Part shown: in pieces, positions 1 through 64,000 of the stretch | How the letters are laid out: the number at the start of each line of letters is the position of its first letter | Position numbering within the stretch: the first letter of the stretch is position 1 | Assembly: GCF_056746865.1 (NCBI RefSeq) | Contig: NZ_CM163382.1 | Direction: 5' to 3' (one strand) | Length of the DNA: 64,000 bases | The notes under the pieces: generated by a model | What the model was told of the DNA's origin: nothing | The model's input: only the letters and a program-made list of their open reading frames with translations | Database searches by the model: none | Made by a program: the position numbers and the translations under genes

Positions 1-8900: not shown

Positions 8901-11192
8901 TTACCCTTCACGTTCCACAACTTTAATTTCCACCATGCCGATCCCGAGCTTACGCGGCGAGTGTCCGAGGATATTCCCTTCGTTGGTTGAGACAGGTTCC
9001 GGCGGCACAATTACCAGTGTGTCGGCATCGGTTGGGTTATCGAAATGCAGTGTGGTGGTGGTCACTTCATTGCCCAGCACAAGAGTTTGTTCTTCATTGC
9101 CTACGCGTACCGGAATAGGACGGCTGGCGTTATTGCCGTATGCTTTGGCGGTAATCACCAGGTCAAATTTCTTCGGCAGCGGATGCTTGTACTCGATTTT
9201 TACTTCATCGCCCAGCTGCGCGTTGGACCAGCGGCCCCACGACTCTGGACGGGAAATCCCACTAAACTGTTTCACCTCTTCTGGCGCACCGGCGACGTTG
9301 AAGATGAAACTGTCGGCTTTGTAGCGAATATCGTTATCAACAATTTTCAGCGTATCGACATTGCCTTTATAACGCGCCATGTCGATGACCGTATCTTTAA
9401 ATGCCGTTTTGCCCTTCCATGTTGTTTTATCAACATGCTGGACAATTTGCTGACCGCCAAGCTGCCCTTGCGAGACACACCAGTCGGTGGAAAGTGCCAG
9501 TTCCGGAGCCCAGAGTTGTGCCATCTTATAGCAACGGTCAACCCAGACGAAATTGTCGCGTGGAGCGAAATCGGCCAGCTGGAAACGCAGCGGTGCTGAG
9601 TATTCACTTTCCGGCAGCGGTTCTACGCGCTTGTCTGAAACCCGCAACAGCAGCGGCAAACGGAAATGGCTACCCGAGAAGGCAATCATGTTTTTCTGCT
9701 GGTCGATGGTGAACTCTTTCATCTCTTTAGGGAATTTCCACAGGCGGATGATATCCGGCTTCCACGCCAATGTTTTCTCTTTGATATTGAGGAAGATTTC
9801 CGACATCGACTGCCCGGATAAACTGCTACGACCAAGTCCGAGATAGTTATCGCCACCGAGAATGTCCAGCACCGTCGCGCCGTTATCCATCGTGTTACGC
9901 TTCACTGCCAGCGTCTCTTGCTGCGGCTTGTCGCCACGGATGACAAAAAACAGGTTATTGCGATCCTGTTTATTAAGGTATTTCCACGCCGTGTTGTTCA
10001 TCGCTAAATGGTCAGAAGAGACGACGATGACGGTATCTTTAAACCACGGTGACGCTTTGATTTTGTTGATAAACGTCGCGATATTCTCCTGGCTGCAACT
10101 TACCGCGCTGAATGACTGATTCGGCTTACCGTCAAAATCATATTTTTTGCGGTTACAGGTACGCGAGATAAAACCATCCGGGTGATGGGTATCGACTGTC
10201 AGGGTAAACAGTGAGAATCGCTGACCTGAGCGGGAAAGCTCTTCAAACTTTTTCCACGCTTCATCGAGAACGGTATCGTCGTAGAATCCCCAGTCGTTGC
10301 GATAGTGCGGGTCGGCTACCACGCTTTTCAGCTCTTCTGAGCCGTATAAGTGGTCGAAGCCATGCGACTTCAGGAACACATCTTTACCGGCAAAACGCAG
10401 ATTCGCGCCCTGCACGAAATAGTTCTGATAACCCGAGTTTTTCAGGATATCGCCCAGACAGATGTTCTGCGGGAAGAAGCTGGAAACAGAAGCGGAGGCG
10501 TTACCTTCAAATGGGGCAAAAAGCGGAATGCCGCACTGAGAAGCCACCATACCCGCAATCGTGTAATCCGTTCCCGGCAGCTGCTGCGTGTGGCTGAAAT
10601 CCAGGCCTTCATTTTTCAACGCGCCCAGTTCAGGCGTGAGATCCGGGAAAGCTTCGTTATCAAAATAGGTCCGCTCGAGACTTTCGCCGTAGATATAAAC
10701 CAGGTTGAGTTTCGGGTCAGGGATAGTTTTCGACGGCTCTTTATAATAAGCCGCAAAGTCCGGGTCGCCGTCGCGTGACTGGGACTTCACCAGTTCCGTT
10801 ATCTGACGAAATGCCGGGCTGGCATCCACTGAACCCAACGCCAGTAAGAGTGCCAGCAGGCTGTAACCAAAATGGTGCGGATGATGACGACGACGGCGCA
10901 GGATCCAGCCCAGCGCACCGAACACCGCCGTCAGCCCCAGCACAATGCCGATACCCGGAAGAATGTATTTGCTGACACCAGCACCGGTCAGGCTGTTGGT
11001 TAAGGTATAGAGAACCGCGTCGTTAATACCATCACCAGTAAAATAGTCGCTGGCAAACAGGGTGATATTTAAAACGACAAATAGCCCCAGCACCGTTAAC
11101 GTGGCTGCAAACCACCAGGTGTTACGTCCCGCTTTCCATGCGTAAATCAGCACAGAGGCGAGAAAAAGGGCGAAAGAGAGTAGTTCTGACAA
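8901..11192 (-). CDS. opgB: phosphoglycerol transferase I (osmoregulated periplasmic glucan biosynthesis)
   Basis: 763-aa ORF with N-terminal TM segments and sulfatase-like domain; matches OpgB/MdoB. Confidence 0.9.
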
Positions 11193-11445
11193 CGGGCGAT
11201 CCTCACTAAACCGGGCCGTTTAGCCAACGTTTAAGCTTTTTGAGAAGCACAATGTAATGGCGTGGCCATATTGCTGCAATTCTAGTGTCAAAAAAATGCG
11301 ATGTTGTTAGGAATTAGTTTATAAACAGACTTTTTTGATTACGGTCGCTTCCCGTGTAACAGGGGGAAAACCGTCCAGGAGCAGGGAAAAGGGCAGGAGA
11401 GAGCCGCGTCAGCCGGGTAACAGCTAAAACGCGGCGTTTCGCGGT

Positions 11446-11943
11446 TCAGGAAATGAAGTTCAGCCCCTGCTTTAACACCAGATCGCAGGCTTTGGTTTTC
11501 ACCTTTTCTGCCAGCGGAGTCGTTCCGATATTATCCAGATTGAGTTGCTGACCATCTTTAGTTTTCAGCAAACCCTGAATGCCATCCAGATAGTTGGTGT
11601 CTTCTTTTTGCTCTTCACTGTTCAGGCCCAGTTTTTCCAGTACCTGATTCTTGATGTTTTCGGCATCGGTTACCGAAGCCAGCTTTTGCTTCGCGCAGTA
11701 TTGCAGAATGCCTGCGGCATTGTTCATGTTATCTGCGCTTAAGGCCTGGTTCCCGCTGCTAAGCAAGTTAGTTAATGACGCGAGCGACCAACCGCCTTCC
11801 TGTGTCGTGTTGTTTTGGTTGCCAAGTTCGCTGGCGGCGCTGGAGAGCGCATCTTTCCATGACGCAGCATGTGCCCCGGTGGAAATTAATGCGCTGGCGG
11901 CAATGGCACAGCACAGAAGATGTTTAACAGTTTTCATCATCAT
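11446..11943 (-). CDS. yjjA: DUF2501 family periplasmic protein YjjA
   Basis: 165-aa ORF with signal peptide (ASALISTGAHA); exact start among the MMMK methionines uncertain. Confidence 0.8.
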   Translation of the reverse strand: MMMKTVKHLLCCAIAASALISTGAHAASWKDALSSAASELGNQNNTTQEGGWSLASLTNLLSSGNQALSADNMNNAAGILQYCAKQKLASVTDAENIKNQVLEKLGLNSEEQKEDTNYLDGIQGLLKTKDGQQLNLDNIGTTPLAEKVKTKACDLVLKQGLNFIS

Positions 11944-11988
11944 TACTCAAGGTGGAATTGTGTCGCAGTATACCGCCAGAAACGGGGA

Positions 11989-12726
11989 TTAATACTCTTT
12001 ACCCGTTACCCGGCTACGGTAGCTATCCCAGTTGAAGATCACCCACAAACTGTTACCCAGGCGCATACGGTCCATCACGCGTTCGCCCAGCAACTTGGTC
12101 ATCTCTTCCATATTACTGTTGGTCAGCATCCCGGTTGGGCGTTTGGAAGAAGAGCGGCGATCGACGATCTGGTTGATGATCACTTTTTCGTATTTCGATT
12201 CGGTTTGCACGCCGATCTCATCGATCACCAGCAGATCAACATTGCTCAGATCGTTAAGCAGTTGTTCTTCGCTGGTACCGCTATTCCTGAAGGTATCTTT
12301 CATCGCCGACATAATATCGGCCACGGTGATGATCAATACGGATTTACCGCGTAGCAGCAGCTCGTTGCAGATTGCCGCCGCCAGATGGTTTTTGCCGGTT
12401 CCTGGCTTACCAGAAAAGATGAAGCTGGCGATGTTGCCGTCAAACTCTTCGACATACTGGCGCGCTTTGCTTAACGCATTCATCTGCCCTTCACACTCAA
12501 CGCGATAGTTCTCAAAGGAGCAGTTCTGATGCAGTGGACGAATACCGGAGCGGTTAAAGGTGCGCTGCATTTTCATCGCCCGATTTTCACGTTCGAGAGC
12601 GGCGGAGCGGATCGCCCCTTGTTCTTTCTGCCAGGCCAGTAGTTCTTCACCCGTTTTGAAAGCAGGTTTGATATGGGCAGGCATCATTTTTTGCAGGCGT
12701 TGCATCAGGTCGCCAACGTTTTTCAT
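11989..12726 (-). CDS. dnaC: DNA replication protein DnaC (helicase loader, AAA+)
   Basis: 245-aa ORF; Walker A GKPGTGKNHLA. Confidence 0.92.
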   Translation of the reverse strand: MKNVGDLMQRLQKMMPAHIKPAFKTGEELLAWQKEQGAIRSAALERENRAMKMQRTFNRSGIRPLHQNCSFENYRVECEGQMNALSKARQYVEEFDGNIASFIFSGKPGTGKNHLAAAICNELLLRGKSVLIITVADIMSAMKDTFRNSGTSEEQLLNDLSNVDLLVIDEIGVQTESKYEKVIINQIVDRRSSSKRPTGMLTNSNMEEMTKLLGERVMDRMRLGNSLWVIFNWDSYRSRVTGKEY

Positions 12727-12728
12727 CG

Positions 12729-13268
12729 TTACCCTCTGAATCCTGGTGGAATTTGGCTGTCAGGTTCACTGACCGTATTCACATCTCGTTTAGGCAGTCC
12801 GCCGTTGCTGGCACGACCGATTTGCAGGCTGCGCGCCAGTTTTTGTTGCCACTGCACATGGTGAAAGACTTTACCTTCCGCCTGCCAGTAGGCAATGAAT
12901 GAGGCCAGTTCTTCGGTGGTCACCGGCGCTCTTAGTGCCACGCCCCATAGCGCCGCCAGGCGGATAAAGTCGGCATCGGGTTGCCAGTCCGGATACATGG
13001 CGAATTTCCCCATGGGTACAGCAACGGGAGCAGCTTGCGGTTCCTGATAGAGTTGATCGTCCAGAGCGACATCGCTTCCCGGACGCGCCAGCTTTTCTTC
13101 CAGCGCTAGCAGTTCAGCCAGGCGTGCAGGCGTGACGGCATAAAACGCCGGGGCATTGTTAGCAAATACGGCAACCACACCGCCTTCAGCTTTTGCCAGA
13201 ACGGTTTGGTGATCGTGTACCAGGGCGTCAATACCAACGACGTCCGGGGTCAAAACTCTGGAAGACAT
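12729..13268 (-). CDS. dnaT: primosomal protein DnaT
   Basis: ORF-track frame 12729..13280; start trimmed to ATG 13268 ([12 protein letters not shown], 179 aa); immediately upstream of dnaC. Confidence 0.88.
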
Positions 13269-13374
13269 ACTGTTTCTCAAATATGGAACGATGAACGAGA
13301 AGGGAGATAACTTTTATAGTAACACACGGAGGAGAGGAGGCTGTCTCTCATCCGTGTGCTTAAGCGAGGCAATT

Positions 13375-13848
13375 TTATACGCGAGGGCGCTTGCGGTACA
13401 ACCATAATCCAGGAATGGAAAGACCGATGGATAACGCACCAACAATTGATGAAGCTGTAAGAAAGTTGGTTAACAGGGTAATCATCAACGGTTCGCTGTA
13501 ACCTAGCTGGCTGATTTTTACCGCCGAAATCATTGCGGTATAAGCCGATATGCCAGGGAACATAGGAATAACAGCCGCCACGGTAAACACTTTCGGATGC
13601 GCCAGATACCAGCGCGACCATTGAATACCAATGGTGCCGACCAGCATAGAAGCCATAAAAGTTGACCACTCAATATTCAGCCCGCTGGTCATTAAGATCA
13701 TTCGGGAACCATGACCTATCGAGCCAAGCAGCGCACACCAGCGTAACGCCCGCACGGGAACGTTGAACACCATCGCAAAGCCGACCGCAGGAATGGCGGC
13801 GAGGATCATATCCTGCGCCAACGCTAACAGAAATTCGATCACACCCAT
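13375..13848 (-). CDS. yjjB: inner membrane protein YjjB (putative succinate exporter subunit, ThrE family)
   Basis: ORF-track frame 13375..13863; start trimmed to 13848 (MGVIEF..., 157 aa); hydrophobic throughout. Confidence 0.82.
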
Positions 13849-14609
13849 CCGCGTAGCCCCCAAATCGTCAGTGCCATTACTACGCCGACGCAGGTAGCCA
13901 GTGTCAGCAGACTGGCGATCGCCCAGCGTGCCAGTCCGGTATTGATGTGGCCTTTAAACATATCGGCGACGGCATTAATCAACGGAAAACCCGGCACCAG
14001 CAGCAGAACGCTGGCGGCCATCGCGATAGTGGGTGTATTGCTGAAAGTGGGAAGTTGCAAAAGCAAACCGGAAATGGTGGTGGCGGCGAAAGCGGTGAGG
14101 CAAAAGTTGATCTGTGGATGAAGATGACGTTGTGCCAGCAGCTGGCGGATATACATCGCGACCGTACTGGCAAAGAAGGTGATGACGGCACCATCCCAGC
14201 CACCTTTATTGAGTTTACAGAAACAGGCGCAAGAAAGGCCGACCATTAAGGCTACCAGCCATCTCGGGTAACGTAATGGCTGAATTTGGCTAAATCGTTT
14301 CTCTACACCTTTGTAATCCAGCAGATGATGCTCCGCCAGAATCACAATGTGCTGGACTTCAGTCACCACATGCATATTAATGCCGCGATCTTGATTTTTT
14401 CGTGTCGATGTCAGGCATTGCCCATCTTTAATAGTTGTCAGCACTATGGCGTTCGAAGAGATAGAACTTTCGACGCTGTCCATTCCCAGCGCCCGACCCA
14501 GTCGTGAGGAAAGCTCATCAACCAACGCGCTTTCCGCACCATGTTGCAAAAGAAATAATCCACACTGGATACAAAGCCGTGTTACGGCTCGCTGTTGCTC
14601 AGTTTGCAT
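13839..14609 (-). CDS. yjjP: inner membrane protein YjjP (putative succinate exporter subunit)
   Basis: ORF-track frame 13839..14672; start trimmed to 14609 ([12 protein letters not shown], 256 aa); overlaps yjjB start by 10 bp. Confidence 0.82.
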
Positions 14610-14672
14610 AACTCGCCCTTTGTCATAGACGTGCTGCGTATTGTTCAGATAATGAGAATCCATTTGTATCAT

Positions 14673-15227
14673 GAAGCACGGTTGTTTTGCGGTAGGTTAA
14701 GATCAAAATTGCGCTGATTAATCCTGGTTATCGGGAGAAGCTCGGTGATAAAAAGCGAATTATCTCTCGTCGCAAATAAATTATCACATGAATATTATCA
14801 CTATAATGAATTTATTGTTTAGCCTTTACGAATCAGGATAAAAGATAACTGGGCGCGTTTTTTAATTTTTACAAGTTAAAACTATCAGATTTTATTGAAT
14901 AAATATTGATTGTGTGATTTTGCATTCTACTGGAAGGGATATCAGTTAATTATAAATTAAATGAATGAGAATTCTGTTTTTCATTAAGTATTTCTAACAA
15001 CTTAATGTAGATATTTTAAATGTCTCCAGGCTATTTCACCAGGTTATCATTTGATGCTAACCTTCTGACACATGCAGTGGAGTTGTTGTGCAGCAGGAGT
15101 ATGCTGATATGAAAGTGAATGCTAAGGATAATTTATTCGCTTAATCTATTAATTTGCTGGAAACATTTAAGGAATGAATATCCTGAATAAACCATCATAA
15201 TTTTTAGACAGTGGATGTGGAGGAAAT
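14673..15227. promoter_or_regulatory. long AT-rich intergenic region upstream of yjjQ-bglJ (and yjjP on the opposite strand); expected H-NS-silenced promoter region
   Basis: Visibly AT-rich 555 bp with many A/T tracts; H-NS silencing and LeuO activation of yjjQ-bglJ is established knowledge, not read from sequence. Confidence 0.45.
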
Positions 15228-15953
15228 ATGTTGCCAGGATGCTGCAAAAATGGAATTGTTATCAGTAAAATACCTGTTATGCAAGCAGGGTTAAAAGAGG
15301 TCATGAGGACTCACTTCCCTGAATATGAAATAATATCCAGCGCCTCTGCGGAGGACCTTACCTTATTACAATTACGTCGTTCCGGATTAGTCATTGCTGA
15401 TTTAGCCGGTGAAAGTGAAGATCCACGTTCTGTTTGTGAACATTATTATTCTTTAATCTCACAATATCGGGAAATTCACTGGGTTTTCATGGTGTCACGC
15501 TCCTGGTATTCCCAGGCAGTAGAACTGCTTATGTGCCCTACGGCGACGTTATTGTCTGATGTTGAACCCATTGAGAATCTGGTCAAGACCGTACGTTCCG
15601 GCAATACGCACGCAGAGCGTATCAGCGCCATGCTGACCTCTCCGGCAATGACTGAAACTCATGATTTTAGCTATCGCTCCGTCATTCTCACTCTTTCAGA
15701 GCGCAAGGTACTGCGGCTATTAGGTAAAGGATGGGGCATCAACCAGATAGCTTCATTGCTTAAGAAAAGTAATAAAACTATCAGCGCCCAAAAAAACAGT
15801 GCGATGCGTCGACTGGCAATTCACAGCAACGCTGAAATGTATGCATGGATAAATAGCGCACAGGGTGCAAGAGAACTTAACTTGCCTTCTGTTTATGGAG
15901 ATGCCGCAGAATGGAACACAGCCGAATTAAGAAGAGAAATGTCGCACTCATAG
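15228..15953 (+). CDS. yjjQ: LuxR/FixJ-type transcriptional regulator YjjQ
   Basis: 241-aa ORF with C-terminal LuxR-type HTH ([23 protein letters not shown]). Confidence 0.88.
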
Positions 15954-16588
15954 AAAAATGCGTCATGAGTAGTATCGGTATTGAGAGTTTATTCAGAAAG
16001 TTTGCGGGTAACCCTTATAAGCTCCATACCTATACCAGTCAGGAGTCATTTCAGGATGCCATGTCGCGGATCTCGTTTGCGGCGGTCATTTTTTCTTTTT
16101 CTGCCATGAGAGGTGAGCGTAGAGAGGGATTATCTTGCCTGACTGAACTGGCGATTAAGTTTCCGCGTACCCGGCGTTTAGTTATTGCGGATGATGATAT
16201 TGAAGCTCGGCTGATCGGCTCATTGTCGCCATCACCGCTGGACGGTGTATTAAGTAAAGCGTCAACGCTGGAGATTTTTCATCAGGAACTCTTTTTGTCA
16301 TTAAATGGTGTACGTCAGGCGACCGACCGACTGAACAATCAGTGGTACATTAATCAAAGCCGAACGCTAAGCCCGACGGAGAGAGAAATATTGCGCTTTA
16401 TGTCGCGTGGCTACTCAATGACACAAATTGCCGAGCAGCTTAAACGCAATATCAAAACGATCCGTGCACATAAATTTAATGTGATGTCGAAACTGGGCGT
16501 AAGTTCTGATGCAGGGTTGTTGGAGGCCGCAGATATTCTGTTATGTATGCGGCATTGCGAAGCAAGTAATGTGTTGCATCCCTATTAA
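15911..16588 (+). CDS. bglJ: LuxR/FixJ-type transcriptional activator BglJ
   Basis: 225-aa ORF with C-terminal LuxR HTH ([25 protein letters not shown]); overlaps yjjQ 3' end by 43 bp in a different frame. Confidence 0.88.
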
Positions 16589-16625
16589 TCCGCATGATGC
16601 CGGGTTTACTTCCCCGGCAGTGCTT

Positions 16626-17414
16626 TCATTTCAGCATACAATCGCCACATTGCTGCACATCCGGTAAGCGATAACGCTGGCAGCAAGTGCGGCGCACCAG
16701 CAGGCCGTCGCGCAGTACCACGGTACGCCAGAGTGGATTATCTTCACCGTTCGTGAGCATTTTCTCAAAAAAGAGGGCATGGCGCAGCGATTCAACCGTC
16801 GCCTCGCCAAGCAGCTGTTTCATCTCAGTCAGATACCAGTTGATCAAATAACCGGTATTGCTCCAGATAAGTTTGCCGTTGATCTCTCCCGTTGCTTCTA
16901 ATGCCTGCACTACCGGAACCAGCGCCTGACTGATTAACGTTTCCATTCGCTGCTGCGGCGAATGTAGTGTTGCGTTTTTATCTTCACACACATCGACCCA
17001 GAAACAGGCGGCGCGTCCGGTTTCGTGAAACTCAACGTGGAAATGTTCCGGCGACACATCTAATGCTTTTTCCTGCGTCAGCAGCGCCAACATTAATGGT
17101 GGCACCATCAGGCCGATATACCATTGCGCCCATAGTGAGATCAGCGGTTTGTTCTCGCGGATCATCGTTGGTTGGTTGCGATAGATATGATCGGAATAGA
17201 CCACCAGTAGAGAACTTAGCGCATTCGTTGATGACCATTGCGCCAGCGTCATGGCGTTAAGCGGAGCGGGTTCATCCAGGCGGATAAACTCGAGCAAATG
17301 TTCACGATGTTCGGCGATCGTCGCCCGTATGGCTTGTGCAAGCCCAGCATCCTGCGGCTGGAGATGCGTTCGCCAGATAACATCTTCATAGAGCGGTGCG
17401 GAACGATAGGCCAT
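16626..17414 (-). CDS. fhuF: ferric-siderophore reductase FhuF (2Fe-2S)
   Basis: 262-aa ORF ending with C-terminal cysteine cluster C-C-x10-C-x2-C (CCQRYRLPDVQQCGDC). Confidence 0.9.
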   Translation of the reverse strand: MAYRSAPLYEDVIWRTHLQPQDAGLAQAIRATIAEHREHLLEFIRLDEPAPLNAMTLAQWSSTNALSSLLVVYSDHIYRNQPTMIRENKPLISLWAQWYIGLMVPPLMLALLTQEKALDVSPEHFHVEFHETGRAACFWVDVCEDKNATLHSPQQRMETLISQALVPVVQALEATGEINGKLIWSNTGYLINWYLTEMKQLLGEATVESLRHALFFEKMLTNGEDNPLWRTVVLRDGLLVRRTCCQRYRLPDVQQCGDCMLK

Positions 17415-17432
17415 AATCGGGATAGTAATCTA

Positions 17433-17540
17433 AATGATAATGATTGCTAATCCTAGCGATAGGTTTACCCGATAGCAAGGGATTTCTCTGGCTTGCAAAT
17501 GATAAAAATTATCATATGATATTAGTTATCATTATCAATG
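17433..17540. promoter_or_regulatory. Fur-box-like repeats in the fhuF/yjjZ divergent promoter region
   Basis: AATGATAATGATTGC at 17433..17451 and GATAAAAATTATCAT / GTTATCATTATC at 17498..17540 resemble the GATAATGATAATCATTATC Fur consensus. Confidence 0.6.
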
Positions 17541-17554
17541 AAAGAGATGAAACC

Positions 17555-17791
17555 ATGTTGCAACGTACGCTGGGCAGTGGCTGGGGAGTGTTGCTGCCGG
17601 GATTGCTGATTGCAGGGCTGATGTATGCGGATTTATCGCCGGATCAGTGGCGGATTGTCATTCTGATGGGATTAATATTGACGCCGGTGATGCTGTATCA
17701 CAAACAGTTGCGGCATTACGTTTTGCTGCCATCGTGCCTGGCGCTTATTGCTGGCATCATGCTGATGATAATGAATTTGAATCAGGGATGA
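17555..17791 (+). CDS. yjjZ: small inner membrane protein YjjZ (DUF1435)
   Basis: ORF-track frame 17444..17791; start trimmed to ATG 17555 (MLQRTLGSGWGV, 78 aa); hydrophobic. Confidence 0.75.
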   Translation: MLQRTLGSGWGVLLPGLLIAGLMYADLSPDQWRIVILMGLILTPVMLYHKQLRHYVLLPSCLALIAGIMLMIMNLNQG

Positions 17792-17829
17792 AAAATCAGG
17801 GAAGAAACAAGAAAGGAAGTAAAGATAAT

Positions 17830-17916
17830 TGGTGCGAGGGGGGGGACTTGAACCCCCACGTCCGTAAGGACACTAACACCTGAAGCTAGCGCGTCTACCA
17901 ATTCCGCCACCTTCGC
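17830..17916 (-). tRNA. leuV: tRNA-Leu (anticodon CAG), copy 1 of 3
   Basis: Reverse complement reads GCGAAGGTGGCGGAATTGGTAGACGCGCTAGCTTCAGGTGTTAGTGTCCTTACGGACGTGGGGGTTCAAGTCCCCCCCCTCGCACCA, 87 nt with long variable arm and CCA end. Confidence 0.93.
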
Positions 17917-17950
17917 ACAGTCATCTTACTTTTTTTGATATCGCCTCGTT

Positions 17951-18037
17951 TGGTGCGAGGGGGGGGACTTGAACCCCCACGTCCGTAAGAACACTAACAC
18001 CTGAAGCTAGCGCGTCTACCAATTCCGCCACCTTCGC
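17951..18037 (-). tRNA. leuP: tRNA-Leu (anticodon CAG), copy 2 of 3; differs from the other two copies at one position in the variable arm
   Basis: Same 87-nt sequence except plus-strand A instead of G in GTCCGTAAG[A]ACAC, a C-to-U change in the tRNA variable-arm stem. Confidence 0.93.
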
Positions 18038-18065
18038 CCAGTGCGAGCAATATCAACGTGGTTTT

Positions 18066-18152
18066 TGGTGCGAGGGGGGGGACTTGAACCCCCACGTCCG
18101 TAAGGACACTAACACCTGAAGCTAGCGCGTCTACCAATTCCGCCACCTTCGC
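18066..18152 (-). tRNA. leuQ: tRNA-Leu (anticodon CAG), copy 3 of 3 (promoter-proximal)
   Basis: Identical to copy 1. Confidence 0.93.
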
Positions 18153-18261
18153 ATACCATCAATTCTTAAAAAGAATTGCTACCACGGAGGCGCATTCTAG
18201 TGGTTTTCAGCTTTTCGTCAATAGTTAATTATCGCCGGAGGTGTAATTGCTGGAAAAATGG

Positions 18262-18525
<264 letters not shown>

Positions 18526-18530
18526 GATAC

Positions 18531-19562
18531 TTAACCTTTCTTCGCCTGGCGGGTCATAATGGCGCGATACACCTTGAAGCGCCCGGTTTGCGCGATCACT
18601 TCGTGGAAGCCAAATGTCTCATCCAGCACGTCCGGGTAAGGCAGGAAGGCGTTCGCTACAATTCGCAGCTCGCCGCCGCTATTAAGATGACGCACCGCGC
18701 CGCGAATCAGCGTTTGCGCCGCATCGAGGCTGGTTTGCATCCCATCGTGGAACGGCGGGTTGGAGATGATCATATCAAAACGACCTTTCACCTCGGAAAA
18801 GACGTTACTGGCAAAGACTTCACCTTCAACACCGTTGGCCGCAAGTGTTGCGCGGCTGGCTTCTACCGCTGGCGCAGAGACATCGCACAGAGTGAGACGA
18901 ATTTTCGGTGAATGGCGCGCAAAGGCAACAGAAAGCACGCCCGCGCCACAGCCGACATCCAGTACTTTACCTTTCGTGTGCGGAGTTAACGTCGAGAGCA
19001 GTAACTGGCTACCGACATCCAGACCGTCGCGGCTAAACACGCCAGGCAGCGTTTTGACTGTCAGGCCATCGACGCTGTATTCGCCCCAGAATTTATCGGC
19101 ATCAAATTCCGGCTGTTTTTCCAGACGACCAAAATAGAGGCCACAGCGACGGGCGCTGTCGACTTTATTCAACGGCGCATAATCTGCCAGCATCTGTTCG
19201 GCGCTGCGCACGCCGCTGCGGTTCTCGCCAACGACAAAAATATCCGTGCCCACCGGCAGTAGAGAAAGTAAATTCATCAACTGGAACTGGGCTTCCGGTT
19301 TGTTCTTCGGCCAGTAGTAAATCAGCGTATTGCAATCTGCGACATCATCCGCCGTGGCGACCAGACTGAAACGGGCGTTATCCCCCATCTGGCGGCTTAA
19401 CACCTGCCAATGGTGGAATTGCTGGGTATGAGCACGGCTGGCCGCGGTATCTAAACGCGCGGGCAGGTCATCCTGTAAGTCTCCGGCAAAAAGAATACGG
19501 CTTTGTTCGAAATCATCACTGTGACGCAGCAAGACTTCACTTGCCGGGGTAAATGCAGACAT
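18531..19562 (-). CDS. rsmC: 16S rRNA (guanine1207-N2)-methyltransferase
   Basis: 343-aa ORF; SAM-binding motif [11 protein letters not shown]. Confidence 0.9.
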
Positions 19563-19664
19563 GGAATGCTCCTCAATTGATACTGGCGGCGATTATAGCC
19601 ATATGTTGGCGCGGTATCGACGAATTTGCTATATTTGCGCCCCTGACAACAGGAGCGATTCGCT

Positions 19665-20078
19665 ATGACATCCCGACGAGACTGGCAGTTACAGCAACTG
19701 GGCATTACCCAGTGGTCGCTGCGTCGCCCTGGCGCGTTGCAGGGGGAGATTGCGATTGCGATCCCGGCACACGTCCGTCTGGTGATGGTGGCAAACGATC
19801 TTCCCGCCCTGACCGATCCTCTGGTGAGCGATGTTCTGCGCGCATTAACCGTCAGCCCCGATCAAGTGCTGCAACTGACGCCAGAAAAAATCGCGATGCT
19901 GCCGCAAGGCAGTCGCTGCAACAGCTGGCGGTTGGGTACTGACGAACCGCTATCACTGGAAGGCGCTCAGGTGGCATCACCGGCGCTCACCGAATTACGG
20001 GCAAACCCAACGGCACGCGCCGCGTTATGGCAACAAATTTGCACATATGAACACGATTTCTTCCCTCGAAACGACTGA
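19665..20078 (+). CDS. holD: DNA polymerase III psi subunit
   Basis: 137-aa ORF MTSRRDWQLQQLGITQW... Confidence 0.9.
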   Translation: MTSRRDWQLQQLGITQWSLRRPGALQGEIAIAIPAHVRLVMVANDLPALTDPLVSDVLRALTVSPDQVLQLTPEKIAMLPQGSRCNSWRLGTDEPLSLEGAQVASPALTELRANPTARAALWQQICTYEHDFFPRND

Positions 20079-20493
20079 TTTACCAGCGGCTTACCACATT
20101 GAACAACGCGCCCACGCCTTTCCGTGGAGTGAAAAAACCTTTGCCAGCAACCAGGGCGAGCGTTATCTCAACTTTCAGTTAACGCAAAACGGCAAAATGG
20201 CGGCGTTTGCGATTACGCAAGTGGTGCTGGATGAAGCTACATTGTTCAATATTGCGGTCGATCCTGACTATCAGCGTCAGGGATTGGGAAGGGCGCTGCT
20301 GGAACATCTGATCGACGAACTGGAAAAACGCGGCGTGGCGACGCTATGGCTGGAAGTCCGTGCCTCAAACGCTGCCGCCATTGCACTGTACGAAAGTTTA
20401 GGCTTTAACGAGGCGACGATTCGCCGCAATTACTACCCCACCACGGACGGTCGCGAAGACGCCATCATCATGGCGTTGCCAATCAGTATGTAA
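20047..20493 (+). CDS. rimI: ribosomal protein S18 alanine N-acetyltransferase (GNAT)
   Basis: 148-aa ORF with GNAT motif ([13 protein letters not shown]); overlaps holD 3' end by 32 bp. Confidence 0.9.
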
Positions 20494-20507
20494 GACAAGG
20501 TGGAATA

Positions 20508-21185
20508 ATGAAGTGGGACTGGATTTTCTTTGATGCCGATGAAACGCTGTTTACCTTTGACTCATTCACCGGCCTGCAGCGGATGTTTCTTGATTACAGC
20601 GTCACCTTTACCGCTGAAGATTTTCAGGACTATCAGGCCGTTAACAAGCCACTGTGGGTGGATTATCAAAACGGCGCGATCACTTCATTACAGCTTCAGC
20701 ACGGGCGGTTTGAGAGCTGGGCCGAACGACTGAACGTCGAGCCGGGTAAACTCAACGAAGCCTTTATTAATGCGATGGCGGAAATCTGTACGCCGCTGCC
20801 GGGCGCGGTTTCTCTGCTTAACGCCATTCGTGGCAACGCCAAAATCGGCATCATCACCAACGGCTTTAGCGCCTTGCAGCAAGTGCGTCTGGAACGCACG
20901 GGCCTGCGTGATTATTTCGATTTGTTGGTGATTTCCGAAGAAGTTGGCGTAGCCAAACCGAATAAGAAAATTTTCGATTATGCGCTGGAACAGGCGGGCA
21001 ATCCTGACCGTTCACGCGTGCTGATGGTTGGCGACACTGCCGAGTCCGATATTCTCGGTGGCATCAACGCCGGGCTTGCGACCTGCTGGCTGAATGCGCA
21101 CAATCGCGAGCAACCAGAAGGCATCGCGCCTACCTGGACCGTTTCTTCGTTGCACGAACTGGAGCAGCTCCTGTGTAAACACTGA
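20508..21185 (+). CDS. yjjG: HAD-family pyrimidine 5'-nucleotidase YjjG
   Basis: 225-aa ORF with HAD motif [10 protein letters not shown] and motif [10 protein letters not shown]. Confidence 0.9.
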
Positions 21186-21275
21186 TTGCCTCCCCCCCGT
21201 TGATGGGTAAAATAGCCGCAATTTTTCGTTTTCAACAAGCGCGGCGCGATGCCGCTTACTCAAGAAGAAAGAATT

Positions 21276-22865
21276 ATGACGTTGTCTCCTTATTTGCAAG
21301 AGGTGGCGAAGCGCCGCACTTTTGCCATTATTTCTCACCCGGACGCCGGTAAGACTACCATCACCGAGAAGGTGCTGCTGTTCGGACAGGCCATTCAGAC
21401 CGCCGGTACAGTAAAAGGCCGTGGTTCCAACCAGCACGCTAAGTCGGACTGGATGGAGATGGAAAAGCAGCGTGGGATCTCCATTACTACTTCTGTGATG
21501 CAGTTTCCGTATCACGATTGCCTGGTTAACCTGCTCGACACCCCGGGGCACGAAGACTTCTCGGAAGATACCTATCGTACCCTGACGGCGGTGGACTGCT
21601 GCCTGATGGTTATCGACGCTGCAAAAGGTGTTGAAGATCGTACCCGTAAGCTGATGGAAGTTACCCGTCTGCGCGACACGCCGATCCTCACCTTTATGAA
21701 CAAACTTGACCGTGATATCCGCGACCCGATGGAGCTGCTCGATGAAGTTGAGAACGAGCTGAAAATCGGCTGCGCACCGATCACCTGGCCGATTGGCTGC
21801 GGCAAGCTGTTTAAAGGCGTTTACCACCTTTATAAAGATGAAACCTATCTCTATCAGAGCGGTAAAGGCCACACGATTCAGGAAGTCCGCATTGTTAAAG
21901 GGCTGAATAACCCGGATCTCGACGCTGCGGTTGGTGAAGATCTGGCACAGCAGCTACGTGACGAACTGGAACTGGTGAAAGGCGCGTCTAACGAGTTCGA
22001 CAAAGAGCTGTTCCTTGCGGGCGAAATCACTCCGGTATTCTTCGGTACTGCGCTGGGTAACTTTGGCGTTGATCATATGCTGGATGGCCTGGTGGAGTGG
22101 GCCCCTGCGCCGATGCCGCGTCAGACTGATACCCGTACCGTAGAGGCGAGCGAAGACAAATTTACAGGCTTCGTATTTAAAATTCAGGCCAACATGGACC
22201 CGAAACACCGCGACCGCGTGGCGTTTATGCGTGTGGTGTCCGGTAAATATGAAAAAGGCATGAAGCTGCGCCAGGTGCGTACTGCGAAAGATGTGGTGAT
22301 CTCCGACGCGCTGACCTTTATGGCGGGTGACCGTTCGCACGTTGAAGAAGCGTATCCGGGCGATATCCTCGGCCTGCATAACCACGGCACTATTCAGATC
22401 GGCGACACCTTTACCCAGGGTGAGATGATGAAGTTCACCGGTATTCCGAACTTCGCGCCGGAACTGTTCCGTCGTATCCGCCTGAAAGATCCGCTGAAGC
22501 AAAAACAGCTGCTTAAAGGGCTGGTACAGCTTTCCGAAGAGGGCGCAGTGCAGGTGTTCCGTCCGATCTCCAACAACGATCTGATCGTTGGTGCGGTTGG
22601 TGTGCTGCAGTTTGATGTGGTGGTAGCGCGTCTGAAGAGCGAATACAACGTTGAAGCAGTGTATGAGTCAGTCAACGTTGCCACTGCCCGCTGGGTAGAA
22701 TGTGCGGACGCGAAGAAATTCGAAGAGTTCAAGCGTAAGAACGAAAGCCAACTGGCGCTTGATGGCGGCGATAACCTCGCTTACATCGCTACCAGCATGG
22801 TCAACCTGCGCCTGGCGCAGGAACGTTATCCGGACGTTCAGTTCCACCAGACCCGCGAGCATTAA
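21276..22865 (+). CDS. prfC: peptide chain release factor 3 (GTPase)
   Basis: ORF-track frame 21249..22865; start trimmed to ATG 21276 ([10 protein letters not shown], 529 aa); G1 motif SHPDAGKTT. Confidence 0.9.
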
Positions 22866-23257
22866 TTCTTGCCTCCAGGGCGCGGTAGCCGCTGCGCCCT
22901 GTCAATTTCCCTTCCTTATTAGCCGCTTACGGAATGTTCTTAAAACATTCACTTTTGCTTATGTTTTAGCTGATATCCCGAGCGGTTTCAAAATTGTGAT
23001 CTATATTTAACAAAGTAATGACATTTCTGACGGCGTTAAATACCGTTCAATGCGTAGATATCAGTATCTAAAGCCGTCGATTGTCATTCTACCGATATTA
23101 ATAACTGATTCAGAGGCTGTAATGGTCGTTATTCATCACCCATCGCTTTTGTGATGGCGACCATTGACTTCTGTAGAGGGTGAAGTCTCTCCCTATTCAG
23201 CAATGCAACCTCGTGTTGCCAGGCTCAAATTACGAGCAAACATACAGGAATAAATCG

Positions 23258-23863
23258 ATGACTATGACAAGACTGAAGATTTCGAAAACTCTGCTGGCTG
23301 TAATGTTGACCTCTGCCGTCGCGACCGGCTCTGCCTACGCGGAAAACAACGCGCAGACTACCAATGAAAGCGCAGGGCAAAAAGTCGATAGCTCTATGAA
23401 TAAAGTCGGTAATTTCATGGATGACAGCGCCATCACCGCGAAAGTGAAGGCGGCCCTGGTGGATCATGACAACATCAAGAGCACCGATATCTCTGTCAAA
23501 ACCGATCAAAAAGTCGTGACCCTGAGCGGTTTCGTTGAAAGCCAGGCCCAGGCCGAAGAGGCAGTGAAAGTGGCGAAAGGCGTTGAAGGGGTGACCTCTG
23601 TCAGCGACAAACTGCACGTTCGCGACGCTAAAGAAGGCTCTGTGAAGGGCTACGCGGGTGACACCGCCACCACCAGTGAAATCAAAGCCAAACTGCTGGC
23701 GGACGATATCGTCCCTTCCCGTCATGTGAAAGTTGAAACCACCGACGGCGTGGTTCAGCTCTCCGGTACCGTCGATTCCCAGGCACAGAGCGACCGTGCT
23801 GAAAGTATCGCCAAAGCGGTAGATGGTGTGAAAAGCGTTAAAAATGATCTGAAAACTAAGTAA
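23258..23863 (+). CDS. osmY: osmotically inducible periplasmic protein OsmY (two BON domains)
   Basis: ORF-track frame begins at GTG 23180; start trimmed to ATG 23258 ([15 protein letters not shown], 201 aa); signal peptide plus duplicated BON repeats. Confidence 0.88.
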
Positions 23864-23989
23864 TTCGTCGTAATTCGTCCTCCCGAACTTTGTCGGGAGG
23901 CGCGATGTGCACCACACTAAAAATATCGCATTGAGTGATTTTCACGCTCATATCAAGCGGTGACATTAACTATGGTAAAGGAGACGCTT

Positions 23990-24151
23990 ATGTTTCGTTG
24001 GGGCATCATATTTCTGGTTATCGCGTTAATCGCCGCCGCACTTGGGTTTGGTGGTCTGGCCGGTACCGCTGCAGGCGCAGCTAAAATTGTCTTTGTCGTC
24101 GGGATTATTCTGTTCCTGGTGAGTTTGTTCATGGGCCGAAAACGACCCTAG
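23990..24151 (+). CDS. ytjA: small membrane protein YtjA (DUF1328)
   Basis: ORF-track frame 23960..24151; start trimmed to ATG 23990 ([22 protein letters not shown], 53 aa). Confidence 0.7.
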
Positions 24152-24272
24152 ATTTCAGACCATTAAGAAAATTTTATCCAAAGCCAGTCCAGCGGACTGG
24201 CTTTTGCGGTTTTAGCGAATAATAAATTGCGTTACTTTGTCATTCTTTCACAACAAAAACAGGAAGGCAGAG

Positions 24273-25342
24273 GTGGGGCAGCGAATACCTGTAACGCTTG
24301 GTAATATTGCGCCGTTGTCGCTAAGGCCGTTCCAGCCTGGACGAATAGCTCTGGTGTGCGAAGGCGGCGGACAGCGTGGAATTTTCACGGCTGGCGTGCT
24401 GGATGAGTTTATGCGCGCGCAGTTTAATCCTTTCGATCTTTATCTCGGCACATCTGCCGGGGCGCAGAACCTCTCGGCGTATATCTGCAATCAGCCCGGT
24501 TACGCGCGCAAAGTCATCATGCGCTATACCACAAAACGCGAATTTTTCGATCCATTGCGCTTTGTCCGTGGAGGAAATCTTATCGATCTCGACTGGCTGG
24601 TGGAGGCCACTGCAAGCCAGATGCCGTTGCAAATGGATACCGCCGCGCGGTTGTTTGACAGCGGCAAATCGTTTTATATGTGCGCCTGTCGTCAGGATGA
24701 CTATGCGCCGAATTACTTTTTACCAACCAAACAAAACTGGCTGGATGTGATTCGCGCCTCCAGTGCGATACCTGGCTTTTATCGTAGCGGAGTGTCGCTG
24801 GAAGGCATTAACTACCTGGATGGCGGGATCAGTGATGCGATTCCGGTTAAAGAGGCGGCAAGGCAGGGAGCAAAAACGTTGGTCGTCATCCGCACCGTGC
24901 CGTCGCAAATGTACTACACGCCGCAGTGGTTCAAACGCATGGAACGCTGGCTGGGTGACAGTAGCCTGCAGCCGCTGGTCAATCTGGTGCAGCATCATGA
25001 AACCAGCTATCGTGACATTCAGCAATTTATTGAGAAACCACCGGGCAAACTGCGGATATTCGAAATTTATCCGCCGAAGCCATTGCATAGTATCGCGCTT
25101 GGCAGTCGGATTCCGGCGCTGCGTGAAGACTATAAACTTGGGCGTTTATGCGGTCGTTATTTCCTGGCAACGGTTGGCAAGCTATTAACTGAAAAAGCGC
25201 CGCTAACCCGCCATCTGGTGCCAGTGGTGACGCCGGAATCGATTGTCATTCCGCCTGCGCCAGTCGCCAACGATACGCTGGTTGCCGAAGTGAGCGACGC
25301 TCCGCAGGCGAACGACCCGACATTTAACAATGAGGATCTGGC

Positions 25343-25346
<4 letters not shown>
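24273..25346 (+). CDS. yjjU: patatin-like phospholipase YjjU
   Basis: ORF-track frame begins at TTG 24237; likely GTG start 24273 (GQRIPVTLGN, 357 aa); GGGQRG oxyanion motif and GTSAG serine motif. Confidence 0.82.
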
Positions 25347-26640
<1,294 letters not shown>

Positions 26641-27504
26641 TCACAAATATAGCGCCGGAAATATTAACCGGCTCACCCCGCGCACCTTTAACGCATCAGC
26701 CAATGGCTCAACGTCTTCCGGCGTGGCACTCGGCCAGCTTTGCGCCTCGCCATACACGCCGTGGGCATGAAACGCGTTCAGGCGTACCGGAACATCGCCA
26801 AGTCCCTTGATAAACGCCGCCAGCTCATCGATGTGTTGCAAATAATCCACCTGGCCTGGGATTACCAGCAAACGCAGTTCCGCCAGCTTGCCGCGCTCGG
26901 CAAGCAAACAGATGCTGCGCTTAATCTGCTGATTATCGCGTCCGGTTAATTGCTGATGACATTCGCTCCCCCACGCTTTGAGATCGAGCATTGCGCCGTC
27001 GCACACCGGGAGTAATTTTTCCCAGCCGGTTTCGCTCAACATACCGTTACTGTCCACCAGACAGGTGAGATGGCACAGTTGCGGATCGTTTTTGATGGCA
27101 GTAAACAACGCCACCACAAACGGCAGCTGGGTCGTGGCTTCGCCGCCGCTTACCGTTATCCCTTCAATAAACAGCACCGCTTTGCGGATATGGCTAAGCA
27201 CCTCGTCCACGCTCATGGATTGCGCCATCGGCGTGGCATGTTGTGGACACATCTTCAGGCAGGTATCACATTGCTCGCAAACCACAGCGTTCCACACCAC
27301 TTTGCCGTTAACAATCTGCAACGCCTGATGCGGACACTGCGGCACGCACTCTCCGCAGTCATTGCAGCGTCCCATCGTCCACGGATTGTGACAGTTTTTG
27401 CAGCGCAGATTGCAGCCCTGCAAAAACAGAGCCAGACGACTGCCTGGCCCGTCAACGCAGGAGAAGGGGATAATCTTACTGACTAAAGCGCATCTGCTGT
27501 TCAT
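26641..27504 (-). CDS. yjjW: glycyl-radical enzyme activating enzyme (radical SAM plus two ferredoxin-like 4Fe-4S motifs)
   Basis: 287-aa [11 protein letters not shown] radical-SAM cluster motif, plus [12 protein letters not shown] and [12 protein letters not shown]. Confidence 0.88.
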
Positions 27505-29026
27505 GGCTTATCACGCGCGGCTGGCGTTCCAGAATACGAGTGTTGCGTGCGGCTTCTTCTCCCAGCCAGGTGGTGTTGGTGCGTGAACCTTCGGCGCGAT
27601 ATTTTTCTAAATCCGACAAACGCACCATATAACCGGTAACGCGAACCAGATCGTTACCGCTGACATTGGCGGTAAATTCACGCATTCCGGCTTTAAAGGC
27701 ACCGAGGCAAAGCTGTACCAGTGCCTGCGGGTTACGTTTGATGGTTTCGTCGAGCGTCAGAATGTCGCTGATGCCGGAATAATAATAAGCATGATGCGGG
27801 GCGACAGTTTGCAGATGAGTAATCGGATCTGGCTCATCACCATACGGCAAACGCGCGCCCGGCGTGGTGCCGATATCAGAACTGATCCCCGACTGTGCGT
27901 GTAACATGGCGCGTTTTTGCCAGCCATATTTCACGGGGGTATTGGCGACAAACTCCGCCAGTTGTGCGCTGATGCGATAACCCACTTCATTTGCGGCGGC
28001 TTCTTTACCGTAGCGCGCGGCAATCCCATCTTTCTCGCACAGCAAGTTAACTGCTTCCGCCAGCCCATACATGCCAAACATTGGCACAAAACGTTCAGGG
28101 TTAATCAGCCCTTCTTTCACCAGGAAGCTATTCTCAAAGAAGTGTGATTGTTGATAGAGGAATTCACACCGCGCATCGATGATGGCGATCTGCTGCTGGC
28201 AGTAGTGCGGTAGAGTGCGCGTAAAGAAGTCATCCAGCGATTCACTGCGCTCGGCAATGGCTTTCAGGTTAAGGCGTACCAGCGTGCTGCCACCACCCGC
28301 CAGCGGCAGTGAGTTGTAACAGCTCACAATCCCGTAGCCCCCTTTTGTGAAAATTTTATCATGCACCGGACCGTTGGCGATGTGCGGTTTGCTACATTCG
28401 CAGATGTTTTTCGCCACTTCCAGCAGCAGATCATCAGGGGTGATTTCAGGATCGTAGATAAAGGTCAGGTTCGGTGAAACCTGCTTCAGCTCTGCATCTG
28501 CACGTAAGATTGCACGGGTGATGGGCGAATCAGACGGGCCGATATTGGCGTGCATAAAGGCGTCTGGCAGGGTTCTGTCGAGGTAACGCCAGAAACGTTT
28601 TATTCGAATATCGATCTCGTCCTGTGTTAGAATTCTAACATACGGCTGCAACAACGCATCCAGTTGCCCCAGGTAGACCGGCATCGATGTGACCGATGGT
28701 ACGTGGTGGTAAAGAATGGTCAGCAGAGAGAGTGCATCATCAAGATCTTTCGCGCCTTCCAGCTCCAGCCATTCGGAACCGTTCGCCAGAAAACGGGCGT
28801 AATCGGGTAAGACATAGCGCGGTTTGTACGGCGCATGACCTTCAAACATATCGCAGATTACACCCTCATCCAGCGCGCGGCGGGCTTCGGCAGGAAGCTG
28901 CGGATAAGGCAGATTGTTTTCTGCTTCCAGCGCCAGAAAATGGCGCTTCTGCTCCGGGCTAAGTACCGGGCTGGTGACAATTTGCTGGCAACGTTGTTGC
29001 AGTGCAATTTCATGAGAAGTGGGCAT
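27476..29026 (-). CDS. yjjI: glycyl radical enzyme-like protein YjjI (DUF3029), substrate unknown
   Basis: 516-aa ORF; C-terminal RVTGY resembles the glycyl radical RVSGY motif; 29-bp overlap with yjjW. Confidence 0.85.
28625..28640. promoter_or_regulatory. DeoR operator (perfect palindrome TGTTAGAATTCTAACA), deo O1-like, located inside the yjjI coding sequence
   Basis: Perfect 16-bp palindrome read from sequence; 599 bp upstream of the second site, matching the known O1-O2 spacing. Confidence 0.75.
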
Positions 29027-29223
29027 CTTCTTTTCCTTTTATGCCGAAGGTGATGCGCCATTGTAAGAAGTTTCGTGATGTTCACTTTGATCCTGATGCG
29101 TTTGCCACCACTGACGCATTCATTTGAAAGTGAATTATTTGAACCAGATCGCATTACAGTGATGCAAACTTGTAAGTAGATTTCCTTAATTGTGATGTAT
29201 ATCGAAGTGTGTTGCGGAGTAGA

Positions 29224-29239
29224 TGTTAGAATACTAACA
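29224..29239. promoter_or_regulatory. DeoR operator (TGTTAGAATACTAACA), deo O2-like, about 45 bp upstream of deoC start
   Basis: 15/16 palindrome read from sequence. Confidence 0.75.
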
Positions 29240-29283
29240 AACTCGCAAGGTGAATTTTATTGGCGACAAGCCAGGAGAATGAA

Positions 29284-30063
29284 ATGACTGATCTGAAAGC
29301 AAGCAGCCTGCGTGCACTGAAATTGATGGACCTGACCACCCTGAATGACGACGACACCGACGAGAAAGTGATCGCCCTGTGTCATCAGGCCAAAACTCCG
29401 GTCGGCAATACCGCCGCTATCTGTATCTATCCTCGCTTTATCCCGATTGCTCGCAAAACGCTGAAAGAGCAGGGTACCCCGGAAATCCGTATCGCTACGG
29501 TAACCAACTTCCCACACGGTAACGACGACATCGACATCGCGCTGGCAGAAACCCGTGCGGCAATCGCCTACGGTGCCGATGAAGTTGACGTGGTGTTCCC
29601 GTACCGCGCGCTGATGGCGGGTAACGAGCAGGTTGGTTTTGACCTGGTGAAAGCCTGTAAAGAGGCTTGCGCAGCGGCTAACGTACTGCTGAAAGTGATC
29701 ATCGAAACCGGCGAACTGAAAGACGAAGCGCTGATCCGCAAAGCGTCTGAAATCTCTATCAAAGCGGGTGCTGACTTCATCAAAACCTCTACCGGTAAAG
29801 TGGCAGTGAACGCGACGCCGGAAAGCGCGCGCATCATGATGGAAGTGATCCGCGACATGGGCGTAGAAAAAACCGTTGGTTTCAAACCGGCGGGCGGCGT
29901 GCGTACTGCGGAAGATGCGCAGAAATATCTCGCCATCGCAGATGAACTGTTCGGCGCTGACTGGGCTGATGCGCGTCACTACCGCTTTGGCGCTTCCAGC
30001 CTGCTGGCAAGCCTGCTGAAAGCGCTGGGCCACGGCGACGGTAAGAGCGCAAGCAGCTACTAA
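29284..30063 (+). CDS. deoC: deoxyribose-phosphate aldolase
   Basis: ORF-track frame begins at TTG 29260; start trimmed to ATG 29284 ([20 protein letters not shown], 259 aa). Confidence 0.92.
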
Positions 30064-30084
30064 GCTGCCTTTTGCCAGAGGGTG

Positions 30085-30235
30085 GATGCCGGATGCCCCC
30101 AGTAGGCCTGATAAGACGCGTCAGCGTCGCATCAGGCAGTCAGCAGTGCTGCCTGATGCGGCGCGAACGCCTTATCCGGCCTACGGGCGAGTGCCGTGTA
30201 GGCATGATAAGAATCGGTCAGCATCAGGCAATAAC
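30085..30235. repeat. REP/BIME elements between deoC and deoA
   Basis: GTAGGCCTGATAAGACGCGTCAGCGTCGCATCAGGCA and GCCTGATGCGGCGCGAACGCCTTATCCGGCCTAC palindromic units. Confidence 0.8.
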
Positions 30236-30288
30236 AACATCCGCCATCTGGCAACAACACCTTCAAACTTATTCCACGGGAGGTTACC

Positions 30289-31611
30289 TTGTTTCTCGCA
30301 CAAGAAATTATTCGTAAAAAACGTGATGGTCATGCGCTGAGCGATGAAGAAATTCGTTTCTTTATCAACGGCATTCGCGACAACACTATCTCCGAAGGGC
30401 AGATTGCCGCCCTCGCGATGACCATTTTCTTCCACGATATGACAATGCCTGAGCGTGTCTCGCTGACCATGGCGATGCGAGATTCAGGAACCGTTCTCGA
30501 CTGGAAAAGCCTGCATCTGAATGGCCCAATTGTTGATAAACACTCCACCGGTGGCGTCGGCGATGTGACTTCGCTGATGTTGGGGCCGATGGTCGCAGCC
30601 TGCGGCGGCTATATTCCGATGATCTCCGGTCGCGGCCTCGGTCATACTGGCGGTACGCTCGACAAACTGGAATCCATTCCTGGCTTCGACATTTTCCCGG
30701 ATGACAACCGTTTCCGCGAAATTATTAAAGACGTCGGCGTGGCGATTATCGGTCAGACCAGCTCACTGGCTCCGGCGGATAAACGTTTCTACGCGACCCG
30801 TGATATTACCGCAACCGTGGACTCCATCCCGCTGATCACTGCCTCGATTCTGGCGAAGAAACTGGCGGAAGGTCTGGACGCGCTGGTGATGGACGTGAAA
30901 GTGGGTAGCGGCGCGTTTATGCCGACCTACGAACTCTCTGAAGCCCTTGCCGAAGCGATTGTTGGCGTGGCTAACGGCGCTGGCGTGCGCACCACCGCGC
31001 TGCTCACCGACATGAATCAGGTACTGGCCTCCAGTGCAGGTAACGCGGTTGAGGTTCGTGAAGCAGTGCAGTTCCTGACGGGAGAATATCGTAACCCGCG
31101 TCTGTTTGATGTCACGATGGCGCTGTGCGTGGAGATGCTGATCTCCGGCAAACTGGCGAAAGATGACGCCGAAGCACGCGCGAAATTGCAGGCGGTGCTG
31201 GACAACGGTAAAGCGGCAGAAGTCTTTGGTCGTATGGTAGCGGCACAAAAAGGCCCAACCGACTTCGTTGAGAACTACGCGAAGTATCTGCCGACAGCGA
31301 TGCTGACGAAAGCAGTCTATGCTGATACCGAAGGTTTTGTCAGTGAAATGGATACCCGCGCGCTGGGGATGGCAGTGGTTGCAATGGGCGGCGGACGCCG
31401 TCAGGCATCTGACACCATCGATTACAGCGTCGGCTTTACTGATATGGCGCGTCTGGGCGACCAGGTAGACGGTCAGCGTCCGCTGGCGGTTATCCACGCG
31501 AAAGACGAAAACAGCTGGCAGGAAGCGGCGAAAGCGGTGAAAGCGGCAATTAAACTTGCCGATAAAGCACCGGAAAGCACACCAACTGTCTATCGCCGTA
31601 TCAGCGAATAA
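30289..31611 (+). CDS. deoA: thymidine phosphorylase
   Basis: 440-aa ORF (TTG start) [22 protein letters not shown]... Confidence 0.92.
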
Positions 31612-31641
31612 CGGTATACTGATCTGATCATTTAAATTTGA

Positions 31642-32886
<1,245 letters not shown>

Positions 32887-32942
32887 TGGATTTGGGCGGA
32901 GCGTTGACTCCGCCTTTGTTATGTCACAAAAAGGATAAAACA

Positions 32943-33662
32943 ATGGCTACCCCACACATTAATGCAGAAATGGGCGATTTCGCTGACGTAGTTTTGATGC
33001 CAGGCGACCCGCTGCGTGCGAAGTATATTGCTGAAACTTTCCTTGAAGATGCCCGTGAAGTGAACAACGTTCGCGGTATGCTGGGCTTCACCGGTACTTA
33101 CAAAGGCCGCAAAATTTCCGTAATGGGTCACGGTATGGGTATCCCGTCCTGCTCCATCTACACCAAAGAACTGATCACCGATTTCGGCGTGAAGAAAATT
33201 ATCCGCGTAGGCTCCTGTGGCGCTGTTCTGCCACACGTAAAACTGCGCGACGTCGTTATCGGTATGGGTGCCTGCACCGATTCCAAAGTTAACCGCATCC
33301 GTTTTAAAGACCATGACTTTGCCGCTATCGCTGACTTTGACATGGTGCGTAACGCAGTAGATGCAGCTAAAGCACTGGGCATTGATGCTCGCGTTGGTAA
33401 CCTGTTCTCCGCTGACCTGTTCTACTCTCCGGACGGCGAAATGTTCGACGTGATGGAAAAATACGGCATCCTCGGCGTGGAAATGGAAGCGGCTGGTATC
33501 TACGGCGTCGCTGCAGAATTTGGCGCGAAAGCCCTGACCATCTGCACCGTGTCTGACCACATCCGTACTCACGAGCAGACCACTGCCGCTGAGCGTCAGA
33601 CCACCTTCAACGACATGATCAAAATCGCACTGGAATCCGTTCTGCTGGGCGATAAAGAGTAA
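32943..33662 (+). CDS. deoD: purine nucleoside phosphorylase
   Basis: ORF-track frame 32886..33662; start trimmed to ATG 32943 ([31 protein letters not shown], 239 aa). Confidence 0.92.
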
Positions 33663-33694
33663 TTGTGTTTCGCTGAAAGGCGATTGCCTTGTGA

Positions 33695-33725
33695 AGCCGG
33701 AACGGGAGACTGCTCCGGCTTTTTA
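33695..33725 (+). terminator. intrinsic terminator after deoD (AGCCGGA-N12-TCCGGCT followed by T5)
   Basis: Hairpin plus T-run read from sequence. Confidence 0.6.
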
Positions 33726-33845
33726 GTATCTATTCATCAATAGCGACTGATTTATAGATTTACTATTATTTTTCATATGGATAGAAAATAAAATCCATTC
33801 ATGAATCTATTCATTTATGTTCAGCCGTCATCCAGTAAGGGTATA

Positions 33846-34073
33846 TCAGCAACTCTGGTGGACAACCATAAATTCCTGCCATTTTCTTTTGATGTTTGAG
33901 CTAAGCCGTTCCGTCTTTTCGATCCGTTTTAGAGAATTAATCGAGATACCTAACATTTTACTTACTTCAGCAAGCGATAATTTATGCCTGATACGCACGG
34001 CGGCTAGCCAGGATATACCCTGGCTGAACATTAAATTGATAACCTCCCGTTCCTGGTTTTCCAGATCGATCAT
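33846..34073 (-). CDS. small XRE-family helix-turn-helix protein (75 aa), orphan; occupies the deoD-lplA gap
   Basis: ORF-track frame; residues RIRHKLSLAEVSKMLGISINSLKRIEKTER fit the XRE/Cro-type HTH pattern; no partner gene in the 442-bp deoD-lplA gap. Confidence 0.45.
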   Translation of the reverse strand: MIDLENQEREVINLMFSQGISWLAAVRIRHKLSLAEVSKMLGISINSLKRIEKTERLSSNIKRKWQEFMVVHQSC

Positions 34074-34104
34074 ATTTCCTTCCCTGGATATTTTAATGAG
34101 CGAG

Positions 34105-35121
34105 TTACCGTACCGCCCCCGCTATCCATGCCGATAACTCCCGTAGCTCTTTTTCCTGTTCCGGGAAGTCAACCAACAGCGCTTCACACTCCTGTTGCAG
34201 CATGTCAGCGCGGTACAGGCAGCCTTGCAGCCGTCCTGCGAGGGCTTCCAGTGGTGCTGGGTTAAGGCTGTCGGTAAATACCTGGGCGCGGGTGATATGG
34301 CCTTTTTCAACGTCGAAATGCAGTTCCACGCCGCCCCAGGTAAAGCGTTCATCCAGCAGATGCGAGAATGCCGGAGCCTGACCGAAGTTCCACTCCCAGC
34401 TACTCTGACGGGCAAAGGTTTCGGCGAAGTTCGGCAAGTCTGGCGTTTTGTCCGGGGAGATGATTTCCGCTTCCACGTGCTCGCCATAATGGGCGAAAAA
34501 GGCCTCGGTTATGGCCTCGCAAACCTGCTCATGGGTGATCCCCGGCAGCAATTCGGTCAGATTGGTCACGCGGGAACGTACCGACGTAATGCCTTTCGCC
34601 GCCAGTTTCTTTTTATCCGGATTGAGATAGTTTGCCAGGCGGCTAAGGTCGGCATTGAGCAGCAAGGTGCCGTGGTGGAAGCCGCGATCTTTGGTTTCGC
34701 GATAGGCCGAGCCTGAGACTTTGCGGTCGCCTTCGGCGGTTTTCACCACCAGATCGTTACGTCCGGACGCTTCGGCGCTGACGCCGAGCGCGTTCAGCGC
34801 ATTGAGCACAATCGACGTGGAGATGGTTTTATCGTACTCCGGCTTGCCAGCCATAAAGGTAAAGCAGGTATTGCCGAGATCGTGGAACACTGCGCCGCCA
34901 CCGCTGCTGCGCCGCGCCAGGCGGACGTTATCTTCTTCCATCCGCCGGGTATTACACTCTTTCCACGGGTTCTGTGCGCGACCAATCACTACCGTGTCGG
35001 CATTGCGCCAGAGAAACAGAACGCGCTGCGTGGCGGGCATCTGGCGAAAAATACACTCTTCCACCGCCAGGTTAAACCACGGGTCGTAAGAGTCAGAGAT
35101 GAGCAGGCGTAATGTGGACAT
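34105..35121 (-). CDS. lplA: lipoate-protein ligase A
   Basis: 338-aa [28 protein letters not shown]... Confidence 0.92.
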
Positions 35122-35148
35122 AACGATTTCCTTTCTTGTAGTAATGGG

Positions 35149-35793
35149 TCACTCTTTTTTCTCGCTTTCTTCCTCTTCCGGCACCGGTTTGCTGGCGGTT
35201 AACAGGAAGGGCGATTGCTGCCAGCGGGTGCGTTTACCCTGTAGCAGCGTGCGGGTCAGCACTACGCCGATTGCCAGCGAGAGCAGCAACATCAGGCGTA
35301 AAATGTTAGTGGTGTTATCCACCTGTTGGGCTTCGGTGGCGAGCGTATGGGTGTCGAGCGTCAGGCGCAGATAGCCGAGCGGTCCGTTTTTACCCGCAAT
35401 GGGTTCGACAATCTGCTGGTTAAAATAGCCGCCCGCTTTTTTGCCGTCGAGCGCCAGCCGGTCGCGCACGTCGACGCTTTCACCAGAACGGGCGATAAGA
35501 TCGCCTTGTTCATCATATACGCCTGCGTCGAGAATGCGGCTTTCATCCGTTAACTGATCGAGGATCGCCTGAATACGTTTTTCATCCGGTGAGTCGGTAC
35601 GCATCAGCGGTGCAACGTTCAGCGTTACCTGACGCGCCAGGGTGCGGGCTAGTTCTTCCAGCTGTGGATTACGCTGTCGCTGGTGGTTTTGACTAAACCA
35701 TGACGCCCCCTGCATCAGCGCCACTAACAAGGCAAGACAGAACAGGACAATCACTGCCCGATGCAGCCGGAATTTCAGTTTTGTGCGAGCCAT
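35149..35793 (-). CDS. ytjB: inner membrane protein YtjB (Smp)
   Basis: 214-aa ORF with N-terminal TM segment and acidic C-terminal tail (EEEESEKKE). Confidence 0.85.
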   Translation of the reverse strand: MARTKLKFRLHRAVIVLFCLALLVALMQGASWFSQNHQRQRNPQLEELARTLARQVTLNVAPLMRTDSPDEKRIQAILDQLTDESRILDAGVYDEQGDLIARSGESVDVRDRLALDGKKAGGYFNQQIVEPIAGKNGPLGYLRLTLDTHTLATEAQQVDNTTNILRLMLLLSLAIGVVLTRTLLQGKRTRWQQSPFLLTASKPVPEEEESEKKE

Positions 35794-35898
35794 CTTCCAC
35801 CCTTTGAAAATTTGAGACTTAATGTTGCCAGAAGCAATGGATACAAGGTAGCCTCATGCGTTATTTTCCCTGCTTCGAACGATTTTACAGGAGCCTTA

Positions 35899-36867
35899 AT
35901 GCCTAACATTACCTGGTGCGACCTGCCTGAAGATGTCTCTTTATGGCCGGGTCTGCCTCTTTCATTAAGTGGTGATGAAGTGATGCCACTGGATTACCAC
36001 GCAGGTCGTAGCGGCTGGCTGCTGTATGGTCGTGGGCTGGATAAACAACGTCTGACCCAATACCAGAGCAAACTGGGCGCGGCGATGGTGATTGTTGCCG
36101 CCTGGTGCGTGGAAGATTATCAGGTGATTCGTCTGGCAGGTTCACTCACCGCGCGGGCTACGCGCCTGGCCCATGAAGCGCAACTGGATGTCGCGCCGCT
36201 GGGGAAAATCCCACACCTGCGCACGCCGGGTTTGCTGGTGATGGACATGGATTCCACCGCCATCCAGATTGAATGTATTGATGAAATTGCCAAACTGGCC
36301 GGAACGGGCGAGATGGTGGCGGAGGTAACCGAACGGGCGATGCGCGGCGAACTCGATTTTACCGCCAGCCTGCGCAGCCGCGTGGCGACGCTGAAAGGCG
36401 CTGACGCCAATATTCTGCAACAGGTGCGTGAAAATCTGCCGCTGATGCCAGGCTTAACGCAGCTGGTACTCAAGCTGGAAACGCTGGGCTGGAAAGTGGC
36501 GATTGCCTCCGGTGGCTTTACTTTCTTTGCTGAATACCTGCGCGACAAGCTGCGCCTGACAGCCGTGGTAGCCAATGAACTGGAGATCATGGACGGTAAA
36601 TTTACCGGCAATGTGATCGGCGACATCGTTGACGCGCAATATAAAGCGAAAACCCTGACCCGCCTCGCGCAGGAGTATGAAATCCCGCTGGCGCAGACCG
36701 TGGCGATTGGCGATGGAGCCAATGACCTGCCGATGATCAAAGCGGCAGGGCTGGGGATTGCCTACCATGCCAAGCCAAAAGTGAATGAAAAGACGGAAGT
36801 CACCATCCGTCACGCTGACCTGATGGGGGTATTCTGCATCCTCTCCGGCAGCCTGAATCAGAAGTAA
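35899..36867 (+). CDS. serB: phosphoserine phosphatase
   Basis: ORF-track frame 35761..36867; start trimmed to ATG 35899 (MPNITWCDLPEDV, 322 aa); HAD motif DMDST. Confidence 0.9.
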   Translation: MPNITWCDLPEDVSLWPGLPLSLSGDEVMPLDYHAGRSGWLLYGRGLDKQRLTQYQSKLGAAMVIVAAWCVEDYQVIRLAGSLTARATRLAHEAQLDVAPLGKIPHLRTPGLLVMDMDSTAIQIECIDEIAKLAGTGEMVAEVTERAMRGELDFTASLRSRVATLKGADANILQQVRENLPLMPGLTQLVLKLETLGWKVAIASGGFTFFAEYLRDKLRLTAVVANELEIMDGKFTGNVIGDIVDAQYKAKTLTRLAQEYEIPLAQTVAIGDGANDLPMIKAAGLGIAYHAKPKVNEKTEVTIRHADLMGVFCILSGSLNQK

Positions 36868-36915
36868 TTGCCCGCCCGTCATCCTGCGGGCGGCACAGCA
36901 TTAACGAGGTACATC

Positions 36916-38298
36916 GTGGCAAAAGCTCCAAAACGCGCCTTTGTTTGTAATGAATGCGGGGCCGATTATCCGCGCTGGCAGGGGCAGTGCAGTGCCTGTC
37001 ATGCCTGGAACACCATCACCGAGGTGCGTCTTGCAGCGTCGCCAACGGTGGCGCGTAACGAGCGTCTCAGCGGCTATGCCGGTAGCGCCGGGGTGGCAAA
37101 AGTCCAGAAACTTTCCGACATCAGCCTTGAAGAGCTGCCGCGTTTTTCCACCGGATTTAAAGAGTTCGACCGCGTATTAGGCGGCGGCGTGGTGCCGGGA
37201 AGTGCCATTCTGATTGGCGGTAACCCTGGTGCGGGGAAATCCACGTTGCTACTGCAAACGCTGTGCAAACTGGCGCAGCAGATGAAAACGCTGTATGTCA
37301 CCGGCGAAGAGTCGCTGCAACAGGTGGCAATGCGCGCTCATCGCCTTGGCCTGCCGACTGACAATCTTAATATGCTGTCGGAAACCAGCATCGAGCAGAT
37401 CTGCCTGATTGCCGAAGAAGAGCAACCGAAGCTGATGGTAATTGACTCGATCCAGGTGATGCATATGGCGGATGTACAATCATCGCCTGGTAGCGTGGCG
37501 CAGGTGCGTGAAACGGCGGCTTATCTGACGCGCTTCGCCAAAACGCGCGGCGTGGCGATTGTCATGGTCGGGCACGTAACCAAAGATGGCTCGCTGGCTG
37601 GCCCTAAAGTGCTGGAACACTGTATCGACTGTTCGGTGCTTTTGGATGGCGATGCCGACTCCCGTTTTCGCACCTTGCGCAGCCATAAAAACCGCTTCGG
37701 CGCGGTGAATGAGCTGGGCGTCTTCGCGATGACCGAACAGGGGCTGCGTGAAGTTAGCAACCCTTCCGCCATCTTTTTAAGCCGCGGTGATGAAGTGACC
37801 TCCGGTAGCTCAGTGATGGTGGTATGGGAAGGAACGCGTCCACTGCTGGTGGAGATCCAGGCGCTGGTCGATCACTCGATGATGGCGAATCCACGCCGCG
37901 TCGCAGTAGGGCTGGAGCAAAACCGTCTGGCAATCCTGCTGGCTGTCTTGCACCGTCACGGTGGTCTGCAAATGGCCGATCAGGATGTGTTTGTGAACGT
38001 GGTCGGCGGCGTGAAGGTAACCGAAACCAGCGCCGACTTAGCGTTACTGCTGGCGATGGTTTCCAGCCTGCGTGACAGACCGCTGCCACAGGATCTGGTG
38101 GTGTTTGGTGAAGTCGGGCTGGCAGGGGAGATCCGCCCGGTGCCCAGCGGCCAGGAACGAATCTCTGAAGCGGCGAAACACGGTTTTCGGCGGGCGATTG
38201 TTCCGGCGGCTAATGTGCCGAAAAAAGCGCCGGAAGGGATGCAGATTTTTGGCGTTAAAAAACTCTCCGACGCGCTTAGCGTGTTCGACGACTTATAA
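36916..38298 (+). CDS. radA: DNA repair protein RadA/Sms
   Basis: ORF-track frame 36868..38298; start at GTG 36916 (AKAPKRAFVCNECG, 460 aa); zinc finger CNECG..CSAC, Walker A GGNPGAGKST. Confidence 0.9.
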   Translation: MAKAPKRAFVCNECGADYPRWQGQCSACHAWNTITEVRLAASPTVARNERLSGYAGSAGVAKVQKLSDISLEELPRFSTGFKEFDRVLGGGVVPGSAILIGGNPGAGKSTLLLQTLCKLAQQMKTLYVTGEESLQQVAMRAHRLGLPTDNLNMLSETSIEQICLIAEEEQPKLMVIDSIQVMHMADVQSSPGSVAQVRETAAYLTRFAKTRGVAIVMVGHVTKDGSLAGPKVLEHCIDCSVLLDGDADSRFRTLRSHKNRFGAVNELGVFAMTEQGLREVSNPSAIFLSRGDEVTSGSSVMVVWEGTRPLLVEIQALVDHSMMANPRRVAVGLEQNRLAILLAVLHRHGGLQMADQDVFVNVVGGVKVTETSADLALLLAMVSSLRDRPLPQDLVVFGEVGLAGEIRPVPSGQERISEAAKHGFRRAIVPAANVPKKAPEGMQIFGVKKLSDALSVFDDL

Positions 38299-38318
38299 TG
38301 AGAGATACGGAGGGAGAT

Positions 38319-39551
38319 ATGTCGTCATTTGATTACCTGAAAACTGCCATCAAGCAACAGGGCTGCACGCTACAGCAGGTAGCTGATGCCAGCGGTATGA
38401 CCAAAGGGTATTTAAGCCAGTTACTGAATGCCAAAATTAAAAGCCCCAGCGCGCAAAAACTGGAGGCATTGCACCGTTTTTTGGGGCTTGAGTTTCCCCG
38501 CCAAAAGAAAACCATTGGCGTGGTATTCGGTAAGTTCTACCCGTTGCATACCGGACATATCTACCTTATCCAGCGCGCCTGTAGCCAGGTTGACGAGTTG
38601 CATATCATTATGGGCTTTGACGATACCCGTGACCGTGCGTTGTTTGAAGACAGCGCCATGTCGCAGCAGCCCACGGTGCCGGATCGTCTGCGCTGGTTAT
38701 TGCAAACCTTTAAATATCAGAAAAATATCCGTATTCATGCTTTCAATGAAGAGGGCATGGAGCCATATCCGCACGGCTGGGATGTATGGAGCAACGGCAT
38801 CAAAAAGTTTATGGCTGAAAAGGGGATCCAGCCGGACCTGATCTACACCTCGGAAGAAGCCGATGCGCCACAGTATATGGAACATCTGGGGATCGAAACG
38901 GTGCTGGTCGATCCGAAACGCACCTTTATGAGTATCAGCGGTGCGCAGATCCGCGAAAACCCGTTCCGCTACTGGGAATATATTCCCACCGAAGTGAAGC
39001 CGTTCTTTGTGCGTACCGTGGCGATCCTTGGCGGCGAGTCGAGCGGTAAATCCACCCTGGTAAACAAACTTGCCAATATCTTCAATACCACCAGTGCGTG
39101 GGAATATGGTCGCGATTATGTCTTTTCACACCTTGGCGGTGATGAGATCGCATTGCAGTATTCCGACTACGATAAAATCGCGCTAGGACACGCGCAATAT
39201 ATTGATTTTGCAGTGAAATACGCCAATAAAGTGGCGTTTATCGACACTGATTTTGTCACTACCCAGGCGTTCTGCAAAAAGTACGAAGGGCGTGAGCATC
39301 CGTTCGTGCAGGCGCTGATTGATGAATACCGTTTTGATCTGGTTATCTTGCTGGAGAACAACACGCCGTGGGTGGCGGATGGTTTACGCAGCCTCGGTAG
39401 TTCGGTGGATCGCAAAGAGTTCCAGAACTTGCTGGTGGAGATGCTGGAAGAGAACAATATCGAATTTGTGCGTGTTGAAGAGGACGATTACGACAGCCGT
39501 TTCCTGCGCTGTGTGGAGCTGGTGCGGGAGATGATGGGCGAGCAGAGATAA
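38319..39551 (+). CDS. nadR: trifunctional NAD biosynthesis regulator NadR (HTH / NMN adenylyltransferase / ribosylnicotinamide kinase)
   Basis: ORF-track frame 38298..39551; start trimmed to ATG 38319 (MSSFDYLKTAIKQQG, 410 aa); GKFYPLHTGH and GGESSGKST motifs. Confidence 0.9.
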   Translation: MSSFDYLKTAIKQQGCTLQQVADASGMTKGYLSQLLNAKIKSPSAQKLEALHRFLGLEFPRQKKTIGVVFGKFYPLHTGHIYLIQRACSQVDELHIIMGFDDTRDRALFEDSAMSQQPTVPDRLRWLLQTFKYQKNIRIHAFNEEGMEPYPHGWDVWSNGIKKFMAEKGIQPDLIYTSEEADAPQYMEHLGIETVLVDPKRTFMSISGAQIRENPFRYWEYIPTEVKPFFVRTVAILGGESSGKSTLVNKLANIFNTTSAWEYGRDYVFSHLGGDEIALQYSDYDKIALGHAQYIDFAVKYANKVAFIDTDFVTTQAFCKKYEGREHPFVQALIDEYRFDLVILLENNTPWVADGLRSLGSSVDRKEFQNLLVEMLEENNIEFVRVEEDDYDSRFLRCVELVREMMGEQR

Positions 39552-39777
39552 CCGTGACGAAACGGCTCAAAGGCGAGGTATAAATTGAGTTTTTTTGATG
39601 AGTTGAAAAACTCTCTGGAAGAGGCTGTTGAGATTAGAAAGAACCTGCACGGGTGACCCGCTACGAAATTGCAGATGCTAAGGCTATTCGTGAGCAACTT
39701 CATACTCCAACCGACCAGTTGCGTAGCCAGAATGCAATCAAATCTGACAGTCCGCTTCGGCGCGCGCTTTGGTGTAT

Positions 39778-39963
39778 TTACCGGAGTAAATCAGCGTGCC
39801 GTGGAAAATTATGCGCAGCGCTTCTGCTGATTTGCGTACCTTCGCTGATGATAAGTCCTGCACTAGCGTGCTGCGCGTAATAGTCCGCCATTATGTCAGT
39901 CGCAACGTCACCCGCGCGGGAACGCGTCATCGGTGGCATTACAATACGGTTTTTTAATGGCAA
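39778..39963 (-). pseudogene. decayed 5' fragment of an old-yellow-enzyme family NADH:flavin oxidoreductase
   Basis: 61-aa frame PLKNRIVMPPMTRSRA...YYAQHASAGLIISEGTQIS resembles the OYE/NemA N-terminal barrel start, then diverges to a stop; only a TTG start, with an in-frame stop just upstream. Confidence 0.5.
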
Positions 39964-40011
39964 CGCATTCAGCGCATATTTAGCAAATTACGTAATGGGT
40001 CCCTTGCGCGG

Positions 40012-40224
40012 TTATTTGTACAGTTCGGCACTCATGGTGACGGTATTGCCCATGCGAGCGCTGGTGATTTTGTATTCAGAGGCGTTTATCTCTTTCGCTT
40101 TCTGCGCAATAACTGCTTCCGCAGAATCCAGTGTTGTACCGGTTGCTGTTACGCTTTGCGCCGATGCGTTAAACGCCGCGACAGAGAAAAGAGAAGCTGT
40201 AAAAATTGCGATGATCGTTTTCAT
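40012..40224 (-). CDS. small secreted DUF1471 (YdgH/BhsA/McbA-family) protein
   Basis: ORF-track frame 40012..40392; start trimmed to ATG 40224 (MKTIIAIFTASLFSVAAFNASAQ, 70 aa); signal peptide and C-terminal TVTMSAELYK as in BhsA-like proteins. Confidence 0.65.
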   Translation of the reverse strand: MKTIIAIFTASLFSVAAFNASAQSVTATGTTLDSAEAVIAQKAKEINASEYKITSARMGNTVTMSAELYK

Positions 40225-40381
40225 GTTTATATTCCAGAGTGTCTTAATTGTTTGGCGTTTATTAACGCGATGGGGATAGAATACGCCTGCTGCCTGATAA
40301 CATAAATGATACAAATGACAATAGACTATTCTGATTTTGTTAATAATCAGACGCCGGACGTTCCGACGCCTGTCGATTGCA

Positions 40382-40798
40382 TCAGGCAACAAAGTTGTCC
40401 TTCAGCGCCTTGAGACCATCCCGATAGATGCCGGTAAACAGCGCTTCGGCCTCTTCGTTCGTCACATTCACCGGGGTGAATTCACCGAACCATTCCACAC
40501 GAGAAACCTGGCTGTCGGCGGTTTCATGAACGGTAATGGTGGAGAGGTAATCCACCACCGGGAACGGTGCCTGAATAATGGAATAGGTATAACTGCGTTG
40601 ACGGTTATCAAACGCTTCCAGACGTTCAACCACAGTGCCGCCGTCAGAGGTTGTCAGCGAACGAACGCGACCGCCTTCTGTCACTACGCTTTTCGGGATG
40701 AACGGCAGCCAGTCTGGCAGCGCATCAAAGCCGCCCATCAATTGCCATACGGCGTCGGCAGAAGCCGGAATTTCGATCGATACAGTTGTTTTAGCCAT
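40382..40798 (-). CDS. SRPBCC-superfamily (polyketide cyclase/dehydrase-like, Bet v1 fold) protein
   Basis: 138-aa ORF; family assignment by overall resemblance, no catalytic motif verified. Confidence 0.6.
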   Translation of the reverse strand: MAKTTVSIEIPASADAVWQLMGGFDALPDWLPFIPKSVVTEGGRVRSLTTSDGGTVVERLEAFDNRQRSYTYSIIQAPFPVVDYLSTITVHETADSQVSRVEWFGEFTPVNVTNEEAEALFTGIYRDGLKALKDNFVA

Positions 40799-40823
40799 GA
40801 TAATTTTCTCTTAATTTATAGGG

Positions 40824-41621
40824 TTACATTGTTAGGGTGTCGACGACGCCGCCATCGACGCGCAGGGCTGCCCCTGTGGTTGCCGAGGAAAGCGGTGACG
40901 CGAGATAAACCGCCAGATTCGCCACTTCTTCCACATCTGCCGCACGCTGGATGATGGAGCTCGGACGCGAGGTTTTAACAAACTCATCGGCCTGTTCACG
41001 CGCACTGCGTCCCGACTGCGCAGCGGCATCCGCCAGCATCTCTTTCAGGCCATCGGTAAAGGTTGGCCCTGGCAGAATGGCGTTGACGGTCACACCGGTC
41101 CCCGCCAGTCGTTTCGCCAGACCATGAGAGACCGCCAGATTCGCGGCTTTGGTGACGCCGTAGTTGATCATGTCGCCAGGGATTGCCACGCCGGATTCGG
41201 ACGAGACAAAGATAATCCGCCCCCAGCCCTGTTCCGTCATGCCTGGCGCATAGTGACGCGCCAGACGAACGCCGGAAAGGACGTTGACGTTATAGAAGTG
41301 CATCCACTCATCATCCGGAACGCTAAAGAAATCTTTATCGTTGAAAATGCCCAGATTATTGACCAGCACATCAGCCGTTGGGACTGCAGCGATCAGCGCA
41401 GTCACGCCGTCTTCGGTGCTGAGATCGGCCACCACGCCGCGCAGTGACGCCGTGGGAGTTTGTGCCGCAATCGCAGCCATGGCGTCATCAACGCCGCTCT
41501 GTTTACGGCCGACGACAACCACCGTTGCGCCTGCTTTTGCCAGTCCGGCGGCGATACCCTGCCCAATGCCGGAGGTTGAGCCGCTGACCACCGCGACTTT
41601 ACCTGTCAGATCCAGTTTCAT
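40824..41621 (-). CDS. short-chain dehydrogenase/reductase (SDR) family oxidoreductase
   Basis: ORF-track frame 40824..41723; start trimmed to ATG 41621 (MKLDLTGKVAVVSGSTSGIGQGIA, 266 aa); TGxxxGIG cofactor motif and YGVTK catalytic YxxxK. Confidence 0.75.
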   Translation of the reverse strand: MKLDLTGKVAVVSGSTSGIGQGIAAGLAKAGATVVVVGRKQSGVDDAMAAIAAQTPTASLRGVVADLSTEDGVTALIAAVPTADVLVNNLGIFNDKDFFSVPDDEWMHFYNVNVLSGVRLARHYAPGMTEQGWGRIIFVSSESGVAIPGDMINYGVTKAANLAVSHGLAKRLAGTGVTVNAILPGPTFTDGLKEMLADAAAQSGRSAREQADEFVKTSRPSSIIQRAADVEEVANLAVYLASPLSSATTGAALRVDGGVVDTLTM

Positions 41622-41640
41622 CGTTTTCTCACCAGGTTGA

Positions 41641-42651
41641 TTAACGGGTCGGCAGCGGAGCGTTTTCCGCAACCAGATTTTGACGGCGCATTTCTGCCCA
41701 GAATTCAGCCGGAACAGGCGCATTCAGTGCAGCCAGATCTTCTGCCATACGGCCAGGACGGCTGGAGCCAGGAATAACCGCCGCAACGGCCGGGTTTGCC
41801 AGCGCGAACTGCAGCGCAGCTGCTTTAACGTTCACATTGAAACGTGTGGCAATGGTGTTAATTTGCGCCACTTTCTGCTGGATGGCCGCAGAAGCTTTCT
41901 GATATTCAAAGTGCTCGCCGCCTGCCAGTACGCCAGAGCTGTACGGACCGCCCACAACAATATCCACGTTCTGTTCCAGTGCTTCTGGCATCAGGCGTTG
42001 CAGCGCACGTTCGTGATCCAGCAGGGAATAACGCCCCGCCAGCAGGAACGCATCCGGCTTCGGTTCGTCCAGCGCCAGCGTCAGTTCGCAAGGTTCGACG
42101 CGATTCACACCCAGTCCCCAGGCTTTAATCACACCTTCGTCACGCAAACGCGTCAGCGCACGAAACGCACCGGTACGGGCTATGTTGAACTGTTCCAGCC
42201 AGCTGTCACCGTAGAAGTCCTGTGCCGGGTCGTGGATCCAGACAATATCCAGACGGTCTGTTTTCAGGCGTTTCAGGCTGTCTTCAATCGAGCGCAGCGT
42301 GGCGTCAGCAGAGTAGTCATTCAGAATTTTGTTTTTCAGGCCGTGTTCGAACAGGCCACCTTTTTCACCGAAATCACGTTTTGCCGGATCTTCCATTTCG
42401 TCCAGCATGATGCGACCGACTTTGCTGCTCAGAACGTATTCATCGCGTGGATACTGAGACAGCGCTTCACCCATGCGGATTTCAGAAAGGCCAGAGCCAT
42501 ACAGCGGCGCGGTATCAAAGTAACGCACGCCCAGGTTCCAGGCTTCGCTCACGGTGGCGTGGGCCTCGTCTTCCGGAATGGCACGGAACATGTTGCCGAG
42601 TGGTGCGCCACCTAAGCCAATTTTGCCGGGAAGTAAATTTTTGATGCTCAT
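41641..42651 (-). CDS. aldo-keto reductase family oxidoreductase
   Basis: 336-aa ORF; AKR-like N-terminus GLGGAPLG...FDTAPLYGSGLSE; GAGGA ribosome-binding site upstream. Confidence 0.75.
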   Translation of the reverse strand: MSIKNLLPGKIGLGGAPLGNMFRAIPEDEAHATVSEAWNLGVRYFDTAPLYGSGLSEIRMGEALSQYPRDEYVLSSKVGRIMLDEMEDPAKRDFGEKGGLFEHGLKNKILNDYSADATLRSIEDSLKRLKTDRLDIVWIHDPAQDFYGDSWLEQFNIARTGAFRALTRLRDEGVIKAWGLGVNRVEPCELTLALDEPKPDAFLLAGRYSLLDHERALQRLMPEALEQNVDIVVGGPYSSGVLAGGEHFEYQKASAAIQQKVAQINTIATRFNVNVKAAALQFALANPAVAAVIPGSSRPGRMAEDLAALNAPVPAEFWAEMRRQNLVAENAPLPTR

Positions 42652-42693
42652 AAGATGTCCTCAATTATTCGGTTTGGGTTAGGGCGTTTTTTT

Positions 42694-42709
42694 GCTATCG
42701 CCCTGTGAC
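42694..42709. promoter_or_regulatory. perfect CRP-consensus-like palindrome TGTGA-N6-TCACA in the divergent promoter between the AKR operon and the LysR gene
   Basis: TGTGACGTGGATCACA read from sequence. Confidence 0.45.
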
Positions 42710-42784
42710 GTGGATCACAATACCTTGCGAGGTTGTGACTTGATAGGACATAATTCGTCTGACTTAAGTCCTTTGAGGTCTAAC

Positions 42785-43672
42785 ATGATTGATTTACGCC
42801 AACTGAAGTACTTCGTGGTGGTCGCAGAAGAAGAGCACGTGGGACGCGCAGCCGAGCGATTACATATCTCGCAATCACCGCTGAGCCGCCAGATTGCACA
42901 ACTGGAAGAACGGCTGGGGCTGACGCTGTTTGAGCGTAATCAGCAGCGCATTCGCCTGACCGCTGATGGACAGACATTCCTTGCCGAAACACGTTCGTTG
43001 CTGACACACGCCAACCGCCTGGAGTCGTTAGGCAAACGCCTGGGACGGGGGGAAGATGGTGGCTTGTGTATTGGCTATATCGAAAACGCCATGCATTCCG
43101 GTGTGCTTTCTACGGCGCTACGTACGTTACGTGTATCGCGTCCGAATGTGCATATCGCACTTTACAGCCAACCACCGGCTACCCAGATTGAAGGCCTGCG
43201 CCAGCGCAGTCTCGATTTTTCTCTGGTCGACACGCCGCCCACCGACAGCGAGCAGGATCTGGAATATATTCAGGTTCTGGATGATCGAATGTTGTTGGCC
43301 TTACCGCAAAATCATCCTCTGGCGCAGGAGGAAAACCTTGTCGCGTCACAACTTGGCGATGAGCAGTGGATTGCGGTGATTCATAACGACGATGCGCATT
43401 CTCGCGATCATTTTGTCGCCGCCTGTGTTAACGCCGGGTTTAATCCTGATATTCGCCTGGAAGCGGGTGAACCCCTCACGGCATTAGGTTTGGTCGCTGC
43501 GGGATTAGGTCTGGCCTTAATTCAACATAGTCTGCGTCATAATGCGCCGGAAGGGGTGGTATTACGTGAATTGCCGTGGATGAATTATTCAACGCAATTA
43601 TGGGCAGCCTGGCATAAAGCCAACCAACGTCCGCTGGTTTCCCATTTCCGCCAGATCCTGCGCGGTGAATAA
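42785..43672 (+). CDS. LysR-family transcriptional regulator
   Basis: ORF-track frame 42692..43672; start trimmed to ATG 42785 (MIDLRQLKYFVVVAEEEHVGRAAERLHISQSPLSRQIAQLEERLG, 295 aa); LysR N-terminal HTH and C-terminal substrate-binding domain. Confidence 0.8.
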   Translation: MIDLRQLKYFVVVAEEEHVGRAAERLHISQSPLSRQIAQLEERLGLTLFERNQQRIRLTADGQTFLAETRSLLTHANRLESLGKRLGRGEDGGLCIGYIENAMHSGVLSTALRTLRVSRPNVHIALYSQPPATQIEGLRQRSLDFSLVDTPPTDSEQDLEYIQVLDDRMLLALPQNHPLAQEENLVASQLGDEQWIAVIHNDDAHSRDHFVAACVNAGFNPDIRLEAGEPLTALGLVAAGLGLALIQHSLRHNAPEGVVLRELPWMNYSTQLWAAWHKANQRPLVSHFRQILRGE

Positions 43673-43677
43673 AACGT

Positions 43678-43702
43678 TAAGCGGGAACCATGAGTTCCCG
43701 CT
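43678..43702 (+). terminator. hairpin AAGCGGGAAC-N5-GTTCCCGCTT after the LysR gene
   Basis: 10-bp perfect stem read from sequence; T-run weak. Confidence 0.4.
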
Positions 43703-43827
43703 TGATTTGAGGTGTCAGTCCGCATCTGAGCTAATACGCTTAAAGAAAATTCTGCCTTTTTCCGGGGACTAATCATTTAACTAATACCGGATGCGATGCT
43801 GGCGCGCCGCACCCGGCATTTTACGCA

Positions 43828-45495
43828 TTACTTCGCAATACGCTTGTACTTGATACGCTTCGGCTCCAGCGCGTCTGCGCCCAGCGTGCGTTTTTTGTAC
43901 TCTTCGTACTCGGTAAAGTTACCTTCGAAGAACTCAACTTTACCTTCATCCTGGTAGTCCAGGATGTGCGTGGCGATACGGTCGAGGAACCAACGGTCGT
44001 GCGAGATAACCATCGCACAGCCCGGGAACTCCAGCAGGGCGTTTTCCAGCGCGCGCAGGGTTTCGATATCCAGGTCGTTGGTTGGTTCGTCGAGCAGCAG
44101 CATGTTGCCGCCAACCTGCAGCAGCTTCGCCAGATGCAGACGACCGCGCTCACCGCCGGAGAGTTCGCCAACGCGTTTACCCTGATCAACCCCTTTAAAG
44201 TTAAAGCGGCCAACGTAGGCACGGCTTGGCATCTCGGTGTTGCCGATCTTCATGATATCCAGCCCGCCGGAAACTTCTTCCCAAACGGTTTTGCTGTTAT
44301 CCATTGAGTCACGGAACTGATCAACCGATGCCAGTTTCACCGTTTCACCCAAAGTGATGGTGCCGCTGTCCGGCTGTTCCTGACCAGAGATCATACGGAA
44401 CAGCGTCGATTTACCCGCACCGTTCGAACCGATGATCCCGACGATCGCTCCTTTCGGGATCGAGAAGCTCAGGTCATCAATCAGCAGACGATCGCCATAG
44501 GATTTACGCAGATTGCTGACTTCCAGCACTTTGTCGCCAAGACGCGGTCCCGGTGGAATAAACAGTTCGTTGGTTTCGTTACGTTTCTGATATTCGGTGC
44601 TGTTCAGCTCTTCAAAACGCGCCAGACGTGCTTTACCTTTCGACTGACGGCCTTTAGTACCTTGACGTACCCACTCCAGCTCTTTCTCAATCGACTTACG
44701 ACGCGCAGCTTCTTGTGAAGCTTCCTGCGCCAGGCGCTGATCTTTCTGCTCCAGCCAGGAGGAGTAGTTGCCTTCCCACGGAATACCTTCACCGCGGTCC
44801 AGTTCGAGGATCCAGCCTGCAACGTTATCGAGGAAGTAACGGTCGTGGGTAATCGCCACCACGGTGCCCTCGAAGTCGTGCAGGAAGCGTTCCAGCCAGG
44901 CCACGGATTCGGCATCCAGGTGGTTGGTCGGTTCGTCGAGCAGCAGCATGTCTGGTTTTTCCAGCAGCAGGCGGCACAACGCTACGCGACGACGCTCACC
45001 ACCGGAGAGGTTAGCGATTTTCGCGTCCCAGTCCGGCAGACGCAGCGCATCCGCCGCACGCTCCAGCTGAACGTTCAGGTTGTGACCGTCGTGAGCCTGA
45101 ATGATCTCTTCCAGACGGCCTTGTTCAGCGGCCAGCTTGTCAAAATCGGCATCCGGATCGGCGTACAGTGCATACACTTCATCCAGGCGTTTCAGGGCGT
45201 TAACCACTTCAGAAACCGCTTCTTCAATGGACTCACGCACGGTGTGTTCCGGGTTCAGCTGCGGTTCCTGCGGCAGATAACCAATCTTGATATCCGGTTG
45301 CGGACGCGCTTCGCCTTCGATGTCTTTATCAATGCCCGCCATAATGCGCAGCAGGGTGGACTTACCCGCGCCGTTCAGACCCAGGACACCAATTTTTGCC
45401 CCAGGGAAGAAACTCAGAGAGATGTTTTTCAAAATATGACGTTTCGGCGGAACAACTTTGCCGACACGATGCATGGTATAAACGAATTGAGCCAC
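43828..45495 (-). CDS. ettA: energy-dependent translational throttle protein EttA (ABC-F ATPase)
   Basis: 555-aa ORF with two ABC domains (Walker A GLNGAGKST and GSNGAGKST). Confidence 0.92.
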   Translation of the reverse strand: MAQFVYTMHRVGKVVPPKRHILKNISLSFFPGAKIGVLGLNGAGKSTLLRIMAGIDKDIEGEARPQPDIKIGYLPQEPQLNPEHTVRESIEEAVSEVVNALKRLDEVYALYADPDADFDKLAAEQGRLEEIIQAHDGHNLNVQLERAADALRLPDWDAKIANLSGGERRRVALCRLLLEKPDMLLLDEPTNHLDAESVAWLERFLHDFEGTVVAITHDRYFLDNVAGWILELDRGEGIPWEGNYSSWLEQKDQRLAQEASQEAARRKSIEKELEWVRQGTKGRQSKGKARLARFEELNSTEYQKRNETNELFIPPGPRLGDKVLEVSNLRKSYGDRLLIDDLSFSIPKGAIVGIIGSNGAGKSTLFRMISGQEQPDSGTITLGETVKLASVDQFRDSMDNSKTVWEEVSGGLDIMKIGNTEMPSRAYVGRFNFKGVDQGKRVGELSGGERGRLHLAKLLQVGGNMLLLDEPTNDLDIETLRALENALLEFPGCAMVISHDRWFLDRIATHILDYQDEGKVEFFEGNFTEYEEYKKRTLGADALEPKRIKYKRIAK

Positions 45496-45705
45496 GTTGG
45501 ACTTCGCCTCTATGTTTATCGTGATGATGAGTTTTCAAAGGCGAAGTGTAGCCTGTTTCCTTATCTAATCCCAGCCGGTCGATCACCCTCGCAGTAAAAG
45601 TAAAAAAGTGTCCGTAACGTGGCGTAAACGGCAATGACTGGTTAGCATAAATCTATTACGTGGCATGACGCTGCATTGATGTATTTACACTTAGAGGATG
45701 CGCTT

Positions 45706-47643
45706 GTGGAAAAAGCCAAACACGTTACCTGGCGGCTGTTGGCTGCCGGTGTCTGTCTGCTGACGGTCAGCAGTGTGGCGCGAGCCGACTCACTGGATGA
45801 GCAGCGTAGTCGTTACGCGCAAATCAAGCAGGCCTGGGATAATCGACAAATGGACGTGGTCGAACAAATGATGCCTGGACTGAAGGATTATCCGCTTTAT
45901 CCCTACCTGGAATACCGCCAGATCACCGATGACCTGATGAATCAACCGGCGGTGACGGTCACTAACTTTGTTCGCGCTAACCCCACGCTTCCTCCCGCTC
46001 GCACGCTGCAATCTCGTTTCGTCAATGAACTGGCGCGGCGTGAAGACTGGCGTGGCTTGTTAGCCTTTAGTCCGGAAAAGCCCGGAACTACCGAAGCGCA
46101 ATGTAATTACTACTATGCGAAATGGAACACCGGGCAGAGTGAAGAAGCCTGGCAAGGGGCGAAAGAGCTGTGGCTAACCGGCAAGAGCCAGCCTAACGCC
46201 TGTGACAAGTTATTTAGCGTCTGGCGTGCGTCAGGTAAACAAGATCCGCTGGCGTATTTAGAGCGTATCCGTCTGGCGATGAAAGCGGGTAACACTGGCC
46301 TGGTAACAGTGCTGGCAGGGCAGATGCCTGCCGATTACCAGACTATCGCTTCGGCAATCATTTCACTGGCAAACAATCCTAATACGGTACTGACCTTCGC
46401 GCGTACAACCGGAGCGACCGATTTTACCCGTCAAATGGCGGCGGTGGCGTTTGCCAGTGTGGCGCGGCAGGATGCTGAAAATGCACGGCTGATGATCCCG
46501 TCGCTTGCCCAGGCGCAGCAGCTTAATGAAGATCAGATTCAGGAGCTGCGCGATATCGTCGCCTGGCGTTTGATGGGCAACGATGTCACCGACGAACAGG
46601 CGAAATGGCGTGATGACGCCATTATGCGTTCGCAATCTACTTCGCTTATTGAACGCCGTGTGCGAATGGCGCTTGGCACCGGCGATCGTCGCGGCCTGAA
46701 TACCTGGCTGGCGCGTTTGCCGATGGAGGCGAAAGAGAAAGATGAATGGCGTTACTGGCAGGCGGATTTACTGCTGGAACGCGGACGTGAAGCTGAAGCA
46801 AAAGAGATTTTGCATCAACTCATGCAACAGCGTGGTTTCTACCCGATGGTTGCAGCACAACGCATCGGCGAAGAGTATGAGCTGAAGATTGATAAAGCGC
46901 CGCAGAATGTTGACAGCGCCCTGACTCAGGGGCCGGAGATGGCGCGCGTGCGCGAGTTGATGTACTGGAATCTCGATAATACCGCGCGTAGCGAGTGGGC
47001 CAATCTGGTGAAGAGCAAGTCAAAAACAGAGCAGGCTCAACTGGCTCGGTATGCTTTCAATAACCAATGGTGGGATCTTAGCGTTCAGGCAACGATCGCC
47101 GGGAAGCTATGGGATCATCTGGAAGAGCGATTCCCGCTGGCTTACAACGATCTTTTCAAACGTTACACCAGTGGGAAGGAGATCCCGCAAAGCTATGCGA
47201 TGGCGATTGCCCGTCAGGAGAGCGCCTGGAATCCGAAAGTGAAATCACCGGTAGGGGCCAGCGGCCTGATGCAGATTATGCCGGGTACAGCGACCCATAC
47301 GGTGAAGATGTTCTCTATTCCCGGTTATAGCAGCCCTGGGCAATTGCTGGATCCGGAAACAAACATCAACATTGGCACCAGTTACCTGCAATATGTTTAT
47401 CAGCAGTTTGGTAATAACCGTATTTTCTCCTCAGCAGCTTATAACGCCGGACCAGGACGGGTGCGAACCTGGCTTGGCAACAGCGCCGGGCGTATCGACG
47501 CAGTGGCATTTGTCGAGAGTATTCCGTTCTCCGAGACGCGCGGTTATGTGAAGAACGTGCTGGCTTATGACGCTTACTACCGCTATTTCATGGGGGATAA
47601 ACCGACATTGATGAGCGCCACGGAATGGGGACGTCGTTACTGA
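45706..47643 (+). CDS. slt: soluble lytic murein transglycosylase Slt70
   Basis: ORF-track frame 45676..47643; likely GTG start 45706 (EKAKHVTWRLLAAGVCLL, 645 aa); signal peptide, superhelical repeats, C-terminal lysozyme-like domain (ESAWNP). Confidence 0.9.
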   Translation: MEKAKHVTWRLLAAGVCLLTVSSVARADSLDEQRSRYAQIKQAWDNRQMDVVEQMMPGLKDYPLYPYLEYRQITDDLMNQPAVTVTNFVRANPTLPPARTLQSRFVNELARREDWRGLLAFSPEKPGTTEAQCNYYYAKWNTGQSEEAWQGAKELWLTGKSQPNACDKLFSVWRASGKQDPLAYLERIRLAMKAGNTGLVTVLAGQMPADYQTIASAIISLANNPNTVLTFARTTGATDFTRQMAAVAFASVARQDAENARLMIPSLAQAQQLNEDQIQELRDIVAWRLMGNDVTDEQAKWRDDAIMRSQSTSLIERRVRMALGTGDRRGLNTWLARLPMEAKEKDEWRYWQADLLLERGREAEAKEILHQLMQQRGFYPMVAAQRIGEEYELKIDKAPQNVDSALTQGPEMARVRELMYWNLDNTARSEWANLVKSKSKTEQAQLARYAFNNQWWDLSVQATIAGKLWDHLEERFPLAYNDLFKRYTSGKEIPQSYAMAIARQESAWNPKVKSPVGASGLMQIMPGTATHTVKMFSIPGYSSPGQLLDPETNINIGTSYLQYVYQQFGNNRIFSSAAYNAGPGRVRTWLGNSAGRIDAVAFVESIPFSETRGYVKNVLAYDAYYRYFMGDKPTLMSATEWGRRY

Positions 47644-47667
47644 TCCGCACGTTTATGATATGCTATC

Positions 47668-47685
47668 GTACTCTTTAGCGAGTAC
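47668..47685. promoter_or_regulatory. trp repressor operator (GTACTCTTTAGCGAGTAC) in the trpR promoter
   Basis: Palindrome GTACTC-N6-GAGTAC read from sequence about 48 bp upstream of trpR start. Confidence 0.7.
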
Positions 47686-47717
47686 AACCGGGGGAGGCAT
47701 TTTGCTTCCCCCGCTAA

Positions 47718-48580
<863 letters not shown>

Positions 48581-48619
48581 TCAGAAAATTAACGTTACAG
48601 CAGTATACGGAAAAAAAGC

Positions 48620-49267
48620 ATGTTACAGGTATACCTAGTCCGCCACGGTGAAACGCAGTGGAACGCCGAGCGACGTATTCAGGGCCAGTCTGACAGCCCG
48701 CTGACCGCCAAAGGTGAGCAACAGGCGATGCAGGTGGCAACCCGTGCCAAAGAGCTTGGCATTACGCATATCATCAGTAGCGATTTAGGGCGCACCCGGC
48801 GTACGGCGGAAATCATCGCCCAGGCCTGCGGCTGTGACATCATCTTTGATTCTCGCCTGCGTGAATTAAACATGGGTGTGCTGGAAAAAAGACATATCGA
48901 TTCTCTGACCGAAGAAGAAGAGAACTGGCGTCGGCAGCTGGTCAATGGCACCGTTGACGGGCGTATTCCTGAAGGCGAGTCAATGCAGGAGCTCAGCGAT
49001 CGCGTCAATGCGGCACTGGAATCTTGCCGGGACTTACCGCAGGGAAGCCGACCGCTGCTGGTGAGCCACGGTATTGCACTGGGATGCCTGGTGAGTACGA
49101 TTCTCGGATTACCAGCATGGGCAGAGCGTCGCTTACGTCTGCGTAACTGTTCTATTTCGCGCGTGGATTATCAGGAAAGCCTGTGGCTGGCGTCTGGCTG
49201 GGTCGTTGAAACCGCAGGGGACATCTCGCATCTGGACGCCCCTGCATTAGATGAGCTGCAGCGTTAA
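48620..49267 (+). CDS. gpmB: probable phosphoglycerate mutase GpmB (histidine phosphatase family)
   Basis: 215-aa ORF with RHGETQWN catalytic motif. Confidence 0.9.
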   Translation: MLQVYLVRHGETQWNAERRIQGQSDSPLTAKGEQQAMQVATRAKELGITHIISSDLGRTRRTAEIIAQACGCDIIFDSRLRELNMGVLEKRHIDSLTEEEENWRRQLVNGTVDGRIPEGESMQELSDRVNAALESCRDLPQGSRPLLVSHGIALGCLVSTILGLPAWAERRLRLRNCSISRVDYQESLWLASGWVVETAGDISHLDAPALDELQR

Positions 49268-50133
49268 CGACGGATCGGAATCAGTAGTTCACAGCGCAGA
49301 TTAATTGGGCGATCTCCCGCTTTGGCATCTTCTGCCGGGTAGTATCGCTCAATATCCTGACCTTTACGGCGCGTCAGGTTGAGCATTGGCATGCACGTCC
49401 CGTATACCGTCAGGATAAACTCCTGCACGCCGGTTCCCAGACCTTCATAGGTAAACATCACATATTCGCCGCCCTGCAGCATCACCGGATGCCCCGTCAG
49501 TACATAGCCATCTGCCTGATCCTGGGCTAACGCGGTGGTATAGAATACTTCTTGTTCGTCGTCTTTATCCTGACTCGGACGCGTTTCATTCAGGCCGTAG
49601 AGCACCGGCGGAATGGTCGGCGCGTTGCCGAGAAAATCGTGCCAGAACTGATAACGCATTTCATGGCGGAAATCAGAGATTTGCTCCAGCGAACAGGAGT
49701 AGCTCTGGGTAACACCAATCAGCGGCGTATCTTCCAGGGTGACAAATTTGTGCTCTGGCATAGTGAATTCACCCAGACGTAGCGGCGGGCGAATACCAAA
49801 GGCGCTCCATTCAGGAGAACGGCGGTAAAGTGCAGGAGTCTGGGCAAACTGCTTCTTGAATGCGCGGGTAAATGTCTGTTGAGAGTCGAAGCGGTATTGC
49901 AGCGCGATGTCCAGAATCGGACGCGCAGTCAGGCGTAGTGCGACCGCCGATTTCGACAAACGACGAGCACGAATATACGCGCCAATAGCATGGCCAGTGA
50001 CATCTTTAAACATTCTCTGTAAGTGCCACTTGGAATAACCTGCTTTCGCCGCTACATTGTCGAGCGACAGGGGCTGATCCAGATGACCTTCCAGCCAGAT
50101 TAAAAGGTCGCGAATAATGCCGGCCTGATCCAT
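49264..50133 (-). CDS. rob: AraC/XylS-family regulator Rob (right origin-binding protein)
   Basis: 289-aa ORF with N-terminal AraC-type double HTH and C-terminal GyrI-like domain. Confidence 0.92.
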   Translation of the reverse strand: MDQAGIIRDLLIWLEGHLDQPLSLDNVAAKAGYSKWHLQRMFKDVTGHAIGAYIRARRLSKSAVALRLTARPILDIALQYRFDSQQTFTRAFKKQFAQTPALYRRSPEWSAFGIRPPLRLGEFTMPEHKFVTLEDTPLIGVTQSYSCSLEQISDFRHEMRYQFWHDFLGNAPTIPPVLYGLNETRPSQDKDDEQEVFYTTALAQDQADGYVLTGHPVMLQGGEYVMFTYEGLGTGVQEFILTVYGTCMPMLNLTRRKGQDIERYYPAEDAKAGDRPINLRCELLIPIRR

Positions 50134-50343
50134 AAAATATCCTCATCCTTTCAACAACGAGCACCTGACATCAGGTAATTGGATAATAGCATTTTTTGCT
50201 GTTTTAGCATTCAGTGTTTTTTTCTTAGTAGAGTATGTTTTAGGGCTTGACGGAAATAAAAGTATTGAGATTTTGTTCTTAATCAATATGTTATTTACCG
50301 TAACGAACTAATTGCTCGTGTAATAGATAAAAATGGTAACAAT

Positions 50344-50817
50344 ATGAAATACAAGCATTTGATCCTGTCTTTAAGCCTGATAATGCTGGGGCCATTGGCT
50401 CATGCAGAAGAGATTGGTTCGGTCGACACCGTATTTAAAATGATCGGCCCGGATCACAAAATTGTTGTGGAAGCCTTTGACGATCCCGATGTGAAAAATG
50501 TCACCTGTTATGTGAGCCGGGCGAAAACCGGTGGTATTAAAGGGGGATTGGGCCTGGCAGAAGATACCTCCGATGCGGCCATTTCTTGTCAGCAAGTCGG
50601 GCCGATTGAACTGTCGGATCGTATTAAAAACGGCAAAGCTCAGGGCGAGGTAGTATTCAAAAAACGCACGTCCCTGGTCTTTAAGTCGTTACAGGTCGTG
50701 CGCTTTTATGACGCCAAACGAAACGCGCTCGCTTATCTGGCTTACTCCGACAAAGTTGTAGAAGGTTCGCCGAAAAACGCGATTAGCGCGGTTCCTGTCA
50801 TGCCGTGGCGGCAATAA
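50344..50817 (+). CDS. creA: periplasmic protein CreA
   Basis: 157-aa ORF with signal peptide. Confidence 0.9.
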
Positions 50818-50829
50818 CAGAGGCGATTT

Positions 50830-51519
50830 ATGCAACGGGAAACGGTCTGGTTAGTGGAAGATGAGCAAGGGATAGCCGACACGCTGGTCTACATGTTGCA
50901 GCAGGAAGGTTTTGCCGTCGAGGTCTTTGAGCGAGGCTTGCCGGTGCTGGATAAAGCTCGCCAGCAGGTACCCGACGTCATGATTCTCGATGTTGGTCTG
51001 CCGGATATTAGCGGCTTTGAATTGTGCCGCCAGTTACTGGCGCTCCATCCGGCGTTACCTGTACTGTTCCTGACGGCCCGAAGTGAAGAGGTCGATCGCC
51101 TGCTTGGGCTGGAAATAGGCGCTGACGACTACGTGGCTAAACCGTTTTCACCCCGCGAAGTGTGCGCCAGGGTGCGCACCTTACTGCGTCGGGTGAAGAA
51201 GTTCTCGACGCCGTCTCCCGTCATCCGTATTGGTCATTTTGAATTGAATGAACCCGCGGCGCAGATCAGCTGGTTTGACACGCCATTAACGCTGACGCGG
51301 TATGAGTTTTTATTGCTGAAGACGTTACTCAAGTCGCCAGGCCGCGTCTGGTCCCGCCAGCAACTGATGGATAGCGTGTGGGAAGATGCGCAGGACACCT
51401 ACGATCGCACCGTCGATACCCACATTAAAACGCTGCGTGCCAAGCTGCGCGCCATCAACCCCGATCTTTCACCGATTAATACTCATCGCGGCATGGGATA
51501 TAGCCTGAGGGGCCTGTAA
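50830..51519 (+). CDS. creB: two-component response regulator CreB (OmpR family)
   Basis: 229-aa ORF with receiver domain and winged-helix output domain. Confidence 0.92.
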   Translation: MQRETVWLVEDEQGIADTLVYMLQQEGFAVEVFERGLPVLDKARQQVPDVMILDVGLPDISGFELCRQLLALHPALPVLFLTARSEEVDRLLGLEIGADDYVAKPFSPREVCARVRTLLRRVKKFSTPSPVIRIGHFELNEPAAQISWFDTPLTLTRYEFLLLKTLLKSPGRVWSRQQLMDSVWEDAQDTYDRTVDTHIKTLRAKLRAINPDLSPINTHRGMGYSLRGL

Positions 51520-52943
51520 TGCGTATCGGCATGCGGTTGTTGCTGGGCTATTTTTTACTGGTGGCGGTGGCGGCCTGGTTCGTACTGGCTATTTTTGTCA
51601 AAGAAGTTAAACCGGGCGTGCGAAGAGCAACGGAGGGGACGTTAATCGACACCGCAACGTTGCTGGCGGAGCTGGCGCGTCCCGATTTGCTCTCTGGGGA
51701 CCCAACGCATGGGCAACTGGCGCAGGCGTTTAATCAGCTACAACATCGCCCGTTTCGCGCCAATATCGGTGGCATTAACAAAGTGCGCAATGAATATCAT
51801 GTCTATATGACCGATGCGCAGGGCAAAGTATTGTTCGATTCGGCAAATAAAGCCGTTGGACAGGATTATTCGCGCTGGAATGACGTCTGGCTAACGTTGC
51901 GTGGTCAGTATGGTGCGCGCAGCACGTTGCAAAATCCTGCCGATCCCGAAAGTTCTGTGATGTATGTTGCCGCGCCGATTATGGACGGCTCGCGGCTTAT
52001 TGGCGTTTTGAGCGTAGGCAAACCGAACGCGGCGATGGCTCCGGTCATTAAGCGCAGCGAGCGGCGAATTTTATGGGCCAGCGCCATTTTGTTGGGGATT
52101 GCACTGGTGATTGGCGCATGCATGGTTTGGTGGATCAACCGCTCCATTGCCCGGCTCACTCGCTATGCTGATTCCGTCACTGACAATAAGCCCGTTCCTC
52201 TTCCCGATCTCGGTAGTAGCGAGCTGCGTAAACTCGCGCAGGCGCTGGAAAGTATGCGCGTGAAGCTGGAAGGGAAAAACTATATTGAGCAGTATGTTTA
52301 CGCGTTAACTCATGAGCTAAAAAGCCCACTGGCGGCGATTCGTGGAGCGGCGGAAATTTTACGCGAAGGTCCGCCGCCGGAAGTGGTGGCTCGTTTTACT
52401 GACAACATTCTGACGCAAAATGCGCGTATGCAGGCGCTGGTGGAAACGTTACTACGCCAGGCAAGACTGGAGAATTGTCAGGAAGTCGTTCTGACTGCTG
52501 TTGATGTGGCGGCATTATTCCGCCGCGTCAGCGAAGCGCGCACCGTGCAGTTGGCAGAAAAAAAAATCACTCTGCATGTTACGCCCACCGAGGTTAACGT
52601 TGCTGCTGAACCGGCGTTACTGGAGCAGGCGCTGGGAAATTTACTGGATAACGCCATCGATTTTACCCCCGAGAGCGGTTCCATCATGCTAAGCGCCGAA
52701 GTGGAGCAGGAACACGTCACGCTTAAGGTGCTGGATACCGGTAGTGGTATTCCTGACTACGCGCTTTCACGTATTTTTGAACGCTTTTACTCTTTGCCGC
52801 GTGCAAATGGGCAAAAAAGCAGCGGTCTGGGGTTGGCGTTCGTCAGTGAGGTCGCCCGTTTGTTTAACGGCGAAGTCACGCTGCGCAACGTGCAAGAAGG
52901 TGGCGTGCTGGCTTCGCTTCGACTTCACCGTCACTTCACATAG
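51519..52943 (+). CDS. creC: two-component sensor histidine kinase CreC
   Basis: 474-aa ORF; H-box LTHELKSPLAAIRG; start overlaps creB stop by 1 bp. Confidence 0.92.
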   Translation: MRIGMRLLLGYFLLVAVAAWFVLAIFVKEVKPGVRRATEGTLIDTATLLAELARPDLLSGDPTHGQLAQAFNQLQHRPFRANIGGINKVRNEYHVYMTDAQGKVLFDSANKAVGQDYSRWNDVWLTLRGQYGARSTLQNPADPESSVMYVAAPIMDGSRLIGVLSVGKPNAAMAPVIKRSERRILWASAILLGIALVIGACMVWWINRSIARLTRYADSVTDNKPVPLPDLGSSELRKLAQALESMRVKLEGKNYIEQYVYALTHELKSPLAAIRGAAEILREGPPPEVVARFTDNILTQNARMQALVETLLRQARLENCQEVVLTAVDVAALFRRVSEARTVQLAEKKITLHVTPTEVNVAAEPALLEQALGNLLDNAIDFTPESGSIMLSAEVEQEHVTLKVLDTGSGIPDYALSRIFERFYSLPRANGQKSSGLGLAFVSEVARLFNGEVTLRNVQEGGVLASLRLHRHFT

Positions 52944-53000
52944 CTTCAAATTCTTCCCACATAGCCTTCGTATCCTGCTGCCATTGCAAAGGAGAAGACT

Positions 53001-54353
53001 ATGTTGAAATCCCCCCTGTTCTGGAAAATGACCACCCTGTTTGGTGCAGTATTGCTGTTGTTGATTCCGATAATGCTGATTCGGCAGGTGATTGTCGAAC
53101 GTGCTGATTACCGTAGCGATGTGGAAGATGCGATTCGCCAAAGTACCAGCGGGCCGCAAAAACTCGTTGGGCCGCTCATCGCTATTCCTGTGACCGAGCT
53201 TTATACGGTGCAGGAAGAGGATAAAACCGTGGAGCGGAAACGAAGTTTTATCCATTTTTGGTTACCTGAGTCATTGATGGTTGATGGCAATCAGAACGTG
53301 GAAGAACGCAAGATAGGGATTTATACCGGTCAGGTCTGGCACAGTGATTTAACGCTAAAAGCCGATTTCGATGTTTCGCGTCTTAGCGAACTCAACGCGC
53401 CAAATATCACCTTAGGCAAGCCCTTTATTGTGATTAGCGTCGGGGATGCGCGTGGTATTGGTGTGGTGAAAGCGCCTGAAGTTAACGGAACGGCGCTGAC
53501 CATTGAACCTGGCACCGGCTTAGAGCAAGGCGGGCAGGGCGTGCATATCCCTTTACCCGAAGGGGACTGGCGGAAGCAGAACCTGAAGCTGAATATGGCA
53601 CTGAATTTAAGCGGTACCGGCGATCTTTCTGTGGTGCCTGCCGGGCGTAATAGCGAAATGACCTTAACCAGCAACTGGCCGCATCCCAGTTTTTTAGGTG
53701 ATTTTCTACCAGCCAAACGGGAAGTTAGCGAGTCAGGTTTTCAGGCGCAATGGCAAAGCAGCTGGTTTGCTAATAATCTCGGTGAGCGTTTTGCTTCAGG
53801 CAATGATACCGGCTGGGAAAACTTCCCCGCGTTTAGCGTCGCAGTGACGACGCCAGCCGATCAATACCAATTAACGGACCGGGCGACTAAGTACGCCATT
53901 CTGCTGATTGCACTGACTTTTATGGCGTTCTTTGTTTTTGAAACGCTCACCGCGCAACGTTTACACCCAATGCAATATTTGCTGGTGGGGCTTTCATTGG
54001 TGATGTTTTATTTGCTCTTGCTGGCGCTTTCTGAACATATCGGTTTTACCGTGGCATGGATAATCGCCAGTCTGATTGGGGCGTTAATGAACGGTATTTA
54101 TTTGCAGGCGGTATTGAAAGGCTGGCGCAATAGCATGTTGTTTACCCTCGCGCTGTTGTTGCTGGATGGTGTGATGTGGGGACTGCTCAACTCTGCCGAT
54201 AGCGCGCTGTTGTTGGGAACCAGTGTGCTGGTGGTGGCGCTGGCCGGCATGATGTTTGTGACCCGTAATATCGACTGGTATGCGTTTTCACTGCCGAAAA
54301 TGAAAGCCAGTAAAGAAGTTACAACGGACGATGAATTACGTATCTGGAAATAA
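53001..54353 (+). CDS. creD: inner membrane protein CreD
   Basis: 450-aa ORF, multi-pass membrane C-terminal half. Confidence 0.9.
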   Translation: MLKSPLFWKMTTLFGAVLLLLIPIMLIRQVIVERADYRSDVEDAIRQSTSGPQKLVGPLIAIPVTELYTVQEEDKTVERKRSFIHFWLPESLMVDGNQNVEERKIGIYTGQVWHSDLTLKADFDVSRLSELNAPNITLGKPFIVISVGDARGIGVVKAPEVNGTALTIEPGTGLEQGGQGVHIPLPEGDWRKQNLKLNMALNLSGTGDLSVVPAGRNSEMTLTSNWPHPSFLGDFLPAKREVSESGFQAQWQSSWFANNLGERFASGNDTGWENFPAFSVAVTTPADQYQLTDRATKYAILLIALTFMAFFVFETLTAQRLHPMQYLLVGLSLVMFYLLLLALSEHIGFTVAWIIASLIGALMNGIYLQAVLKGWRNSMLFTLALLLLDGVMWGLLNSADSALLLGTSVLVVALAGMMFVTRNIDWYAFSLPKMKASKEVTTDDELRIWK

Positions 54354-54365
54354 GGTTGAAAAATA

Positions 54366-54395
54366 AAAACGGCGCTAAAAAGCGCCGTTTTTTTT
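54366..54395. terminator. bidirectional intrinsic terminator between creD and arcA (AAAACGGCGC-N6-GCGCCGTTTTTTTT)
   Basis: Perfect stem flanked by A-run and T-run read from sequence. Confidence 0.7.
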
Positions 54396-54412
54396 GACGG
54401 TGGTAAAGCCGA

Positions 54413-55129
54413 TTAATCTTCCAGATCACCACAGAAGCGATAACCTTCACCGTGAATGGTGGCGATGATTTCCGGCGTATCCGGCGTAGATTCGAAATGT
54501 TTACGAATACGGCGGATCGTCACGTCTACAGTACGGTCGTGCGGTTTCAGCTCACGGCCGGTCATTTTCTTCAGCAGTTCAGCACGGGACTGAATTTTGC
54601 CTGGGTTTTCACAGAAGTGAAGCATGGCGCGGAACTCGCTGCGCGGCAGCTTGTACTGCTCGCCATCAGGGCCGATCAACGAACGGCTGTTGATGTCCAG
54701 TTCCCAACCATTGAACTTGTAGCTTTCAACGCTACGACGTTCTTCGCTGACAGTACCCAGATTCATGGTACGGGACAGCAGGTTGCGTGCACGAATAGTC
54801 AGTTCACGTGGGTTGAACGGTTTGGTGATGTAGTCATCTGCACCGATTTCGAGGCCGAGAATTTTATCGACTTCGTTGTCACGGCCAGTCAGGAACATCA
54901 ACGCAACATTCGCCTGCTCGCGCAGTTCACGCGCTAACAGAAGACCGTTCTTACCCGGCAGATTGATATCCATGATCACCAGGTTGATGTCATATTCAGA
55001 GAGGATCTGATGCATTTCCGCGCCATCTGTCGCTTCGAAAACATCATAGCCTTCCGCTTCGAAAATACTTTTCAACGTGTTGCGTGTTACCAACTCGTCT
55101 TCAACGATAAGAATGTGCGGGGTCTGCAT
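54413..55129 (-). CDS. arcA: aerobic respiration control response regulator ArcA
   Basis: 238-aa [33 protein letters not shown]... Confidence 0.95.
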
Positions 55130-55224
55130 GTTTGCTACCTAAATTGCCAACTAAATCGAAACAGGAAGTACAAAAGTCCCTGACCTGCCTGATGCATGCT
55201 GCAAATTAACATGATCGGCGTAAC

Positions 55225-55365
55225 ATGACTAAAGTACGTAATTGCGTTCTTGATGCACTTTCCATCAACGTCAACAACATCATTAGCTTGGTCGTGGGTA
55301 CTTTCCCTCAGGACCCGACAGTGTCAAAAACGGCTGTCATCCTAACCATTTTAACAGCAACATAA
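55225..55365 (+). CDS. yjjY: small protein YjjY (46 aa)
   Basis: ATG 55225 to TAA 55363..55365 reads MTKVRNCVLDALSINVNNIISLVVGTFPQDPTVSKTAVILTILTAT; below the ORF-track length cut-off. Confidence 0.55.
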   Translation: MTKVRNCVLDALSINVNNIISLVVGTFPQDPTVSKTAVILTILTAT

Positions 55366-55764
55366 CAGGCTAAGAGGGGCCGGACACCCAATAAAACTAC
55401 GCTTCGTTGACATATATCAAGTTCAATTGTAGCACGTTAACAGTTTGATGAAATCATCGTATCTAAATGCTAGCTTTCGTCACATTATTTTAATAATCCA
55501 ACTAGTTGCATCATACAACTAATAAACGTGGTGAATCCAATTGTCGAGATTTATTTTTTATAAAATTATCCTAAGTAAACAGAAGGATATGTAGCATTTT
55601 TTAACAATTAAACCGTTAGTACAGTCAGGAAATAGTTTAGCCTTTTTTAAGCTAAGTAAAGGGCTTTTTCTGCGACTTACGTTAAGAATTTGTAAATTCG
55701 CACCGCATAATAAGTTGACAGTGATCACCCTGTTCGCGGTTATTTGGTCAAGAAGAGTGGCAAT

Positions 55765-56451
55765 ATGCGTATAACGATTATTCTGGTCGCACCCGCCAGA
55801 GCAGAAAATATTGGGGCAGCGGCGCGGGCTATGAAAACGATGGGGTTTAGCGAACTGCGGATTGTCGATAGTCAGGCACATCTGGAGCCAGCTACTCGCT
55901 GGGTCGCACATGGATCTGGTGATATTATTGATAATATTAAAGTTTTCCCGACACTGGCTGAATCGTTACACGATGTCGATTTCACTGTTGCCACCACTGC
56001 GCGCAGTCGGGCGAAATATCATTACTACGCTACGCCAGTAGAACTGGTGCCGCTGTTAGAGGAAAAATCTTCATGGATGAGCCATGCCGCGCTGGTGTTT
56101 GGTCGCGAAGATTCCGGGTTGACTAACGAAGAGTTAGCGTTGGCTGACGTTCTTACTGGTGTGCCGATGGTGGCGGATTATCCTTCGCTCAATCTGGGGC
56201 AGGCGGTGATGGTCTATTGCTATCAATTAGCAACATTAATACAACAACCGGCGAAAAGTGACACAACGGCAGACAAACATCAACTGCAAGCTTTACGCGA
56301 ACGAGCCATGGCACTGCTGACGACTCTGGCAGTGGCAGATGACATAAAACTGGTCGACTGGTTACAACAACGCCTGGGGCTTTTAGAGCAACGAGACACG
56401 GCAATGTTGCACCGTTTGCTGCATGATATTGAAAAAAATATCACCAAATAA
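55765..56451 (+). CDS. yjtD: SpoU/TrmH-family RNA methyltransferase YjtD (LasT)
   Basis: ORF-track frame 55744..56451; start trimmed to ATG 55765 (MRITIILVAPARAENIGAAARAMKTMGF, 228 aa). Confidence 0.85.
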   Translation: MRITIILVAPARAENIGAAARAMKTMGFSELRIVDSQAHLEPATRWVAHGSGDIIDNIKVFPTLAESLHDVDFTVATTARSRAKYHYYATPVELVPLLEEKSSWMSHAALVFGREDSGLTNEELALADVLTGVPMVADYPSLNLGQAVMVYCYQLATLIQQPAKSDTTADKHQLQALRERAMALLTTLAVADDIKLVDWLQQRLGLLEQRDTAMLHRLLHDIEKNITK

Positions 56452-56661
56452 AAAACGCCTTAGTAAGTATTTTTCAGCTTTTCATTCTGACTGCAACGGG
56501 CAATATGTCTCTGTGTGGATTAAAAAAAGAGTGTCTGATAGCAGCTTCTGAACTGGTTACCTGCCGTGAGTAAATTAAAATTTTATTGACTTAGGTCACT
56601 AAATACTTTAACCAATATAGGCATAGCGCACAGACAGATAAAAATTACAGAGTACACAACA

Positions 56662-56730
<69 letters not shown>

Positions 56731-56752
56731 CGCGTACAGGAAACACAGAAAA

Positions 56753-56784
56753 AAGCCCGCACCTGACAGTGCGGGCTTTTTTTT
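56753..56784 (+). terminator. thr attenuator terminator hairpin (AAGCCCGCACCTGACAGTGCGGGCTTTTTTTT)
   Basis: GC-rich stem plus T8 run between thrL and thrA, read from sequence. Confidence 0.9.
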
Positions 56785-56810
56785 CGACCAAAGGTAACGA
56801 GGTAACAACC

Positions 56811-59273
56811 ATGCGAGTGTTGAAGTTCGGCGGTACATCAGTGGCAAATGCAGAACGTTTTCTGCGGGTTGCCGATATTCTGGAAAGCAATGCCAGGCAG
56901 GGGCAGGTGGCCACCGTCCTCTCTGCCCCCGCCAAAATCACCAACCACCTGGTGGCGATGATTGAAAAAACCATTAGCGGCCAGGATGCTTTACCCAATA
57001 TCAGCGATGCCGAACGTATTTTTGCCGAACTTCTGACGGGACTCGCCGCCGCCCAGCCGGGATTCCCGCTGGCGCAACTGAAAACTTTCGTCGACCAGGA
57101 ATTTGCCCAAATAAAACATGTCCTGCATGGCATTAGTTTGTTGGGGCAGTGCCCGGATAGCATCAACGCTGCGCTGATTTGCCGTGGCGAGAAAATGTCG
57201 ATCGCCATTATGGCCGGCGTATTAGAAGCGCGCGGTCACAACGTTACCGTTATCGATCCGGTCGAAAAACTGCTGGCAGTGGGGCATTACCTCGAATCTA
57301 CCGTCGATATTGCTGAGTCCACCCGCCGTATTGCGGCAAGTCGTATTCCGGCTGATCACATGGTGCTGATGGCAGGTTTCACCGCCGGTAATGAAAAAGG
57401 CGAACTGGTGGTGCTTGGACGCAACGGTTCCGACTACTCTGCTGCGGTGCTGGCTGCCTGTTTACGCGCCGATTGTTGCGAGATTTGGACAGACGTTGAC
57501 GGGGTCTATACCTGCGACCCGCGTCAGGTGCCCGATGCGAGGTTGTTGAAGTCGATGTCCTACCAGGAAGCGATGGAGCTTTCCTACTTCGGCGCTAAAG
57601 TTCTTCACCCCCGCACCATTACCCCCATCGCCCAGTTCCAGATCCCTTGCCTGATTAAAAATACCGGAAATCCTCAAGCACCAGGTACGCTCATTGGTGC
57701 CAGCCGTGATGAAGACGAATTACCGGTCAAGGGCATTTCCAATCTGAATAACATGGCAATGTTCAGCGTTTCCGGCCCGGGGATGAAAGGAATGGTTGGC
57801 ATGGCGGCGCGCGTCTTTGCAGCGATGTCACGCGCCCGTATTTCCGTGGTGCTGATTACGCAATCATCTTCCGAATACAGTATCAGTTTCTGCGTTCCAC
57901 AAAGCGACTGTGTGCGAGCTGAACGGGCAATGCAGGAAGAGTTCTACCTGGAACTGAAAGAAGGCTTACTGGAGCCGCTGGCAGTGACGGAACGGCTGGC
58001 CATTATCTCGGTGGTAGGTGATGGTATGCGCACCTTGCGTGGGATCTCGGCGAAATTCTTTGCCGCGCTGGCCCGCGCCAATATCAACATTGTCGCCATT
58101 GCTCAGGGATCTTCTGAACGCTCAATCTCTGTCGTGGTAAATAACGATGATGCGACCACTGGCGTGCGCGTTACTCATCAGATGCTGTTCAATACCGATC
58201 AGGTTATCGAAGTGTTTGTGATTGGCGTCGGTGGCGTTGGCGGTGCGCTGCTGGAGCAACTGAAGCGTCAGCAAAGCTGGCTGAAGAATAAACATATCGA
58301 CTTACGTGTCTGTGGTGTTGCCAACTCGAAGGCTCTGCTCACCAATGTACATGGCCTTAATCTGGAAAACTGGCAGGAAGAACTGGCGCAAGCCAAAGAG
58401 CCGTTTAATCTCGGGCGCTTAATTCGCCTCGTGAAAGAATATCATCTGCTGAACCCGGTCATTGTTGACTGCACCTCCAGCCAGGCAGTGGCGGATCAAT
58501 ATGCCGACTTCCTGCGCGAAGGTTTCCACGTTGTTACGCCGAACAAAAAGGCTAACACCTCGTCGATGGATTACTACCATCTGTTGCGTCATGCGGCGGA
58601 AAAATCGCGGCGTAAATTCCTCTATGACACCAACGTTGGGGCTGGATTACCGGTTATTGAGAACCTGCAAAATCTACTCAATGCAGGTGATGAATTGATG
58701 AAGTTCTCCGGCATTCTTTCTGGTTCGCTTTCTTATATCTTCGGCAAGTTAGACGAAGGCATGAGTTTCTCCGAGGCGACCACGCTGGCGCGGGAAATGG
58801 GTTATACCGAACCGGACCCGCGAGATGATCTTTCTGGTATGGATGTGGCGCGTAAACTATTGATTCTCGCTCGTGAAACGGGACGTGAACTGGAGCTGGC
58901 GGATATTGAAATTGAACCTGTGCTGCCCGCAGAGTTTAACGCCGAGGGTGATGTTGCCGCTTTTATGGCGAATCTGTCACAGCTCGACGATCTCTTTGCC
59001 GCGCGCGTGGCGAAGGCCCGTGATGAAGGAAAAGTTTTGCGCTATGTTGGCAATATTGATGAAGATGGCGTCTGCCGCGTGAAGATTGCTGAAGTGGATG
59101 GCAACGATCCGCTGTTCAAAGTGAAAAACGGCGAAAACGCCCTGGCCTTCTATAGCCACTATTATCAGCCGCTGCCGTTGGTGCTGCGCGGATATGGTGC
59201 GGGCAATGACGTTACAGCTGCCGGTGTTTTTGCCGATCTGCTACGTACCCTCTCATGGAAGTTAGGAGTCTGA
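56811..59273 (+). CDS. thrA: bifunctional aspartokinase I / homoserine dehydrogenase I
   Basis: ORF-track frame 56769..59273; start trimmed to ATG 56811 ([20 protein letters not shown], 820 aa). Confidence 0.95.
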
Positions 59274-59274
59274 C

Positions 59275-60207
59275 ATGGTTAAAGTTTATGCCCCGGCTTC
59301 CAGTGCCAATATGAGCGTCGGGTTTGATGTGCTCGGGGCGGCGGTGACACCCGTTGATGGTGCATTGCTCGGAGATGTAGTCACGGTTGAGGCGGCAGAG
59401 ACATTCAGTCTCAATAACCTCGGACGCTTTGCCGATAAGCTGCCGTCAGAACCTCGGGAAAATATCGTTTATCAGTGTTGGGAGCGTTTTTGCCAGGAGC
59501 TGGGTAAGCAAATTCCAGTGGCGATGGCCCTGGAAAAGAATATGCCGATCGGCTCGGGCTTAGGCTCCAGCGCCTGCTCAGTGGTCGCGGCGCTGATGGC
59601 GATGAATGAACACTGCGGCAAGCCGCTTAATGACACCCGTTTGCTGGCTTTGATGGGCGAGCTGGAAGGGCGTATCTCCGGCAGCATTCATTACGACAAC
59701 GTGGCACCGTGTTTTCTTGGTGGTATGCAGTTGATGATCGAAGAAAACGACATCATCAGCCAGCAAGTGCCAGGGTTTGATGAGTGGCTGTGGGTGCTGG
59801 CGTATCCGGGGATTAAAGTCTCGACGGCAGAAGCCAGGGCTATTTTACCGGCGCAGTATCGCCGCCAGGATTGCATTGCGCACGGGCGACATCTGGCAGG
59901 CTTTATTCACGCCTGCTATTCCCGTCAGCCTGAGCTTGCCGCGAAGCTGATGAAAGATGTTATCGCTGAACCCTACCGTGAACGGTTACTGCCAGGCTTC
60001 CGGCAGGCGCGGCAGGCGGTCGCGGAAATCGGCGCGGTAGCGAGCGGTATCTCCGGCTCCGGCCCGACTTTGTTCGCTCTGTGTGACAAGCCGGATACCG
60101 CCCAGCGCGTTGCCGACTGGTTGGGTAAGAACTACCTGCAAAATCAGGAAGGTTTTGTTCATATTTGCCGGCTGGATACGGCGGGCGCACGAGTACTGGA
60201 AAACTAA
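59275..60207 (+). CDS. thrB: homoserine kinase
   Basis: 310-aa [27 protein letters not shown]...; GHMP kinase motif [10 protein letters not shown]. Confidence 0.95.
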
Positions 60208-61494
60208 ATGAAACTCTACAATCTTAAAGATCACAATGAGCAGGTCAGCTTTGCGCAAGCCGTAACCCAGGGGTTGGGCAAAAATCAGGGGCTGTTTTTC
60301 CCGCACGACCTGCCGGAATTCAGCCTGACTGAAATTGATGAGATGCTGAAGCTGGATTTTGTCACCCGCAGTGCGAAGATCCTCTCGGCGTTTATTGGTG
60401 ATGAAATCCCGCAGGAAATCCTGGAAGAGCGCGTACGCGCGGCGTTTGCCTTCCCGGCTCCGGTCGCCAATGTTGAAAGCGATGTCGGTTGTCTGGAGTT
60501 GTTCCACGGGCCAACGCTTGCATTTAAAGATTTCGGCGGTCGCTTTATGGCACAAATGCTGACCCATATTGCGGGCGATAAGCCAGTGACCATTCTGACC
60601 GCGACCTCCGGTGATACCGGAGCGGCAGTGGCTCATGCTTTCTACGGTTTGCCGAATGTGAAAGTGGTTATCCTCTATCCACGAGGCAAAATCAGTCCAC
60701 TGCAAGAAAAACTGTTCTGTACATTGGGCGGCAATATTGAAACTGTTGCCATCGACGGCGATTTCGATGCCTGTCAGGCGCTGGTGAAGCAGGCGTTTGA
60801 TGATGAAGAACTGAAAGTGGCGCTGGGGTTAAACTCAGCTAACTCGATTAACATCAGCCGTTTGCTGGCGCAGATTTGCTACTACTTTGAAGCCGTGGCG
60901 CAGTTGCCGCAGGAAGCGCGCAACCAGCTGGTTGTCTCGGTGCCAAGCGGAAACTTCGGCGATTTGACGGCGGGTCTGCTGGCGAAGTCACTCGGTCTGC
61001 CGGTGAAACGTTTTATTGCTGCGACCAACGTGAACGATACCGTGCCACGTTTCCTGCACGACGGTCAGTGGTTACCCAAAGCGACTCAGGCGACGTTATC
61101 CAACGCGATGGACGTGAGTCAGCCGAACAACTGGCCGCGTGTGGAAGAGTTGTTCCGCCGCAAAATCTGGCAACTGAAAGAGCTGGGTTATGCAGCCGTG
61201 GATGATGAAACCACGCAACAGACAATGCGTGAGTTAAAAGAACTGGGCTACACCTCGGAGCCGCACGCTGCCGTAGCTTATCGTGCGCTGCGTGACCAGT
61301 TGCATCCAGGCGAATATGGCTTGTTCCTCGGCACCGCGCATCCGGCGAAATTTAAAGAGAGCGTGGAAGCGATTCTCGGTGAAACGTTGGATCTGCCAAA
61401 AGAGCTGGCAGAACGTGCTGATTTACCCTTGCTTTCGCATAACCTGCCCGCCGATTTTGCTGCGTTGCGTAAATTGATGATGAATCATCAGTAA
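60208..61494 (+). CDS. thrC: threonine synthase
   Basis: 428-aa ORF MKLYNLKDHNEQVSFAQAVTQGLG...; PLP lysine motif FKDFGG. Confidence 0.95.
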   Translation: MKLYNLKDHNEQVSFAQAVTQGLGKNQGLFFPHDLPEFSLTEIDEMLKLDFVTRSAKILSAFIGDEIPQEILEERVRAAFAFPAPVANVESDVGCLELFHGPTLAFKDFGGRFMAQMLTHIAGDKPVTILTATSGDTGAAVAHAFYGLPNVKVVILYPRGKISPLQEKLFCTLGGNIETVAIDGDFDACQALVKQAFDDEELKVALGLNSANSINISRLLAQICYYFEAVAQLPQEARNQLVVSVPSGNFGDLTAGLLAKSLGLPVKRFIAATNVNDTVPRFLHDGQWLPKATQATLSNAMDVSQPNNWPRVEELFRRKIWQLKELGYAAVDDETTQQTMRELKELGYTSEPHAAVAYRALRDQLHPGEYGLFLGTAHPAKFKESVEAILGETLDLPKELAERADLPLLSHNLPADFAALRKLMMNHQ

Positions 61495-61517
61495 CATCTA
61501 TTCATTATCTCAATCAG

Positions 61518-61550
61518 GCCGGGTTTGCTTTTATGCAGCCCGGCTTTTTT
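61518..61550 (+). terminator. intrinsic terminator after thrC (GCCGGG-N15-CCCGGC followed by T6)
   Basis: Hairpin plus T-run read from sequence. Confidence 0.7.
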
Positions 61551-61707
61551 ATGAAGAAAATATGGAGAAAAACGACAGGGAAAAAGGAGAAATTCTCAAT
61601 AAATGCGGTAACTTAGAGATTAGGATTGCGGAGAATAACAACTGCCGTTCTCATCGCGTAATCTCCGGATATCGACCCATAACGGGCAATGATAAAAGGA
61701 GTAACCT

Positions 61708-62004
61708 GTGAAAAAGATGCAATCTATCGTACTCGCACTTTCCCTGGTTCTGGTCGCTCCCATGGCAGCGCAGGCTGCGGAAATTACGCTAGTCCCGTCA
61801 GTAAAATTACAGATAGGCGATCGTGATAATCGTGGCTATTACTGGGATGGCGGTCACTGGCGCGACCACGGCTGGTGGAAACAACATTATGAATGGCGAG
61901 GCAATCGCTGGCACCCATATGGACCGCCGCCACCGCCGCGCCACCATAAGAAAGCTCCTCATGATCATCACGGCGGTCATGGTCCAGGCAAACATCACCG
62001 CTAA
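61708..62004 (+). CDS. yaaX: DUF2502 family secreted protein YaaX
   Basis: 98-aa ORF with signal peptide and W/H/R-rich repeats. Confidence 0.85.
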
Positions 62005-62040
62005 ATGACAAATGCCGGGTAACAATCCGGCATTCAGCGC

Positions 62041-62146
62041 CTGATGCGACGCTGGCGCGTCTTATCAGGCCTACGTTAATTCTGCAATATATTGAATCTG
62101 CATGCTTTTGTAGGCCGGATAAGGCGTTCACGCCGCATCCGGCATT
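62041..62146. repeat. REP element pair (BIME) between yaaX and yaaA
   Basis: GCCTGATGCGACGCTGGCGCGTCTTATCAGGCCTAC and GTAGGCCGGATAAGGCGTTCACGCCGCATCCGGCA. Confidence 0.85.
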
Positions 62147-62156
62147 TACTGCAAAC

Positions 62157-62933
62157 TTAACGCTGCTCGTAGCGTTTAAACACCAGTTCACCATTGCTGG
62201 AGGAAGCTTCATCAAAGAAGTAACCTTCGCTATTAAAACCAGTCAGTTGCTCTGGTTTGGTCAGCCGATTTTCAATAATGAAACGACTCATCAGACCGCG
62301 TGCTTTCTTAGCGTAGAAGCTGATGATCTTAAATTTGCCGTTCTTCTCATCGAGGAACACTGGCTTGATAATCTCGGCATTCAATTTCTTCGGCTTCACC
62401 GATTTAAAATACTCATCTGACGCCAGATTTATCACCACATTATCGCCTTGTGCTGCGAGCGCCTCGTTCAGCTTGTTGGTGATGATATCTCCCCAGAATT
62501 GATACAGATCTTTCCCTCGGGCATTCTCAAGACGGATCCCCATTTCCAGACGATAAGGCTGCATTAAATCGAGCGGGCGTAGTACGCCATACAAGCCGGA
62601 AAGCATTCGCAAATGCTGTTGGGCAAAATCGAAATCGTCTTCGCTGAAGGTTTCGGCCTGCAAGCCGGTGTAGACATCACCTTTAAACGCCAGAATCGCC
62701 TGGCGGGCATTCTCCGGCGTGAAATCTGGCTGCCAGTCATTAAAGCGAGCGGCGTTGATACCCGCCAGTTTGTCGCTGATGCGCATCAGCGTGCTAATCT
62801 GCGGAGGCGTCAGTTTCCGCGCTTCATGGATCAACTGCTGGGAATTGTCTAACAGCTCCGGCAGCGTATAGCGCGTGGTGGGCAATGGGCTTTGGTAATC
62901 GAGCGTTTTTGCAGGTGAAATAAGAATCAGCAT
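62157..62933 (-). CDS. yaaA: peroxide stress protein YaaA (DUF328)
   Basis: 258-aa [20 protein letters not shown]... Confidence 0.9.
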
Positions 62934-63002
62934 ATCCAGTCCTTGCAGGAAATTTATGCCGACTTTAGCAAAAAAAGAGAATGAGTTGATCGATAGTTGT
63001 GA

Positions 63003-64000
63003 TTACTCCTGCGAAACATCATCCCACGCGTCCGGAGAAAGCTGGCGACCGATATCCGGATAACGCAACGGATCAAACACCGGGCGCACGCCGAGTTTAC
63101 GCTGGCGTAGATAATCACTGGCAATGGTATGAACCACAGGCGAGAGCAGTAATATGGCGGTCAAATTGGTAATAGCCATGCAGGCCATAATGATATCTGC
63201 CAGTTGCCACATCAGCGGAAGACTTAGCAAGGTGCCGCCGATGACCGTTGCGAAGGTGCAGATTCGCAGACACCAGATCGCTTTAGGGTTGTTCAGGCGT
63301 AAGAAGAAGAGATTGTTTTCGGCATAAATGTAGTTGGCAACGATGGAGCTGAAGGCAAACAGAATAACCACGAGGGTAACAAACTCCGCACCCCAGGAAC
63401 CCATTAACACCCGCATCGCCTTCTGGATAAGCTGAATACCTTCCAGCGGCATGTAGGTTGTGCCGTTACCCGCCAGTAATATCAGCATGGCGCTTGCCGT
63501 ACAGATGACCAGGGTGTCGATAAAAATGCCAATCATCTGGACAATTCCTTGCGCTGCGGGATGCGGAGGCCAGGACGCAGCCGCCGCTGCCGCGTTTGGC
63601 GTCGACCCCATTCCTGCCTCATTGGAAAACATACTGCGCTGAAAACCGTTAGTAATCGCCTGGCTTAAGGTATATCCCGCCGCGCCGCCTGCCGCTTCCT
63701 GCCAGCCAAAAGCACTCTCAAAAATAGACCAAATGACGTGGGGAAGTTGCCCGATATTCATTACGCAAATTACCAGGCTGGTCAGTACCCAGATTAACGC
63801 CATCAACGGGACAAACCCCTGCATGAGCCGGGCGACGCCATGAAGACCGCGAGTGATTGCCAGCAGAGCAAAGACAGCAAGAATAATGCCTGTCACCAGC
63901 GGGGGAAAATCAAAAGAAAAACTCAGGGCTCGGGCAACGGCGTTCGCCTGAACTCCGCTGAAAATTATGCCGTAGGCGATGAGCAAAAAGAGGGCGAACA
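63003..64000 (-). CDS. yaaJ: alanine/glycine:cation symporter family transporter, 5' end beyond window end
   Basis: Minus-strand open frame from stop at 63003 to window edge (at least 327 aa of multi-pass membrane protein); matches the C-terminal part of YaaJ. Confidence 0.85.
   Translation of the reverse strand, partial: FALFLLIAYGIIFSGVQANAVARALSFSFDFPPLVTGIILAVFALLAITRGLHGVARLMQGFVPLMALIWVLTSLVICVMNIGQLPHVIWSIFESAFGWQEAAGGAAGYTLSQAITNGFQRSMFSNEAGMGSTPNAAAAAASWPPHPAAQGIVQMIGIFIDTLVICTASAMLILLAGNGTTYMPLEGIQLIQKAMRVLMGSWGAEFVTLVVILFAFSSIVANYIYAENNLFFLRLNNPKAIWCLRICTFATVIGGTLLSLPLMWQLADIIMACMAITNLTAILLLSPVVHTIASDYLRQRKLGVRPVFDPLRYPDIGRQLSPDAWDDVSQE

Follow-up and report, generated by a model that had tools for sequence, protein, structure and literature searches.

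The closest described system to the locus treated here is the yjjP/yjjQ-bglJ region of Escherichia coli K-12 (Stratmann, Madhusudan, Schnetz, J Bacteriol 2008; later papers of the Schnetz laboratory). In the published work yjjQ and bglJ form an operon on which H-NS acts as repressor and LeuO as activator. BglJ partners RcsB as an auxiliary regulator, independently of RcsB phosphorylation. It activates leuO, and LeuO in turn activates yjjQ-bglJ; BglJ-RcsB and LeuO make up a regulatory switch which is silenced. The other product of the operon, YjjQ, represses flhDC. Moreover, the spacer between yjjP and yjjQ has been described as a recurrent target of IS insertion in E. coli adapting to the mouse gut.

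The analysis presented here followed up an earlier note on the window, i.e., the whole stretch of 64,000 nucleotides that was analyzed. The window is E. coli chromosome and the locus is the well-studied yjjP/yjjQ-bglJ locus of this species. The yjjQ-bglJ locus being already known, nothing new in kind is reported; added are comparative support for the start of bglJ, a corrected length of the spacer and evidence that the overlap of the two regulator genes is ancient, a comparative result of modest value. Coordinates, composition, conservation, frame-specific selection, protein fold and RNA folding were computed in the course of this work, and the control by H-NS and LeuO, the operon status and the activity of BglJ without an intact yjjQ are taken from the literature.

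Identity, Gene Order and Age of the Locus

Positions 14473-16700 of the window show 100% identity to the annotated chromosome of E. coli strain FDAARGOS_497, with whose record the window is in register from position 4890 on. The 2.2-kb region around the locus was matched in 5424 of 5426 complete E. coli genomes and the 91-bp junction of yjjQ and bglJ in 5420 complete E. coli genomes. Across the locus the strain of the window shares about 98% identity with most other E. coli.

The genes are arranged in the order dnaC-dnaT-yjjB-yjjP / yjjQ-bglJ / fhuF. Divergent from yjjQ lies yjjP (13839-14609, minus strand; RefSeq), which encodes an exporter of the ThrE family (Pfam ThrE, E = 1.7e-69) and whose orthologs all align from the ATG at 14609. 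The gene yjjQ (15228-15953, plus strand) encodes a LuxR/GerE-type regulator of 241 aa. It is followed by bglJ (15911-16588, plus strand), the product of which comprises 225 aa with an RcsB-like atypical receiver and a GerE helix-turn-helix, as seen by Pfam, a profile search and an AlphaFold (AF2) model. For both regulator genes the RefSeq coordinates are those of the ORF list. The next gene is fhuF (16626-17414, minus strand; RefSeq). The identification of yjjQ and bglJ as genes of LuxR-type regulators, which had been made from the letters of the sequence, was borne out by the RefSeq names and by the GerE helix-turn-helix in both proteins (PF00196; 32.5 bits for YjjQ and 47.5 bits for BglJ at a cut-off of 23.5 bits). 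Likewise, the description as a known cryptic regulatory locus agrees with the published H-NS-repressed, LeuO-activated operon.

Within the 37-nt gap of the convergent genes bglJ and fhuF, RNA folding revealed a stable GC-rich hairpin (16592-16623) with -17.8 kcal/mol and z = -3.84, and none of 200 shuffled sequences folded as well. This hairpin is predicted to be, probably, a terminator shared by both genes.

For the comparison of orthologs 30 loci were taken from genomes representing one strain per species, and in 25 of them the junction of yjjQ and bglJ was intact. These 25 loci derive from Escherichia spp., many Citrobacter, Salmonella enterica subsp. arizonae and Intestinirhabdus, and in all four genera the locus is situated between yjjP and fhuF. 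Because of this shared position any horizontal acquisition must have been ancient, and the term “xenogeneic”, if it is understood as recent acquisition, appears doubtful. With 44.6% GC in yjjQ and 45.3% in bglJ, the two genes are nevertheless poorer in GC than the neighboring genes with 51-53%. The only domain that YjjQ and BglJ share is the helix-turn-helix, with 40% identity over 53 residues. A recent tandem duplication as source of the gene pair was rejected for this reason, and any duplication would likewise have to be ancient.

The AT-Rich Spacer between yjjP and yjjQ

The earlier note had described a 555-bp AT-rich region in front of yjjQ, and of this statement the composition stood and the length did not. 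The region in question (14673-15227) contains 31.9% GC vs. 52.2% for the 64-kb window, so that its AT content is clearly elevated relative to the window average. Its left border, on the other hand, depends on an extension of the yjjP ORF by 21 codons (14610-14672, minus strand) which is not conserved: it is interrupted by stops in several Citrobacter and has no ATG in other Escherichia, although the block of nucleotides around it is nevertheless conserved among the orthologs. Since the extension beyond the ATG at 14609 is not conserved and RefSeq also places the start there, the true divergent spacer reaches from 14610 to 15227 and comprises 618 bp with 32.7% GC. Promoters as well as H-NS and LeuO sites were reportedly mapped by Stratmann in 2008 within a “555-bp intergenic region”, with H-NS bound at its center. 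The published length of 555 bp rests on the older, longer ORF of yjjP.

How unusual this composition is depends on the reference. A GC content as low as that of 14673-15227 occurs in no more than 0.24% of all 555-bp windows, and the minimum of the 64 kb (30.8%) falls into the yjjP-yjjQ spacer. Compared with intergenic DNA the difference is smaller, and it could be argued that the AT-richness is ordinary intergenic composition which is unrelated to silencing. When all 39 annotated intergenic gaps with a length of 50 bp or more are ranked, the 618-bp spacer has the fourth lowest GC content, i.e., three other gaps of the window show equal or lower values (31.0-32.1%), and it lies only about 1.4 sd under the intergenic mean (43.1%, sd 7.3, for the other 38 gaps). 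However, the median length of these 38 gaps is 138 bp, and the spacer is the longest intergenic gap of the window as well as the site of its lowest 555-bp stretch. The spacer stands out by being both long and AT-rich, and not by its AT-richness alone.

The orthologs speak against ordinary composition as well. In 27 of 27 orthologous loci the 500 nt 5′ of yjjQ have a GC content of 31-41%. In the Citrobacter amalonaticus group and in Intestinirhabdus about 2 kb separate yjjP from yjjQ, and the AT-rich tract is still found beside yjjQ; in the one locus that was looked at (L011) the intervening 2 kb or so carry a gene for an FAD-monooxygenase and a gene for an AraC-type regulator. Because the upstream GC content is low even where other genes part yjjP and yjjQ, the AT-rich tract belongs to yjjQ. 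Further arguments against a merely ordinary spacer are the GC content of yjjQ and bglJ themselves, which is below that of the neighboring genes, and the published binding and repression by H-NS; an enrichment of H-NS over the spacer in ChIP and a derepression in hns mutants have both been reported in the literature. An AT-richness without relation to silencing is hardly credible in the light of these observations, and we regard the spacer as the regulatory region of a silenced locus.

Searches for other elements remained negative: in an Rfam search of 14400-16700 (E ≤ 1) neither the spacer nor the junction of yjjQ and bglJ matched an RNA family, and no direct repeats were found in the spacer.

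Promoters and Control by H-NS and LeuO

The AT-rich upstream region had been proposed as a target of H-NS, and this is supported by a genomic SELEX table in which H-NS is marked in the yjjP/yjjQ spacer (Shimada 2014). The same publication contains promoter predictions for both directions, namely CTGATA-17-GATAAT for yjjQ-bglJ and ATGAAA-17-TTTAAT for yjjP. The former hexamers coincide with the best match of a promoter scan and define a candidate yjjQ promoter at 15104-15132 (plus strand), the position of which is a prediction; its -10 block AAGGATAA..AATTC is for the most part conserved from genus to genus. The predicted yjjP promoter was placed by reading the sequence and is located at 14956-14984 (minus strand).

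The predicted -10 element of yjjQ is found about 95 nt 5′ of the ATG and would imply a 5′ UTR of about 90 nt. Because of this short distance most of the spacer would represent upstream, divergent regulatory DNA, and the earlier designation of the whole region as a leader does not fit the best promoter match. The Shine-Dalgarno sequence of yjjQ, GGAGG, was read from the sequence 4 nt before the ATG (15219-15223, plus strand); all orthologs have TGGAG, and only one of them lacks the complete GGAGG.

According to the published model, H-NS would coat the spacer and keep both divergent promoters off, and LeuO would restructure the H-NS complex, by which both promoters would be switched on. The genes yjjQ and bglJ are carried on one transcript, and YjjQ is translated from its strong GGAGG site.

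The Overlap of yjjQ and bglJ and the Start of bglJ

The genes yjjQ (15228-15953) and bglJ (15911-16588) overlap by 43 nt (15911-15953, plus strand), and their start positions modulo 3 are 0 and 2. The overlap in different frames, which had been noticed in the ORF list, is thus confirmed by the coordinates of both the ORF list and RefSeq, and it is conserved in the orthologs. It contains the last 14 codons and the stop codon of yjjQ and encodes residues 1-14 of BglJ, comprising M1 and strand beta1. Inside yjjQ, 10 nt before the bglJ start codon at 15911 (ATG1), lies a Shine-Dalgarno sequence GGAG (15897-15900, plus strand). An alternative in-frame start codon (ATG2, M19 of BglJ; 15965-15967, plus strand) is situated 11 nt past the yjjQ stop.

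Both start codons are present in 25 of 25 loci of the four genera, with ATG1 at -43, -40 or -52 from the yjjQ stop. The sequence TATGGAGA, which holds the GGAG, does not vary among 25 species, not even at the third base of the yjjQ Gly codon GGA, a four-fold degenerate position. Similarly, GAATGGAA, which holds ATG1, is invariant in the 25 loci, including the third base of a yjjQ Glu codon which is at the same time the A of ATG1. The following Trp codon of yjjQ supplies the last two bases of the bglJ start codon, and after it the tail of yjjQ is weakly constrained: the YjjQ tails of the orthologs read MSHS, TSHL, MLRW and others. The changes between ATG1 and ATG2 (GTC/GTT, GCA/GCG, CTC/CTT/CTG, GAA/GAG, AAA/AAG and TGC/TGT), by comparison, are all synonymous in the bglJ frame.

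The ratio pN/pS, calculated separately for each frame, changes along the junction. Over the 60 nt upstream of ATG1 it amounts to 0.12 for yjjQ and to 4.6 for bglJ. For the whole overlap the values are 0.77 (yjjQ) and 0.27 (bglJ), for the second half of the overlap 0.64 and 0.05, and for the stretch from the yjjQ stop to ATG2 3.9 and 0.06, respectively.

These values bear on the question whether the overlap is an annotation artefact, in which case BglJ would start with M19 at the ATG 15965 and the genes would not overlap at all. Such a start is suggested by the invariance of ATG2, by its spacing of +11 nt, which is frequent among E. coli operon genes according to the literature, and by S. arizonae, where the yjjQ stop overlaps ATG2 as TGATG. 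However, ATG2 has no Shine-Dalgarno sequence, and strong purifying selection in the bglJ frame is evident in the codons that lie between the two start codons (pN/pS 0.05-0.06). The BglJ residues N10, V11, A12, L13, E15, K16 and C17 are invariant in the ortholog alignment, and all of them would be absent from a protein starting at M19. It would also lose strand beta1, which is formed by residues 9-14 in the AF2 model, with a pLDDT of only about 61-66 over residues 1-20. ATG2 as the true start was rejected on the frame-specific pN/pS upstream of it, and an artefact is very improbable. We infer from the comparison of the sequences that the ATG at 15911 is the start of bglJ and that the overlap is real and old.

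With this start the frame of yjjQ runs on, weakly constrained, through the first 14 codons of bglJ to its next stop. Selection within the overlap acts on the ribosome-binding site of bglJ and on the bglJ frame, in which strand beta1 is encoded.

A motif YG[DE]xxEW near the C-terminus of YjjQ coincides with the Shine-Dalgarno sequence and the start codon of bglJ. Because of this coincidence these signals may constrain the nucleotide sequence that encodes the motif.

Frameshifting was considered in addition. A programmed frameshift leading to a YjjQ-BglJ fusion, with bglJ in the -1 frame, was rejected, the overlap being without a slippery heptamer. A frameshift at the tandem rare codons AGA AGA was discarded as well; these codons are not kept in Citrobacter, and a +1 slip at them would enter the third frame and meet an early stop.

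Fold and Relatives of BglJ

The AF2 model of BglJ was built on the ortholog alignment and has a mean pLDDT of 72.5. It consists of five beta-alpha units in standard receiver topology, followed by the helix-turn-helix. A Foldseek search with this model aligned 205-225 columns to RcsB, VpsT and FixJ at full length, and NarL was matched, too. In a profile search of solved structures RcsB was the top match (E = 4e-15); RcsB is the best match of BglJ by sequence and by structure.

The phospho-acceptor Asp and the acidic pocket were sought in BglJ on the basis of the alignment with RcsB, and both are replaced. At the position of the DD which follows beta1 in RcsB, BglJ has E15-K16, and the RcsB sequence “ITDLSM” aligns with “IFSLSA” in BglJ. 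Because of these replacements BglJ is predicted to be an atypical auxiliary regulator which is receiver-like and would not be phosphorylated at the usual site. A protein without acceptor Asp and acidic pocket fits the published role as a partner of RcsB that is independent of RcsB phosphorylation.

Translation of bglJ

From the overlap the earlier note had deduced that the translation of bglJ probably depends on the translation of yjjQ. In its strict form, obligatory coupling, bglJ would be translated only when ribosomes translate yjjQ. Two routes are conceivable: termination and reinitiation, for which the ribosome would have to back up by 43 nt, and the melting of a structure over the bglJ ribosome-binding site by the ribosomes on yjjQ. 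In favor of coupling it can be stated that the genes overlap within one operon and that this overlap is conserved in four genera. The spacing of 10 nt between the bglJ Shine-Dalgarno sequence and its start codon is sub-optimal, and according to the literature the LeuO-driven native operon yields too little BglJ for the activation of its targets, which would be compatible with an inefficient translation of bglJ.

The distance stands against the first route. Reinitiation in E. coli is reported to fall by 80-100% at a distance of 38 nt between stop and start, and known coupled pairs cluster at -4 and -1 (literature), compared to 43 nt in the window and 40-52 nt in the orthologs. As regards the second route, the bglJ ribosome-binding site is not predicted to lie in a stable structure: folding of 130 nt at the junction gave -21.7 kcal/mol with z +1.28 relative to shuffled sequences, and a 51-nt window over the ribosome-binding site gave z -0.31 in the same comparison. 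In addition, bglJ retains an invariant Shine-Dalgarno sequence, which would be needless for a purely reinitiating gene.

Finally, active BglJ is obtained from a transposon allele at yjjQ/bglJ as well as from separately cloned bglJ (literature). In the allele bglJC, i.e., yjjQ/bglJ-Y6::mTn10 with an insertion of mini-Tn10, active BglJ is made constitutively. The cloned gene, placed alone under the control of PUV5 or PBAD, leads to active BglJ in a strain from which yjjP-yjjQ-bglJ had been deleted; the ribosome-binding site used may be the native one or that of the vector. A literature search for translational coupling of yjjQ or for the bglJ-Y6 allele yielded nothing specific. It may be added as an observation on the bglJC allele that it is compatible with read-through translation out of the transposon.

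Given the invariant GGAG and ATG of bglJ, the lack of a predicted occluding structure, a distance of 43 nt that is too long and the activity of BglJ without an intact yjjQ, a dependence of bglJ on the translation of yjjQ is unlikely. Most likely bglJ is initiated independently. BglJ would be translated from the ATG at 15911 by means of its own GGAG at 15897-15900, most likely by de novo initiation on the bicistronic mRNA, and translation of yjjQ may modulate this process in either direction but would not be required for it. The de novo initiation may be weak, because 10 nt between GGAG and ATG are at the long end of workable spacing. Some interplay between the translation of both genes is unavoidable, since ribosomes on yjjQ must cross the bglJ ribosome-binding site.

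A more far-reaching proposal starts from this interplay and assigns to the long overlap the function of setting the ratio of YjjQ to BglJ. The ribosomes engaged on yjjQ would shield the Shine-Dalgarno sequence and ATG1 of bglJ, so that heavy translation of yjjQ would suppress full-length BglJ (anti-coupling), and reinitiation at ATG2, 11 nt past the yjjQ stop, would result in a truncated BglJ. If this were true, the BglJ started at ATG2 would be devoid of beta1 and could have a different or dominant-negative activity toward RcsB. We consider this proposal improbable, more so than obligatory coupling. The reading preferred here, comprising a silenced divergent spacer, a real overlap and an independent initiation of bglJ, can as a whole be put forward with good confidence. 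The overlap should consequently not be taken as evidence of translational coupling.

Comparison with Known Systems

Compared with the published E. coli K-12 yjjP/yjjQ-bglJ locus there is no essential difference, as it is the same locus. The correspondence includes the gene order, the coordinates, the AT-rich spacer, the repression by H-NS, the activation by LeuO and the action of BglJ together with RcsB. The locus belongs to the same class as bgl and leuO, which are silenced by H-NS and activated by LeuO or BglJ-RcsB; with them it shares an AT-rich control region, the silence under laboratory conditions and the activation by a counter-silencer or by insertion of an IS element or transposon (literature). 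A difference from these loci is that the silenced genes yjjQ and bglJ themselves encode regulators of the same circuit. Furthermore, yjjQ-bglJ has occupied its syntenic place in several genera for a long time and is not a recent island.

Translationally coupled gene pairs with overlaps of the type ATGA or TGATG resemble yjjQ-bglJ in that both genes lie on the same strand within one operon and the second start precedes the first stop. In contrast to these pairs, yjjQ and bglJ overlap by 43 nt vs. 1-8 nt, bglJ possesses a conserved Shine-Dalgarno sequence of its own and an occluding structure is not predicted; the pair lacks the traits by which translationally coupled overlapping genes are defined. 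Like RcsB and the regulators of the FixJ/NarL type, BglJ combines a receiver-like (beta-alpha)5 domain with a GerE helix-turn-helix. Unlike RcsB, it has neither the acidic pocket nor the phospho-acceptor Asp.

Variation of the yjjQ-bglJ locus among relatives

Comparison of loci from one-per-species genomes and of complete E. coli genomes revealed that either of the two regulator genes can be damaged while its partner is preserved. In one Escherichia genome yjjQ carries a premature stop codon, leaving 144 aa, and bglJ is intact (L005, positions 3542-3976 of the fetched locus). The reverse is found in Citrobacter koseri, in which an intact yjjQ stands next to a truncated bglJ of about 132 aa (L030, 4228-4626). 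In some lineages yjjQ and bglJ decay independently of each other. Furthermore, one E. coli genome matched the 2.2-kb locus query over only 29% and has an annotated IS1 transposase at the usual place of yjjQ. A further database match, the 436-bp contig NZ_JARVKW010000126.1 of the assembly 'Streptomyces sp. DH24', codes for a stretch of E. coli BglJ, residues 113-225, at 100% identity and is almost certainly an E. coli contamination of that assembly.

The length of the gene overlap is variable as well. Salmonella enterica subsp. arizonae (L022, about 4225-4276) has lost the usual yjjQ stop codon, which makes yjjQ four codons longer, and the new stop TGA overlaps the second bglJ ATG as TGATG. Since yjjQ ends at this later TGA, its overlap with bglJ, counted from the first bglJ ATG, amounts to 52 nt. 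Within the window three other same-strand overlaps of annotated genes are present, namely holD/rimI (20047-20078, 32 nt), yjjI/yjjW (27476-27504, 29 nt) and yjjP/yjjB (13839-13848, 10 nt), and the annotated positions put the two partners of each pair in different reading frames. The 43-nt overlap of yjjQ and bglJ (15911-15953) is therefore long for this region, yet not unique.

Sequence elements flanking the regulator genes

A nucleotide block of the form …TTGATCTTA…GCTTCATGATAcAAA… (14660-14725, in yjjP orientation) is located 50-110 nt 5' of the yjjP start codon at 14609. The block is kept in all four genera; the yjjP ORF extension which overlaps it is not. It is a candidate for the yjjP core promoter, possibly with an extended -10 element of the form TGATAcAAA, or for a 5' UTR element.

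The AT-rich core of the yjjP-yjjQ spacer is flanked on both sides by the arms of a 14-nt inverted repeat, GCAAATAAATTATC (14772-14785) and GATAATTTATTCGC (15127-15140), which lie 341 nt apart. The predicted -10 element of yjjQ is situated inside the right arm. Only 3 of 100 dinucleotide shuffles gave a repeat as good as this one, which may represent paired regulator sites or a chance occurrence.

The genes bglJ and fhuF converge, and the 37 nt that separate their stop codons are taken up by a stable hairpin (16592-16623, -17.8 kcal/mol, z -3.84). This hairpin is probably a terminator shared by both genes; a simple terminator scan did not pick it up.

Further features of the window

Rfam searches assigned three sites to the REP-type element naRNA4 (CssrE): six tandem copies with a spacing of about 100 bp between yjjV and yjjW (26122-26602, plus strand), one copy between deoC and deoA (30105-30181, minus strand) and two copies between the tRNA-Leu cluster and rsmC (18292-18485, plus strand). 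A 217-aa ORF (18258-18911) which begins in the latter array and runs on the strand opposite to rsmC is not a gene. The gene lgoT (5110-6471) is annotated in the matching genome as a pseudogene that carries an internal stop codon. Between nadR and ettA a gene block (39585-43672) encodes a NadS fragment, DUF1471 and SRPBCC proteins, an SDR, an aldo/keto reductase and a LysR-type regulator; this block is not known from K-12.

A second AT-rich tract (55100-55814, minimum 36.8% GC) spans the upstream region of arcA, the gene yjjY and the upstream region of yjtD. The regulatory regions of arcA and yjjY are among the targets of IS insertion listed in a study on gut adaptation.

Follow-up and report, generated by a model that had tools for sequence, protein, structure and literature searches.

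The three tandem tRNA genes on the minus strand of the 64-kb stretch of DNA analysed here (the window) are almost certainly the chromosomal leuQ-leuP-leuV operon of Escherichia coli, and the single base that sets the middle gene apart is the standard, inherited leuP allele U48, probably a near-neutral isodecoder. We put the probability of this reading at about 96%. The finding is real but ordinary, both the identity of the operon and the leuP variant being already known: leuP has been described in published papers as a one-nucleotide variable-arm variant. As stated the finding carries little weight, since the tRNA operon is a textbook one and its variant is on record for K-12.

The analysis itself yielded the gene calls, the sequence identities and the synteny, and also the variant's pairing geometry and its distribution within E. 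coli and across genera. ARAGORN found exactly three tRNA genes across the window, all of them tRNA-Leu(cag) on the minus strand, and the Rfam tRNA model scored each copy at 48.5 bits (gathering score 29). From the promoter-proximal end they are leuQ (18066..18152, C48 form), leuP (17951..18037, the U48 isodecoder) and leuV (17830..17916, promoter-distal, C48 form). A minus-strand spacer of 28 nt lies between leuQ and leuP (18038..18065) and another of 34 nt between leuP and leuV (17917..17950). Base-by-base comparison showed that each gene is 87 nt long, that leuQ and leuV are exactly the same and that leuP differs from them at a single position. A repeat search groups the three 87-mers in one family (D1) with a mutual identity of 99-100%, far beyond chance. 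The initial annotation had described the same arrangement of three 87-nt genes on the minus strand, with spacers of 34 bp and 28 bp, identical outer copies and one substitution in the middle copy, and all of this was borne out.

Of 5426 complete E. coli genomes, 5425 have a chromosomal match to the 901 bp around the tRNA genes, everywhere annotated as yjjZ and three tRNA-Leu; in strain FDAARGOS_497 the identity is 100%. In FDAARGOS_497 and K-12 MG1655 the array is flanked by yjjQ-bglJ-fhuF-yjjZ on one side and by rsmC-holD-rimI-yjjG-prfC on the other. Open reading frames corresponding to these neighbours were found in the window, placing the array at the same chromosomal position between fhuF-yjjZ and rsmC-holD. 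K-12 MG1655 shares the gene order leuQ-leuP-leuV with the C/T/C order at the variant site, the three tRNAs including the U48 of leuP, the spacers, the leader, the promoter hexamers and the yjjZ/rsmC flanks, and differs by one trailer base (CCC versus CCT) and by lacking one 111-bp REP-pair unit that this strain carries between rsmC and the promoter. The sequences following each gene, CCA-AAAACC for leuQ, CCA-AACGAG for leuP and CCA-AUUAUC for leuV, are identical to those of K-12 and match the text of the principal processing study (PMC2190699). In Table 1 of that study CCAAACGAG belongs to leuQ and CCAAAAACC to leuP, and the text has it the other way round; the sequence here and that of K-12 side with the text against the table. 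The operon is oriented head-on to replication, and in mismatch-repair-deficient lines the eight-C run present in each gene is a hotspot for indels (PMC8510543).

The base that distinguishes leuP is a plus-strand A at 17990, as established by direct reading and coordinate computation. The two 14-mers quoted for the variant and the common form in the initial annotation (GTCCGTAAGAACAC and GTCCGTAAGGACAC) are correct, but the coordinate attached to them, 17986, is not: the plus strand has a T there, within the same 14-mer as the variant base. On the tRNA strand the sole difference between leuP and leuQ/leuV is a C-to-U change at nucleotide 48 (C to T in the gene), a site that we place at about e12 in Sprinzl numbering from the linear positions of A15, G18G19 and U48. 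In both alleles the variable arm is a four-pair stem (G46-C57, U47-A56, C48-G55 and C49-G54 in the common form) closed by a UUAC loop. Since nucleotide 48 pairs with G55, the change turns the third stem pair into a U-G wobble, and cloverleaf pairing and constrained folding agree with the earlier proposal of a C-G to U-G conversion that preserves the fold. The isolated arm and the constrained whole tRNA adopt the same fold with either base. Unconstrained minimum-energy folding of the single tRNAs did not return the cloverleaf; the energies of the variant were obtained by evaluating the explicit cloverleaf and by folding with the other stems fixed. C48 gives a cloverleaf energy of -30.0 kcal/mol and U48 one of -27.1 kcal/mol, which is weaker by about 2.9 kcal/mol. 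Both alleles form the cloverleaf and the long variable stem-loop of a type II tRNA-Leu. The variant had been called a real isoacceptor variant; it is real but the term does not fit, as leuP is an isodecoder because its anticodon is unchanged. Elsewhere in the molecule, an A5-C68 mismatch in the acceptor stem (linear positions 5 and 79), flagged by Rfam, is present in all Enterobacteriaceae copies, and Morganellaceae (e.g. L012 and L034) have G5-U68 at the same pair.

For the elements recognised by leucyl-tRNA synthetase (LeuRS) we draw on the literature. Leucine identity in E. coli resides in A73, the A15-U48 Levitt pair, G18G19 and A20a, and neither the sequence nor the fold of the long variable arm correlates with leucylation (PMC9976931). 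All three copies preserve these nucleotides, at linear A84, A15 with U59, G18G19 and A21. The leuP tRNA with U48 is thus most likely a functional isodecoder, and we infer that it is near-neutral because the E. coli LeuRS makes no use of the variable arm.

The allele is common in E. coli. The exact U48 87-mer was found in 4536 of 5430 E. coli records by a word-11 search with the 87-mer itself. A megablast query of 94 nt, made of the 3' part of leuP and the adjoining spacer, matched 4845 of 5426 genomes and was 100% identical in 3380, a count in which a change at the variant site cannot be separated from spacer polymorphism; the 87-mer search and the reading of sample loci were added for this reason. 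The leuP-spacer junction had no match in 581 of the 5426 genomes (about 11%). To be without the exact U48 87-mer is not to be without U48, as an O111:H8 leuP carries U48 together with C26T. This second change makes the D-stem pair G10-C26 of that gene (L126 816-902) into G-U. The leuT of K-12, read directly, is of the C48 form, and a tRNA-seq preprint sets (leuP) apart from the identical group (leuQ leuT leuV). Comparison with K-12 leuQPV and leuT, the check suggested at the outset, thus identifies the locus as leuQPV and the variant as leuP.

In three genomes that we read from among those lacking the exact U48 gene, O157:H7 strain 1130, strain 131 and AVS0093, the array has collapsed and left one gene, a C48 copy (L003 2231-2317; L124 701-787; L125 701-787). 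All three keep the leader of leuQ and the trailer of leuV, which is what recombination between the identical outer copies is expected to give. With the array reduced to one gene such strains are without the leuP isodecoder, and the leuQPV array is where lineages such as O157:H7 have lost gene copies.

Upstream of leuQ the best consensus match in the region, at 10 of 12 positions, is a predicted sigma-70 promoter (18194..18221, minus strand) with a -35 hexamer TTGACG (18221-18216), a 16-nt spacer and a -10 hexamer TAGAAT (18199-18194). Directly after the -10 comes a G+C-rich discriminator, GCGCCTCC (18186-18193, minus strand), and the whole promoter block including the discriminator is essentially invariant in 16 arrays from some 10 genera. 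To judge from the spacing after the -10 hexamer, transcription presumably starts at about 18185, and the leader would then be 33 nt long (18153..18185, minus strand), with a conserved hairpin predicted by folding, CAAUUCUU-UUU-AAGAAUUG. Activation by FIS and an UP element as well as stringent control belong to the general background of the leuQPV promoter. A literature search on the leuV promoter and FIS returned nothing relevant.

The 3' trailer is C-rich and G-poor (17790..17829, minus strand) and runs antisense into the 3' end of yjjZ, whose stop codon ends at 17791. No minus-strand terminator-like site was found downstream of leuV, which is consistent with the Rho-dependent termination published for this operon. 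A 14-nt tandem repeat, AATCAGGGATGAAA then AATCAGGGAAGAAA, occupies 17780-17807 of the window and spans the yjjZ stop codon. Because it is C-rich and G-poor on the tRNA-sense strand, the repeat region may serve the convergent tRNA transcript as a site of Rho loading. Processing and termination are otherwise taken from work on K-12, where RNase P separates the tricistronic transcript without RNase E, the transcript has a half-life below 30 s in the wild type, Rho-dependent termination was inferred and PNPase and RNase II remove the trailer (PMC2190699). On this model the one strong sigma-70 promoter would yield a minus-strand tricistronic precursor of three tRNA-Leu1 (anticodon CAG, reading CUG), RNase P would release the individual tRNAs with no prior RNase E cleavage, and the unstructured 3' trailer would end by Rho action and then be trimmed by exonucleases, the last two steps as published for K-12.

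The spacers of the array are conserved across genera and are mutually complementary. When the precursor was folded, with the cloverleaves enforced or not, the leader hairpin was predicted together with three helices each enclosing one tRNA (window 17790-18185, minus strand). The predicted leuQ helix joins the leader's 5' end to the 5' part of spacer 1 (ACCAC); that of leuP joins the 3' part of spacer 1 (UUGAUAUUGCUCG) to the 5' part of spacer 2 (CGAGGCGAUAUCAA); and that of leuV joins the 3' part of spacer 2 (AGUAAGAUGAC) to the trailer. We followed these helices in an alignment of 36 arrays (A1; loci L012, L025, L034, L036, L037, L051 and L052 among the supporting evidence), in which the share of cells forming the 37 pairs is 87%, and drops to 30-53% once the partners are shifted by 1-3 columns. 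Changes on both sides were seen at seven of the 37 pairs, and the leader hairpin has compensatory changes at two pairs across genera. Shuffling of the flanks only gave z-scores of -4.2 for E. coli, -5.0 for Salmonella and -4.0 for K. oxytoca, and values of -3.4 to -5.7 came from Xenorhabdus, Morganella and Photorhabdus, which have two-copy arrays with flanks of unrelated sequence. Kosakonia oryzendophytica and Proteus alimentorum showed no helix signal in the shuffled-flank z-scores. The outer part of the helix enclosing leuV aligns poorly across genera in A1, with 69% of cells paired; folds of the individual species retain the pairing in a shifted register. In the processing study, whole-transcript structure predictions are mentioned as unpublished only (PMC2190699). 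Spacers held in duplex, as the folding model has them, could explain the lack of RNase E cutting there, and the conserved predicted helices would then offer, if true, a concrete structural reason for dependence on RNase P over RNase E.

Position 48 was then compared across Enterobacterales with a 43-mer carrying U48, a query that biases the scan of representative genomes towards U48-containing arrays; at least 120 stretches matched, counts in which species are not independent. The matches listed include Escherichia albertii, E. whittamii, Salmonella arizonae, Citrobacter, Klebsiella, Raoultella, Enterobacter and Kosakonia, as well as Phytobacter, Pseudocitrobacter, Morganella, Proteus, Xenorhabdus, Photorhabdus and others. 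The three-copy arrays among them number 40 and read C-U-C in 31 cases, with the U always in the middle copy, C-C-U in seven and U-U-C in one. The C-C-U arrays among the matches listed belong to the Enterobacter/Lelliottia clade, Pluralibacter and Trabulsiella; the clade proper also has U49 (a wobble with G54) in copies 1 and 2, which Pluralibacter and Trabulsiella do not. In the C-C-U arrays of Enterobacter, Lelliottia and Huaxiibacter (L008, L036, L082, L085, L118) we also observed A5C in the first two copies. In the alignment all 36 leuQ genes have C at position 48 and 29 of the 36 leuP genes have U; across these 36 arrays identity is 98.5-99.1% for the tRNAs, 83% for the leader, 80-85% for the spacers and 39% for the distal trailer. 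The solitary U48 genes among the matches listed sit in argX-hisR-leuT-proM, that is, they are leuT with the leuP allele (L006, L011, L019, L035, L038, L046, L073, L081). U48 is the leuT base in Citrobacter, Klebsiella, Enterobacter, Raoultella, Escherichia whittamii, Morganella and Xenorhabdus. This distribution across genera shows the leuP allele to be old and copy-specific in Enterobacteriaceae, and U48 to be inherited from an ancestor common to many other Enterobacteriaceae.

Such persistence raises the possibility that the dimorphism (leuQ with C, leuP with U, leuV with C, and leuT with U in most genera) has long been maintained by selection and not by drift. The two isodecoders may differ in stability, modification, fragment production or nuclease sensitivity; or else a mismatch in the middle repeat could limit the recombinational loss of copies, or the mis-pairing of identical neighbours in a precursor where each tRNA would be held by its own predicted leader/trailer helix. 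The recurrence of C-U-C in most of the three-copy arrays listed, over many genera, speaks for selection, as does its retention where the distal trailers of the aligned arrays have diverged so far, which could mean constraint. The presence of U48 in leuT of the seven taxa named above points the same way, and the three collapsed E. coli arrays fit recombination between identical outer copies. However, the genome scan targeted the U48 allele alone and its species are not independent, and the pattern is not universal, with C-C-U in the Enterobacter/Lelliottia clade, Pluralibacter and Trabulsiella and with C48 in E. coli leuT. Moreover the leuP-spacer junction goes unmatched in about one E. coli genome in nine, with a single C48 copy in the O157:H7 sampled, LeuRS makes no use of the variable arm, and a strain deleted for the whole leuVPQ operon, built and studied in published work, is viable. 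On balance we regard maintenance by selection as unlikely, and drift of a near-neutral isodecoder as the better account.

It is very improbable that the middle gene is a duplicate in decay or without function. That leuP is the sole changed copy and that the change weakens a stem would suit such a history, but its covariance-model score equals that of its neighbours, it keeps all LeuRS identity nucleotides, it is conserved across genera (98.5%) as strongly as leuQ and leuV, the spacers flanking it are conserved too, and the reference set of the tRNA-seq preprint has it as a separate expressed gene. With no broken stems, no lost identity nucleotides and no lower score, we rejected a pseudogene reading of leuP. 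Least credible of all is that a sequencing or assembly error produced the A at 17990, or that it is a mutation private to this strain, as one might suspect of a single base inside repeated sequence, since K-12 MG1655 and FDAARGOS_497 have the same base, the large majority of E. coli records and at least 120 stretches from other Enterobacterales, in many genera, carry U48, and papers describe it; we rejected this reading as well.

The operon can be set beside several known systems. The leuT gene encodes the same tRNA-Leu1(CAG) and in K-12 is identical to leuQ and leuV, but it lies elsewhere on the chromosome in a mixed four-tRNA operon and in many other genera carries U48, the leuP allele. Its published processing is by RNase E and its orientation co-directional with replication (PMC2190699, PMC8510543). 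The valV-valW operon is the other one for which the processing study reports separation by RNase P without RNase E and a Rho-dependent terminator (PMC2190699). It too has tandem, nearly identical genes, and differs in consisting of two valine tRNA genes with a 4-nt spacer, which leaves no room for long leader/trailer helices like those predicted in leuQPV. The single-copy leuQ/V locus of O157:H7 and some other strains shares with the array its promoter, leader, trailer, neighbours and a C48 tRNA gene, and differs in having one gene, not three. E. coli tRNA-Tyr1 and tRNA-Tyr2 (tyrT and tyrV versus tyrU) make up another type II family, whose gene copies are distinguished solely by the variable arm and count as equivalent in function. 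Unlike leuQPV they concern another amino acid, and their variant copies lie in different operons.

The extra REP-pair unit noted above accounts for the longer gap between rsmC and leuQ, which measures 379 bp in this strain and 268 bp in K-12. REP-pair (BIME) units of 111 and 108 bp, about 2.5 of them in tandem, lie on the plus strand at 18270..18524 (Rfam naRNA4 at 18292-18374 and 18403-18485; repeat families D2 and D3), between the rsmC stop codon and the tRNA promoter, and are context outside the operon. Five further naRNA4/BIME units stand in tandem at 26122-26602 of the window (plus strand), repeating about every 100 bp, and there is one more at 30105-30181 (minus strand), 3.5 kb from the five-unit cluster. 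The threonine operon leader is present at 56666-56785 (plus strand, Rfam 121 bits), so the window crosses the conventional start of the E. coli map. A marginal match to the ES036/CssrF sRNA lies at 62067-62109 (minus strand), with 38.7 bits against a gathering score of 37.6.

Follow-up and report, generated by a model that had tools for sequence, protein, structure and literature searches.

The adjacent genes yjjI and yjjW of Escherichia coli appear to encode a functional glycyl-radical enzyme (GRE) and its activase, which would be induced by FNR, act on a nucleoside or pentose and carry out an elimination resembling the chemistry of ribonucleotide reductases. We put the probability of this explanation as a whole at about 0.6. 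Both genes lie on the minus strand of the window, by which we mean the whole 64,000-nucleotide stretch of contig NZ_CM163382.1 (assembly GCF_056746865.1) that was analysed. The yjjI gene (27476-29026) encodes a protein of 516 aa that forms a minimal GRE barrel, and yjjW (26641-27504) encodes a radical-SAM activase of 287 aa. These coordinates and sizes agree with those of an earlier, sequence-only reading, as our ORF calls were identical, and RefSeq/PGAP carries the same two CDS under the product names 'YjjI family glycine radical enzyme' (yjjI) and 'YjjW family glycine radical enzyme activase' (yjjW). The end of yjjI and the start of yjjW overlap (27476-27504, minus strand), and a recount of the overlap again gave 29 nt, which makes translational coupling likely. 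In other lineages the two genes overlap by 1 to ~29 nt or are separated by a few nt.

The pair was also rightly described as core genome, since at least 80% of the yjjW-yjjI stretch was found in 5422 of 5426 complete E. coli genomes. Outside E. coli and its relatives, the pair turned up in Actinomycetota, in numerous uncultured anaerobes and on an archaeal contig. YjjI scored 787 bits against TIGR04040 (cut-off 498.3) and 731.7 bits against PF11230 (cut-off 23), and YjjW scored 398.2 bits against TIGR04041 (cut-off 250.2). The pair itself is thus not new, because its family has long been catalogued under these entries. It is a known unknown: the NCBIfam models are typed 'hypoth_equivalog', meaning that no function is attached. 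In line with the claim that the pair is functionally unassigned, a search of the full-text literature, in which few subscription journals were covered, returned no biochemistry for YjjI or YjjW; what it did return were data on expression and regulons, and two guesses made from context. What is new here is a neighbourhood census that links yjjI-yjjW to genes for nucleoside uptake and breakdown.

When the single YjjI sequence was searched against the PDB, no relatives were found (best E 0.9), and at E up to 0.01 the only Pfam hit was PF11230, with no match to the PFL-like (PF02901) or Gly_radical (PF01228) families. Structural relatives were revealed only by a family profile and a fold search. 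The fold matched every solved GRE, with class III ribonucleotide reductases (NrdD) as the best structural matches, and contains the ten-stranded alpha/beta barrel of the RNR/PFL type. In the alignment of the family profile with PFL, S235-C236 lies over C418-C419, so that C236 corresponds to C419, and R462-V-T-G465-Y lies over R-V-S-G734-Y of the PFL segment tiRVSGYAV. The thiyl (Cys) finger loop S235-C236-Y237-N238 is encoded at 28313-28324 and the glycyl-radical loop R462-V-T-G465-Y466 at 27629-27643, both on the minus strand. The sequence-only reading had noticed the C-terminal RVTGY, which we located at residues 462-466, and it had set beforehand that a GRE should show its Gly and catalytic Cys residues on alignment; both loops are present. 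In a 26-sequence alignment with identities down to 29%, C236, R462 and G465 are invariant, and C236 is the sole invariant cysteine of the family. Furthermore, all 168 full-length homologs carry the Gly loop as R[VI][TS]GY and the Cys loop as SC[YF]N (168/168 each). In the AlphaFold model of YjjI both loops form the tips of beta-hairpins (E460-462/E467-469 for the Gly loop and E231-234/E238-241 for the Cys loop). We regard it as nearly certain that yjjI-yjjW encodes a genuine GRE with its activase.

The partner protein fits this assignment. The radical-SAM motif CNLRCKNC, already pointed out from the sequence, was confirmed at residues 31-38 of YjjW (C31-x3-C35-x2-C38, a [4Fe-4S] motif; 27391-27414, minus strand), and the protein gave Pfam hits to Radical_SAM and Fer4_12. 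The two ferredoxin-like Cys clusters named alongside it were likewise recovered as CX2CX2CX3C motifs (C47-C57 and C76-C86) in an insert encoded at 27247-27366 on the minus strand, with hits to Fer4, Fer4_7 and Fer4_9. Of 34 lineages, 23 have this insert and 11 lack it. With its CX3CX2C motif and an N-terminal glycine-rich DGPGxR segment, YjjW has the features of the PFL-activating enzyme (PFL-AE) family. Its next-best models were those of other GRE activases (HypD-, PflC/E-, PflA- and CutD-type), each below its own cut-off. YjjW reached 122-141 bits on PFL-AE-type models, and 47.7-63 bits on models of NrdG, where the cut-offs are 126-131. In 34 of 36 lineages the gene adjacent to yjjI encodes an activase.

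Within the GREs, YjjI forms a branch of its own, minimal in size (~500 aa) and the third after the PFL-like enzymes and class III ribonucleotide reductases. The PFL-like enzymes with which we compared it, namely the 1,5-anhydrohexitol-6-phosphate dehydratases PflD and YbiW and the diol and amine eliminases (glycerol and propanediol dehydratases, CutC and HypD), have 250-350 residues of peripheral helices that YjjI lacks. PflD and YbiW were themselves once orphans and are seen bound to 1,5-anhydrohexitol 6-phosphates in PDB entries released in 2024. The Cys loop carries a C-C pair in PFL and G-C-x-E in the eliminases, whereas YjjI has S-C-Y-N. In addition, YjjI has its own set of invariant polar residues in the 26-sequence alignment, among them D123, H159, K213, N218, N238, R251, E305, H376, Q378, D384 and R392.

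As NrdDs are its best structural matches, YjjI might be read as a pared-down NrdD that serves as a second, cryptic ribonucleotide reductase under anaerobic conditions. Its first half-barrel does resemble NrdD in sequence, with the EPPK and R-I-D-E-x-L-x-P-F-V motifs, and some distant YjjI members have weak precomputed NRDD Pfam hits. The E. coli protein, on the other hand, had no hit to NRDD (PF13597) at E up to 0.01, while the true NrdD of the lineage L171 scored 657 bits. YjjI is also much shorter than NrdD (516 versus 712 aa) and, unlike NrdD, gave no hit for an ATP-cone. Cys175 of NrdD is the second catalytic (reducing) cysteine and is needed for reduction, and N174-C175 falls in a two-residue gap of YjjI between Y71 and V72. 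The C-terminal cysteines of NrdD form a zinc site; in E. coli NrdD these are Cys644, 647, 662 and 665, located before the Gly loop, whereas YjjI has no cysteine after residue 440. Both loops differ as well (S-C-Y-N versus M-G-C-R-S for the Cys loop and RVTGY versus RVCGY for the Gly loop). As the Cys loops were shifted by a few residues against each other when hhalign was run on one NrdD sequence, residue equivalence was taken from the PFL alignment. Moreover, YjjW with its ferredoxin-like insert is of the PFL-AE type, unlike the small NrdG-type activase that serves NrdD, and its scores stay below the NrdG cut-offs. Finally, a true NrdD-NrdG system coexists with YjjI in E. coli, and in L171 NrdD is encoded on the same contig. 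We consider a second reductase very improbable and rejected it on the Cys175 gap, the missing Cys cluster and ATP-cone, and the coexistence with NrdD.

The nature of the substrate is suggested by the genes that surround the pair. The 80 closest genome loci were nearly all from Enterobacterales, so a metagenome scan was seeded on distant YjjI members. The resulting census covered 170 loci from 36 lineages, of which 32 had at least 4 kb of context, and used an unbiased clustering of all ORFs. The top neighbour clusters other than the activase were a Bmp/PnrA substrate-binding protein, a tandem ABC ATPase and BPD_transp_2 permeases, each found in 10 lineages. They were followed by PfkB (6 lineages), a DeoD-type phosphorylase (5), IU_nuc_hydro and DeoB (4 each), and PyNP, DeoC and Cdd (3 each). 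PfkB and the ABC components belong to large families. At least one nucleoside-type neighbour was present in 16 of the 32 lineages with context, the counts per 2-kb bin dropped with distance (25, 20, 12 and 5), and the nucleoside-linked lineages were scattered over the YjjI family tree. Enrichment was judged by rank order, distance decay and the general rarity of Bmp operons. Bmp proteins have been described as nucleoside-binding components (PMC7093131, PMC13325309), and an earlier context network placed YjjI in a deoxyribonucleoside-degradation module (PMC2672614).

Individual loci show how close this association can be. The metagenomic lineage L140 has the operon yjjI-yjjW-cdd-pdp-deoC-deoB-deoD, and a purine riboswitch precedes its divergent Bmp operon. 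This riboswitch was the sole relevant hit in scans of 17 distant loci, and none was found directly upstream of yjjI. In L095 the order is IU_nuc_hydro-ADP_ribosyl_GH-PfkB-PNP-AlkP-yjjI-yjjW-MFS-Bmp, in Gilliamella it is PNP-NupG-ADA-5'NT-Cdd-PyNP-5'NT-yjjI-yjjW, and in L171 the Bmp-ABC-permease genes run into yjjI. The genes are co-directional and tightly packed in L140, L095 and L171, and deo-type genes share an operon with yjjI in the unrelated lineages L140 and L169. In Proteus the neighbours of yjjI include smp and serB, which we take to be the genes beyond deo on the E. coli map. The deo adjacencies of Enterobacteriaceae and Gilliamella may share ancestry.

The same census leaves some room for a true GRE that, with its activase, acts on a substrate unrelated to nucleosides and owes its neighbours to shared regulation, inherited synteny or a Bmp-type importer of another small polar compound. 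Bmp-type systems may indeed carry ligands other than nucleosides, the census had no random-gene control, and no nucleoside neighbour was seen in 16 of the 32 lineages with context, including the actinobacterial L087 and the archaeal L002. In L090 the pair is followed by genes for an MFS transporter and a glycerophosphodiester phosphodiesterase, an SDR/epimerase gene adjoins it in L087 and L091, and M20 amidohydrolases are found near it in two lineages. Nevertheless, of the 16 clusters that recurred in three or more lineages (activases and shadow ORFs set aside), 10 are nucleoside uptake or catabolism genes, although the ranking was unbiased. IU_nuc_hydro, PyNP, Cdd, DeoB and DeoC are strictly nucleoside-specific families, and both the tight co-directional packing and the spread of the signal over the tree count against an unrelated substrate as well. 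We therefore see a substrate outside nucleoside metabolism as possible but rather unlikely, and a role of yjjI-yjjW in a nucleoside or pentose pathway as probable.

In E. coli this role would be tied to anaerobiosis. Upstream of yjjI we found a candidate FNR site, CGCATcaggATCAA (read on the yjjI strand; 29087-29100, minus strand), which is predicted from cross-genus conservation: its promoter-proximal half GGATCAA is invariant in an alignment of 10 genera. A candidate -10 hexamer, TACAAT (29060-29065, minus strand), lies 21 nt downstream of the ATCAA half-site, and its pattern TA.A.T is conserved in 10 of 10 genera. This spacing would suit a class II FNR promoter. With only one good half-site, the candidate was missed when full FNR sites were sought at up to 2 mismatches. 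Similarly, a consensus promoter scan gave no sigma-70 match for yjjI, which is expected for an activator-dependent promoter. For yjjI, a ChIP peak of FNR and an anaerobic activation that depends on FNR have been reported (PMC3688515), and in Yersinia anaerobic induction was 4.3-fold for yjjI and 2.1-fold for yjjW (PMC3792023).

Expression data have also led to the proposal, made from a narG bicluster, that YjjI acts in nitrate, nitrite or nitrogen-oxide metabolism. In that multi-species bicluster YjjI was co-expressed with nar, nir and nrf genes together with FNR/NarL-like motifs (PMC3228777); in the HU regulon it appears together with nrf genes (PMC2634741), and in the transcriptome of a ptsA mutant it clusters with respiration genes (PMC6643234). 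Such co-expression with the genes of nitrate and nitrite respiration follows from shared FNR control, and any target of FNR should show it. The neighbour clusters that recur in the 36 lineages include no nitrate, nitrite or NO gene, and no GRE is known to act on inorganic nitrogen species. We thus rejected this role as hardly credible, since shared FNR control explains the co-expression and no nitrogen-oxide neighbours occur in the 36 lineages.

The locus had been described as lying back-to-back with the deo regulatory region. The proximity is real, while the arrangement is more intimate than this wording implies. The DeoR operator O1, a perfect palindrome (TGTTAGAATTCTAACA; 28625-28640), lies inside yjjI at codons V130-T134 with 0 mismatches, and 0 of 100 shuffles reached the observed 6 matches. 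It marks deoP1, which fires antisense to yjjI. An O_E-like DeoR site (TGTGAAAATTTTATCA; 28346-28361), a weak 12/16 match identified by its position, is also inside yjjI, at 279 bp from O1, which we take to be the classical O_E-O1 distance. The operator O2 (TGTTAGAATACTAACA; 29224-29239) is found at deoP2 in the 257-bp intergenic region between yjjI and deoC, and its distance of 599 bp from O1 is presumably the classical one as well. The E. coli yjjI promoter is located between O1 and O2 and adjoins the deoP2 CRP site. The locus is unusually dense in overlapping information, with three DeoR operators and deoP1 interleaved with a coding sequence and an FNR promoter.

With ~680 bp of its 5′ coding region bearing deoP1, O1 and the O_E-like site, yjjI might be seen as a decaying or non-functional relic, the DNA of which is kept only as part of the deo control region. 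Conservation effectively refutes this reading, to which we give almost no credence. The gene is an intact ORF of 516 codons in 5422 of 5426 E. coli genomes, the protein is ~90% identical to that of Salmonella and 29-57% identical to those of distant phyla with its catalytic residues invariant, YjjI has been detected by proteomics (PMC6561319), and the family is conserved also in taxa without deo adjacency. The link with deo is physical in E. coli, where the control region of the deoCABD operon (under DeoR, CytR and CRP control) overlaps yjjI, and recurs in gene neighbourhoods across the YjjI family. In contrast to yjjI, no deo enzyme is a radical enzyme, and yjjI additionally needs FNR and anaerobiosis.

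On these grounds we propose that under anaerobic conditions FNR would activate a class II-type promoter upstream of yjjI and that YjjW would be produced through coupled translation. The [4Fe-4S] cluster at the CX3CX2C motif of YjjW would cleave S-adenosylmethionine, and the resulting 5′-deoxyadenosyl radical would remove a hydrogen from G465 in YjjI. At every turnover C236 would receive the radical from G465, abstract a hydrogen from the substrate and then pass the radical back. We consider a nucleoside, or a pentose or pentose phosphate released from one, the most likely substrate, and yjjI-yjjW would therefore belong to anaerobic nucleoside catabolism. Our best guess for the chemistry is that YjjI abstracts a hydrogen as RNRs do and then eliminates a vicinal hydroxyl, in other words a dehydration or lyase step with no net reduction, because YjjI keeps an RNR-like barrel and thiyl loop without a counterpart of Cys175. 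As this guess of the reaction type draws on fold similarity and one missing cysteine, an elimination on the ribosyl moiety specifically is only tentatively suggested.

YjjI-YjjW appears to be among the few glycyl-radical systems of E. coli still without an assigned reaction, and its link to nucleoside uptake and catabolism provides a short and directly testable list of substrates and mutants. A bolder and distinctly less likely idea is that YjjI represents a third functional class of GREs, which would apply the chemistry of RNRs to free nucleosides or pentose phosphates in place of nucleotides. If so, the 2-hydroxyl of a ribosyl group might, for example, be removed, so that ribonucleoside carbon would enter the DeoB/DeoC route. 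This would allow an anaerobic split of C5 into C3 and C2, yielding glyceraldehyde-3-phosphate and acetaldehyde, and would constitute an unrecognised branch of nucleoside fermentation in E. coli and many anaerobes. Should nucleosides or pentoses indeed be the substrates of an RNR-like reaction of YjjI, the enzyme would link the two GRE branches known so far and give gut bacteria a new anaerobic route for carbon derived from nucleic acids.

The ORFs of yjjI (516 aa, 27476-29026) and yjjW (287 aa, 26641-27504) were found on the minus strand, in exact agreement with the coordinates that the sequence-only reading had given, and they overlap by the 29 nt it had reported. Among complete E. coli genomes, 5422 of 5426 contain the 2386-bp stretch covering both genes at a coverage of at least 80%, which bears out its core-genome status. 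RefSeq labels the products 'YjjI family glycine radical enzyme' and 'YjjW family glycine radical enzyme activase'. A full-text literature search, with most subscription journals outside its scope, returned no biochemical assignment for either protein, as had been supposed; an assignment in those journals is possible. The gap between yjjV and yjjW is filled by five tandem copies of a ~100-bp unit (26117-26637; 62-97% identity to the reference copy), probably a REP/BIME-type array. This gap measures 518 bp in the window versus 419 bp in K-12, suggesting one extra repeat unit in the window's strain. In addition, an NCBI protein of 574 aa (P0004) is 100% identical to YjjI across 91% of the query and adds a DeoC/LacD aldolase domain (PF01791). 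Since deoC is divergent from yjjI, this fusion, found on a 2.9-kb contig, probably arose as an artefact of assembly or gene calling.

YjjI matches only its own families, PF11230 (731.7 bits) and the 'hypoth_equivalog' model TIGR04040 (787 bits), and a single-sequence search against solved structures gave no relative (best E 0.9). Therefore, the claim that YjjI is a glycyl radical enzyme (GRE) was examined at the level of its fold. Among 1.84 billion representative proteins, searched exhaustively (E up to 0.001), there is a small family of 538 clusters, many of them fragments. An AlphaFold2 model was built from a 62-sequence alignment (mean pLDDT 92.1, pTM 0.91). When this model was compared to the PDB with Foldseek, class III ribonucleotide reductases (RNRs) ranked top (E 6.8e-18, query TM 0.76) and PFL-type enzymes came close behind, with ~437-454 of the 516 residues aligned. 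This indicates that YjjI is essentially a bare barrel, about equally far from both known GRE branches.

The RVTGY motif noticed earlier is present at residues 462-466. An alignment of 26 sequences, the most distant at 29% identity, shows no variation at G83, G120, D123, L174, C236, E305, G418, R462 and G465. Searching PDB sequences with the family profile gave PFL (E 3.8e-4), YbiW (6e-4) and P. copri NrdD (2.4e-3). The Cys-loop segment aligns with PFL 'YAIACCVSPMIVGK', so that C236 matches PFL C419, and 'lvRvtGYlvkrsdl' aligns with 'tiRVSGYAVRFNSL', so that G465 matches PFL G734; the catalytic roles of both PFL residues are established. In the model, both motifs form beta-hairpin tips (residues 231-241 and 460-469), and S-C-[YF]-N and R-[VI]-[TS]-G-Y are kept in all 168 full-length homologues. 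The absence of these residues on alignment had been named as what would refute the assignment; they are aligned, invariant and retained throughout the family.

YjjW scores 398 bits on TIGR04041, followed by other GRE activases (HypD-, PflC/E-, PflA- and CutD-type, 103-141 bits), while NrdG models give just 47.7-63 bits. The radical-SAM motif CNLRCKNC (residues 31-38) and the two Cys clusters were correctly recognized from the sequence, the latter being CX2CX2CX3C motifs at residues 47-57 and 76-86. The N-terminus combines a glycine-rich segment with the cluster motif, which we take to be typical of PFL-AE-type enzymes. An activase gene adjoins yjjI in 34 of 36 lineages, mostly on its downstream side, with the two genes slightly overlapping or slightly apart. 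The ferredoxin-like insert is found in 23 of these 34 lineages; in the other 11, short homologues of 236-277 aa lack both CX2CX2CX3C motifs (e.g. at the distant loci L140, 8608-9318, and L087, 9557-10309), showing that the auxiliary-cluster insert is optional inside one activase family. We put the probability that YjjI and YjjW are a genuine GRE and activase at about 0.95.

YjjI was also compared to E. coli NrdD. The two align over 404 columns (hhalign E 6e-5; also seen in a local hmmsearch) and share motifs of the first half-barrel. However, NrdD N174-C175 lies opposite a two-residue gap in YjjI (PRY..ILPDY versus PMFNCMLIDL), and the C-terminal NrdD cysteines 644, 647, 662 and 665 have no counterpart, as YjjI has no Cys beyond residue 440. 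A domain search found no ATP-cone in YjjI, and E. coli has a separate nrdDG. Together, these features make it very unlikely that YjjI is an NrdD. Metagenomic locus L171 also encodes, a few genes upstream of YjjI, a true NrdD (657 bits) that retains part of an ATP-cone and is accompanied by its own activase, NrdG; this region (114-2733) lies on the same strand as the Bmp-ABC-YjjI-YjjW genes that follow. An FMN riboswitch (17037-17161, 112 bits) lies ~5.5 kb downstream, before an unrelated small gene. The Cys loop S-C-Y-N also differs from the C-C pair of PFL and the G-C-x-E of GRE eliminases. Taken together, these comparisons place YjjI among the GREs but outside both characterised branches.

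The neighbourhood census covered 170 YjjI-homologue loci, which came from GTDB genomes, from looking up distant representatives by their exact protein and from scanning metagenomes with distant family members as seeds. A cut-off of 70% identity in YjjI sorted these loci into 36 lineages. The 3382 flanking ORFs within 8 kb were clustered all-against-all, ranked by lineage count and identified by Pfam. Besides the activase (34/36), we found a Bmp/PnrA-like substrate-binding protein, a tandem ABC ATPase and BPD_transp_2 permeases (10 lineages each), a further ABC ATPase (7), PfkB kinase (6), DeoD-type phosphorylase and LacI regulators (5 each), IU_nuc_hydro and DeoB (4 each), and PyNP, DeoC and cytidine deaminase (3 each). 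These genes cover 17 of the 24 clusters present in at least three lineages. The remainder comprise a two-component sensor and its regulator (4 lineages each), two shadow ORFs in antisense (9 and 6 lineages) and, with 3 lineages each, HhH-GPD, a DEAD-box helicase, an MCP chemoreceptor and a RuvA-RuvB-QueA-SpoIID block. Bmp proteins serve nucleoside ABC transporters as their binding components (PMC7093131, PMC13325309). In 16 of 17 cases the Bmp gene points the same way as yjjI, and the median distance between the two is 416 bp.

Context of 4 kb or more was available for 32 lineages; one or more nucleoside-type neighbours occur in 16 of these (Bmp in 10, a catabolic enzyme in 12) and none in the other half. 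Counts of the closest nucleoside-type member drop with distance (25, 20, 12 and 5 per 2-kb bin), and the linked lineages fall on both halves of a neighbour-joining tree. L140 has a tightly packed yjjI-yjjW-cdd-pdp-deoC-deoB-deoD array with a divergent Bmp ABC operon, preceded by a purine riboswitch (56.7 bits) whose GAUUAC junction is presumably the adenine-type variant. In L095 the order is IU_nuc_hydro-ADP_ribosyl_GH-PfkB-PNP-AlkP-yjjI-yjjW-MFS-Bmp, and in L171 the Bmp transporter genes lead straight into yjjI. Gilliamella has seven nucleoside genes ahead of yjjI on the same strand, and this arrangement and the enterobacterial one may share ancestry. In Proteus, yjjI neighbours smp and serB, which we take to be the genes beyond deo on the E. 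coli map. One YjjI-activase pair (L002 8001-10364, JGI 3300037598) lies on a 172-kb contig with archaeal-looking neighbours (eIF-1A, eIF-2 beta, NMD3, RIO kinase, KH proteins), indicating a family that spans domains; nucleoside genes are absent from the surroundings of this yjjI.

From these neighbourhoods, YjjI more likely than not acts on a nucleoside, or on the pentose or pentose phosphate derived from one. ADP-ribosylglycohydrolase-family proteins recur beside yjjI with nucleoside hydrolase and PfkB kinase (L095 1187-2206, L154 10472-12568, L167 7802-9835, L091 7449-7874), some being ~680-700 aa, about twice the Pfam domain length. This set presumably resembles the uncharacterised yegTUV-type trio of E. 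coli, and such neighbours may define the real substrate. In catalysis, YjjW would generate a 5'-deoxyadenosyl radical from SAM and install the radical on G465, from which C236 would pass it to the substrate. The step itself would be an RNR-like hydrogen abstraction with loss of a neighbouring hydroxyl. No net reduction is proposed because the counterpart of NrdD's reducing cysteine, which we take to be C175, is missing. Such an elimination on the ribosyl moiety is a tentative and rather unlikely proposal.

Previous studies reported direct FNR binding at yjjI with FNR-dependent anaerobic activation (PMC3688515), anaerobic induction of yjjI (4.3-fold) and yjjW (2.1-fold) in Yersinia intermedia (PMC3792023), clustering of yjjI with nrf and nar genes (PMC2634741, PMC3228777, PMC6643234) and detection of the YjjI protein by proteomics (PMC6561319).

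The spacer between yjjI and deoC is 257 bp long and contains the DeoR operator O2 (29224-29239). A perfect DeoR palindrome, O1, lies inside yjjI (28625-28640), 599 bp from O2, and an O_E-like site with a 12/16 match (28346-28361) lies 279 bp beyond it, also inside yjjI; these are presumably the classical O1-O2 and O_E-O1 deo spacings. As O1 is intragenic, deoP1 fires antisense across the first ~400 nt of yjjI and its promoter, which falls within the O1-O2 interval. O1 is read in the yjjI frame as V130-R131-I132-L133-T134. In the Enterobacteriaceae aligned (E. coli, Salmonella, Enterobacter), where yjjI abuts deo, these codons keep 'RIL', whereas Edwardsiella and Proteus have GIL or GKL, yjjI of Proteus being away from deo. 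On alignment, this retention suggests a dual coding and regulatory constraint on the O1 DNA. In ETEC, ChIP-seq located the deoP2 CRP site in the spacer (TGTGATGTATATCGAA, window 29191-29206) and a second CRP peak inside yjjI (PMC4287617). This intragenic peak may belong to deoP1. When the region upstream of yjjI was aligned across 10 genera, conservation near the yjjI end of the spacer was confined to two elements, a candidate FNR half-site with an invariant GGATCAA (29087-29093) and, 21 nt downstream, a candidate -10 hexamer TA.A.T (TACAAT, 29060-29065). We take this spacing to be class II FNR geometry, and the published K-12 FNR peak (4,615,181 in an older genome version) would, with a 1,977-bp offset that we assume, fall ~93 bp upstream of the yjjI ATG.

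The yjjI-yjjW pair is an already catalogued known unknown, and its family stands as a separate variant among enzymes of a known kind. What is added here is a specific, testable substrate class for YjjI and the observation that the deo control region is interleaved with the coding sequence and promoter of yjjI.

Follow-up and report, generated by a model that had tools for sequence, protein, structure and literature searches.

Why should the recognition sequence of a repressor be spelled out in the codons of a neighbouring gene that is read in the opposite direction, and is it kept there as codons, as an operator or as both? The question arises in a 64-kb stretch of DNA (64,000 nucleotides, referred to throughout as the window), in which two 16-bp palindromes stand 599 bp apart at the head of the deo operon, the upstream one lying within the divergent gene yjjI. 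A preceding sequence-only reading of the window had taken the pair to be DeoR operators at the spacing documented for DNA looping, and had argued that the upstream operator is constrained both as a string of codons and as a binding site. Combining the annotation of the locus with a comparison of yjjI loci across the Enterobacterales, this analysis provides an assessment of the operator set, of the promoters and cyclic AMP receptor protein (CRP) sites that accompany it, and of the explanations that might be offered for its conservation within a gene.

The locus and its genes

The region between positions 27400 and 29700 is 95-100% identical to 5423 of 5426 complete Escherichia coli genomes, and the locus is the E. 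coli yjjW-yjjI/deoCABD region. For an E. coli stretch of identical sequence, RefSeq places yjjW and yjjI on the minus strand, and deoC, deoA, deoB and deoD on the plus strand. The 516-aa open reading frame of yjjI (27476-29026, minus strand) encodes a glycyl radical enzyme of the YjjI family, as annotated by RefSeq and as matched by Pfam (YjjI-like, PF11230, E = 3.9e-220). Downstream of yjjI, and overlapping it, is yjjW (26641-27504, minus strand), whose product is identified by its open reading frame, RefSeq and Pfam as a radical-SAM activase. On the plus strand, deoC (29284-30063; Pfam PF01791) is the first gene of deoCABD and is followed by deoA (30289-31611), deoB (31663-32886) and deoD (32943-33662). 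Based on the RefSeq annotation of the identical E. coli stretch and the Pfam match to DeoC, the DeoR sites are situated directly upstream of these four genes; two of the operators, O1 and OE, as well as the promoter deoP1, are hosted by yjjI in antisense orientation. One database protein (P0004; 574 aa, from a 2.9-kb contig) has both YjjI-like (PF11230) and DeoC (PF01791) Pfam matches. Unlike in this fused protein, yjjI and deoC are divergent in E. coli, and the YjjI-DeoC fusion is probably an artefact of assembly or gene calling.

The main operators, O1 and O2

O1 (28625-28640, no strand assigned) is the perfect 16-bp palindrome TGTTAGAATTCTAACA. It falls on codons 129-134 of yjjI, at offsets 386-401 of the coding sequence, which read TAT GTT AGA ATT CTA ACA and encode YVRILT. 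O2 (29224-29239, plus strand; TGTTAGAATACTAACA) is located between yjjI and deoC, preceding the start codon of the latter by 45 bp, and its start is 599 bp from that of O1 (28625 to 29224). When compared with the consensus palindrome, of the type TGTTAGAA.TTCTAACA, O1 matches at 16 of 16 positions and O2 at 15 of 16, the corresponding figure for the third site, OE, being 12 of 16. With three or fewer mismatches to the perfect palindrome allowed, O1 and O2 are the sole sites in the 64 kb; the number expected from dinucleotide-preserving shuffles is 0.15, and two or more sites were obtained in 1 of 100 shuffles.

The palindromes bound by DeoR have been given as TGTTAGAA-TACTAACA or TGTTAGAA-TTCTAACA (PMC5326754), and the O1 and O2 16-mers are identical to the palindromes quoted there. 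Furthermore, deoP1 and deoP2 are described as a pair of DeoR-repressed promoters, separated by 599 bp, that looping locks in a single operation (PMC3334521). The palindromes at 28625 and 29224 are, respectively, O1 and O2, the DeoR operators published for E. coli deoCABD. Much of the sequence-only reading is borne out here, in that both 16-mers exist at the two coordinates, the 599-bp spacing agrees with the promoter distance in PMC3334521, and the operator that it had placed about 390 bp inside the opposite-strand yjjI frame begins at offset 386 of that frame.

A third operator upstream

That reading went astray in one respect, having stated that a third, further-upstream site could not be found by eye. 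When the search was relaxed to four mismatches, five palindrome sites were obtained in the 64-kb window, and one of these, TGTGAAAATTTTATCA at 28346-28361 (plus strand; 12 of 16 to the consensus), is a weaker, third DeoR operator, OE. It occupies yjjI codons 222-227 (CAT GAT AAA ATT TTC ACA, encoding HDKIFT) and is upstream of both main operators, by 279 bp in the case of O1 and by 878 bp in that of O2. The third deo operator has reportedly been placed 279 bp upstream of O1 by Valentin-Hansen et al. in 1986 and Amouyal et al. in 1989, and the site at 28346-28361 is at that distance. Across lineages, OE co-occurs with O1 and O2, and it is missing where O1 and O2 are missing. Looping at deo has been reviewed as extending 'up to 900 bp naturally', with DeoR being a 6- to 8-mer (PMC4217526), and the 878 bp between OE and O2 is consistent with natural looping up to about 900 bp. 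Judging from the DNA, the third, upstream operator of the deoCABD set is present. Two more 12/16 matches in the window, at 17984-17999 (CGTAAGAACACTAACA) and 59260-59275 (AGTTAGGAGTCTGACA), are isolated and were, for that reason, treated as chance matches rather than as DeoR operators.

The promoters deoP1 and deoP2 and their CRP sites

A putative -10 hexamer for deoP1, TAGAAT, is present at 28628-28633 (plus strand) in the left half of O1, and the same hexamer, for deoP2, is present at 29227-29232 (plus strand) in the left half of O2, each being preceded by TGT in the manner of an extended -10 element in the case of deoP1 and likewise by TGT in that of deoP2. Since the operators and the promoters share the same spacing, each main operator would be placed over the -10 region of its promoter; O1 and O2 would, in other words, cover the -10 regions of deoP1 and deoP2, as has reportedly been published. 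Neither deoP1 nor deoP2 was called in a scan for consensus promoters, on account of their poor -35 regions. A conserved block, CGCCAGAAACGTTTTATTCG (28587-28606, plus strand), precedes the deoP1 -10 hexamer by 22-41 bp and spans yjjI codons 141-146. Across the 75 related species compared, only one other non-overlapping 16-nt window of yjjI is more conserved than this block. The block is probably the -35/upstream part of deoP1, although no good -35 hexamer is evident within it.

Tandem CRP sites are present upstream of deoP2. CRP site 1 (29191-29206, plus strand) has the sequence TGTGATGTATATCGAA, and the CRP-like site 2 (29138-29153, plus strand), 53 bp further upstream, has the sequence TTTGAACCAGATCGCA, which we assign to the second CRP site of deoP2, CytR acting between the two. 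Site 1 is identical to the motif TGTGATGTATATCGAA of a CRP ChIP-seq peak at yjjI/deoC (PMC4287617), and deoP2 is known for its tandem CRP sites, for activation by CRP and for anti-activation by CytR (PMC3454398). A further CRP ChIP-seq peak has been placed inside yjjI (PMC4287617). Its predicted site (28688-28703, TGTGACCGATGGTACG in the window) adjoins O1 and deoP1 and is 544 bp from the deoP2 CRP site. As an extra regulatory part, this site was rejected, its codons varying freely at synonymous positions, and the peak might be due to cross-linking by way of the DeoR loop and not to a CRP site under selection.

Conservation of the operators within yjjI

A scan of one genome per species yielded 80 Enterobacterales yjjI loci, 74 of which, together with E. 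coli, gave 75 sequences with deoC divergently adjacent to yjjI. At identical yjjI codons, O1 is perfect in 54 of the 80 loci, has one mismatch in 18 and has two in 4. O2 is recognizable with 1-3 mismatches in 60 of the 74 loci that hold the intergenic region, and, with Proteus left aside, 64 of the 76 loci have the identical OE 16-mer. In the 75 sequences, the six-codon mean of third-position entropy is lowest at O1 (0.047 bits, rank 1 of 511) and next lowest at OE (0.111, rank 2), as against a gene mean of 1.148, with the proviso that here, as for the ranks that follow, the species are related and the ranks do not represent independent samples. When entropy is calculated over 16-nt windows, OE is the lowest in yjjI (rank 1 of 1533), and it is followed, among the non-overlapping windows, by a block immediately upstream of the deoP1 -10 (codons 142-147) and by O1. 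That O1 is constrained as codons and as an operator, as had been claimed, therefore receives support from its having the lowest third-position entropy of all 511 six-codon windows; in the comparison with neighbouring yjjI codons that had been proposed along with the claim, O1 proved to be the most conserved at synonymous positions.

The flanking codons are free at synonymous sites, codon 128, for example, being CCA in 30 sequences, CCG in 29, CCT in 11 and CCC in 5. Within O1, even rare codons are kept, i.e. AGA131 in 53 of the 54 sequences with Arg at that position and CTA133 in 73 of 75, as compared with less retention of the control rare codons AGA151 (46/75) and CTA272 (24/75). The rare codons CGA141 (62/75) and ATA142 (72/73), which fall in 28601-28606, are also frozen; outgroups have CGC, CGG or AAA at codon 141 and TTA, CTG or ATG at codon 142. 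Codons 132-134, corresponding to the deoP1 -10 half of O1, are identical in 73-75 of the 75 sequences, and this half is invariant in the Enterobacteriaceae. In both O1 and O2, the left half in the deo sense, TGTTAGAA, which includes the -10 hexamer, is essentially invariant, and nearly all of the variation resides in the right halves, a pattern that would be expected were the left half used by RNA polymerase as well as by DeoR.

The O1-O2 spacing is not fixed at 599 bp, ranging from 567 to 675 bp across species. Among the 60 loci whose O2 has three or fewer mismatches, 51 have a spacing of 598-604 bp, and smaller groups are found at 589-592, 568 and 612 bp. The jumps in spacing, of about -10, -32 and +11 bp, approximate whole helical turns; they involve few, related lineages, and no conclusion was drawn from them. 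DeoR repression is said to respond only weakly to operator separation (Dandanell 1992).

Lineages without the operators

Four Proteus species have yjjIW without an adjacent deoC, the upstream genes being smp and serB; in one such locus (L078, 965-2771), yjjI is preceded by serB and smp. At the O1 position these species have 6-8 mismatches and at the OE position 11-12, and both codons and amino acids vary at the two places (YVG-E/N/S-LT and QDAVFG, respectively). In E. coli, smp and serB are located downstream of the deo operon, at a remove of a few genes. The Proteus neighbourhood is otherwise similar but has no deo operon, as a result of either an insertion in the one lineage or a loss or relocation in the other.

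YjjI proteins of greater divergence, at 65-72% identity, have PYVG-x-L-T/S at O1 and are hypervariable at OE (QQQAFD, HAGAFD, HAEFFA). Four distant lineages were compared at the level of their contigs. In L082, deoCAB is adjacent to yjjI and all three sites are present, O2 having two mismatches, O1 having one and OE being identical to that of E. coli. In L083, deoCAB is divergently adjacent to yjjI, and neither O1 nor OE is present, there being only an O2-like sequence with five mismatches. The L083 segment 2597-3000 contains two near-perfect CRP palindromes, TGTGATTTAAATCACT and TGTGATTAAAATCACA, and its deo operon may be under CRP/CytR control without DeoR looping. L084 and L085 are without deoC and without operator sites. 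In sum, Proteus, L083, L084 and L085 have 6-12 mismatches or no site at the O1 and OE positions, with ordinary variable codons and amino acids there. Because of these operator-free lineages, which are few, the freezing of codons can be said to track the operator set rather than the presence of YjjI or the mere adjacency of deoC. As regards other neighbours, a NupC-family gene is found at 5410-6687 in L082, at 5427-6704 in L083 and at 1647-2921 in L085, and in the last of these, Moellerella, it is directly upstream of yjjI-yjjW on the same strand.

Reading phase and the amino acids of YjjI

The consensus operator contains TAG and TAA, and it is free of stop codons in only one of three frames on either strand, where it is read as VRILT. 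The codon phase of O1 is accounted for by this, as the consensus operator is readable in one phase only. OE, at a distance of 279 bp (93 x 3), is in the same codon phase as O1, and its own sequence is stop-free in one further frame.

Residue 131, encoded at 28634-28636, is Gly (GGA) in Hafnia, Edwardsiella and L082 (loci L072, L073, L076, L077 and L082) as well as in the more distant YjjI proteins, and it is Arg or Lys (AGA or AAA) in the Enterobacteriaceae. With GGA at this codon the operator has one mismatch, and with AGA it is the perfect O1 palindrome. Gly appears to be the ancestral residue, and the operator may have driven the replacement by Arg or Lys. By inference, the operators would have shaped the amino acids of YjjI, both in this change from Gly131 to Arg/Lys and in the DKIFT peptide at OE. 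The view that the operators, embedded in an intact and conserved yjjI open reading frame, are under selection beyond what coding needs is well supported by the comparative pattern, which points to a second role for these codons.

Proposed mechanism

Multimers of DeoR occupy two or three operators simultaneously, loop out the 279-bp and 599-bp segments between them and block both deoP1 and deoP2; deoP2 also needs CRP and is anti-activated by CytR. DeoR has been reported to bind distant operators and to loop the DNA for full repression, being released by deoxyribose-5-phosphate (PMC5326754), and derepression or induction by deoxyribose-5-phosphate has also been noted elsewhere (PMC3258297). The best explanation for the observations is, with a high degree of confidence, that the palindromes are O1 and O2 of deoCABD, joined by the weaker OE, and that those in yjjI are under selection in two capacities, as codons and as DNA signals. 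At this locus, multimers of DeoR would bind OE, O1 and O2, forming single or double loops, and the bound DeoR would keep the -10 regions of the two promoters covered until the accumulation of deoxyribose-5-phosphate. With deoP1, O1 and OE positioned inside the divergent yjjI, these stretches are subject to selection in both capacities, and such dual selection has left synonymous sites and rare codons frozen. The DeoR operator system here is real, in all probability functional and already known.

Alternative explanations

Some of the conservation is indeed protein-driven, given that Y129, V130, T134 and the downstream KRFW motif are kept even in outgroups, and the 16-mers in the gene might be conserved for the sake of YjjI itself, e.g. 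as a protein motif, as rare codons that cause pausing or as mRNA structure, with the likeness to O2 being incidental. That is extremely unlikely, however, when positions 131-133 and 222-227 are occupied by different codons and residues in operator-free lineages, whose YjjI proteins are hypervariable in the OE region, when the sequence that has been frozen is none other than the DeoR palindrome of the literature (PMC5326754), and when no coding requirement explains the perfect 16-bp palindrome of O1. Another thought, confined to OE, is that it has been conserved not as a DeoR operator but as the extended -10 element (TGATAAAAT) of an internal, minus-strand promoter of yjjI. The consensus promoter scan did return a match overlapping OE (TCGCCA-16-TAAAAT with an upstream TG, 28380-28353, minus strand), but one match is what shuffles also produce (mean 0.9), its -35 codons (216-218) vary freely across species, and OE both stands at the reported distance from O1 and co-occurs with O1 and O2 across lineages. 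An internal promoter is thus very unlikely, and the match, the sole one of the scan, was rejected on the grounds that its -35 is not conserved. Although short palindromes do occur by chance, e.g. around an EcoRI site, two sites were found as opposed to the 0.15 expected, and they have published sequences at a published spacing and are conserved across about 75 species, all of which makes the probability of a chance origin negligible.

The remaining proposal would add to the repression of deoCABD rather than replace it, namely, that DeoR at O1 and OE, loops between O2, O1 and OE, and head-on transcription from deoP1 couple yjjIW to the availability of deoxynucleosides. The layout lends itself to such coupling, insofar as O1 and OE are in the transcribed region of yjjI, the yjjI start is inside the O1-O2 loop, and deoP1 transcription would run head-on through the yjjI promoter and the initial 386 nt of the gene. 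Genome neighbourhoods point the same way, with deoCAB adjoining yjjIW in most Enterobacterales and a NupC-family transporter gene doing so in L082, L083 and L085. Yet none of the papers searchable in full text mentions yjjI together with DeoR, yjjI is not mentioned in the supplements of a deo-focused transcriptome paper, and the synteny may be mere inherited neighbourhood. All told, this coupling is conceivable but unlikely. The neighbourhood of NupC-type and deoCAB genes hints that the chemistry of YjjI is nucleoside-related. It is a distinctly doubtful proposition that the orphan glycyl-radical operon yjjIW is under DeoR/deoxynucleoside control by way of enclosure in a loop, a block to elongation at O1/OE and head-on deoP1 transcription; were it true, the recurrence of yjjIW beside deoCABD and a NupC-type transporter would suggest a role for YjjI in the anaerobic metabolism of nucleosides or deoxyribose.

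Relationship to known systems and significance

The locus is not merely akin to the E. coli deoCABD region, with its OE, O1, O2 and tandem deoP1/deoP2, but is that system itself, as it has the same sequences, the same 599 bp between O1 and O2, an OE-like site 279 bp upstream, the same genes and the same CRP sites at deoP2. Beyond the known deo system, the present analysis ties the operators explicitly to the reading frame of yjjI and adds evidence, from a comparison of species, of a dual constraint. The yjjI reading frame was annotated only after the deo operators had been described, which was reportedly the work of Dandanell and Hammer in 1985, Valentin-Hansen et al. in 1986, Dandanell et al. 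in 1987 and Amouyal et al. in 1989. In having a repressor site within an open reading frame that cooperates by looping with a promoter-proximal site, and in having codons that carry a second layer of information, the system resembles lac O2 in lacZ and gal OI in galE; internal operators have also been mentioned for galS and deoR (PMC3334521). Unlike in all of these, the host open reading frame, yjjI, is a divergent neighbour and not part of the regulated operon or a repressor gene. Also unlike lac O2 and gal OI, yjjI holds an entire promoter, deoP1, with its primary operator as well as a second operator, both antisense. Elsewhere in the E. coli genome, outside the window, nupG and tsx P1 make use of the same repressor and palindromic recognition sequence (PMC5326754).

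The dual coding/operator constraint is well supported but unsurprising. O1, O2 and OE of DeoR are a founding example of repression at a distance by looping, and the present findings confirm this textbook biology without extending it. For methods that examine synonymous sites in search of regulatory elements hidden in genes, the locus offers a useful positive control, and it serves as a warning that recoding, codon-optimizing or deleting yjjI would affect deo regulation. It is, moreover, a clean natural example of overlapping codes, with a promoter and two operators lying antisense in the coding sequence of a neighbour, and with rare codons that have been frozen throughout the existence of the family Enterobacteriaceae.

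What the first reader, a model, noticed from the sequence alone, without database searches (positions are those of the whole stretch)
33663..34104. The deoD-lplA gap contains only a 75-aa XRE-type HTH ORF where K-12 is expected to carry yjjJ
In the K-12 order as I recall it, deoD is followed by yjjJ (a HipA-like kinase gene of about 1.3 kb) and then lplA. Here the gap is 442 bp and its only substantial ORF is a minus-strand 75-aa protein (33846..34073) whose core fits an XRE/Cro-type helix-turn-helix. It could be an orphan antitoxin-like regulator left after loss of a toxin/kinase partner, the N-terminal HTH stump of a deleted HipA-like gene, or a lineage-specific small regulator. The AT-rich stretch between it and the deoD terminator contains ATTCAT repeats including the palindrome ATTCATGAAT.
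Basis: partly seen in the sequence, partly recalled or inferred. Interest (0 to 1): 0.5.

Follow-up and report, generated by a model that had tools for sequence, protein, structure and literature searches.

The report
Broken orphan antitoxin-like gene replacing yjjJ
Between deoD and lplA this E. coli strain carries a frameshifted, probably dead copy of a small DNA-binding gene that three quarters of E. coli genomes have in place of the K-12 kinase-toxin gene yjjJ (hipH); the gene descends from the DNA-binding half of a toxin-antitoxin antitoxin, so the finding is real but fairly ordinary.

Summary
The deoD-lplA gap is 442 bp (33663-34104), K-12 has yjjJ there, and a minus-strand 75-aa HTH ORF lies at 33846-34073. 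That ORF is a pseudogene. A 1-bp deletion between 33885 and 33886 frameshifts codon 63 of an 87-aa XRE-family gene that is intact in most E. coli. RefSeq annotates the identical genome as 'frameshifted'. Among 5,426 complete genomes the locus is dimorphic: 4,062 carry the HTH allele and 1,348 carry yjjJ, essentially never both. The window's frameshift occurs in 140 genomes. The HTH protein is not a yjjJ stump: it is on the opposite strand and shows no similarity. It aligns with the C-terminal DNA-binding domain of ~120-135-aa HTH proteins (hhalign 99.4%), and those proteins always follow a RelE/ParE toxin gene in Pasteurellaceae and in enterobacterial plasmids and phages. Here the toxin and the N-terminal domain are both absent. 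yjjJ is the older occupant of the slot, because Salmonella has it there too. Best reading: an orphan antitoxin-derived regulator that replaced yjjJ and is now inactivated in this lineage. Its function when intact is unknown.

The parts
32943..33662 (+). deoD (purine-nucleoside phosphorylase), left boundary of the variable slot
   Evidence: ORF list; RefSeq annotation of the 100%-identical genome
33694..33724 (+). deoD terminator hairpin plus T-run. It is shared by both alleles. In this window a G>A change weakens the stem (GGAAC where other strains have GGAGC).
   Evidence: Sequence; alignments. The simple terminator scan did not call it.
33726..33737 (+). Distal copy of the 12-bp repeat (GTATCTATTCAT). 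This is the last base shared with the K-12 allele before the allele-specific spacer.
   Evidence: Junction BLAST; pattern search; conserved in K-12, Salmonella and the L029 species upstream of yjjJ
33738..33792 (+). 55-nt AT-rich spacer specific to the HTH allele. K-12 has a different 55-nt spacer here, which holds the yjjJ promoter.
   Evidence: 23 of 55 positions identical; alignment score not above shuffles, 186 of 2000 reach it
33793..33816 (+). Proximal 12-bp direct repeats (ATCCATTCATGA, ATCTATTCATTT). There are two copies here and three in most strains. They are a relic of the conserved repeats that abut the yjjJ start codon. They include the lineage-specific palindrome ATTCATGAAT (33797-33806).
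33817..33819 (+). ATG homologous to the yjjJ start codon. On the minus strand it is the His86 codon of the intact HTH gene. Homology with the yjjJ allele ends just after it.
33811..34073 (-). Full extent of the HTH pseudogene (the 87-codon gene minus one base). The original stop codon is TGA at 33811-33813, inside the last repeat.
   Evidence: RefSeq 'helix-turn-helix domain-containing protein, frameshifted' in the identical genome; alignment to intact alleles
33846..34073 (-). The 75-aa ORF as read by the first stage. Residues 1-62 are authentic (helix 0 and XRE helices 1-3) and residues 63-75 are out-of-frame.
33885..33886 (-). Site of the 1-bp deletion (C of codon 63 AGC on the coding strand; CATTTT-CTTTTG where intact alleles have CATTTTGCTTTTG).
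   Evidence: Alignment. The identical 61-mer occurs in 140 of 5,426 genomes. tblastn recovers the C-terminal helices in a second frame.
34077..34084 (-). Purine-rich Shine-Dalgarno-like sequence (GGGAAGGA on the minus strand), 3 nt upstream of the HTH ATG.
   Evidence: Sequence; conserved across Escherichia alleles
34093..34104 (+). TTAATGAGCGAG, identical to positions -3 to +9 of K-12 yjjJ (most strains have TTAATCAGCGAG). It directly abuts the lplA stop codon and is a probable relic of the yjjJ 5' end.
34105..35121 (-). lplA (lipoate-protein ligase), right boundary. The HTH gene lies 31 nt downstream of its stop codon on the same strand.

Best explanation
The 75-aa ORF is the frameshifted remnant of an 87-aa XRE-family gene that occupies the deoD-lplA slot in about 75% of E. 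coli in place of yjjJ (hipH).

Shown:
(i) A 1-bp deletion at codon 63 removes helices 4-5 of the five-helix XRE fold. A second, 12-bp deletion removed one repeat unit downstream.
(ii) The intact gene is a real, long-lived coding gene. It is always 31 nt downstream of lplA on the same strand, with an SD-like sequence and no convincing promoter of its own.
(iii) Residues 9-77 are homologous to the C-terminal DNA-binding domain of ~120-135-aa HTH proteins. In all 10 loci inspected where the upstream gene was identifiable, those proteins lie directly downstream of a RelE/ParE-family toxin gene on mobile elements.
(iv) The toxin gene and the N-terminal domain of that family are both absent here.
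(v) yjjJ occupies the same slot in Salmonella and in another enteric species. The HTH allele retains yjjJ's conserved upstream repeats, its ATG, and a copy of its first 9 coding bases next to lplA.

Inferred:
- A fragment of a RelE/ParE-XRE toxin-antitoxin module landed at the yjjJ start codon in an ancestor, and the rest of yjjJ was deleted.
- The surviving DNA-binding domain was kept as a small transcription factor, co-transcribed with ytjB-lplA. Its targets are unknown.
- In this window's lineage the gene has since been inactivated, so the locus here most likely does nothing beyond forming the 3' untranslated end of the lplA transcript.
For: Frameshift and pseudogene status: 140 genomes share the exact 61-mer, so it is not a sequencing error; two-frame tblastn hit.

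Domain loss: the intact protein matches HTH_3 over the full profile (1-55 of 55, 29.4 bits, cut-off 23). The 75-aa form matches profile positions 1-31 only (22.6 bits). The AF2 model has pLDDT 90 with helices at 4-18, 22-29, 34-41, 45-54, 59-69 and 73-76. Foldseek finds CylR2, P22 C2, controller proteins and SinR at 1.4-2 A rmsd.

Dimorphism: 4,062 genomes have the HTH allele and 1,348 have yjjJ, of 5,426.

Real gene: omega is 0.11-0.61 within Escherichia and 0.22-0.32 against the 44%-identical ortholog. That ortholog's dS (1.7-2.3) matches lplA's (1.75), and the ORF is 87 codons in both.

Locus-bound: every homolog context is lplA-HTH-deoD.

Antitoxin-family homology: phmmer of 1.84 billion representatives, profile search, hhalign 99.4% with E 7.7e-22.

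Toxin neighbours of the relatives.

No toxin or N-terminal domain in the window.

yjjJ ancestral in the slot.

Junction relics.
Against: No expression or binding data exist for the intact protein, so 'regulator' is inferred from fold alone.

The HTH proteins next to RelE/ParE genes are annotated only as HTH regulators. Their antitoxin role is inferred from gene order and a weak RelB-like N-terminal hit (23 bits, cut-off 27).

The 12-nt yjjJ relic next to lplA is short. BLAST E is 0.18 in the all-against-all comparison, and my position-restricted estimate is about 0.004. Most strains differ from K-12 at one base, and the P0079 species shows no such relic.

The insertion-then-deletion order is a reconstruction.

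Many truncated variants in the databases, the 25% of genomes that lack the gene, and this frameshift lineage all show that the gene is dispensable. That weakens the case for an important function.
Confidence: 0.78

Rival explanations
1. The HTH gene is a functionless relic everywhere, not only in this window. It would be a leftover fragment of a mobile toxin-antitoxin module that is decaying slowly.
For: No promoter of its own was found. It is absent from 25% of E. coli. Many truncated or frameshifted variants exist, of 49, 67, 75 and 93 aa. It lacks the family's N-terminal domain and toxin. omega reaches 0.6 in one comparison.
Against: The ORF has stayed open at exactly 87 codons in two lineages separated by saturated synonymous divergence (dS about 2), with omega 0.22-0.32. 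Family-invariant residues are preserved: A25, R27, E52, A66, Y69 and C71. A neutral 264-bp ORF would not survive that long.
Confidence: 0.15
2. The 75-aa product of this window is still a working DNA-binding protein, a shortened HTH that retains the recognition helix.
For: Residues 1-62, including helices 0-3 and the helix-turn-helix proper, are unchanged. The allele is fixed in a lineage of at least 140 sequenced genomes.
Against: Helices 4 and 5 (59-69 and 73-76) belong to the hydrophobic core of every XRE domain found by Foldseek. The family-invariant residues A66, Y69 and C71 are lost. The score falls below Pfam's cut-off. RefSeq calls it a pseudogene.
Confidence: 0.05
3. The ORF is the inverted or remodelled N-terminal HTH stump of yjjJ, or a HipB-like antitoxin that once partnered the YjjJ kinase.
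For: It sits where yjjJ sits in K-12. YjjJ has an N-terminal HTH, and HipB can neutralise YjjJ (PMC8262856, PMC9948734). The yjjJ upstream repeats are retained.
Against: It is on the opposite strand and BLASTP finds nothing. YjjJ's N-terminus gives only a weak MarR_2-like hit, not XRE. yjjJ is monocistronic in Salmonella, K-12 and a third species, with no HTH gene beside it. No genome count suggests co-occurrence. The protein's relatives pair with RelE/ParE toxins, not HipA. A true + strand stump looks different (WB61).
Confidence: 0.02

Closest known systems
HTH (XRE) proteins encoded directly downstream of RelE/ParE-family toxin genes on Pasteurellaceae prophage remnants and on enterobacterial plasmids and phages. 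Examples: Haemophilus P0131, Glaesserella P0176, Leclercia pZ96-1_2 WP_225988006.1, Serratia WP_129941838.1, phage PPyecE_EH1910 BCI50128.1. These are uncharacterised, putative antitoxins.
   Same: Residues 9-77 align with their C-terminal ~70 residues at 31-45% identity (hhalign 99.4%, E 7.7e-22). They share the extra helix before the XRE domain and the invariant A-R...E...A..Y.C motif.
   Different: The E. coli protein lacks their N-terminal ~55-residue domain (weak RelB-like hit). It has no toxin gene upstream, since lplA is there. It has an 11-residue C-terminal tail that runs into the old yjjJ leader. It is chromosomal and fixed in position.
HigA-type antitoxins (toxin-first RelE-superfamily / XRE-HTH type II modules)
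   Same: Its relatives have the same gene order (toxin upstream, HTH protein downstream). It has the same DNA-binding fold class.
   Different: No significant match to the HigA model: for the P0079 ortholog TIGR02607 gives 18 bits against a cut-off of 47.7. No toxin partner is present. Membership is not met.
HipB and the N-terminal HTH of YjjJ/HipH
   Same: It occupies the genomic position where yjjJ lies in K-12, and it is a small HTH protein.
   Different: There is no sequence similarity to YjjJ. No HipB-model match was listed for the 75-aa ORF at E up to 1. It is on the opposite strand, and its family partners a different toxin class.
Generic XRE/Cro-C1 repressors (CylR2, P22 C2, SinR N-domain, restriction-modification controller proteins)
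   Same: Five-helix fold with rmsd 1.4-2.1 A over 53-60 residues. Pfam HTH_3 scores above its cut-off for the intact protein.
   Different: It has an additional N-terminal helix (residues 4-18) and a C-terminal tail. No operator or target is known. The copy in this window lacks helices 4-5.

Membership tests
XRE / Cro-C1 HTH domain (Pfam PF01381 HTH_3) | Sequence match above Pfam's gathering score over the whole domain | tested here: met
   The intact 87-aa allele scores 29.4 bits (cut-off 23), profile 1-55 of 55, residues 23-76. The window's 75-aa product scores only 22.6 bits over profile 1-31, below the cut-off.
XRE / Cro-C1 HTH domain (Pfam PF01381 HTH_3) | Five-helix globular fold with helices 2-3 forming the helix-turn-helix | tested here: met
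   The AF2 model of the intact protein has pLDDT 90. Foldseek matches CylR2, P22 C2 and SinR at 1.4-2 A. In the window's copy helices 4-5 are replaced by 13 out-of-frame residues.
XRE / Cro-C1 HTH domain (Pfam PF01381 HTH_3) | Sequence-specific DNA binding | not testable with these tools
   No operator could be identified. Needs EMSA or ChIP.
Type II toxin-antitoxin antitoxin (RelE/ParE-associated XRE type) | Homology to the HTH proteins of such modules | tested here: met
   hhalign 99.4%, E 7.7e-22. Profile search E 1e-27 to 1e-33.
Type II toxin-antitoxin antitoxin (RelE/ParE-associated XRE type) | Adjacent cognate toxin gene in the same operon | tested here: not met
   The upstream gene is lplA, 31 nt away. 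tblastn with two family toxins finds nothing in the 64-kb window (best E 0.8). Relatives have the toxin in all 10 loci with an identifiable upstream gene.
Type II toxin-antitoxin antitoxin (RelE/ParE-associated XRE type) | Second domain outside the HTH (the family's N-terminal ~55 residues, the presumed toxin-neutralising part) | tested here: not met
   The alignments show the E. coli protein starting at family position ~58. There is no tblastn trace of the N-terminal domain.
HipB antitoxin / YjjJ (HipH) N-terminal HTH | Sequence similarity to HipB or to YjjJ residues 1-100 | tested here: not met
   BLASTP against YjjJ finds only 6-residue chance matches, E 0.21 or worse. The NCBIfam scan of the 75-aa ORF lists no HipB model at E up to 1.
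HipB antitoxin / YjjJ (HipH) N-terminal HTH | Same strand and frame continuity with yjjJ (for a stump) | tested here: not met
   yjjJ is on the + strand and the ORF is on the - strand. A true stump allele in WB61 is on the + strand.
Sigma-70 region 4 (Pfam PF04545) | Match above the gathering score in the context of a sigma factor (regions 2-4) | tested here: inconclusive
   25.3 bits against a cut-off of 24.1. The hit overlaps the stronger full-length HTH_3 match, there is no region 2, and the fold search returns XRE proteins. I read it as cross-family HTH resemblance.

The most novel reading that the evidence does not exclude
The yjjJ/HTH dimorphism may be an old polymorphism shared across species and not a simple loss. 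Both alleles are found in E. coli, and both are found in two related non-Escherichia species. The HTH allele keeps the yjjJ operator-like repeats almost intact even though yjjJ is gone. On this reading the intact 87-aa protein would be a domesticated antitoxin DNA-binding domain with a selected role. It might act on those repeats, or it might silence incoming RelE/ParE-XRE modules. Carrying the HipH kinase-toxin or the HTH gene would then be alternative, balanced states.
Probability: 0.1. Interest if true: 0.6.

Novelty: new member of a known kind. Interest (0 to 1): 0.33.

Why it matters
Three points matter beyond tidying the annotation.

1. YjjJ/HipH is studied as a K-12 toxin kinase linked to persistence and c-di-GMP signalling. 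It is present in only about a quarter of complete E. coli genomes, and an unrelated small HTH gene fills its place in the rest. Conclusions about HipH therefore do not transfer to most strains.

2. The 'ATTCAT repeats' are the remains of a deeply conserved element. One distal copy and three proximal copies of ATCTATTCA abut the yjjJ start codon in E. coli, Salmonella and a third species. They are a concrete candidate for the undefined operator or regulatory site of hipH, and this can be tested by EMSA with the HipH N-terminal domain.

3. The locus is a clean natural example of how an antitoxin's DNA-binding domain can outlive its toxin, become a fixed chromosomal gene, and later decay lineage by lineage.

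Tried and rejected
- **Rfam** scan of the gap at E up to 1: no RNA family.
- **Promoter/terminator scan:** only one minus-strand promoter-like site, which overlaps the HTH start codon and so cannot serve the gene. No terminator was called.
- **yjjJ stump:** rejected by strand and BLASTP.
- **The 106-aa + strand ORF (33817-34137):** rejected as a gene because it is split in intact alleles.
- **Homology of the two 55-nt allele-specific spacers:** not supported. 23 of 55 positions are identical and the score is within the shuffle range.
- **Elevated flank divergence as a sign of recent import of either allele:** only a mild rise in lplA's last 200 bp. Not conclusive.
- **Divergent 'species' L009/L010 (protein P0033, 72% identity):** rejected as probable assemblies of bisulfite-converted E. 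coli DNA, given the systematic C>T pattern.
- **Species-representative genome scan with the protein profile:** only two further Escherichia loci. It did not identify the organism that carries P0079.
- **PDB sequence and fold searches:** only generic XRE repressors, no specific antitoxin structure.
- **E. coli 'plasmid' hits of 0.4-4.9 Mb in PLSDB:** these are chromosomal sequence and are not evidence of mobility.
- **Literature:** I found no description of this allele or of a hipH operator.

Full report
**1. The observation**

The window has deoA, deoB and deoD on the + strand, with deoD ending at 33662. On the - strand it has lplA (34105-35121) and ytjB, followed by serB on the + strand. The minus-strand ORF at 33846..34073 encodes 75 residues with an HTH core. 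Pfam HTH_3 scores 22.6 bits and Sigma70_r4 24.4 bits. In K-12 (C600) the same slot holds yjjJ, 1,332 bp on the + strand, with its stop codon touching the lplA stop codon.

A 106-aa + strand ORF (33817-34137) overlaps the HTH ORF. That ORF exists only because of the frameshift described below and is split into 27-aa and 84-aa pieces in other strains.

**2. The ORF is a frameshifted pseudogene of a common gene**

A megablast of 33400-34400 against 5,426 complete E. coli genomes matched over its full length in 4,062 of them. The remaining genomes matched only the deoD and lplA flanks. In the 100%-identical genome (FDAARGOS_497) RefSeq annotates 33811-34073 as 'helix-turn-helix domain-containing protein, frameshifted'.

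Other strains carry an intact 87-codon gene, WP_000566150.1 or WP_000566247.1. The alignment shows two differences in the window:

- A 1-bp deletion between 33885 and 33886. On the coding strand, codon 63 AGC loses its C.
- A 12-bp deletion of one unit of a tandem 12-bp repeat just downstream of the gene.

After residue 62 the window's product reads 13 out-of-frame residues. The exact 61-mer spanning the deletion is found in 140 genomes from many laboratories. It is therefore a real lineage marker and not a sequencing error. A Glaesserella homolog matches the locus in two reading frames (34046-33849 and 33933-33847), which is the classic signature of a frameshift.

**3. What the intact protein is**

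The 87-aa protein matches Pfam HTH_3 across the full profile, at 29.4 bits against a cut-off of 23. An AlphaFold2 model built on a 43-sequence family alignment is confident (pLDDT 90). It shows an N-terminal helix (4-18) followed by the five XRE helices at 22-29, 34-41, 45-54, 59-69 and 73-76. Foldseek against the PDB returns ordinary XRE DNA-binding domains: CylR2, P22 C2, restriction-modification controller proteins, SinR and CapH-N, at 1.4-2.1 A. A PDB sequence-profile search returns the same kind of protein.

The window's frameshift removes helices 4-5 and the family-invariant residues A66, Y69 and C71. The 75-aa product is therefore unlikely to fold.

**4. Distribution and selection**

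Word-indexed and exhaustive searches find the protein only in Escherichia and Shigella, including E. marmotae and cryptic clades, plus one full-length relative, P0079 (87 aa, 44% identity). Every context examined is lplA-HTH-deoD. P0079 also lies directly after an lplA, whose product is 90% identical to E. coli LplA. By LplA, that organism is about as far from E. coli as Salmonella is: 90% against 88% identity, and dS 1.75 against 1.4.

Nei-Gojobori estimates give omega 0.11-0.61 within Escherichia, based on few sites, and 0.22-0.32 against P0079. The dS against P0079 is 1.7-2.3, comparable to lplA's 1.75, while lplA itself has omega of about 0.03-0.05. So this is a real coding gene that evolves fast and has been co-inherited with lplA over a long period. 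Database variants of 49, 67, 75 and 93 aa indicate recurrent decay within E. coli.

**5. Family relationship: an antitoxin DNA-binding domain without its toxin**

The weak hits of the exhaustive search (P0081, P0093, P0097, P0102) share the core of the protein but carry about 55 extra N-terminal residues, with a sub-threshold RelB-like match. A profile search finds 334 relatives, mostly ~130-aa proteins of Haemophilus, Aggregatibacter, Actinobacillus and Glaesserella. Profile-profile comparison of the Escherichia clade with this clade gives 99.4% probability (E 7.7e-22), aligning residues 9-77 with residues 61-130.

In seven Pasteurellaceae loci the gene lies 12-48 nt downstream of an 87-88-aa PF05016 (ParE/RelE) toxin gene, among phage and integrase remnants. 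The same arrangement is seen in three enterobacterial mobile elements: a Leclercia plasmid, a Serratia plasmid and an enterobacterial phage. The Leclercia and Haemophilus toxins are 54% identical. One relative (P0081) has only a 35-aa ORF upstream.

In the window there is no trace of such a toxin or of the N-terminal domain. The E. coli gene is thus an orphan, N-terminally shortened derivative of the HTH component of a RelE/ParE-XRE module. The antitoxin role of that component is inferred from gene order and has not been demonstrated.

**6. Relationship to yjjJ**

yjjJ is present in 1,348 genomes and the HTH allele in 4,062. The two are essentially mutually exclusive. The HTH protein has no similarity to YjjJ and is on the other strand. 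YjjJ's own N-terminus is not XRE-like.

YjjJ orthologs are spread through the Enterobacterales. In Salmonella and in a third species they sit in the same deoD-yjjJ-lplA position. Their identities track LplA divergence. yjjJ is therefore the older resident of the slot.

Upstream of yjjJ in all three species there is one distal copy and three proximal copies of a 12-bp repeat, (A)ATCTATTCAnnn. The last copy abuts the ATG, while the rest of the intergenic DNA is not conserved. The HTH allele keeps:

- the distal copy (33726-33737);
- the proximal copies (33793-33816, reduced to two in this window);
- the yjjJ ATG (33817-33819, which is now the His86 codon of the HTH gene on the opposite strand).

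The HTH stop codon lies inside the last repeat. At the other end, TTAATGAGCGAG (34093-34104; TTAATCAGCGAG in most strains) repeats yjjJ positions -3 to +9 and directly abuts the lplA stop.

The simplest reconstruction is that the HTH-bearing fragment was inserted at the yjjJ start codon and that yjjJ codon 4 through its stop codon was then deleted. This step is an inference, and the 12-nt relic is short.

A rare third allele in strain WB61 is a genuine + strand yjjJ 5' stump fused to the lplA end.

**7. How it most likely works**

In intact alleles the gene starts 31 nt after lplA on the same strand, behind a GGGAAGGA Shine-Dalgarno-like sequence. The only promoter-like site overlaps its own start codon. 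I infer co-transcription with ytjB-lplA and termination at the bidirectional deoD hairpin. The product would be a small XRE-type DNA-binding protein with unknown targets.

In this window the frameshift most likely abolishes function. No known RNA family maps to the gap.

**8. Literature**

Papers on YjjJ/HipH describe a monocistronic gene with an N-terminal HTH of unknown DNA target (PMC8262856, PMC9948734). They also report c-di-GMP-dependent control 'at the promoter region' (PMC11452175). A genomic-SELEX study places a sigma-70 promoter (TTTTCA-18-TCTATT) and H-NS binding in the deoD-yjjJ spacer (PMC3946193), and its -10 element falls in the first proximal repeat. None of the papers I searched mentions the alternative allele or the repeats.

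**9. Verdict**

The gene is already annotated generically in RefSeq and belongs to known kinds: XRE regulator, orphan antitoxin-like gene, pseudogene. Interest is modest.

Three things remain unexplained:

- why the yjjJ repeats persist in the HTH allele;
- whether the two alleles are an old balanced polymorphism;
- what the intact protein regulates.

Noticed in passing
window 33726-33737 and 33793-33816; L002 4327-4429 (K-12); L028 3905-4000 (Salmonella); L029 65-154: One distal and three proximal copies of ATCTATTCA(nnn) lie immediately upstream of the yjjJ ATG. They are conserved between E. coli, Salmonella and a third species, while the rest of the spacer is not. They are a candidate operator or regulatory element for hipH. 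The -10 of the published sigma-70 promoter falls in the first proximal copy.
   Followed up: partly
L034 2501-2692 (E. coli WB61, NZ_CP020025.1): A third allele of the slot. A 192-bp + strand 5' stump of yjjJ is fused onto the lplA 3' end and annotated as a partial pseudogene 'transcriptional regulator'.
   Followed up: partly
L003 4469-4927 (E. coli PK8241): An IS200C transposase gene is inserted between deoD and the yjjJ upstream repeats in a yjjJ-allele strain. The slot is a recurrent target for rearrangement.
   Followed up: no
L009, L010 (Logan SRR18740011, SRR13921544); protein P0033: Apparent 72%-identical 'homolog' with deoD and lplA only 68-74% identical to the window. The changes are systematic C>T (R>W/C, S>F/L, A>V, P>L). 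These are most likely assemblies of bisulfite-converted E. coli DNA, not a new species.
   Followed up: partly
window 33817-34137 (+): A 106-aa ORF antisense to the HTH gene starts at the yjjJ-homologous ATG and runs 33 nt into lplA. It exists only in the frameshift lineage.
   Followed up: yes
window 33700-33703: The deoD terminator stem has GGAAC where other E. coli have GGAGC, which removes one G-C pair. E. marmotae has the same base.
   Followed up: no
window 34105-34107 vs L002 5762-5764: The lplA stop codon is TAA in the window and other HTH-allele strains and TAG in K-12. Allele homology resumes exactly at this codon, and divergence is mildly raised in the last ~200 bp of lplA (9-10 differences per 100 bp).
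   Followed up: partly
L007 4001-4204 and 2279-2758 (GCA_037201855.1): An E. coli genome with an internal deletion in the HTH gene (67-aa product) and a shortened ytjB call (159 aa where other strains have 214).
   Followed up: no
PLSDB records AP026530.1, NZ_OL790696.1, NZ_CP134663.1 and others (hits H101-H108): Records of 0.4-4.9 Mb filed as E. coli 'plasmids' carry this chromosomal locus. They appear to be chromosomes or chromosome fragments mislabelled as plasmids.
   Followed up: no
L017 3147-3254 and 3794-6079: The closest long-form relative (P0081) has only a 35-aa ORF where the toxin is expected. It lies next to a DUF2357/PDDEXK_7 (McrBC-like) gene, so it may be another decaying module.
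   Followed up: no

Follow-up and report, generated by a model that had tools for sequence, protein, structure and literature searches.

A strain-variable islet between nadR and ettA of Escherichia coli carries a conserved oxidoreductase module that may act on a carbonyl, enone or quinone-like compound

The genes nadR and ettA are separated by 307 bp in the K-12 derivative DH5a, whereas in the 64,000-nucleotide stretch of DNA analysed here (the window) they lie 4.3 kb apart. What is this additional DNA, how did it come to lie there, and what might its genes do? The first-pass annotation had set this spacing against a K-12 spacer of a few hundred bp and proposed an accessory insertion here; the enlargement is real, and DH5a has just those 307 bp where the window has five intact genes. 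The features of the region are as follows.

38319–39551: nadR, flank of the islet
39555–39583, plus strand: scar of 29 bp from the 3' end of a RelE/ParE-family toxin gene, immediately after the nadR stop codon
39585–39699, plus strand: 5' fragment of nadS, with a TTG start and an internal 10-bp deletion
39700–39751: left filler of unassigned origin, arrived with the islet, without nadS homology
39745–39763, plus strand: left copy of an imperfect 19-nt direct repeat (family D13, 79% identical; right copy 43713–43731)
39752–39993, minus strand: decayed gene (pseudogene) for an old yellow enzyme (OYE; alkene reductase) of NemA-like type
40012–40224, minus strand: secreted DUF1471 (YdgH/BhsA/McbA-like) protein, 70 aa (Pfam PF07338, E 3.9e-10)
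40382–40798, minus strand: SRPBCC (Polyketide_cyc2) protein, 138 aa, conserved partner of the AKR (Pfam PF10604, E 1.9e-30)
40824–41621, minus strand: classical SDR oxidoreductase, 265 aa (Pfam adh_short_C2, E 1.7e-43)
41641–42651, minus strand: aldo-keto reductase (AKR), 336 aa, of the L-galactose / D-threo-aldose 1-dehydrogenase-like clade (Pfam PF00248, E 1.3e-44)
42652–42784: divergent control region between the AKR gene and lysR, 133 bp, holding the putative operator and the CRP box
42704–42719: perfect CRP-consensus box, TGTGA-N6-TCACA
42725–42754: predicted sigma-70-like lysR promoter, TTGCGA-18-CATAAT
42735–42781: putative LysR operator of four half-sites, GTGAC-N5-AGGAC-N17-AGTCC-N5-GGTCT
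42785–43672, plus strand: LysR-type transcriptional regulator, 295 aa (Pfam HTH_1, E 4e-24; LysR_substrate, E 1.1e-38)
43679–43703: terminator-like hairpin with an 11-bp stem, marking the right end of the transferable module
43706–43739: right filler without nadS homology; the second copy of the direct repeat lies in it
43740–43772, plus strand: 3' fragment of nadS, with an 11-bp deletion and the stop codon TAA at 43770–43772
43828–45495: ettA, flank of the islet

The genes lie where the first-pass annotation had placed them, lysR on the plus strand and the AKR, SDR, SRPBCC and DUF1471 genes and the OYE remnant on the minus strand, and the five family assignments all pass Pfam profile searches. 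None of the five proteins reaches a curated equivalog cut-off, and PADLOC gave no match for any module protein.

The description of the region as a 4.3-kb cassette is right for the spacer and too generous for the insertion: the inserted DNA amounts to 4,040 bp (39700–43739), the remainder being nadS and toxin remnants and shared ettA-proximal sequence. The K-12 spacer is itself not empty, as DH5a retains a truncated nadS and a REP sequence there. The ancestral occupant of the site is a RelE/ParE–NadS type II toxin–antitoxin locus (NadS reaches 182.6 bits, the cut-off being 60), of which the window keeps only the 29-bp toxin scar and the two nadS fragments. The scar, common to the window and K-12, corresponds to the final bases of the toxin gene that strain G12 has intact (L004 2144–2476), and an intact toxin gene between nadR and ettA is found in 673 of 5,426 genomes, UTI89 and G12 among them. 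Alignment with the intact solo nadS of strain SCU-301 (L091 886–1170) stops at 39699, at the end of a fragment that RefSeq annotates as a frameshifted, incomplete NadS family protein, and resumes at 43740; the islet took the place of 116 bp in mid-nadS. We conclude that nadS, an antitoxin-like gene, had already been orphaned by the loss of its partner toxin gene when the islet inserted, and that the islet is cargo inside this locus and not part of the toxin–antitoxin system.

The left filler is found only in islet-bearing genomes (479 of 5,426). Longer islet variants occur in other E. coli strains, variants B and C having an additional 1,581 or 726 bp after this filler. The direct repeat at both islet edges is suggestive, although this is an after-the-fact observation in a region where short repeats of this kind abound. 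As had been reported, the window contains no integrase, IS or tRNA, and the module has no mobility genes.

The islet is indeed accessory: 482 of 5,426 complete E. coli genomes (8.9%) carry the cassette and 4,944 do not. Every carrier matches at least 80% of it and has one chromosomal copy, joined to the nadR and ettA flanks. Within Escherichia the module occupies three chromosomal sites, between nadR and ettA, after yhiN in strain E69 and after glyS in E. whittamii, and the E69 and E. whittamii modules stop matching the window at the hairpin (43703–43705). The ends of the module are discrete, and other genera carry it elsewhere. Between E69 and the window the module is 97.6% identical, whereas the E69 yhiN–pitA region shares only 93.7% identity with E. 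coli; judged by these identities, the module appears to have been transferred within the genus.

The order lysR / AKR–SDR–SRPBCC is kept at about 75 of 80 species loci, and is conserved in Enterobacterales, Acinetobacter and some 60 Pseudomonas species; the module is also present in Klebsiella pneumoniae (2,456 blocks listed in the contig index), Citrobacter and Enterobacter. An AKR–SRPBCC pair, its genes 2–33 bp apart, recurs in Streptomyces, Bacillus-type genomes, Caballeronia and Paraburkholderia. It is preceded in one Bacillus-type genome, the single locus on which the Firmicute association rests, by an OYE of the NamA/YqjM class (only 35% identical) and an HxlR-type regulator, and is adjoined in Streptomyces by an HxlR-type regulator and a second AKR. 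NemA-class OYE genes follow the module in Citrobacter, Yokenella, E69 and Providencia. The core of the module is lysR divergent from AKR–SDR–SRPBCC, with DUF1471 and OYE as an enteric add-on, and no transporter, hydrolase, lactonase, dehydratase or aldolase gene is conserved beside it in the taxa examined.

The OYE fragment is decayed, as first described. When the 365-aa orthologue that is intact in Escherichia strain E69 (396 bits; NemA-subfamily cut-off, 403) is compared by tblastn, only its residues 3–61 and 275–310 find a match; 686 bp are missing from inside the remnant, its 3' end is truncated, its start codon has changed from ATG to ACG, codon 2 is TAA, and its dN/dS is 0.2–0.8, with indels. 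The E. coli islet and E. whittamii lost this gene in separate events, the Trabulsiella odontotermitis copy appears frameshifted, and most taxa have none; the core function can therefore do without it. The neighbouring DUF1471 protein is intact (dN/dS 0.04–0.14) and has a signal-peptide-like N-terminus, MKTIIAIFTASLFSVAAFNASA followed by QS; it falls below the BhsA, RclB and YhcN equivalog cut-offs.

What the module does can be approached from this company. We believe, with a probability of roughly 55%, that the islet, once induced through LysR, uses NAD(P)H to convert a single carbonyl, enone or quinone-like compound, one that would be membrane-permeant because the module has no transporter. 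The AKR, together with the SRPBCC protein as its obligate, hydrophobic-ligand-binding partner, and the SDR would oxidise or reduce a carbonyl or lactol carbon; in the most likely case an enone, enal, quinone or dicarbonyl-type electrophile would be neutralised by reduction, and the ene-reductase, where present, would reduce the C=C bond of that same compound. The inducible carbonyl, quinone or electrophile detoxification module proposed in the first-pass annotation is plausible as judged from gene content. Reduction of an electrophile is favoured by the OYEs of two classes that lie beside AKR–SRPBCC in enterics and in one Bacillus-type genome, by the HxlR-type regulators near the pair in Streptomyces and that same genome, by the membership of DUF1471 in the BhsA/RclB/YhcN stress-protein family, and by the lack of conserved transporter, hydrolase, dehydratase and aldolase neighbours. 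A literature search found no experimental or published evidence on substrate or inducer.

The E. coli yqhC / yqhD–dkgA locus offers a precedent, with a divergent regulator, NADPH-dependent carbonyl reductases including an AKR, induction by reactive aldehydes and no transporter. The islet shares its divergent regulator over carbonyl reductases including an AKR and its lack of a transporter, but that regulator is of the AraC type and not LysR, the SRPBCC partner is found only here, the enzymes belong to unrelated subfamilies (27.6 bits for DkgA, where the cut-off is 425), and that locus is core whereas the islet is accessory. The electrophile and chlorine stress operons nemRA–gloA and rclR–rclABC of E. 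coli are governed by TetR- and AraC-type regulators. The full enteric module resembles the former in ending in a NemA-like OYE and the latter in having a DUF1471 periplasmic protein of the family of RclB and BhsA; it differs in its LysR regulator, in the OYE being a pseudogene in the islet, in a DUF1471 protein that scores far under the cut-offs (28.8 bits against 100 for RclB, 29.5 against 90 for BhsA), and in an AKR–SRPBCC core that has no counterpart in either.

The control region both supports regulation by a specific compound and complicates the detoxification reading. The regulator is divergent from the operon, as claimed, and its operator is conserved at all loci examined. The best NCBIfam match of LysR is AlsR (223 bits against a cut-off of 430). 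The putative operator ends 3 bp 5' of the lysR ATG and overlaps the predicted lysR −10; it is in register in 80 of 80 extracted intergenic regions from Gamma- and Betaproteobacteria, and recognisable in Streptomyces and Burkholderiaceae. LysR probably occupies these four half-sites, overlapping its own promoter, and on binding one specific small-molecule inducer would probably activate the divergent AKR–SDR–SRPBCC transcript. In Enterobacteriaceae and Yersinia, cAMP–CRP would add catabolite control: the CRP box, the sole match within the 64-kb window (0.04 expected by chance), is present, with N6 variable, in 16 of 16 loci of these taxa. It is absent from the Serratia, Providencia, Xenorhabdus, Ewingella, Acinetobacter, Pseudomonas, Burkholderiaceae and Streptomyces loci examined.

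A CRP box is typical of catabolic operons, and counts against detoxification. The E. coli catabolic operons dsdC–dsdXA, tdcA–tdcBC and hcaR–hca are co-activated by a LysR-type regulator and CRP; the islet is like them in having a divergent or adjacent LysR-type gene and a consensus CRP site in its control region, but they encode a transporter and a complete catabolic route and the module encodes neither. The main rival explanation, possible but less likely, is a peripheral catabolic or salvage step, in which the substrate induces through LysR, CRP releases the operon from catabolite repression, the AKR acts as an NAD(P)+-dependent lactol or aldose 1-dehydrogenase (on the model of L-galactose, L-fucose and D-threo-aldose dehydrogenases and pyridoxal 4-dehydrogenase), and the SDR and SRPBCC proteins process its product, which is fed into pathways encoded elsewhere. 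The AKR itself lends this some weight. Its best solved relatives are plant L-galactose dehydrogenases (PDB 8scc, E 1.8e-29), to which residues 10–81 are highly similar and with which it shares the N-terminal GxGxxPLG...FDT(A/S)PxYG motif and the catalytic Asp, Tyr, Lys and His (candidate tetrad D46, Y51, K77 and H140, in conserved AKR motif contexts); homologues are named 'D-threo-aldose 1-dehydrogenase' in JGI records. The closest characterised relatives oxidise cyclic hemiacetals to lactones, which points to the dehydrogenase direction rather than to reductive detoxification. Overall identity is, however, only about 30%, a 30-aa insertion (residues 82–111) follows the catalytic Lys in a substrate-side loop, there is no sugar-pathway context, and the CRP box is limited to one clade. 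The missing transporter, lactonase, dehydratase and aldolase neighbours also argue against catabolism, and the recurring OYE, HxlR and DUF1471 neighbours suit stress chemistry better.

Of the two motifs first ascribed to the SDR, YxxxK is present (YGVTK, Y154/K158), whereas the supposed TGxxxGIG reads SGSTSGIG (13–20); NNLG (88) and S142 can be added, and R39/K40 after strand beta-2 suggest a probable preference for NADP(H). Its nearest named relatives, sorbose reductase, glucose 1-dehydrogenase and 3-hydroxybutyrate dehydrogenase, favour the catabolic alternative. Its direct structural homologues are PDB 8g9m (E 3e-137, about 80% identical in the printed alignment) and 3t4x (E 1e-70), and those of the SRPBCC protein, which shares 55% identity with its counterpart from a Bacillus-type genome, are 3cnw ('XoxI'; E 4e-52) and 3f08 (E 1e-50). 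These four structural-genomics proteins supply fold and not chemistry: their deposited names carry no function and a literature search found none.

Conservation also bears on specificity. The AKR is 72–78% identical to its Pseudomonas, Streptomyces and Bacillus-type homologues and the operator is conserved across phyla, which argues for one specific ligand and not for general electrophile stress; AKR, LysR and operator are far more conserved than is usual in broad-specificity detoxifiers, which complicates that reading and agrees with the single specific substrate of a catabolic step. The conserved LysR and operator also fit with a specific signal or secondary metabolite, bound by a PYR/PYL-like SRPBCC protein and modified by the AKR and SDR, that the module inactivates or senses rather than guarding against bulk toxicity; a plant, fungal or bacterial apocarotenoid, an abscisic-acid-like enone or a butenolide would be candidates. 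Searches with the SRPBCC protein bring up PYL abscisic-acid receptors consistently, if weakly (E about 4e-4 to 1e-3), and bacteria associated with soil, the rhizosphere and mushrooms are over-represented among the carriers of the module (the Pseudomonas fluorescens group, P. gingeri, Janthinobacterium agaricidamnosum, Ewingella, Collimonas, Streptomyces, Burkholderiaceae). We nevertheless think this unlikely: the PYL likeness is at fold or family level, 3cnw and 3f08 have no known ligand, the module is common too in gut Enterobacteriaceae such as K. pneumoniae, and nothing ties it to any particular compound.

Finally, the islet might be a decaying hitchhiker, functionless now in E. coli and retained solely through its linkage to nadR and ettA. 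Its OYE gene has been destroyed, strain E300010 has an SRPBCC–SDR fusion deletion and IS1, strain CB7453 has IS200C after lysR, and 91% of E. coli genomes lack the islet. This is very improbable, and is largely refuted by the dN/dS of the five intact genes, which is 0–0.16 even between E. coli alleles; the cassette is largely complete in 482 of 482 carriers, and operator and CRP box are intact. The islet is also old, as had been surmised, with dS between E. coli lineages of 0.005–0.13, near the 0.06–0.09 of nadR and ettA. LysR (dN about 0), AKR and SRPBCC show almost no amino-acid changes between E. coli alleles at dS 0.04–0.13. Whatever compound the module converts, its five intact genes are under strong purifying selection and evolve like core genes in the lineages that keep the islet.

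The chromosomal gene order in this E. coli window is radA–nadR–[insert]–ettA–slt, and the corresponding nadR–ettA spacer of a K-12 derivative is 307 bp long and contains a truncated nadS and a REP sequence. Gene positions, taken from the ORF listing and from the RefSeq annotation of an identical locus, are as follows.

38319–39551, plus strand, nadR
39752–39993, minus strand, fragment of an old yellow enzyme (OYE) gene
40012–40224, minus strand, DUF1471 gene
40382–40798, minus strand, gene for an SRPBCC ligand-binding-fold protein
40824–41621, minus strand, gene for a short-chain oxidoreductase (SDR)
41641–42651, minus strand, gene for an aldo-keto reductase (AKR)
42785–43672, plus strand, LysR-type regulator gene (lysR)
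43828–45495, minus strand, ettA

When nucleotides 39000–44400 were used as a megablast query against 5,426 complete E. coli genomes, the flanks of the islet were matched in 5,424 and at least 80% of the query was covered in only 482. A query restricted to the cassette likewise returned 482 genomes, with one chromosomal copy in each, 97.8–100% identity and none on plasmids. The islet is thus present in 8.9% of complete E. coli genomes, in agreement with the first-pass annotation, which had called the cassette accessory. The alignment with an allele in which nadS stands alone stops at 39699 and picks up again at 43740, from which it follows that 116 bp of nadS gave way to 4,040 bp (39700–43739). 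Of the insert, only 39752–43705 is homologous to the modules of other Escherichia lineages; this stretch is flanked by a 52-bp filler on the left and a 34-bp filler on the right, neither of which matches nadS; the left filler is confined to islet genomes (479 of 5,426). An imperfect 19-nt direct repeat lies at the two edges (39745–39763, TGACAGTCCGCTTCGGCGC, and 43713–43731, TGTCAGTCCGCATCTGAGC). This placement, noticed post hoc, is suggestive, and may be a trace of the insertion mechanism or due to chance. The islet had also been described as free of an integrase, IS element or tRNA. No integrase or IS reading frame was found in the window and no tRNA gene between 34000 and 50000, and at the islet itself there is no integrase, transposase or flanking tRNA of the kind by which classical mobile elements are recognized. 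A scan against Rfam gave no match, and the PADLOC anti-phage models matched none of the five module proteins.

The nadR–ettA site exists in four allelic states: toxin plus nadS, solo nadS, K-12 type and islet. The first, as in strains G12 (locus L004, 2144–2762) and UTI89, has nadS together with an intact gene for a RelE/ParE-family toxin; this toxin gene is intact in 673 of 5,426 genomes, and NadS, at 182.6 bits, exceeds its curated cut-off of 60. In the second, exemplified by strain SCU-301, an intact nadS (locus L091, 886–1170) stands alone and the toxin gene is reduced to its final 29 bp. The K-12 type has this 29-bp scar in common with islet strains, and its nadS is truncated by the REP sequence; the K-12 nadS remnant is reported to be expressed, as measured by PIRT-Seq (PMC12350097). 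Because the window has the toxin scar of the solo-nadS allele, at 39555–39583, the islet allele descends from that allele. Remnants of toxin gene and nadS in the window occupy 39555–39699 and 43740–43772, and contain no intact RelE/ParE–NadS locus: the toxin gene is down to 29 bp, and nadS is split with its 116 bp gone. The spacer is therefore a decayed type II toxin–antitoxin site, and the locus provides an example of such a site turned landing pad for metabolic cargo.

The islet itself varies among E. coli strains. About 5% of sampled islet genomes (variant B) have an extra 1,581 bp at window position ∼39756 (locus L005, 1263–2843), encoding TauE/SafE-family and ModE-like winged-helix proteins, and in another ∼5% (variant C) this position is occupied instead by 726 bp that include a GNAT gene (locus L006, 1263–1988). 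The breakpoints of B and C are common on both sides, as if the extra segments were exchanged cassettes. At the OYE 3′ end both variants retain an additional 55 bp, and on the left an additional 17–20 bp; a deletion between two TTCG microhomologies accounts for the form in the window. In the fetched loci, the fillers and the extra DNA of B and C had no match that would indicate a donor beyond the E. coli islet loci; the GNAT gene that follows OYE in Citrobacter was rejected as the source of the variant C gene, with which it is not homologous at the DNA level. Insertion sequences have entered individual copies: IS200C lies between lysR and ettA in strain CB7453 (locus L001, 6352–6810), and IS1A between nadR and the nadS fragment in strain E300010 (locus L007, 303–1000), which also has a deletion that fuses SRPBCC and SDR.

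We then looked for the module in other hosts. Scanning one genome per species for relatives of the AKR gave 571, and synteny was read in the best 80 loci. Some 75 of these 80 keep lysR divergent from AKR–SDR–SRPBCC. AKR identity in the best 80 is 96% in Trabulsiella, 95% in Yokenella, 92% in Yersinia, 85% in Acinetobacter and 75–78% in ∼60 Pseudomonas species, and the conserved order extends among them to Escherichia whittamii, Klebsiella, Raoultella, Providencia, Serratia and Ewingella. The module is also present in Enterobacter bugandensis and Citrobacter, and 2,456 blocks of the contig index list the Klebsiella pneumoniae SRPBCC sequence. Most Enterobacteriaceae, and Yersinia as well, have DUF1471 next after SRPBCC. 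Citrobacter amalonaticus, Yokenella and Escherichia strain E69 add an intact NemA-like OYE gene behind DUF1471, and Providencia has one in the vicinity. Streptomyces, Caballeronia, Paraburkholderia and Bacillus-type genomes have no SDR gene between AKR and SRPBCC, which lie side by side at a distance of 2–33 bp; this identifies the AKR–SRPBCC pair with its regulator as the deep core of the module. The E. coli AKR is 72–75% identical to its Streptomyces and Bacillus-type counterparts, and SRPBCC is 55% identical to the Bacillus-type copy. No functionally linked extra gene was found among the Pseudomonas neighbours, where the recurrent genes are an opposite-strand two-component system and local synteny. 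A 1,397-bp contig of a Collinsella sp. metagenome-assembled genome (JAIJJM010000794.1) encodes an AKR that matches the one of the islet at 100% identity and shares its promoter region; the likeliest explanation is contamination of the bin with E. coli DNA.

Strain E69 (CP089930.1, labelled E. coli) has the complete six-gene module after yhiN, in a 4,811-bp stretch bounded by the lysR hairpin on one side and a point 5 bp beyond the OYE stop codon on the other. Its yhiN–pitA region was compared with every one of the 5,421 E. coli genomes with coverage there, and identity was 93.6–93.9%; a figure as low as ∼93.7% suggests that the strain belongs to a divergent or cryptic Escherichia lineage under an E. 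coli label. The E69 module is 97.6% identical to that of the window, as compared with 93.7% for yhiN–pitA, which points to exchange inside the genus at a time later than the split between the lineages. In E. coli proper there is no module scar beside yhiN. In E. whittamii the module follows glyS, with both ends as in E69. In two Serratia loci (L022 and L023) it adjoins the yhiN 3′ end and pitA, in the opposite orientation to E69; the yhiN–pitA placement in Serratia and E69 could be an old enterobacterial position or a recurrent target. Module identity to the window declines roughly with host relatedness (Citrobacter 88.6%, Trabulsiella 88.5%, Yokenella 81.6%, Klebsiella 77.5%), and this, together with the discrete ends, indicates that the module has long been part of the family and moves as one discrete unit. 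It does so without visible mobility genes, and the whole cassette was found on no plasmid, the one exception being an Ewingella plasmid that bears a four-gene module at 72% identity.

Coding constraint was measured as dN/dS (Nei–Gojobori) between the window and eight loci. LysR, AKR, SDR, SRPBCC and DUF1471 gave 0–0.16, including comparisons of E. coli with E. coli; against strain ETEC1701, AKR had a dS of 0.042 with a dN of 0, and LysR also had a dN of 0. Islet dS values of 0.005–0.13 are comparable to those of nadR (0.085) and ettA (0.063). On these sequence comparisons, the five intact genes are functional where retained and the module cargo is under strong selection. The OYE remnant gave ratios of 0.2–0.8, with indels. 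The first-pass annotation had read it as a decayed OYE gene, and its lesions are plain: the start ATG is changed to ACG, codon 2 is a stop, 686 bp are deleted internally and the 3′ end is truncated, leaving only fragments for residues 3–61 and 275–310 of ∼365. Its intact E69 orthologue scores 396.4 bits against the PRK10605 cut-off of 403. A contiguous blastn match had pointed to the same internal deletion in E. whittamii and the window; we rejected this, since direct alignment gives two different deletions (lesion sites compared: locus L012, 9656–10111; locus L020, 4449–5527; window 39752–39993). At least two separate events have thus inactivated OYE, one in the E. coli islet and one in E. 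whittamii, each through its own internal deletion, and the gene appears frameshifted in Trabulsiella odontotermitis. This repeated, independent loss implies that OYE is dispensable for the module core.

The 133-bp region between the divergent lysR and AKR genes contains a four-half-site pseudo-palindrome, GTGAC-N5-AGGAC-N17-AGTCC-N5-GGTCT (42735–42781), which reaches to within 3 bp of the lysR ATG, overlapping the predicted −10 element of that gene. We infer that it is a LysR operator with autoregulation. The putative operator is in register in all 80 extracted intergenic regions and is still recognizable in Streptomyces, Paraburkholderia and Caballeronia (loci compared with the window: L096, 5831–6001; L093, L095 and L098). 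Its conservation across E. coli, Pseudomonas, Burkholderiaceae and Streptomyces is unusually deep for regulatory DNA, and suggests that regulator, operator and enzymes were transferred between phyla as a whole unit. The same region has a perfect CRP consensus, TGTGA-N6-TCACA, at 42704–42719 (TGTGACGTGGATCACA), the sole match in the 64-kb window, where 0.04 would be expected by chance. All 16 loci from Escherichia, Citrobacter, Klebsiella, Enterobacter, Raoultella, Trabulsiella, Yokenella and Yersinia have this box, with invariant half-sites and a variable spacer, and more distant hosts lack it; its conservation in Enterobacteriaceae and Yersinia predicts cAMP–CRP control in that clade. No sigma-70-like promoter for the AKR operon was detected in the divergent region, as expected if the promoter is activator-dependent.

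Pfam profile searches recovered all five of the protein families assigned in the first-pass annotation, and none of the module proteins reaches an NCBIfam functional cut-off. LysR has HTH_1 (E 4e-24) and LysR_substrate (E 1.1e-38) domains and does not reach the curated cut-off of any of the named equivalogs AlsR, HcaR, GltC, CatM/BenM and OxyR (AlsR 223 bits versus 430; PRK09986 206.6 versus 290; HcaR 161.8 versus 356). DUF1471 (PF07338 YdgH_BhsA-like, E 3.9e-10, residues 24–70) begins with a hydrophobic segment and an ASA|Q-type site, as read from its sequence, and scores 26–29.5 bits against the BhsA, RclB, YhcN and YbiJ equivalogs, with cut-offs of 90–125. The SDR (PF13561 adh_short_C2, E 1.7e-43; PF00106, E 9.5e-38) has the features of a classical SDR, namely SGSTSGIG at 13–20, NNLG at 88, S142 and Y154-x3-K158, and an Arg–Lys pair after strand β2 suggests that it may prefer NADP(H). 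SRPBCC matches PF10604 Polyketide_cyc2 (E 1.9e-30, residues 1–136); its solved homologues are 3cnw, deposited as ‘XoxI’ (E 4e-52), and 3f08, and its matches to the PYR/PYL/RCAR abscisic-acid receptors are weak (E 4e-4 to 1e-2). Neither the molecule names nor the literature searched give a function for these two structures or for the solved SDR homologues 8g9m (E 3e-137) and 3t4x, and a search for ‘XoxI’ brought up only unrelated papers. The SRPBCC gene of Pseudomonas donghuensis ‘cluster 17’, also considered, proved unrelated to the module.

The AKR (PF00248 Aldo_ket_red, E 1.3e-44, residues 10–322) falls below the NCBIfam cut-offs of the named equivalogs YdjG, DkgA, DkgB, YghZ/Gpr and Tas-like, the best being YdjG at 71.5 bits versus 550 (DkgB 38.4 versus 327; DkgA 27.6 versus 425). 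Its closest solved relatives are plant L-galactose dehydrogenases (E 2e-29, ∼30% identity), to which the N-terminal 70 residues are highly similar. The candidate catalytic tetrad D46, Y51, K77 and H140, in the motifs FDTAPLYG, SSKVG and WIHDP, aligns with the catalytic motifs of these enzymes. Relative to them, the AKR has a 30-residue insertion after the catalytic lysine (residues 82–111, MLDEMEDPAKRDFGEKGGLFEHGLKNKILN), which probably reshapes the substrate pocket.

The first-pass annotation had proposed an inducible detoxification or catabolic module, a reasonable but unproven interpretation, and the literature searched contains nothing on this module, its substrate or inducer. We favour, at slightly better than even odds (roughly 0.55), a LysR-induced, CRP-modulated, NAD(P)(H)-dependent conversion. 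LysR would induce, and CRP modulate, expression of AKR–SDR–SRPBCC; AKR and SDR would convert one specific membrane-permeant carbonyl, enone or quinone-like compound; and SRPBCC would bind the ligand as partner of the AKR. Reduction of an electrophilic carbonyl is consistent with the presence of two NAD(P)H-type oxidoreductases and the absence of a transporter and of downstream pathway enzymes. In enterics, moreover, the module occurs with a NemA-class OYE and with a periplasmic protein of the BhsA/RclB family; a Bacillus-type genome independently pairs it with a NamA/YqjM-class OYE (only 35% identical) and an HxlR-family regulator, and its immediate neighbours in Streptomyces include an HxlR regulator and a second AKR. 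The main rival, which we consider unlikely, is a specific catabolic or conversion step with the AKR acting as a lactol dehydrogenase: the AKR may belong to the L-galactose/D-threo-aldose 1-dehydrogenase clade of NAD(P)+-dependent lactol oxidizers, the CRP box lies within the promoter region, enzyme, regulator and operator are unusually well conserved, and OYE, lost repeatedly and independently, is dispensable. More doubtful still is the idea that AKR–SRPBCC, LysR and operator form a dedicated sense-and-convert system for one specific, widespread natural compound, in which the AKR would depend on SRPBCC to present the ligand; a candidate target would be a plant or fungal enone, lactol or butenolide-type metabolite. 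If true, this would be an undescribed two-protein enzyme system, and an unassigned pathway step, in K. pneumoniae, many Pseudomonas species and 9% of E. coli.

The architecture, oxidoreductase genes with a LysR regulator at their side on a strain-variable islet, is commonplace and leaves the picture of E. coli biology unaltered. What is new here is the nadS junctions, the toxin–antitoxin history of the site, the islet variants and the breadth and rigidity of the module, together with the operator, the CRP box and the evidence for selection. The islet is a clean presence/absence polymorphism for which the exact empty-site allele is known, making isogenic comparison straightforward. The module's hosts include K. 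pneumoniae, Citrobacter, Enterobacter, Yersinia, Serratia, Acinetobacter, many Pseudomonas species, Burkholderiaceae, Streptomyces and Bacillus-type bacteria, and identification of the inducer would annotate thousands of genomes at once and would also give a role to an SRPBCC family solved by structural genomics.
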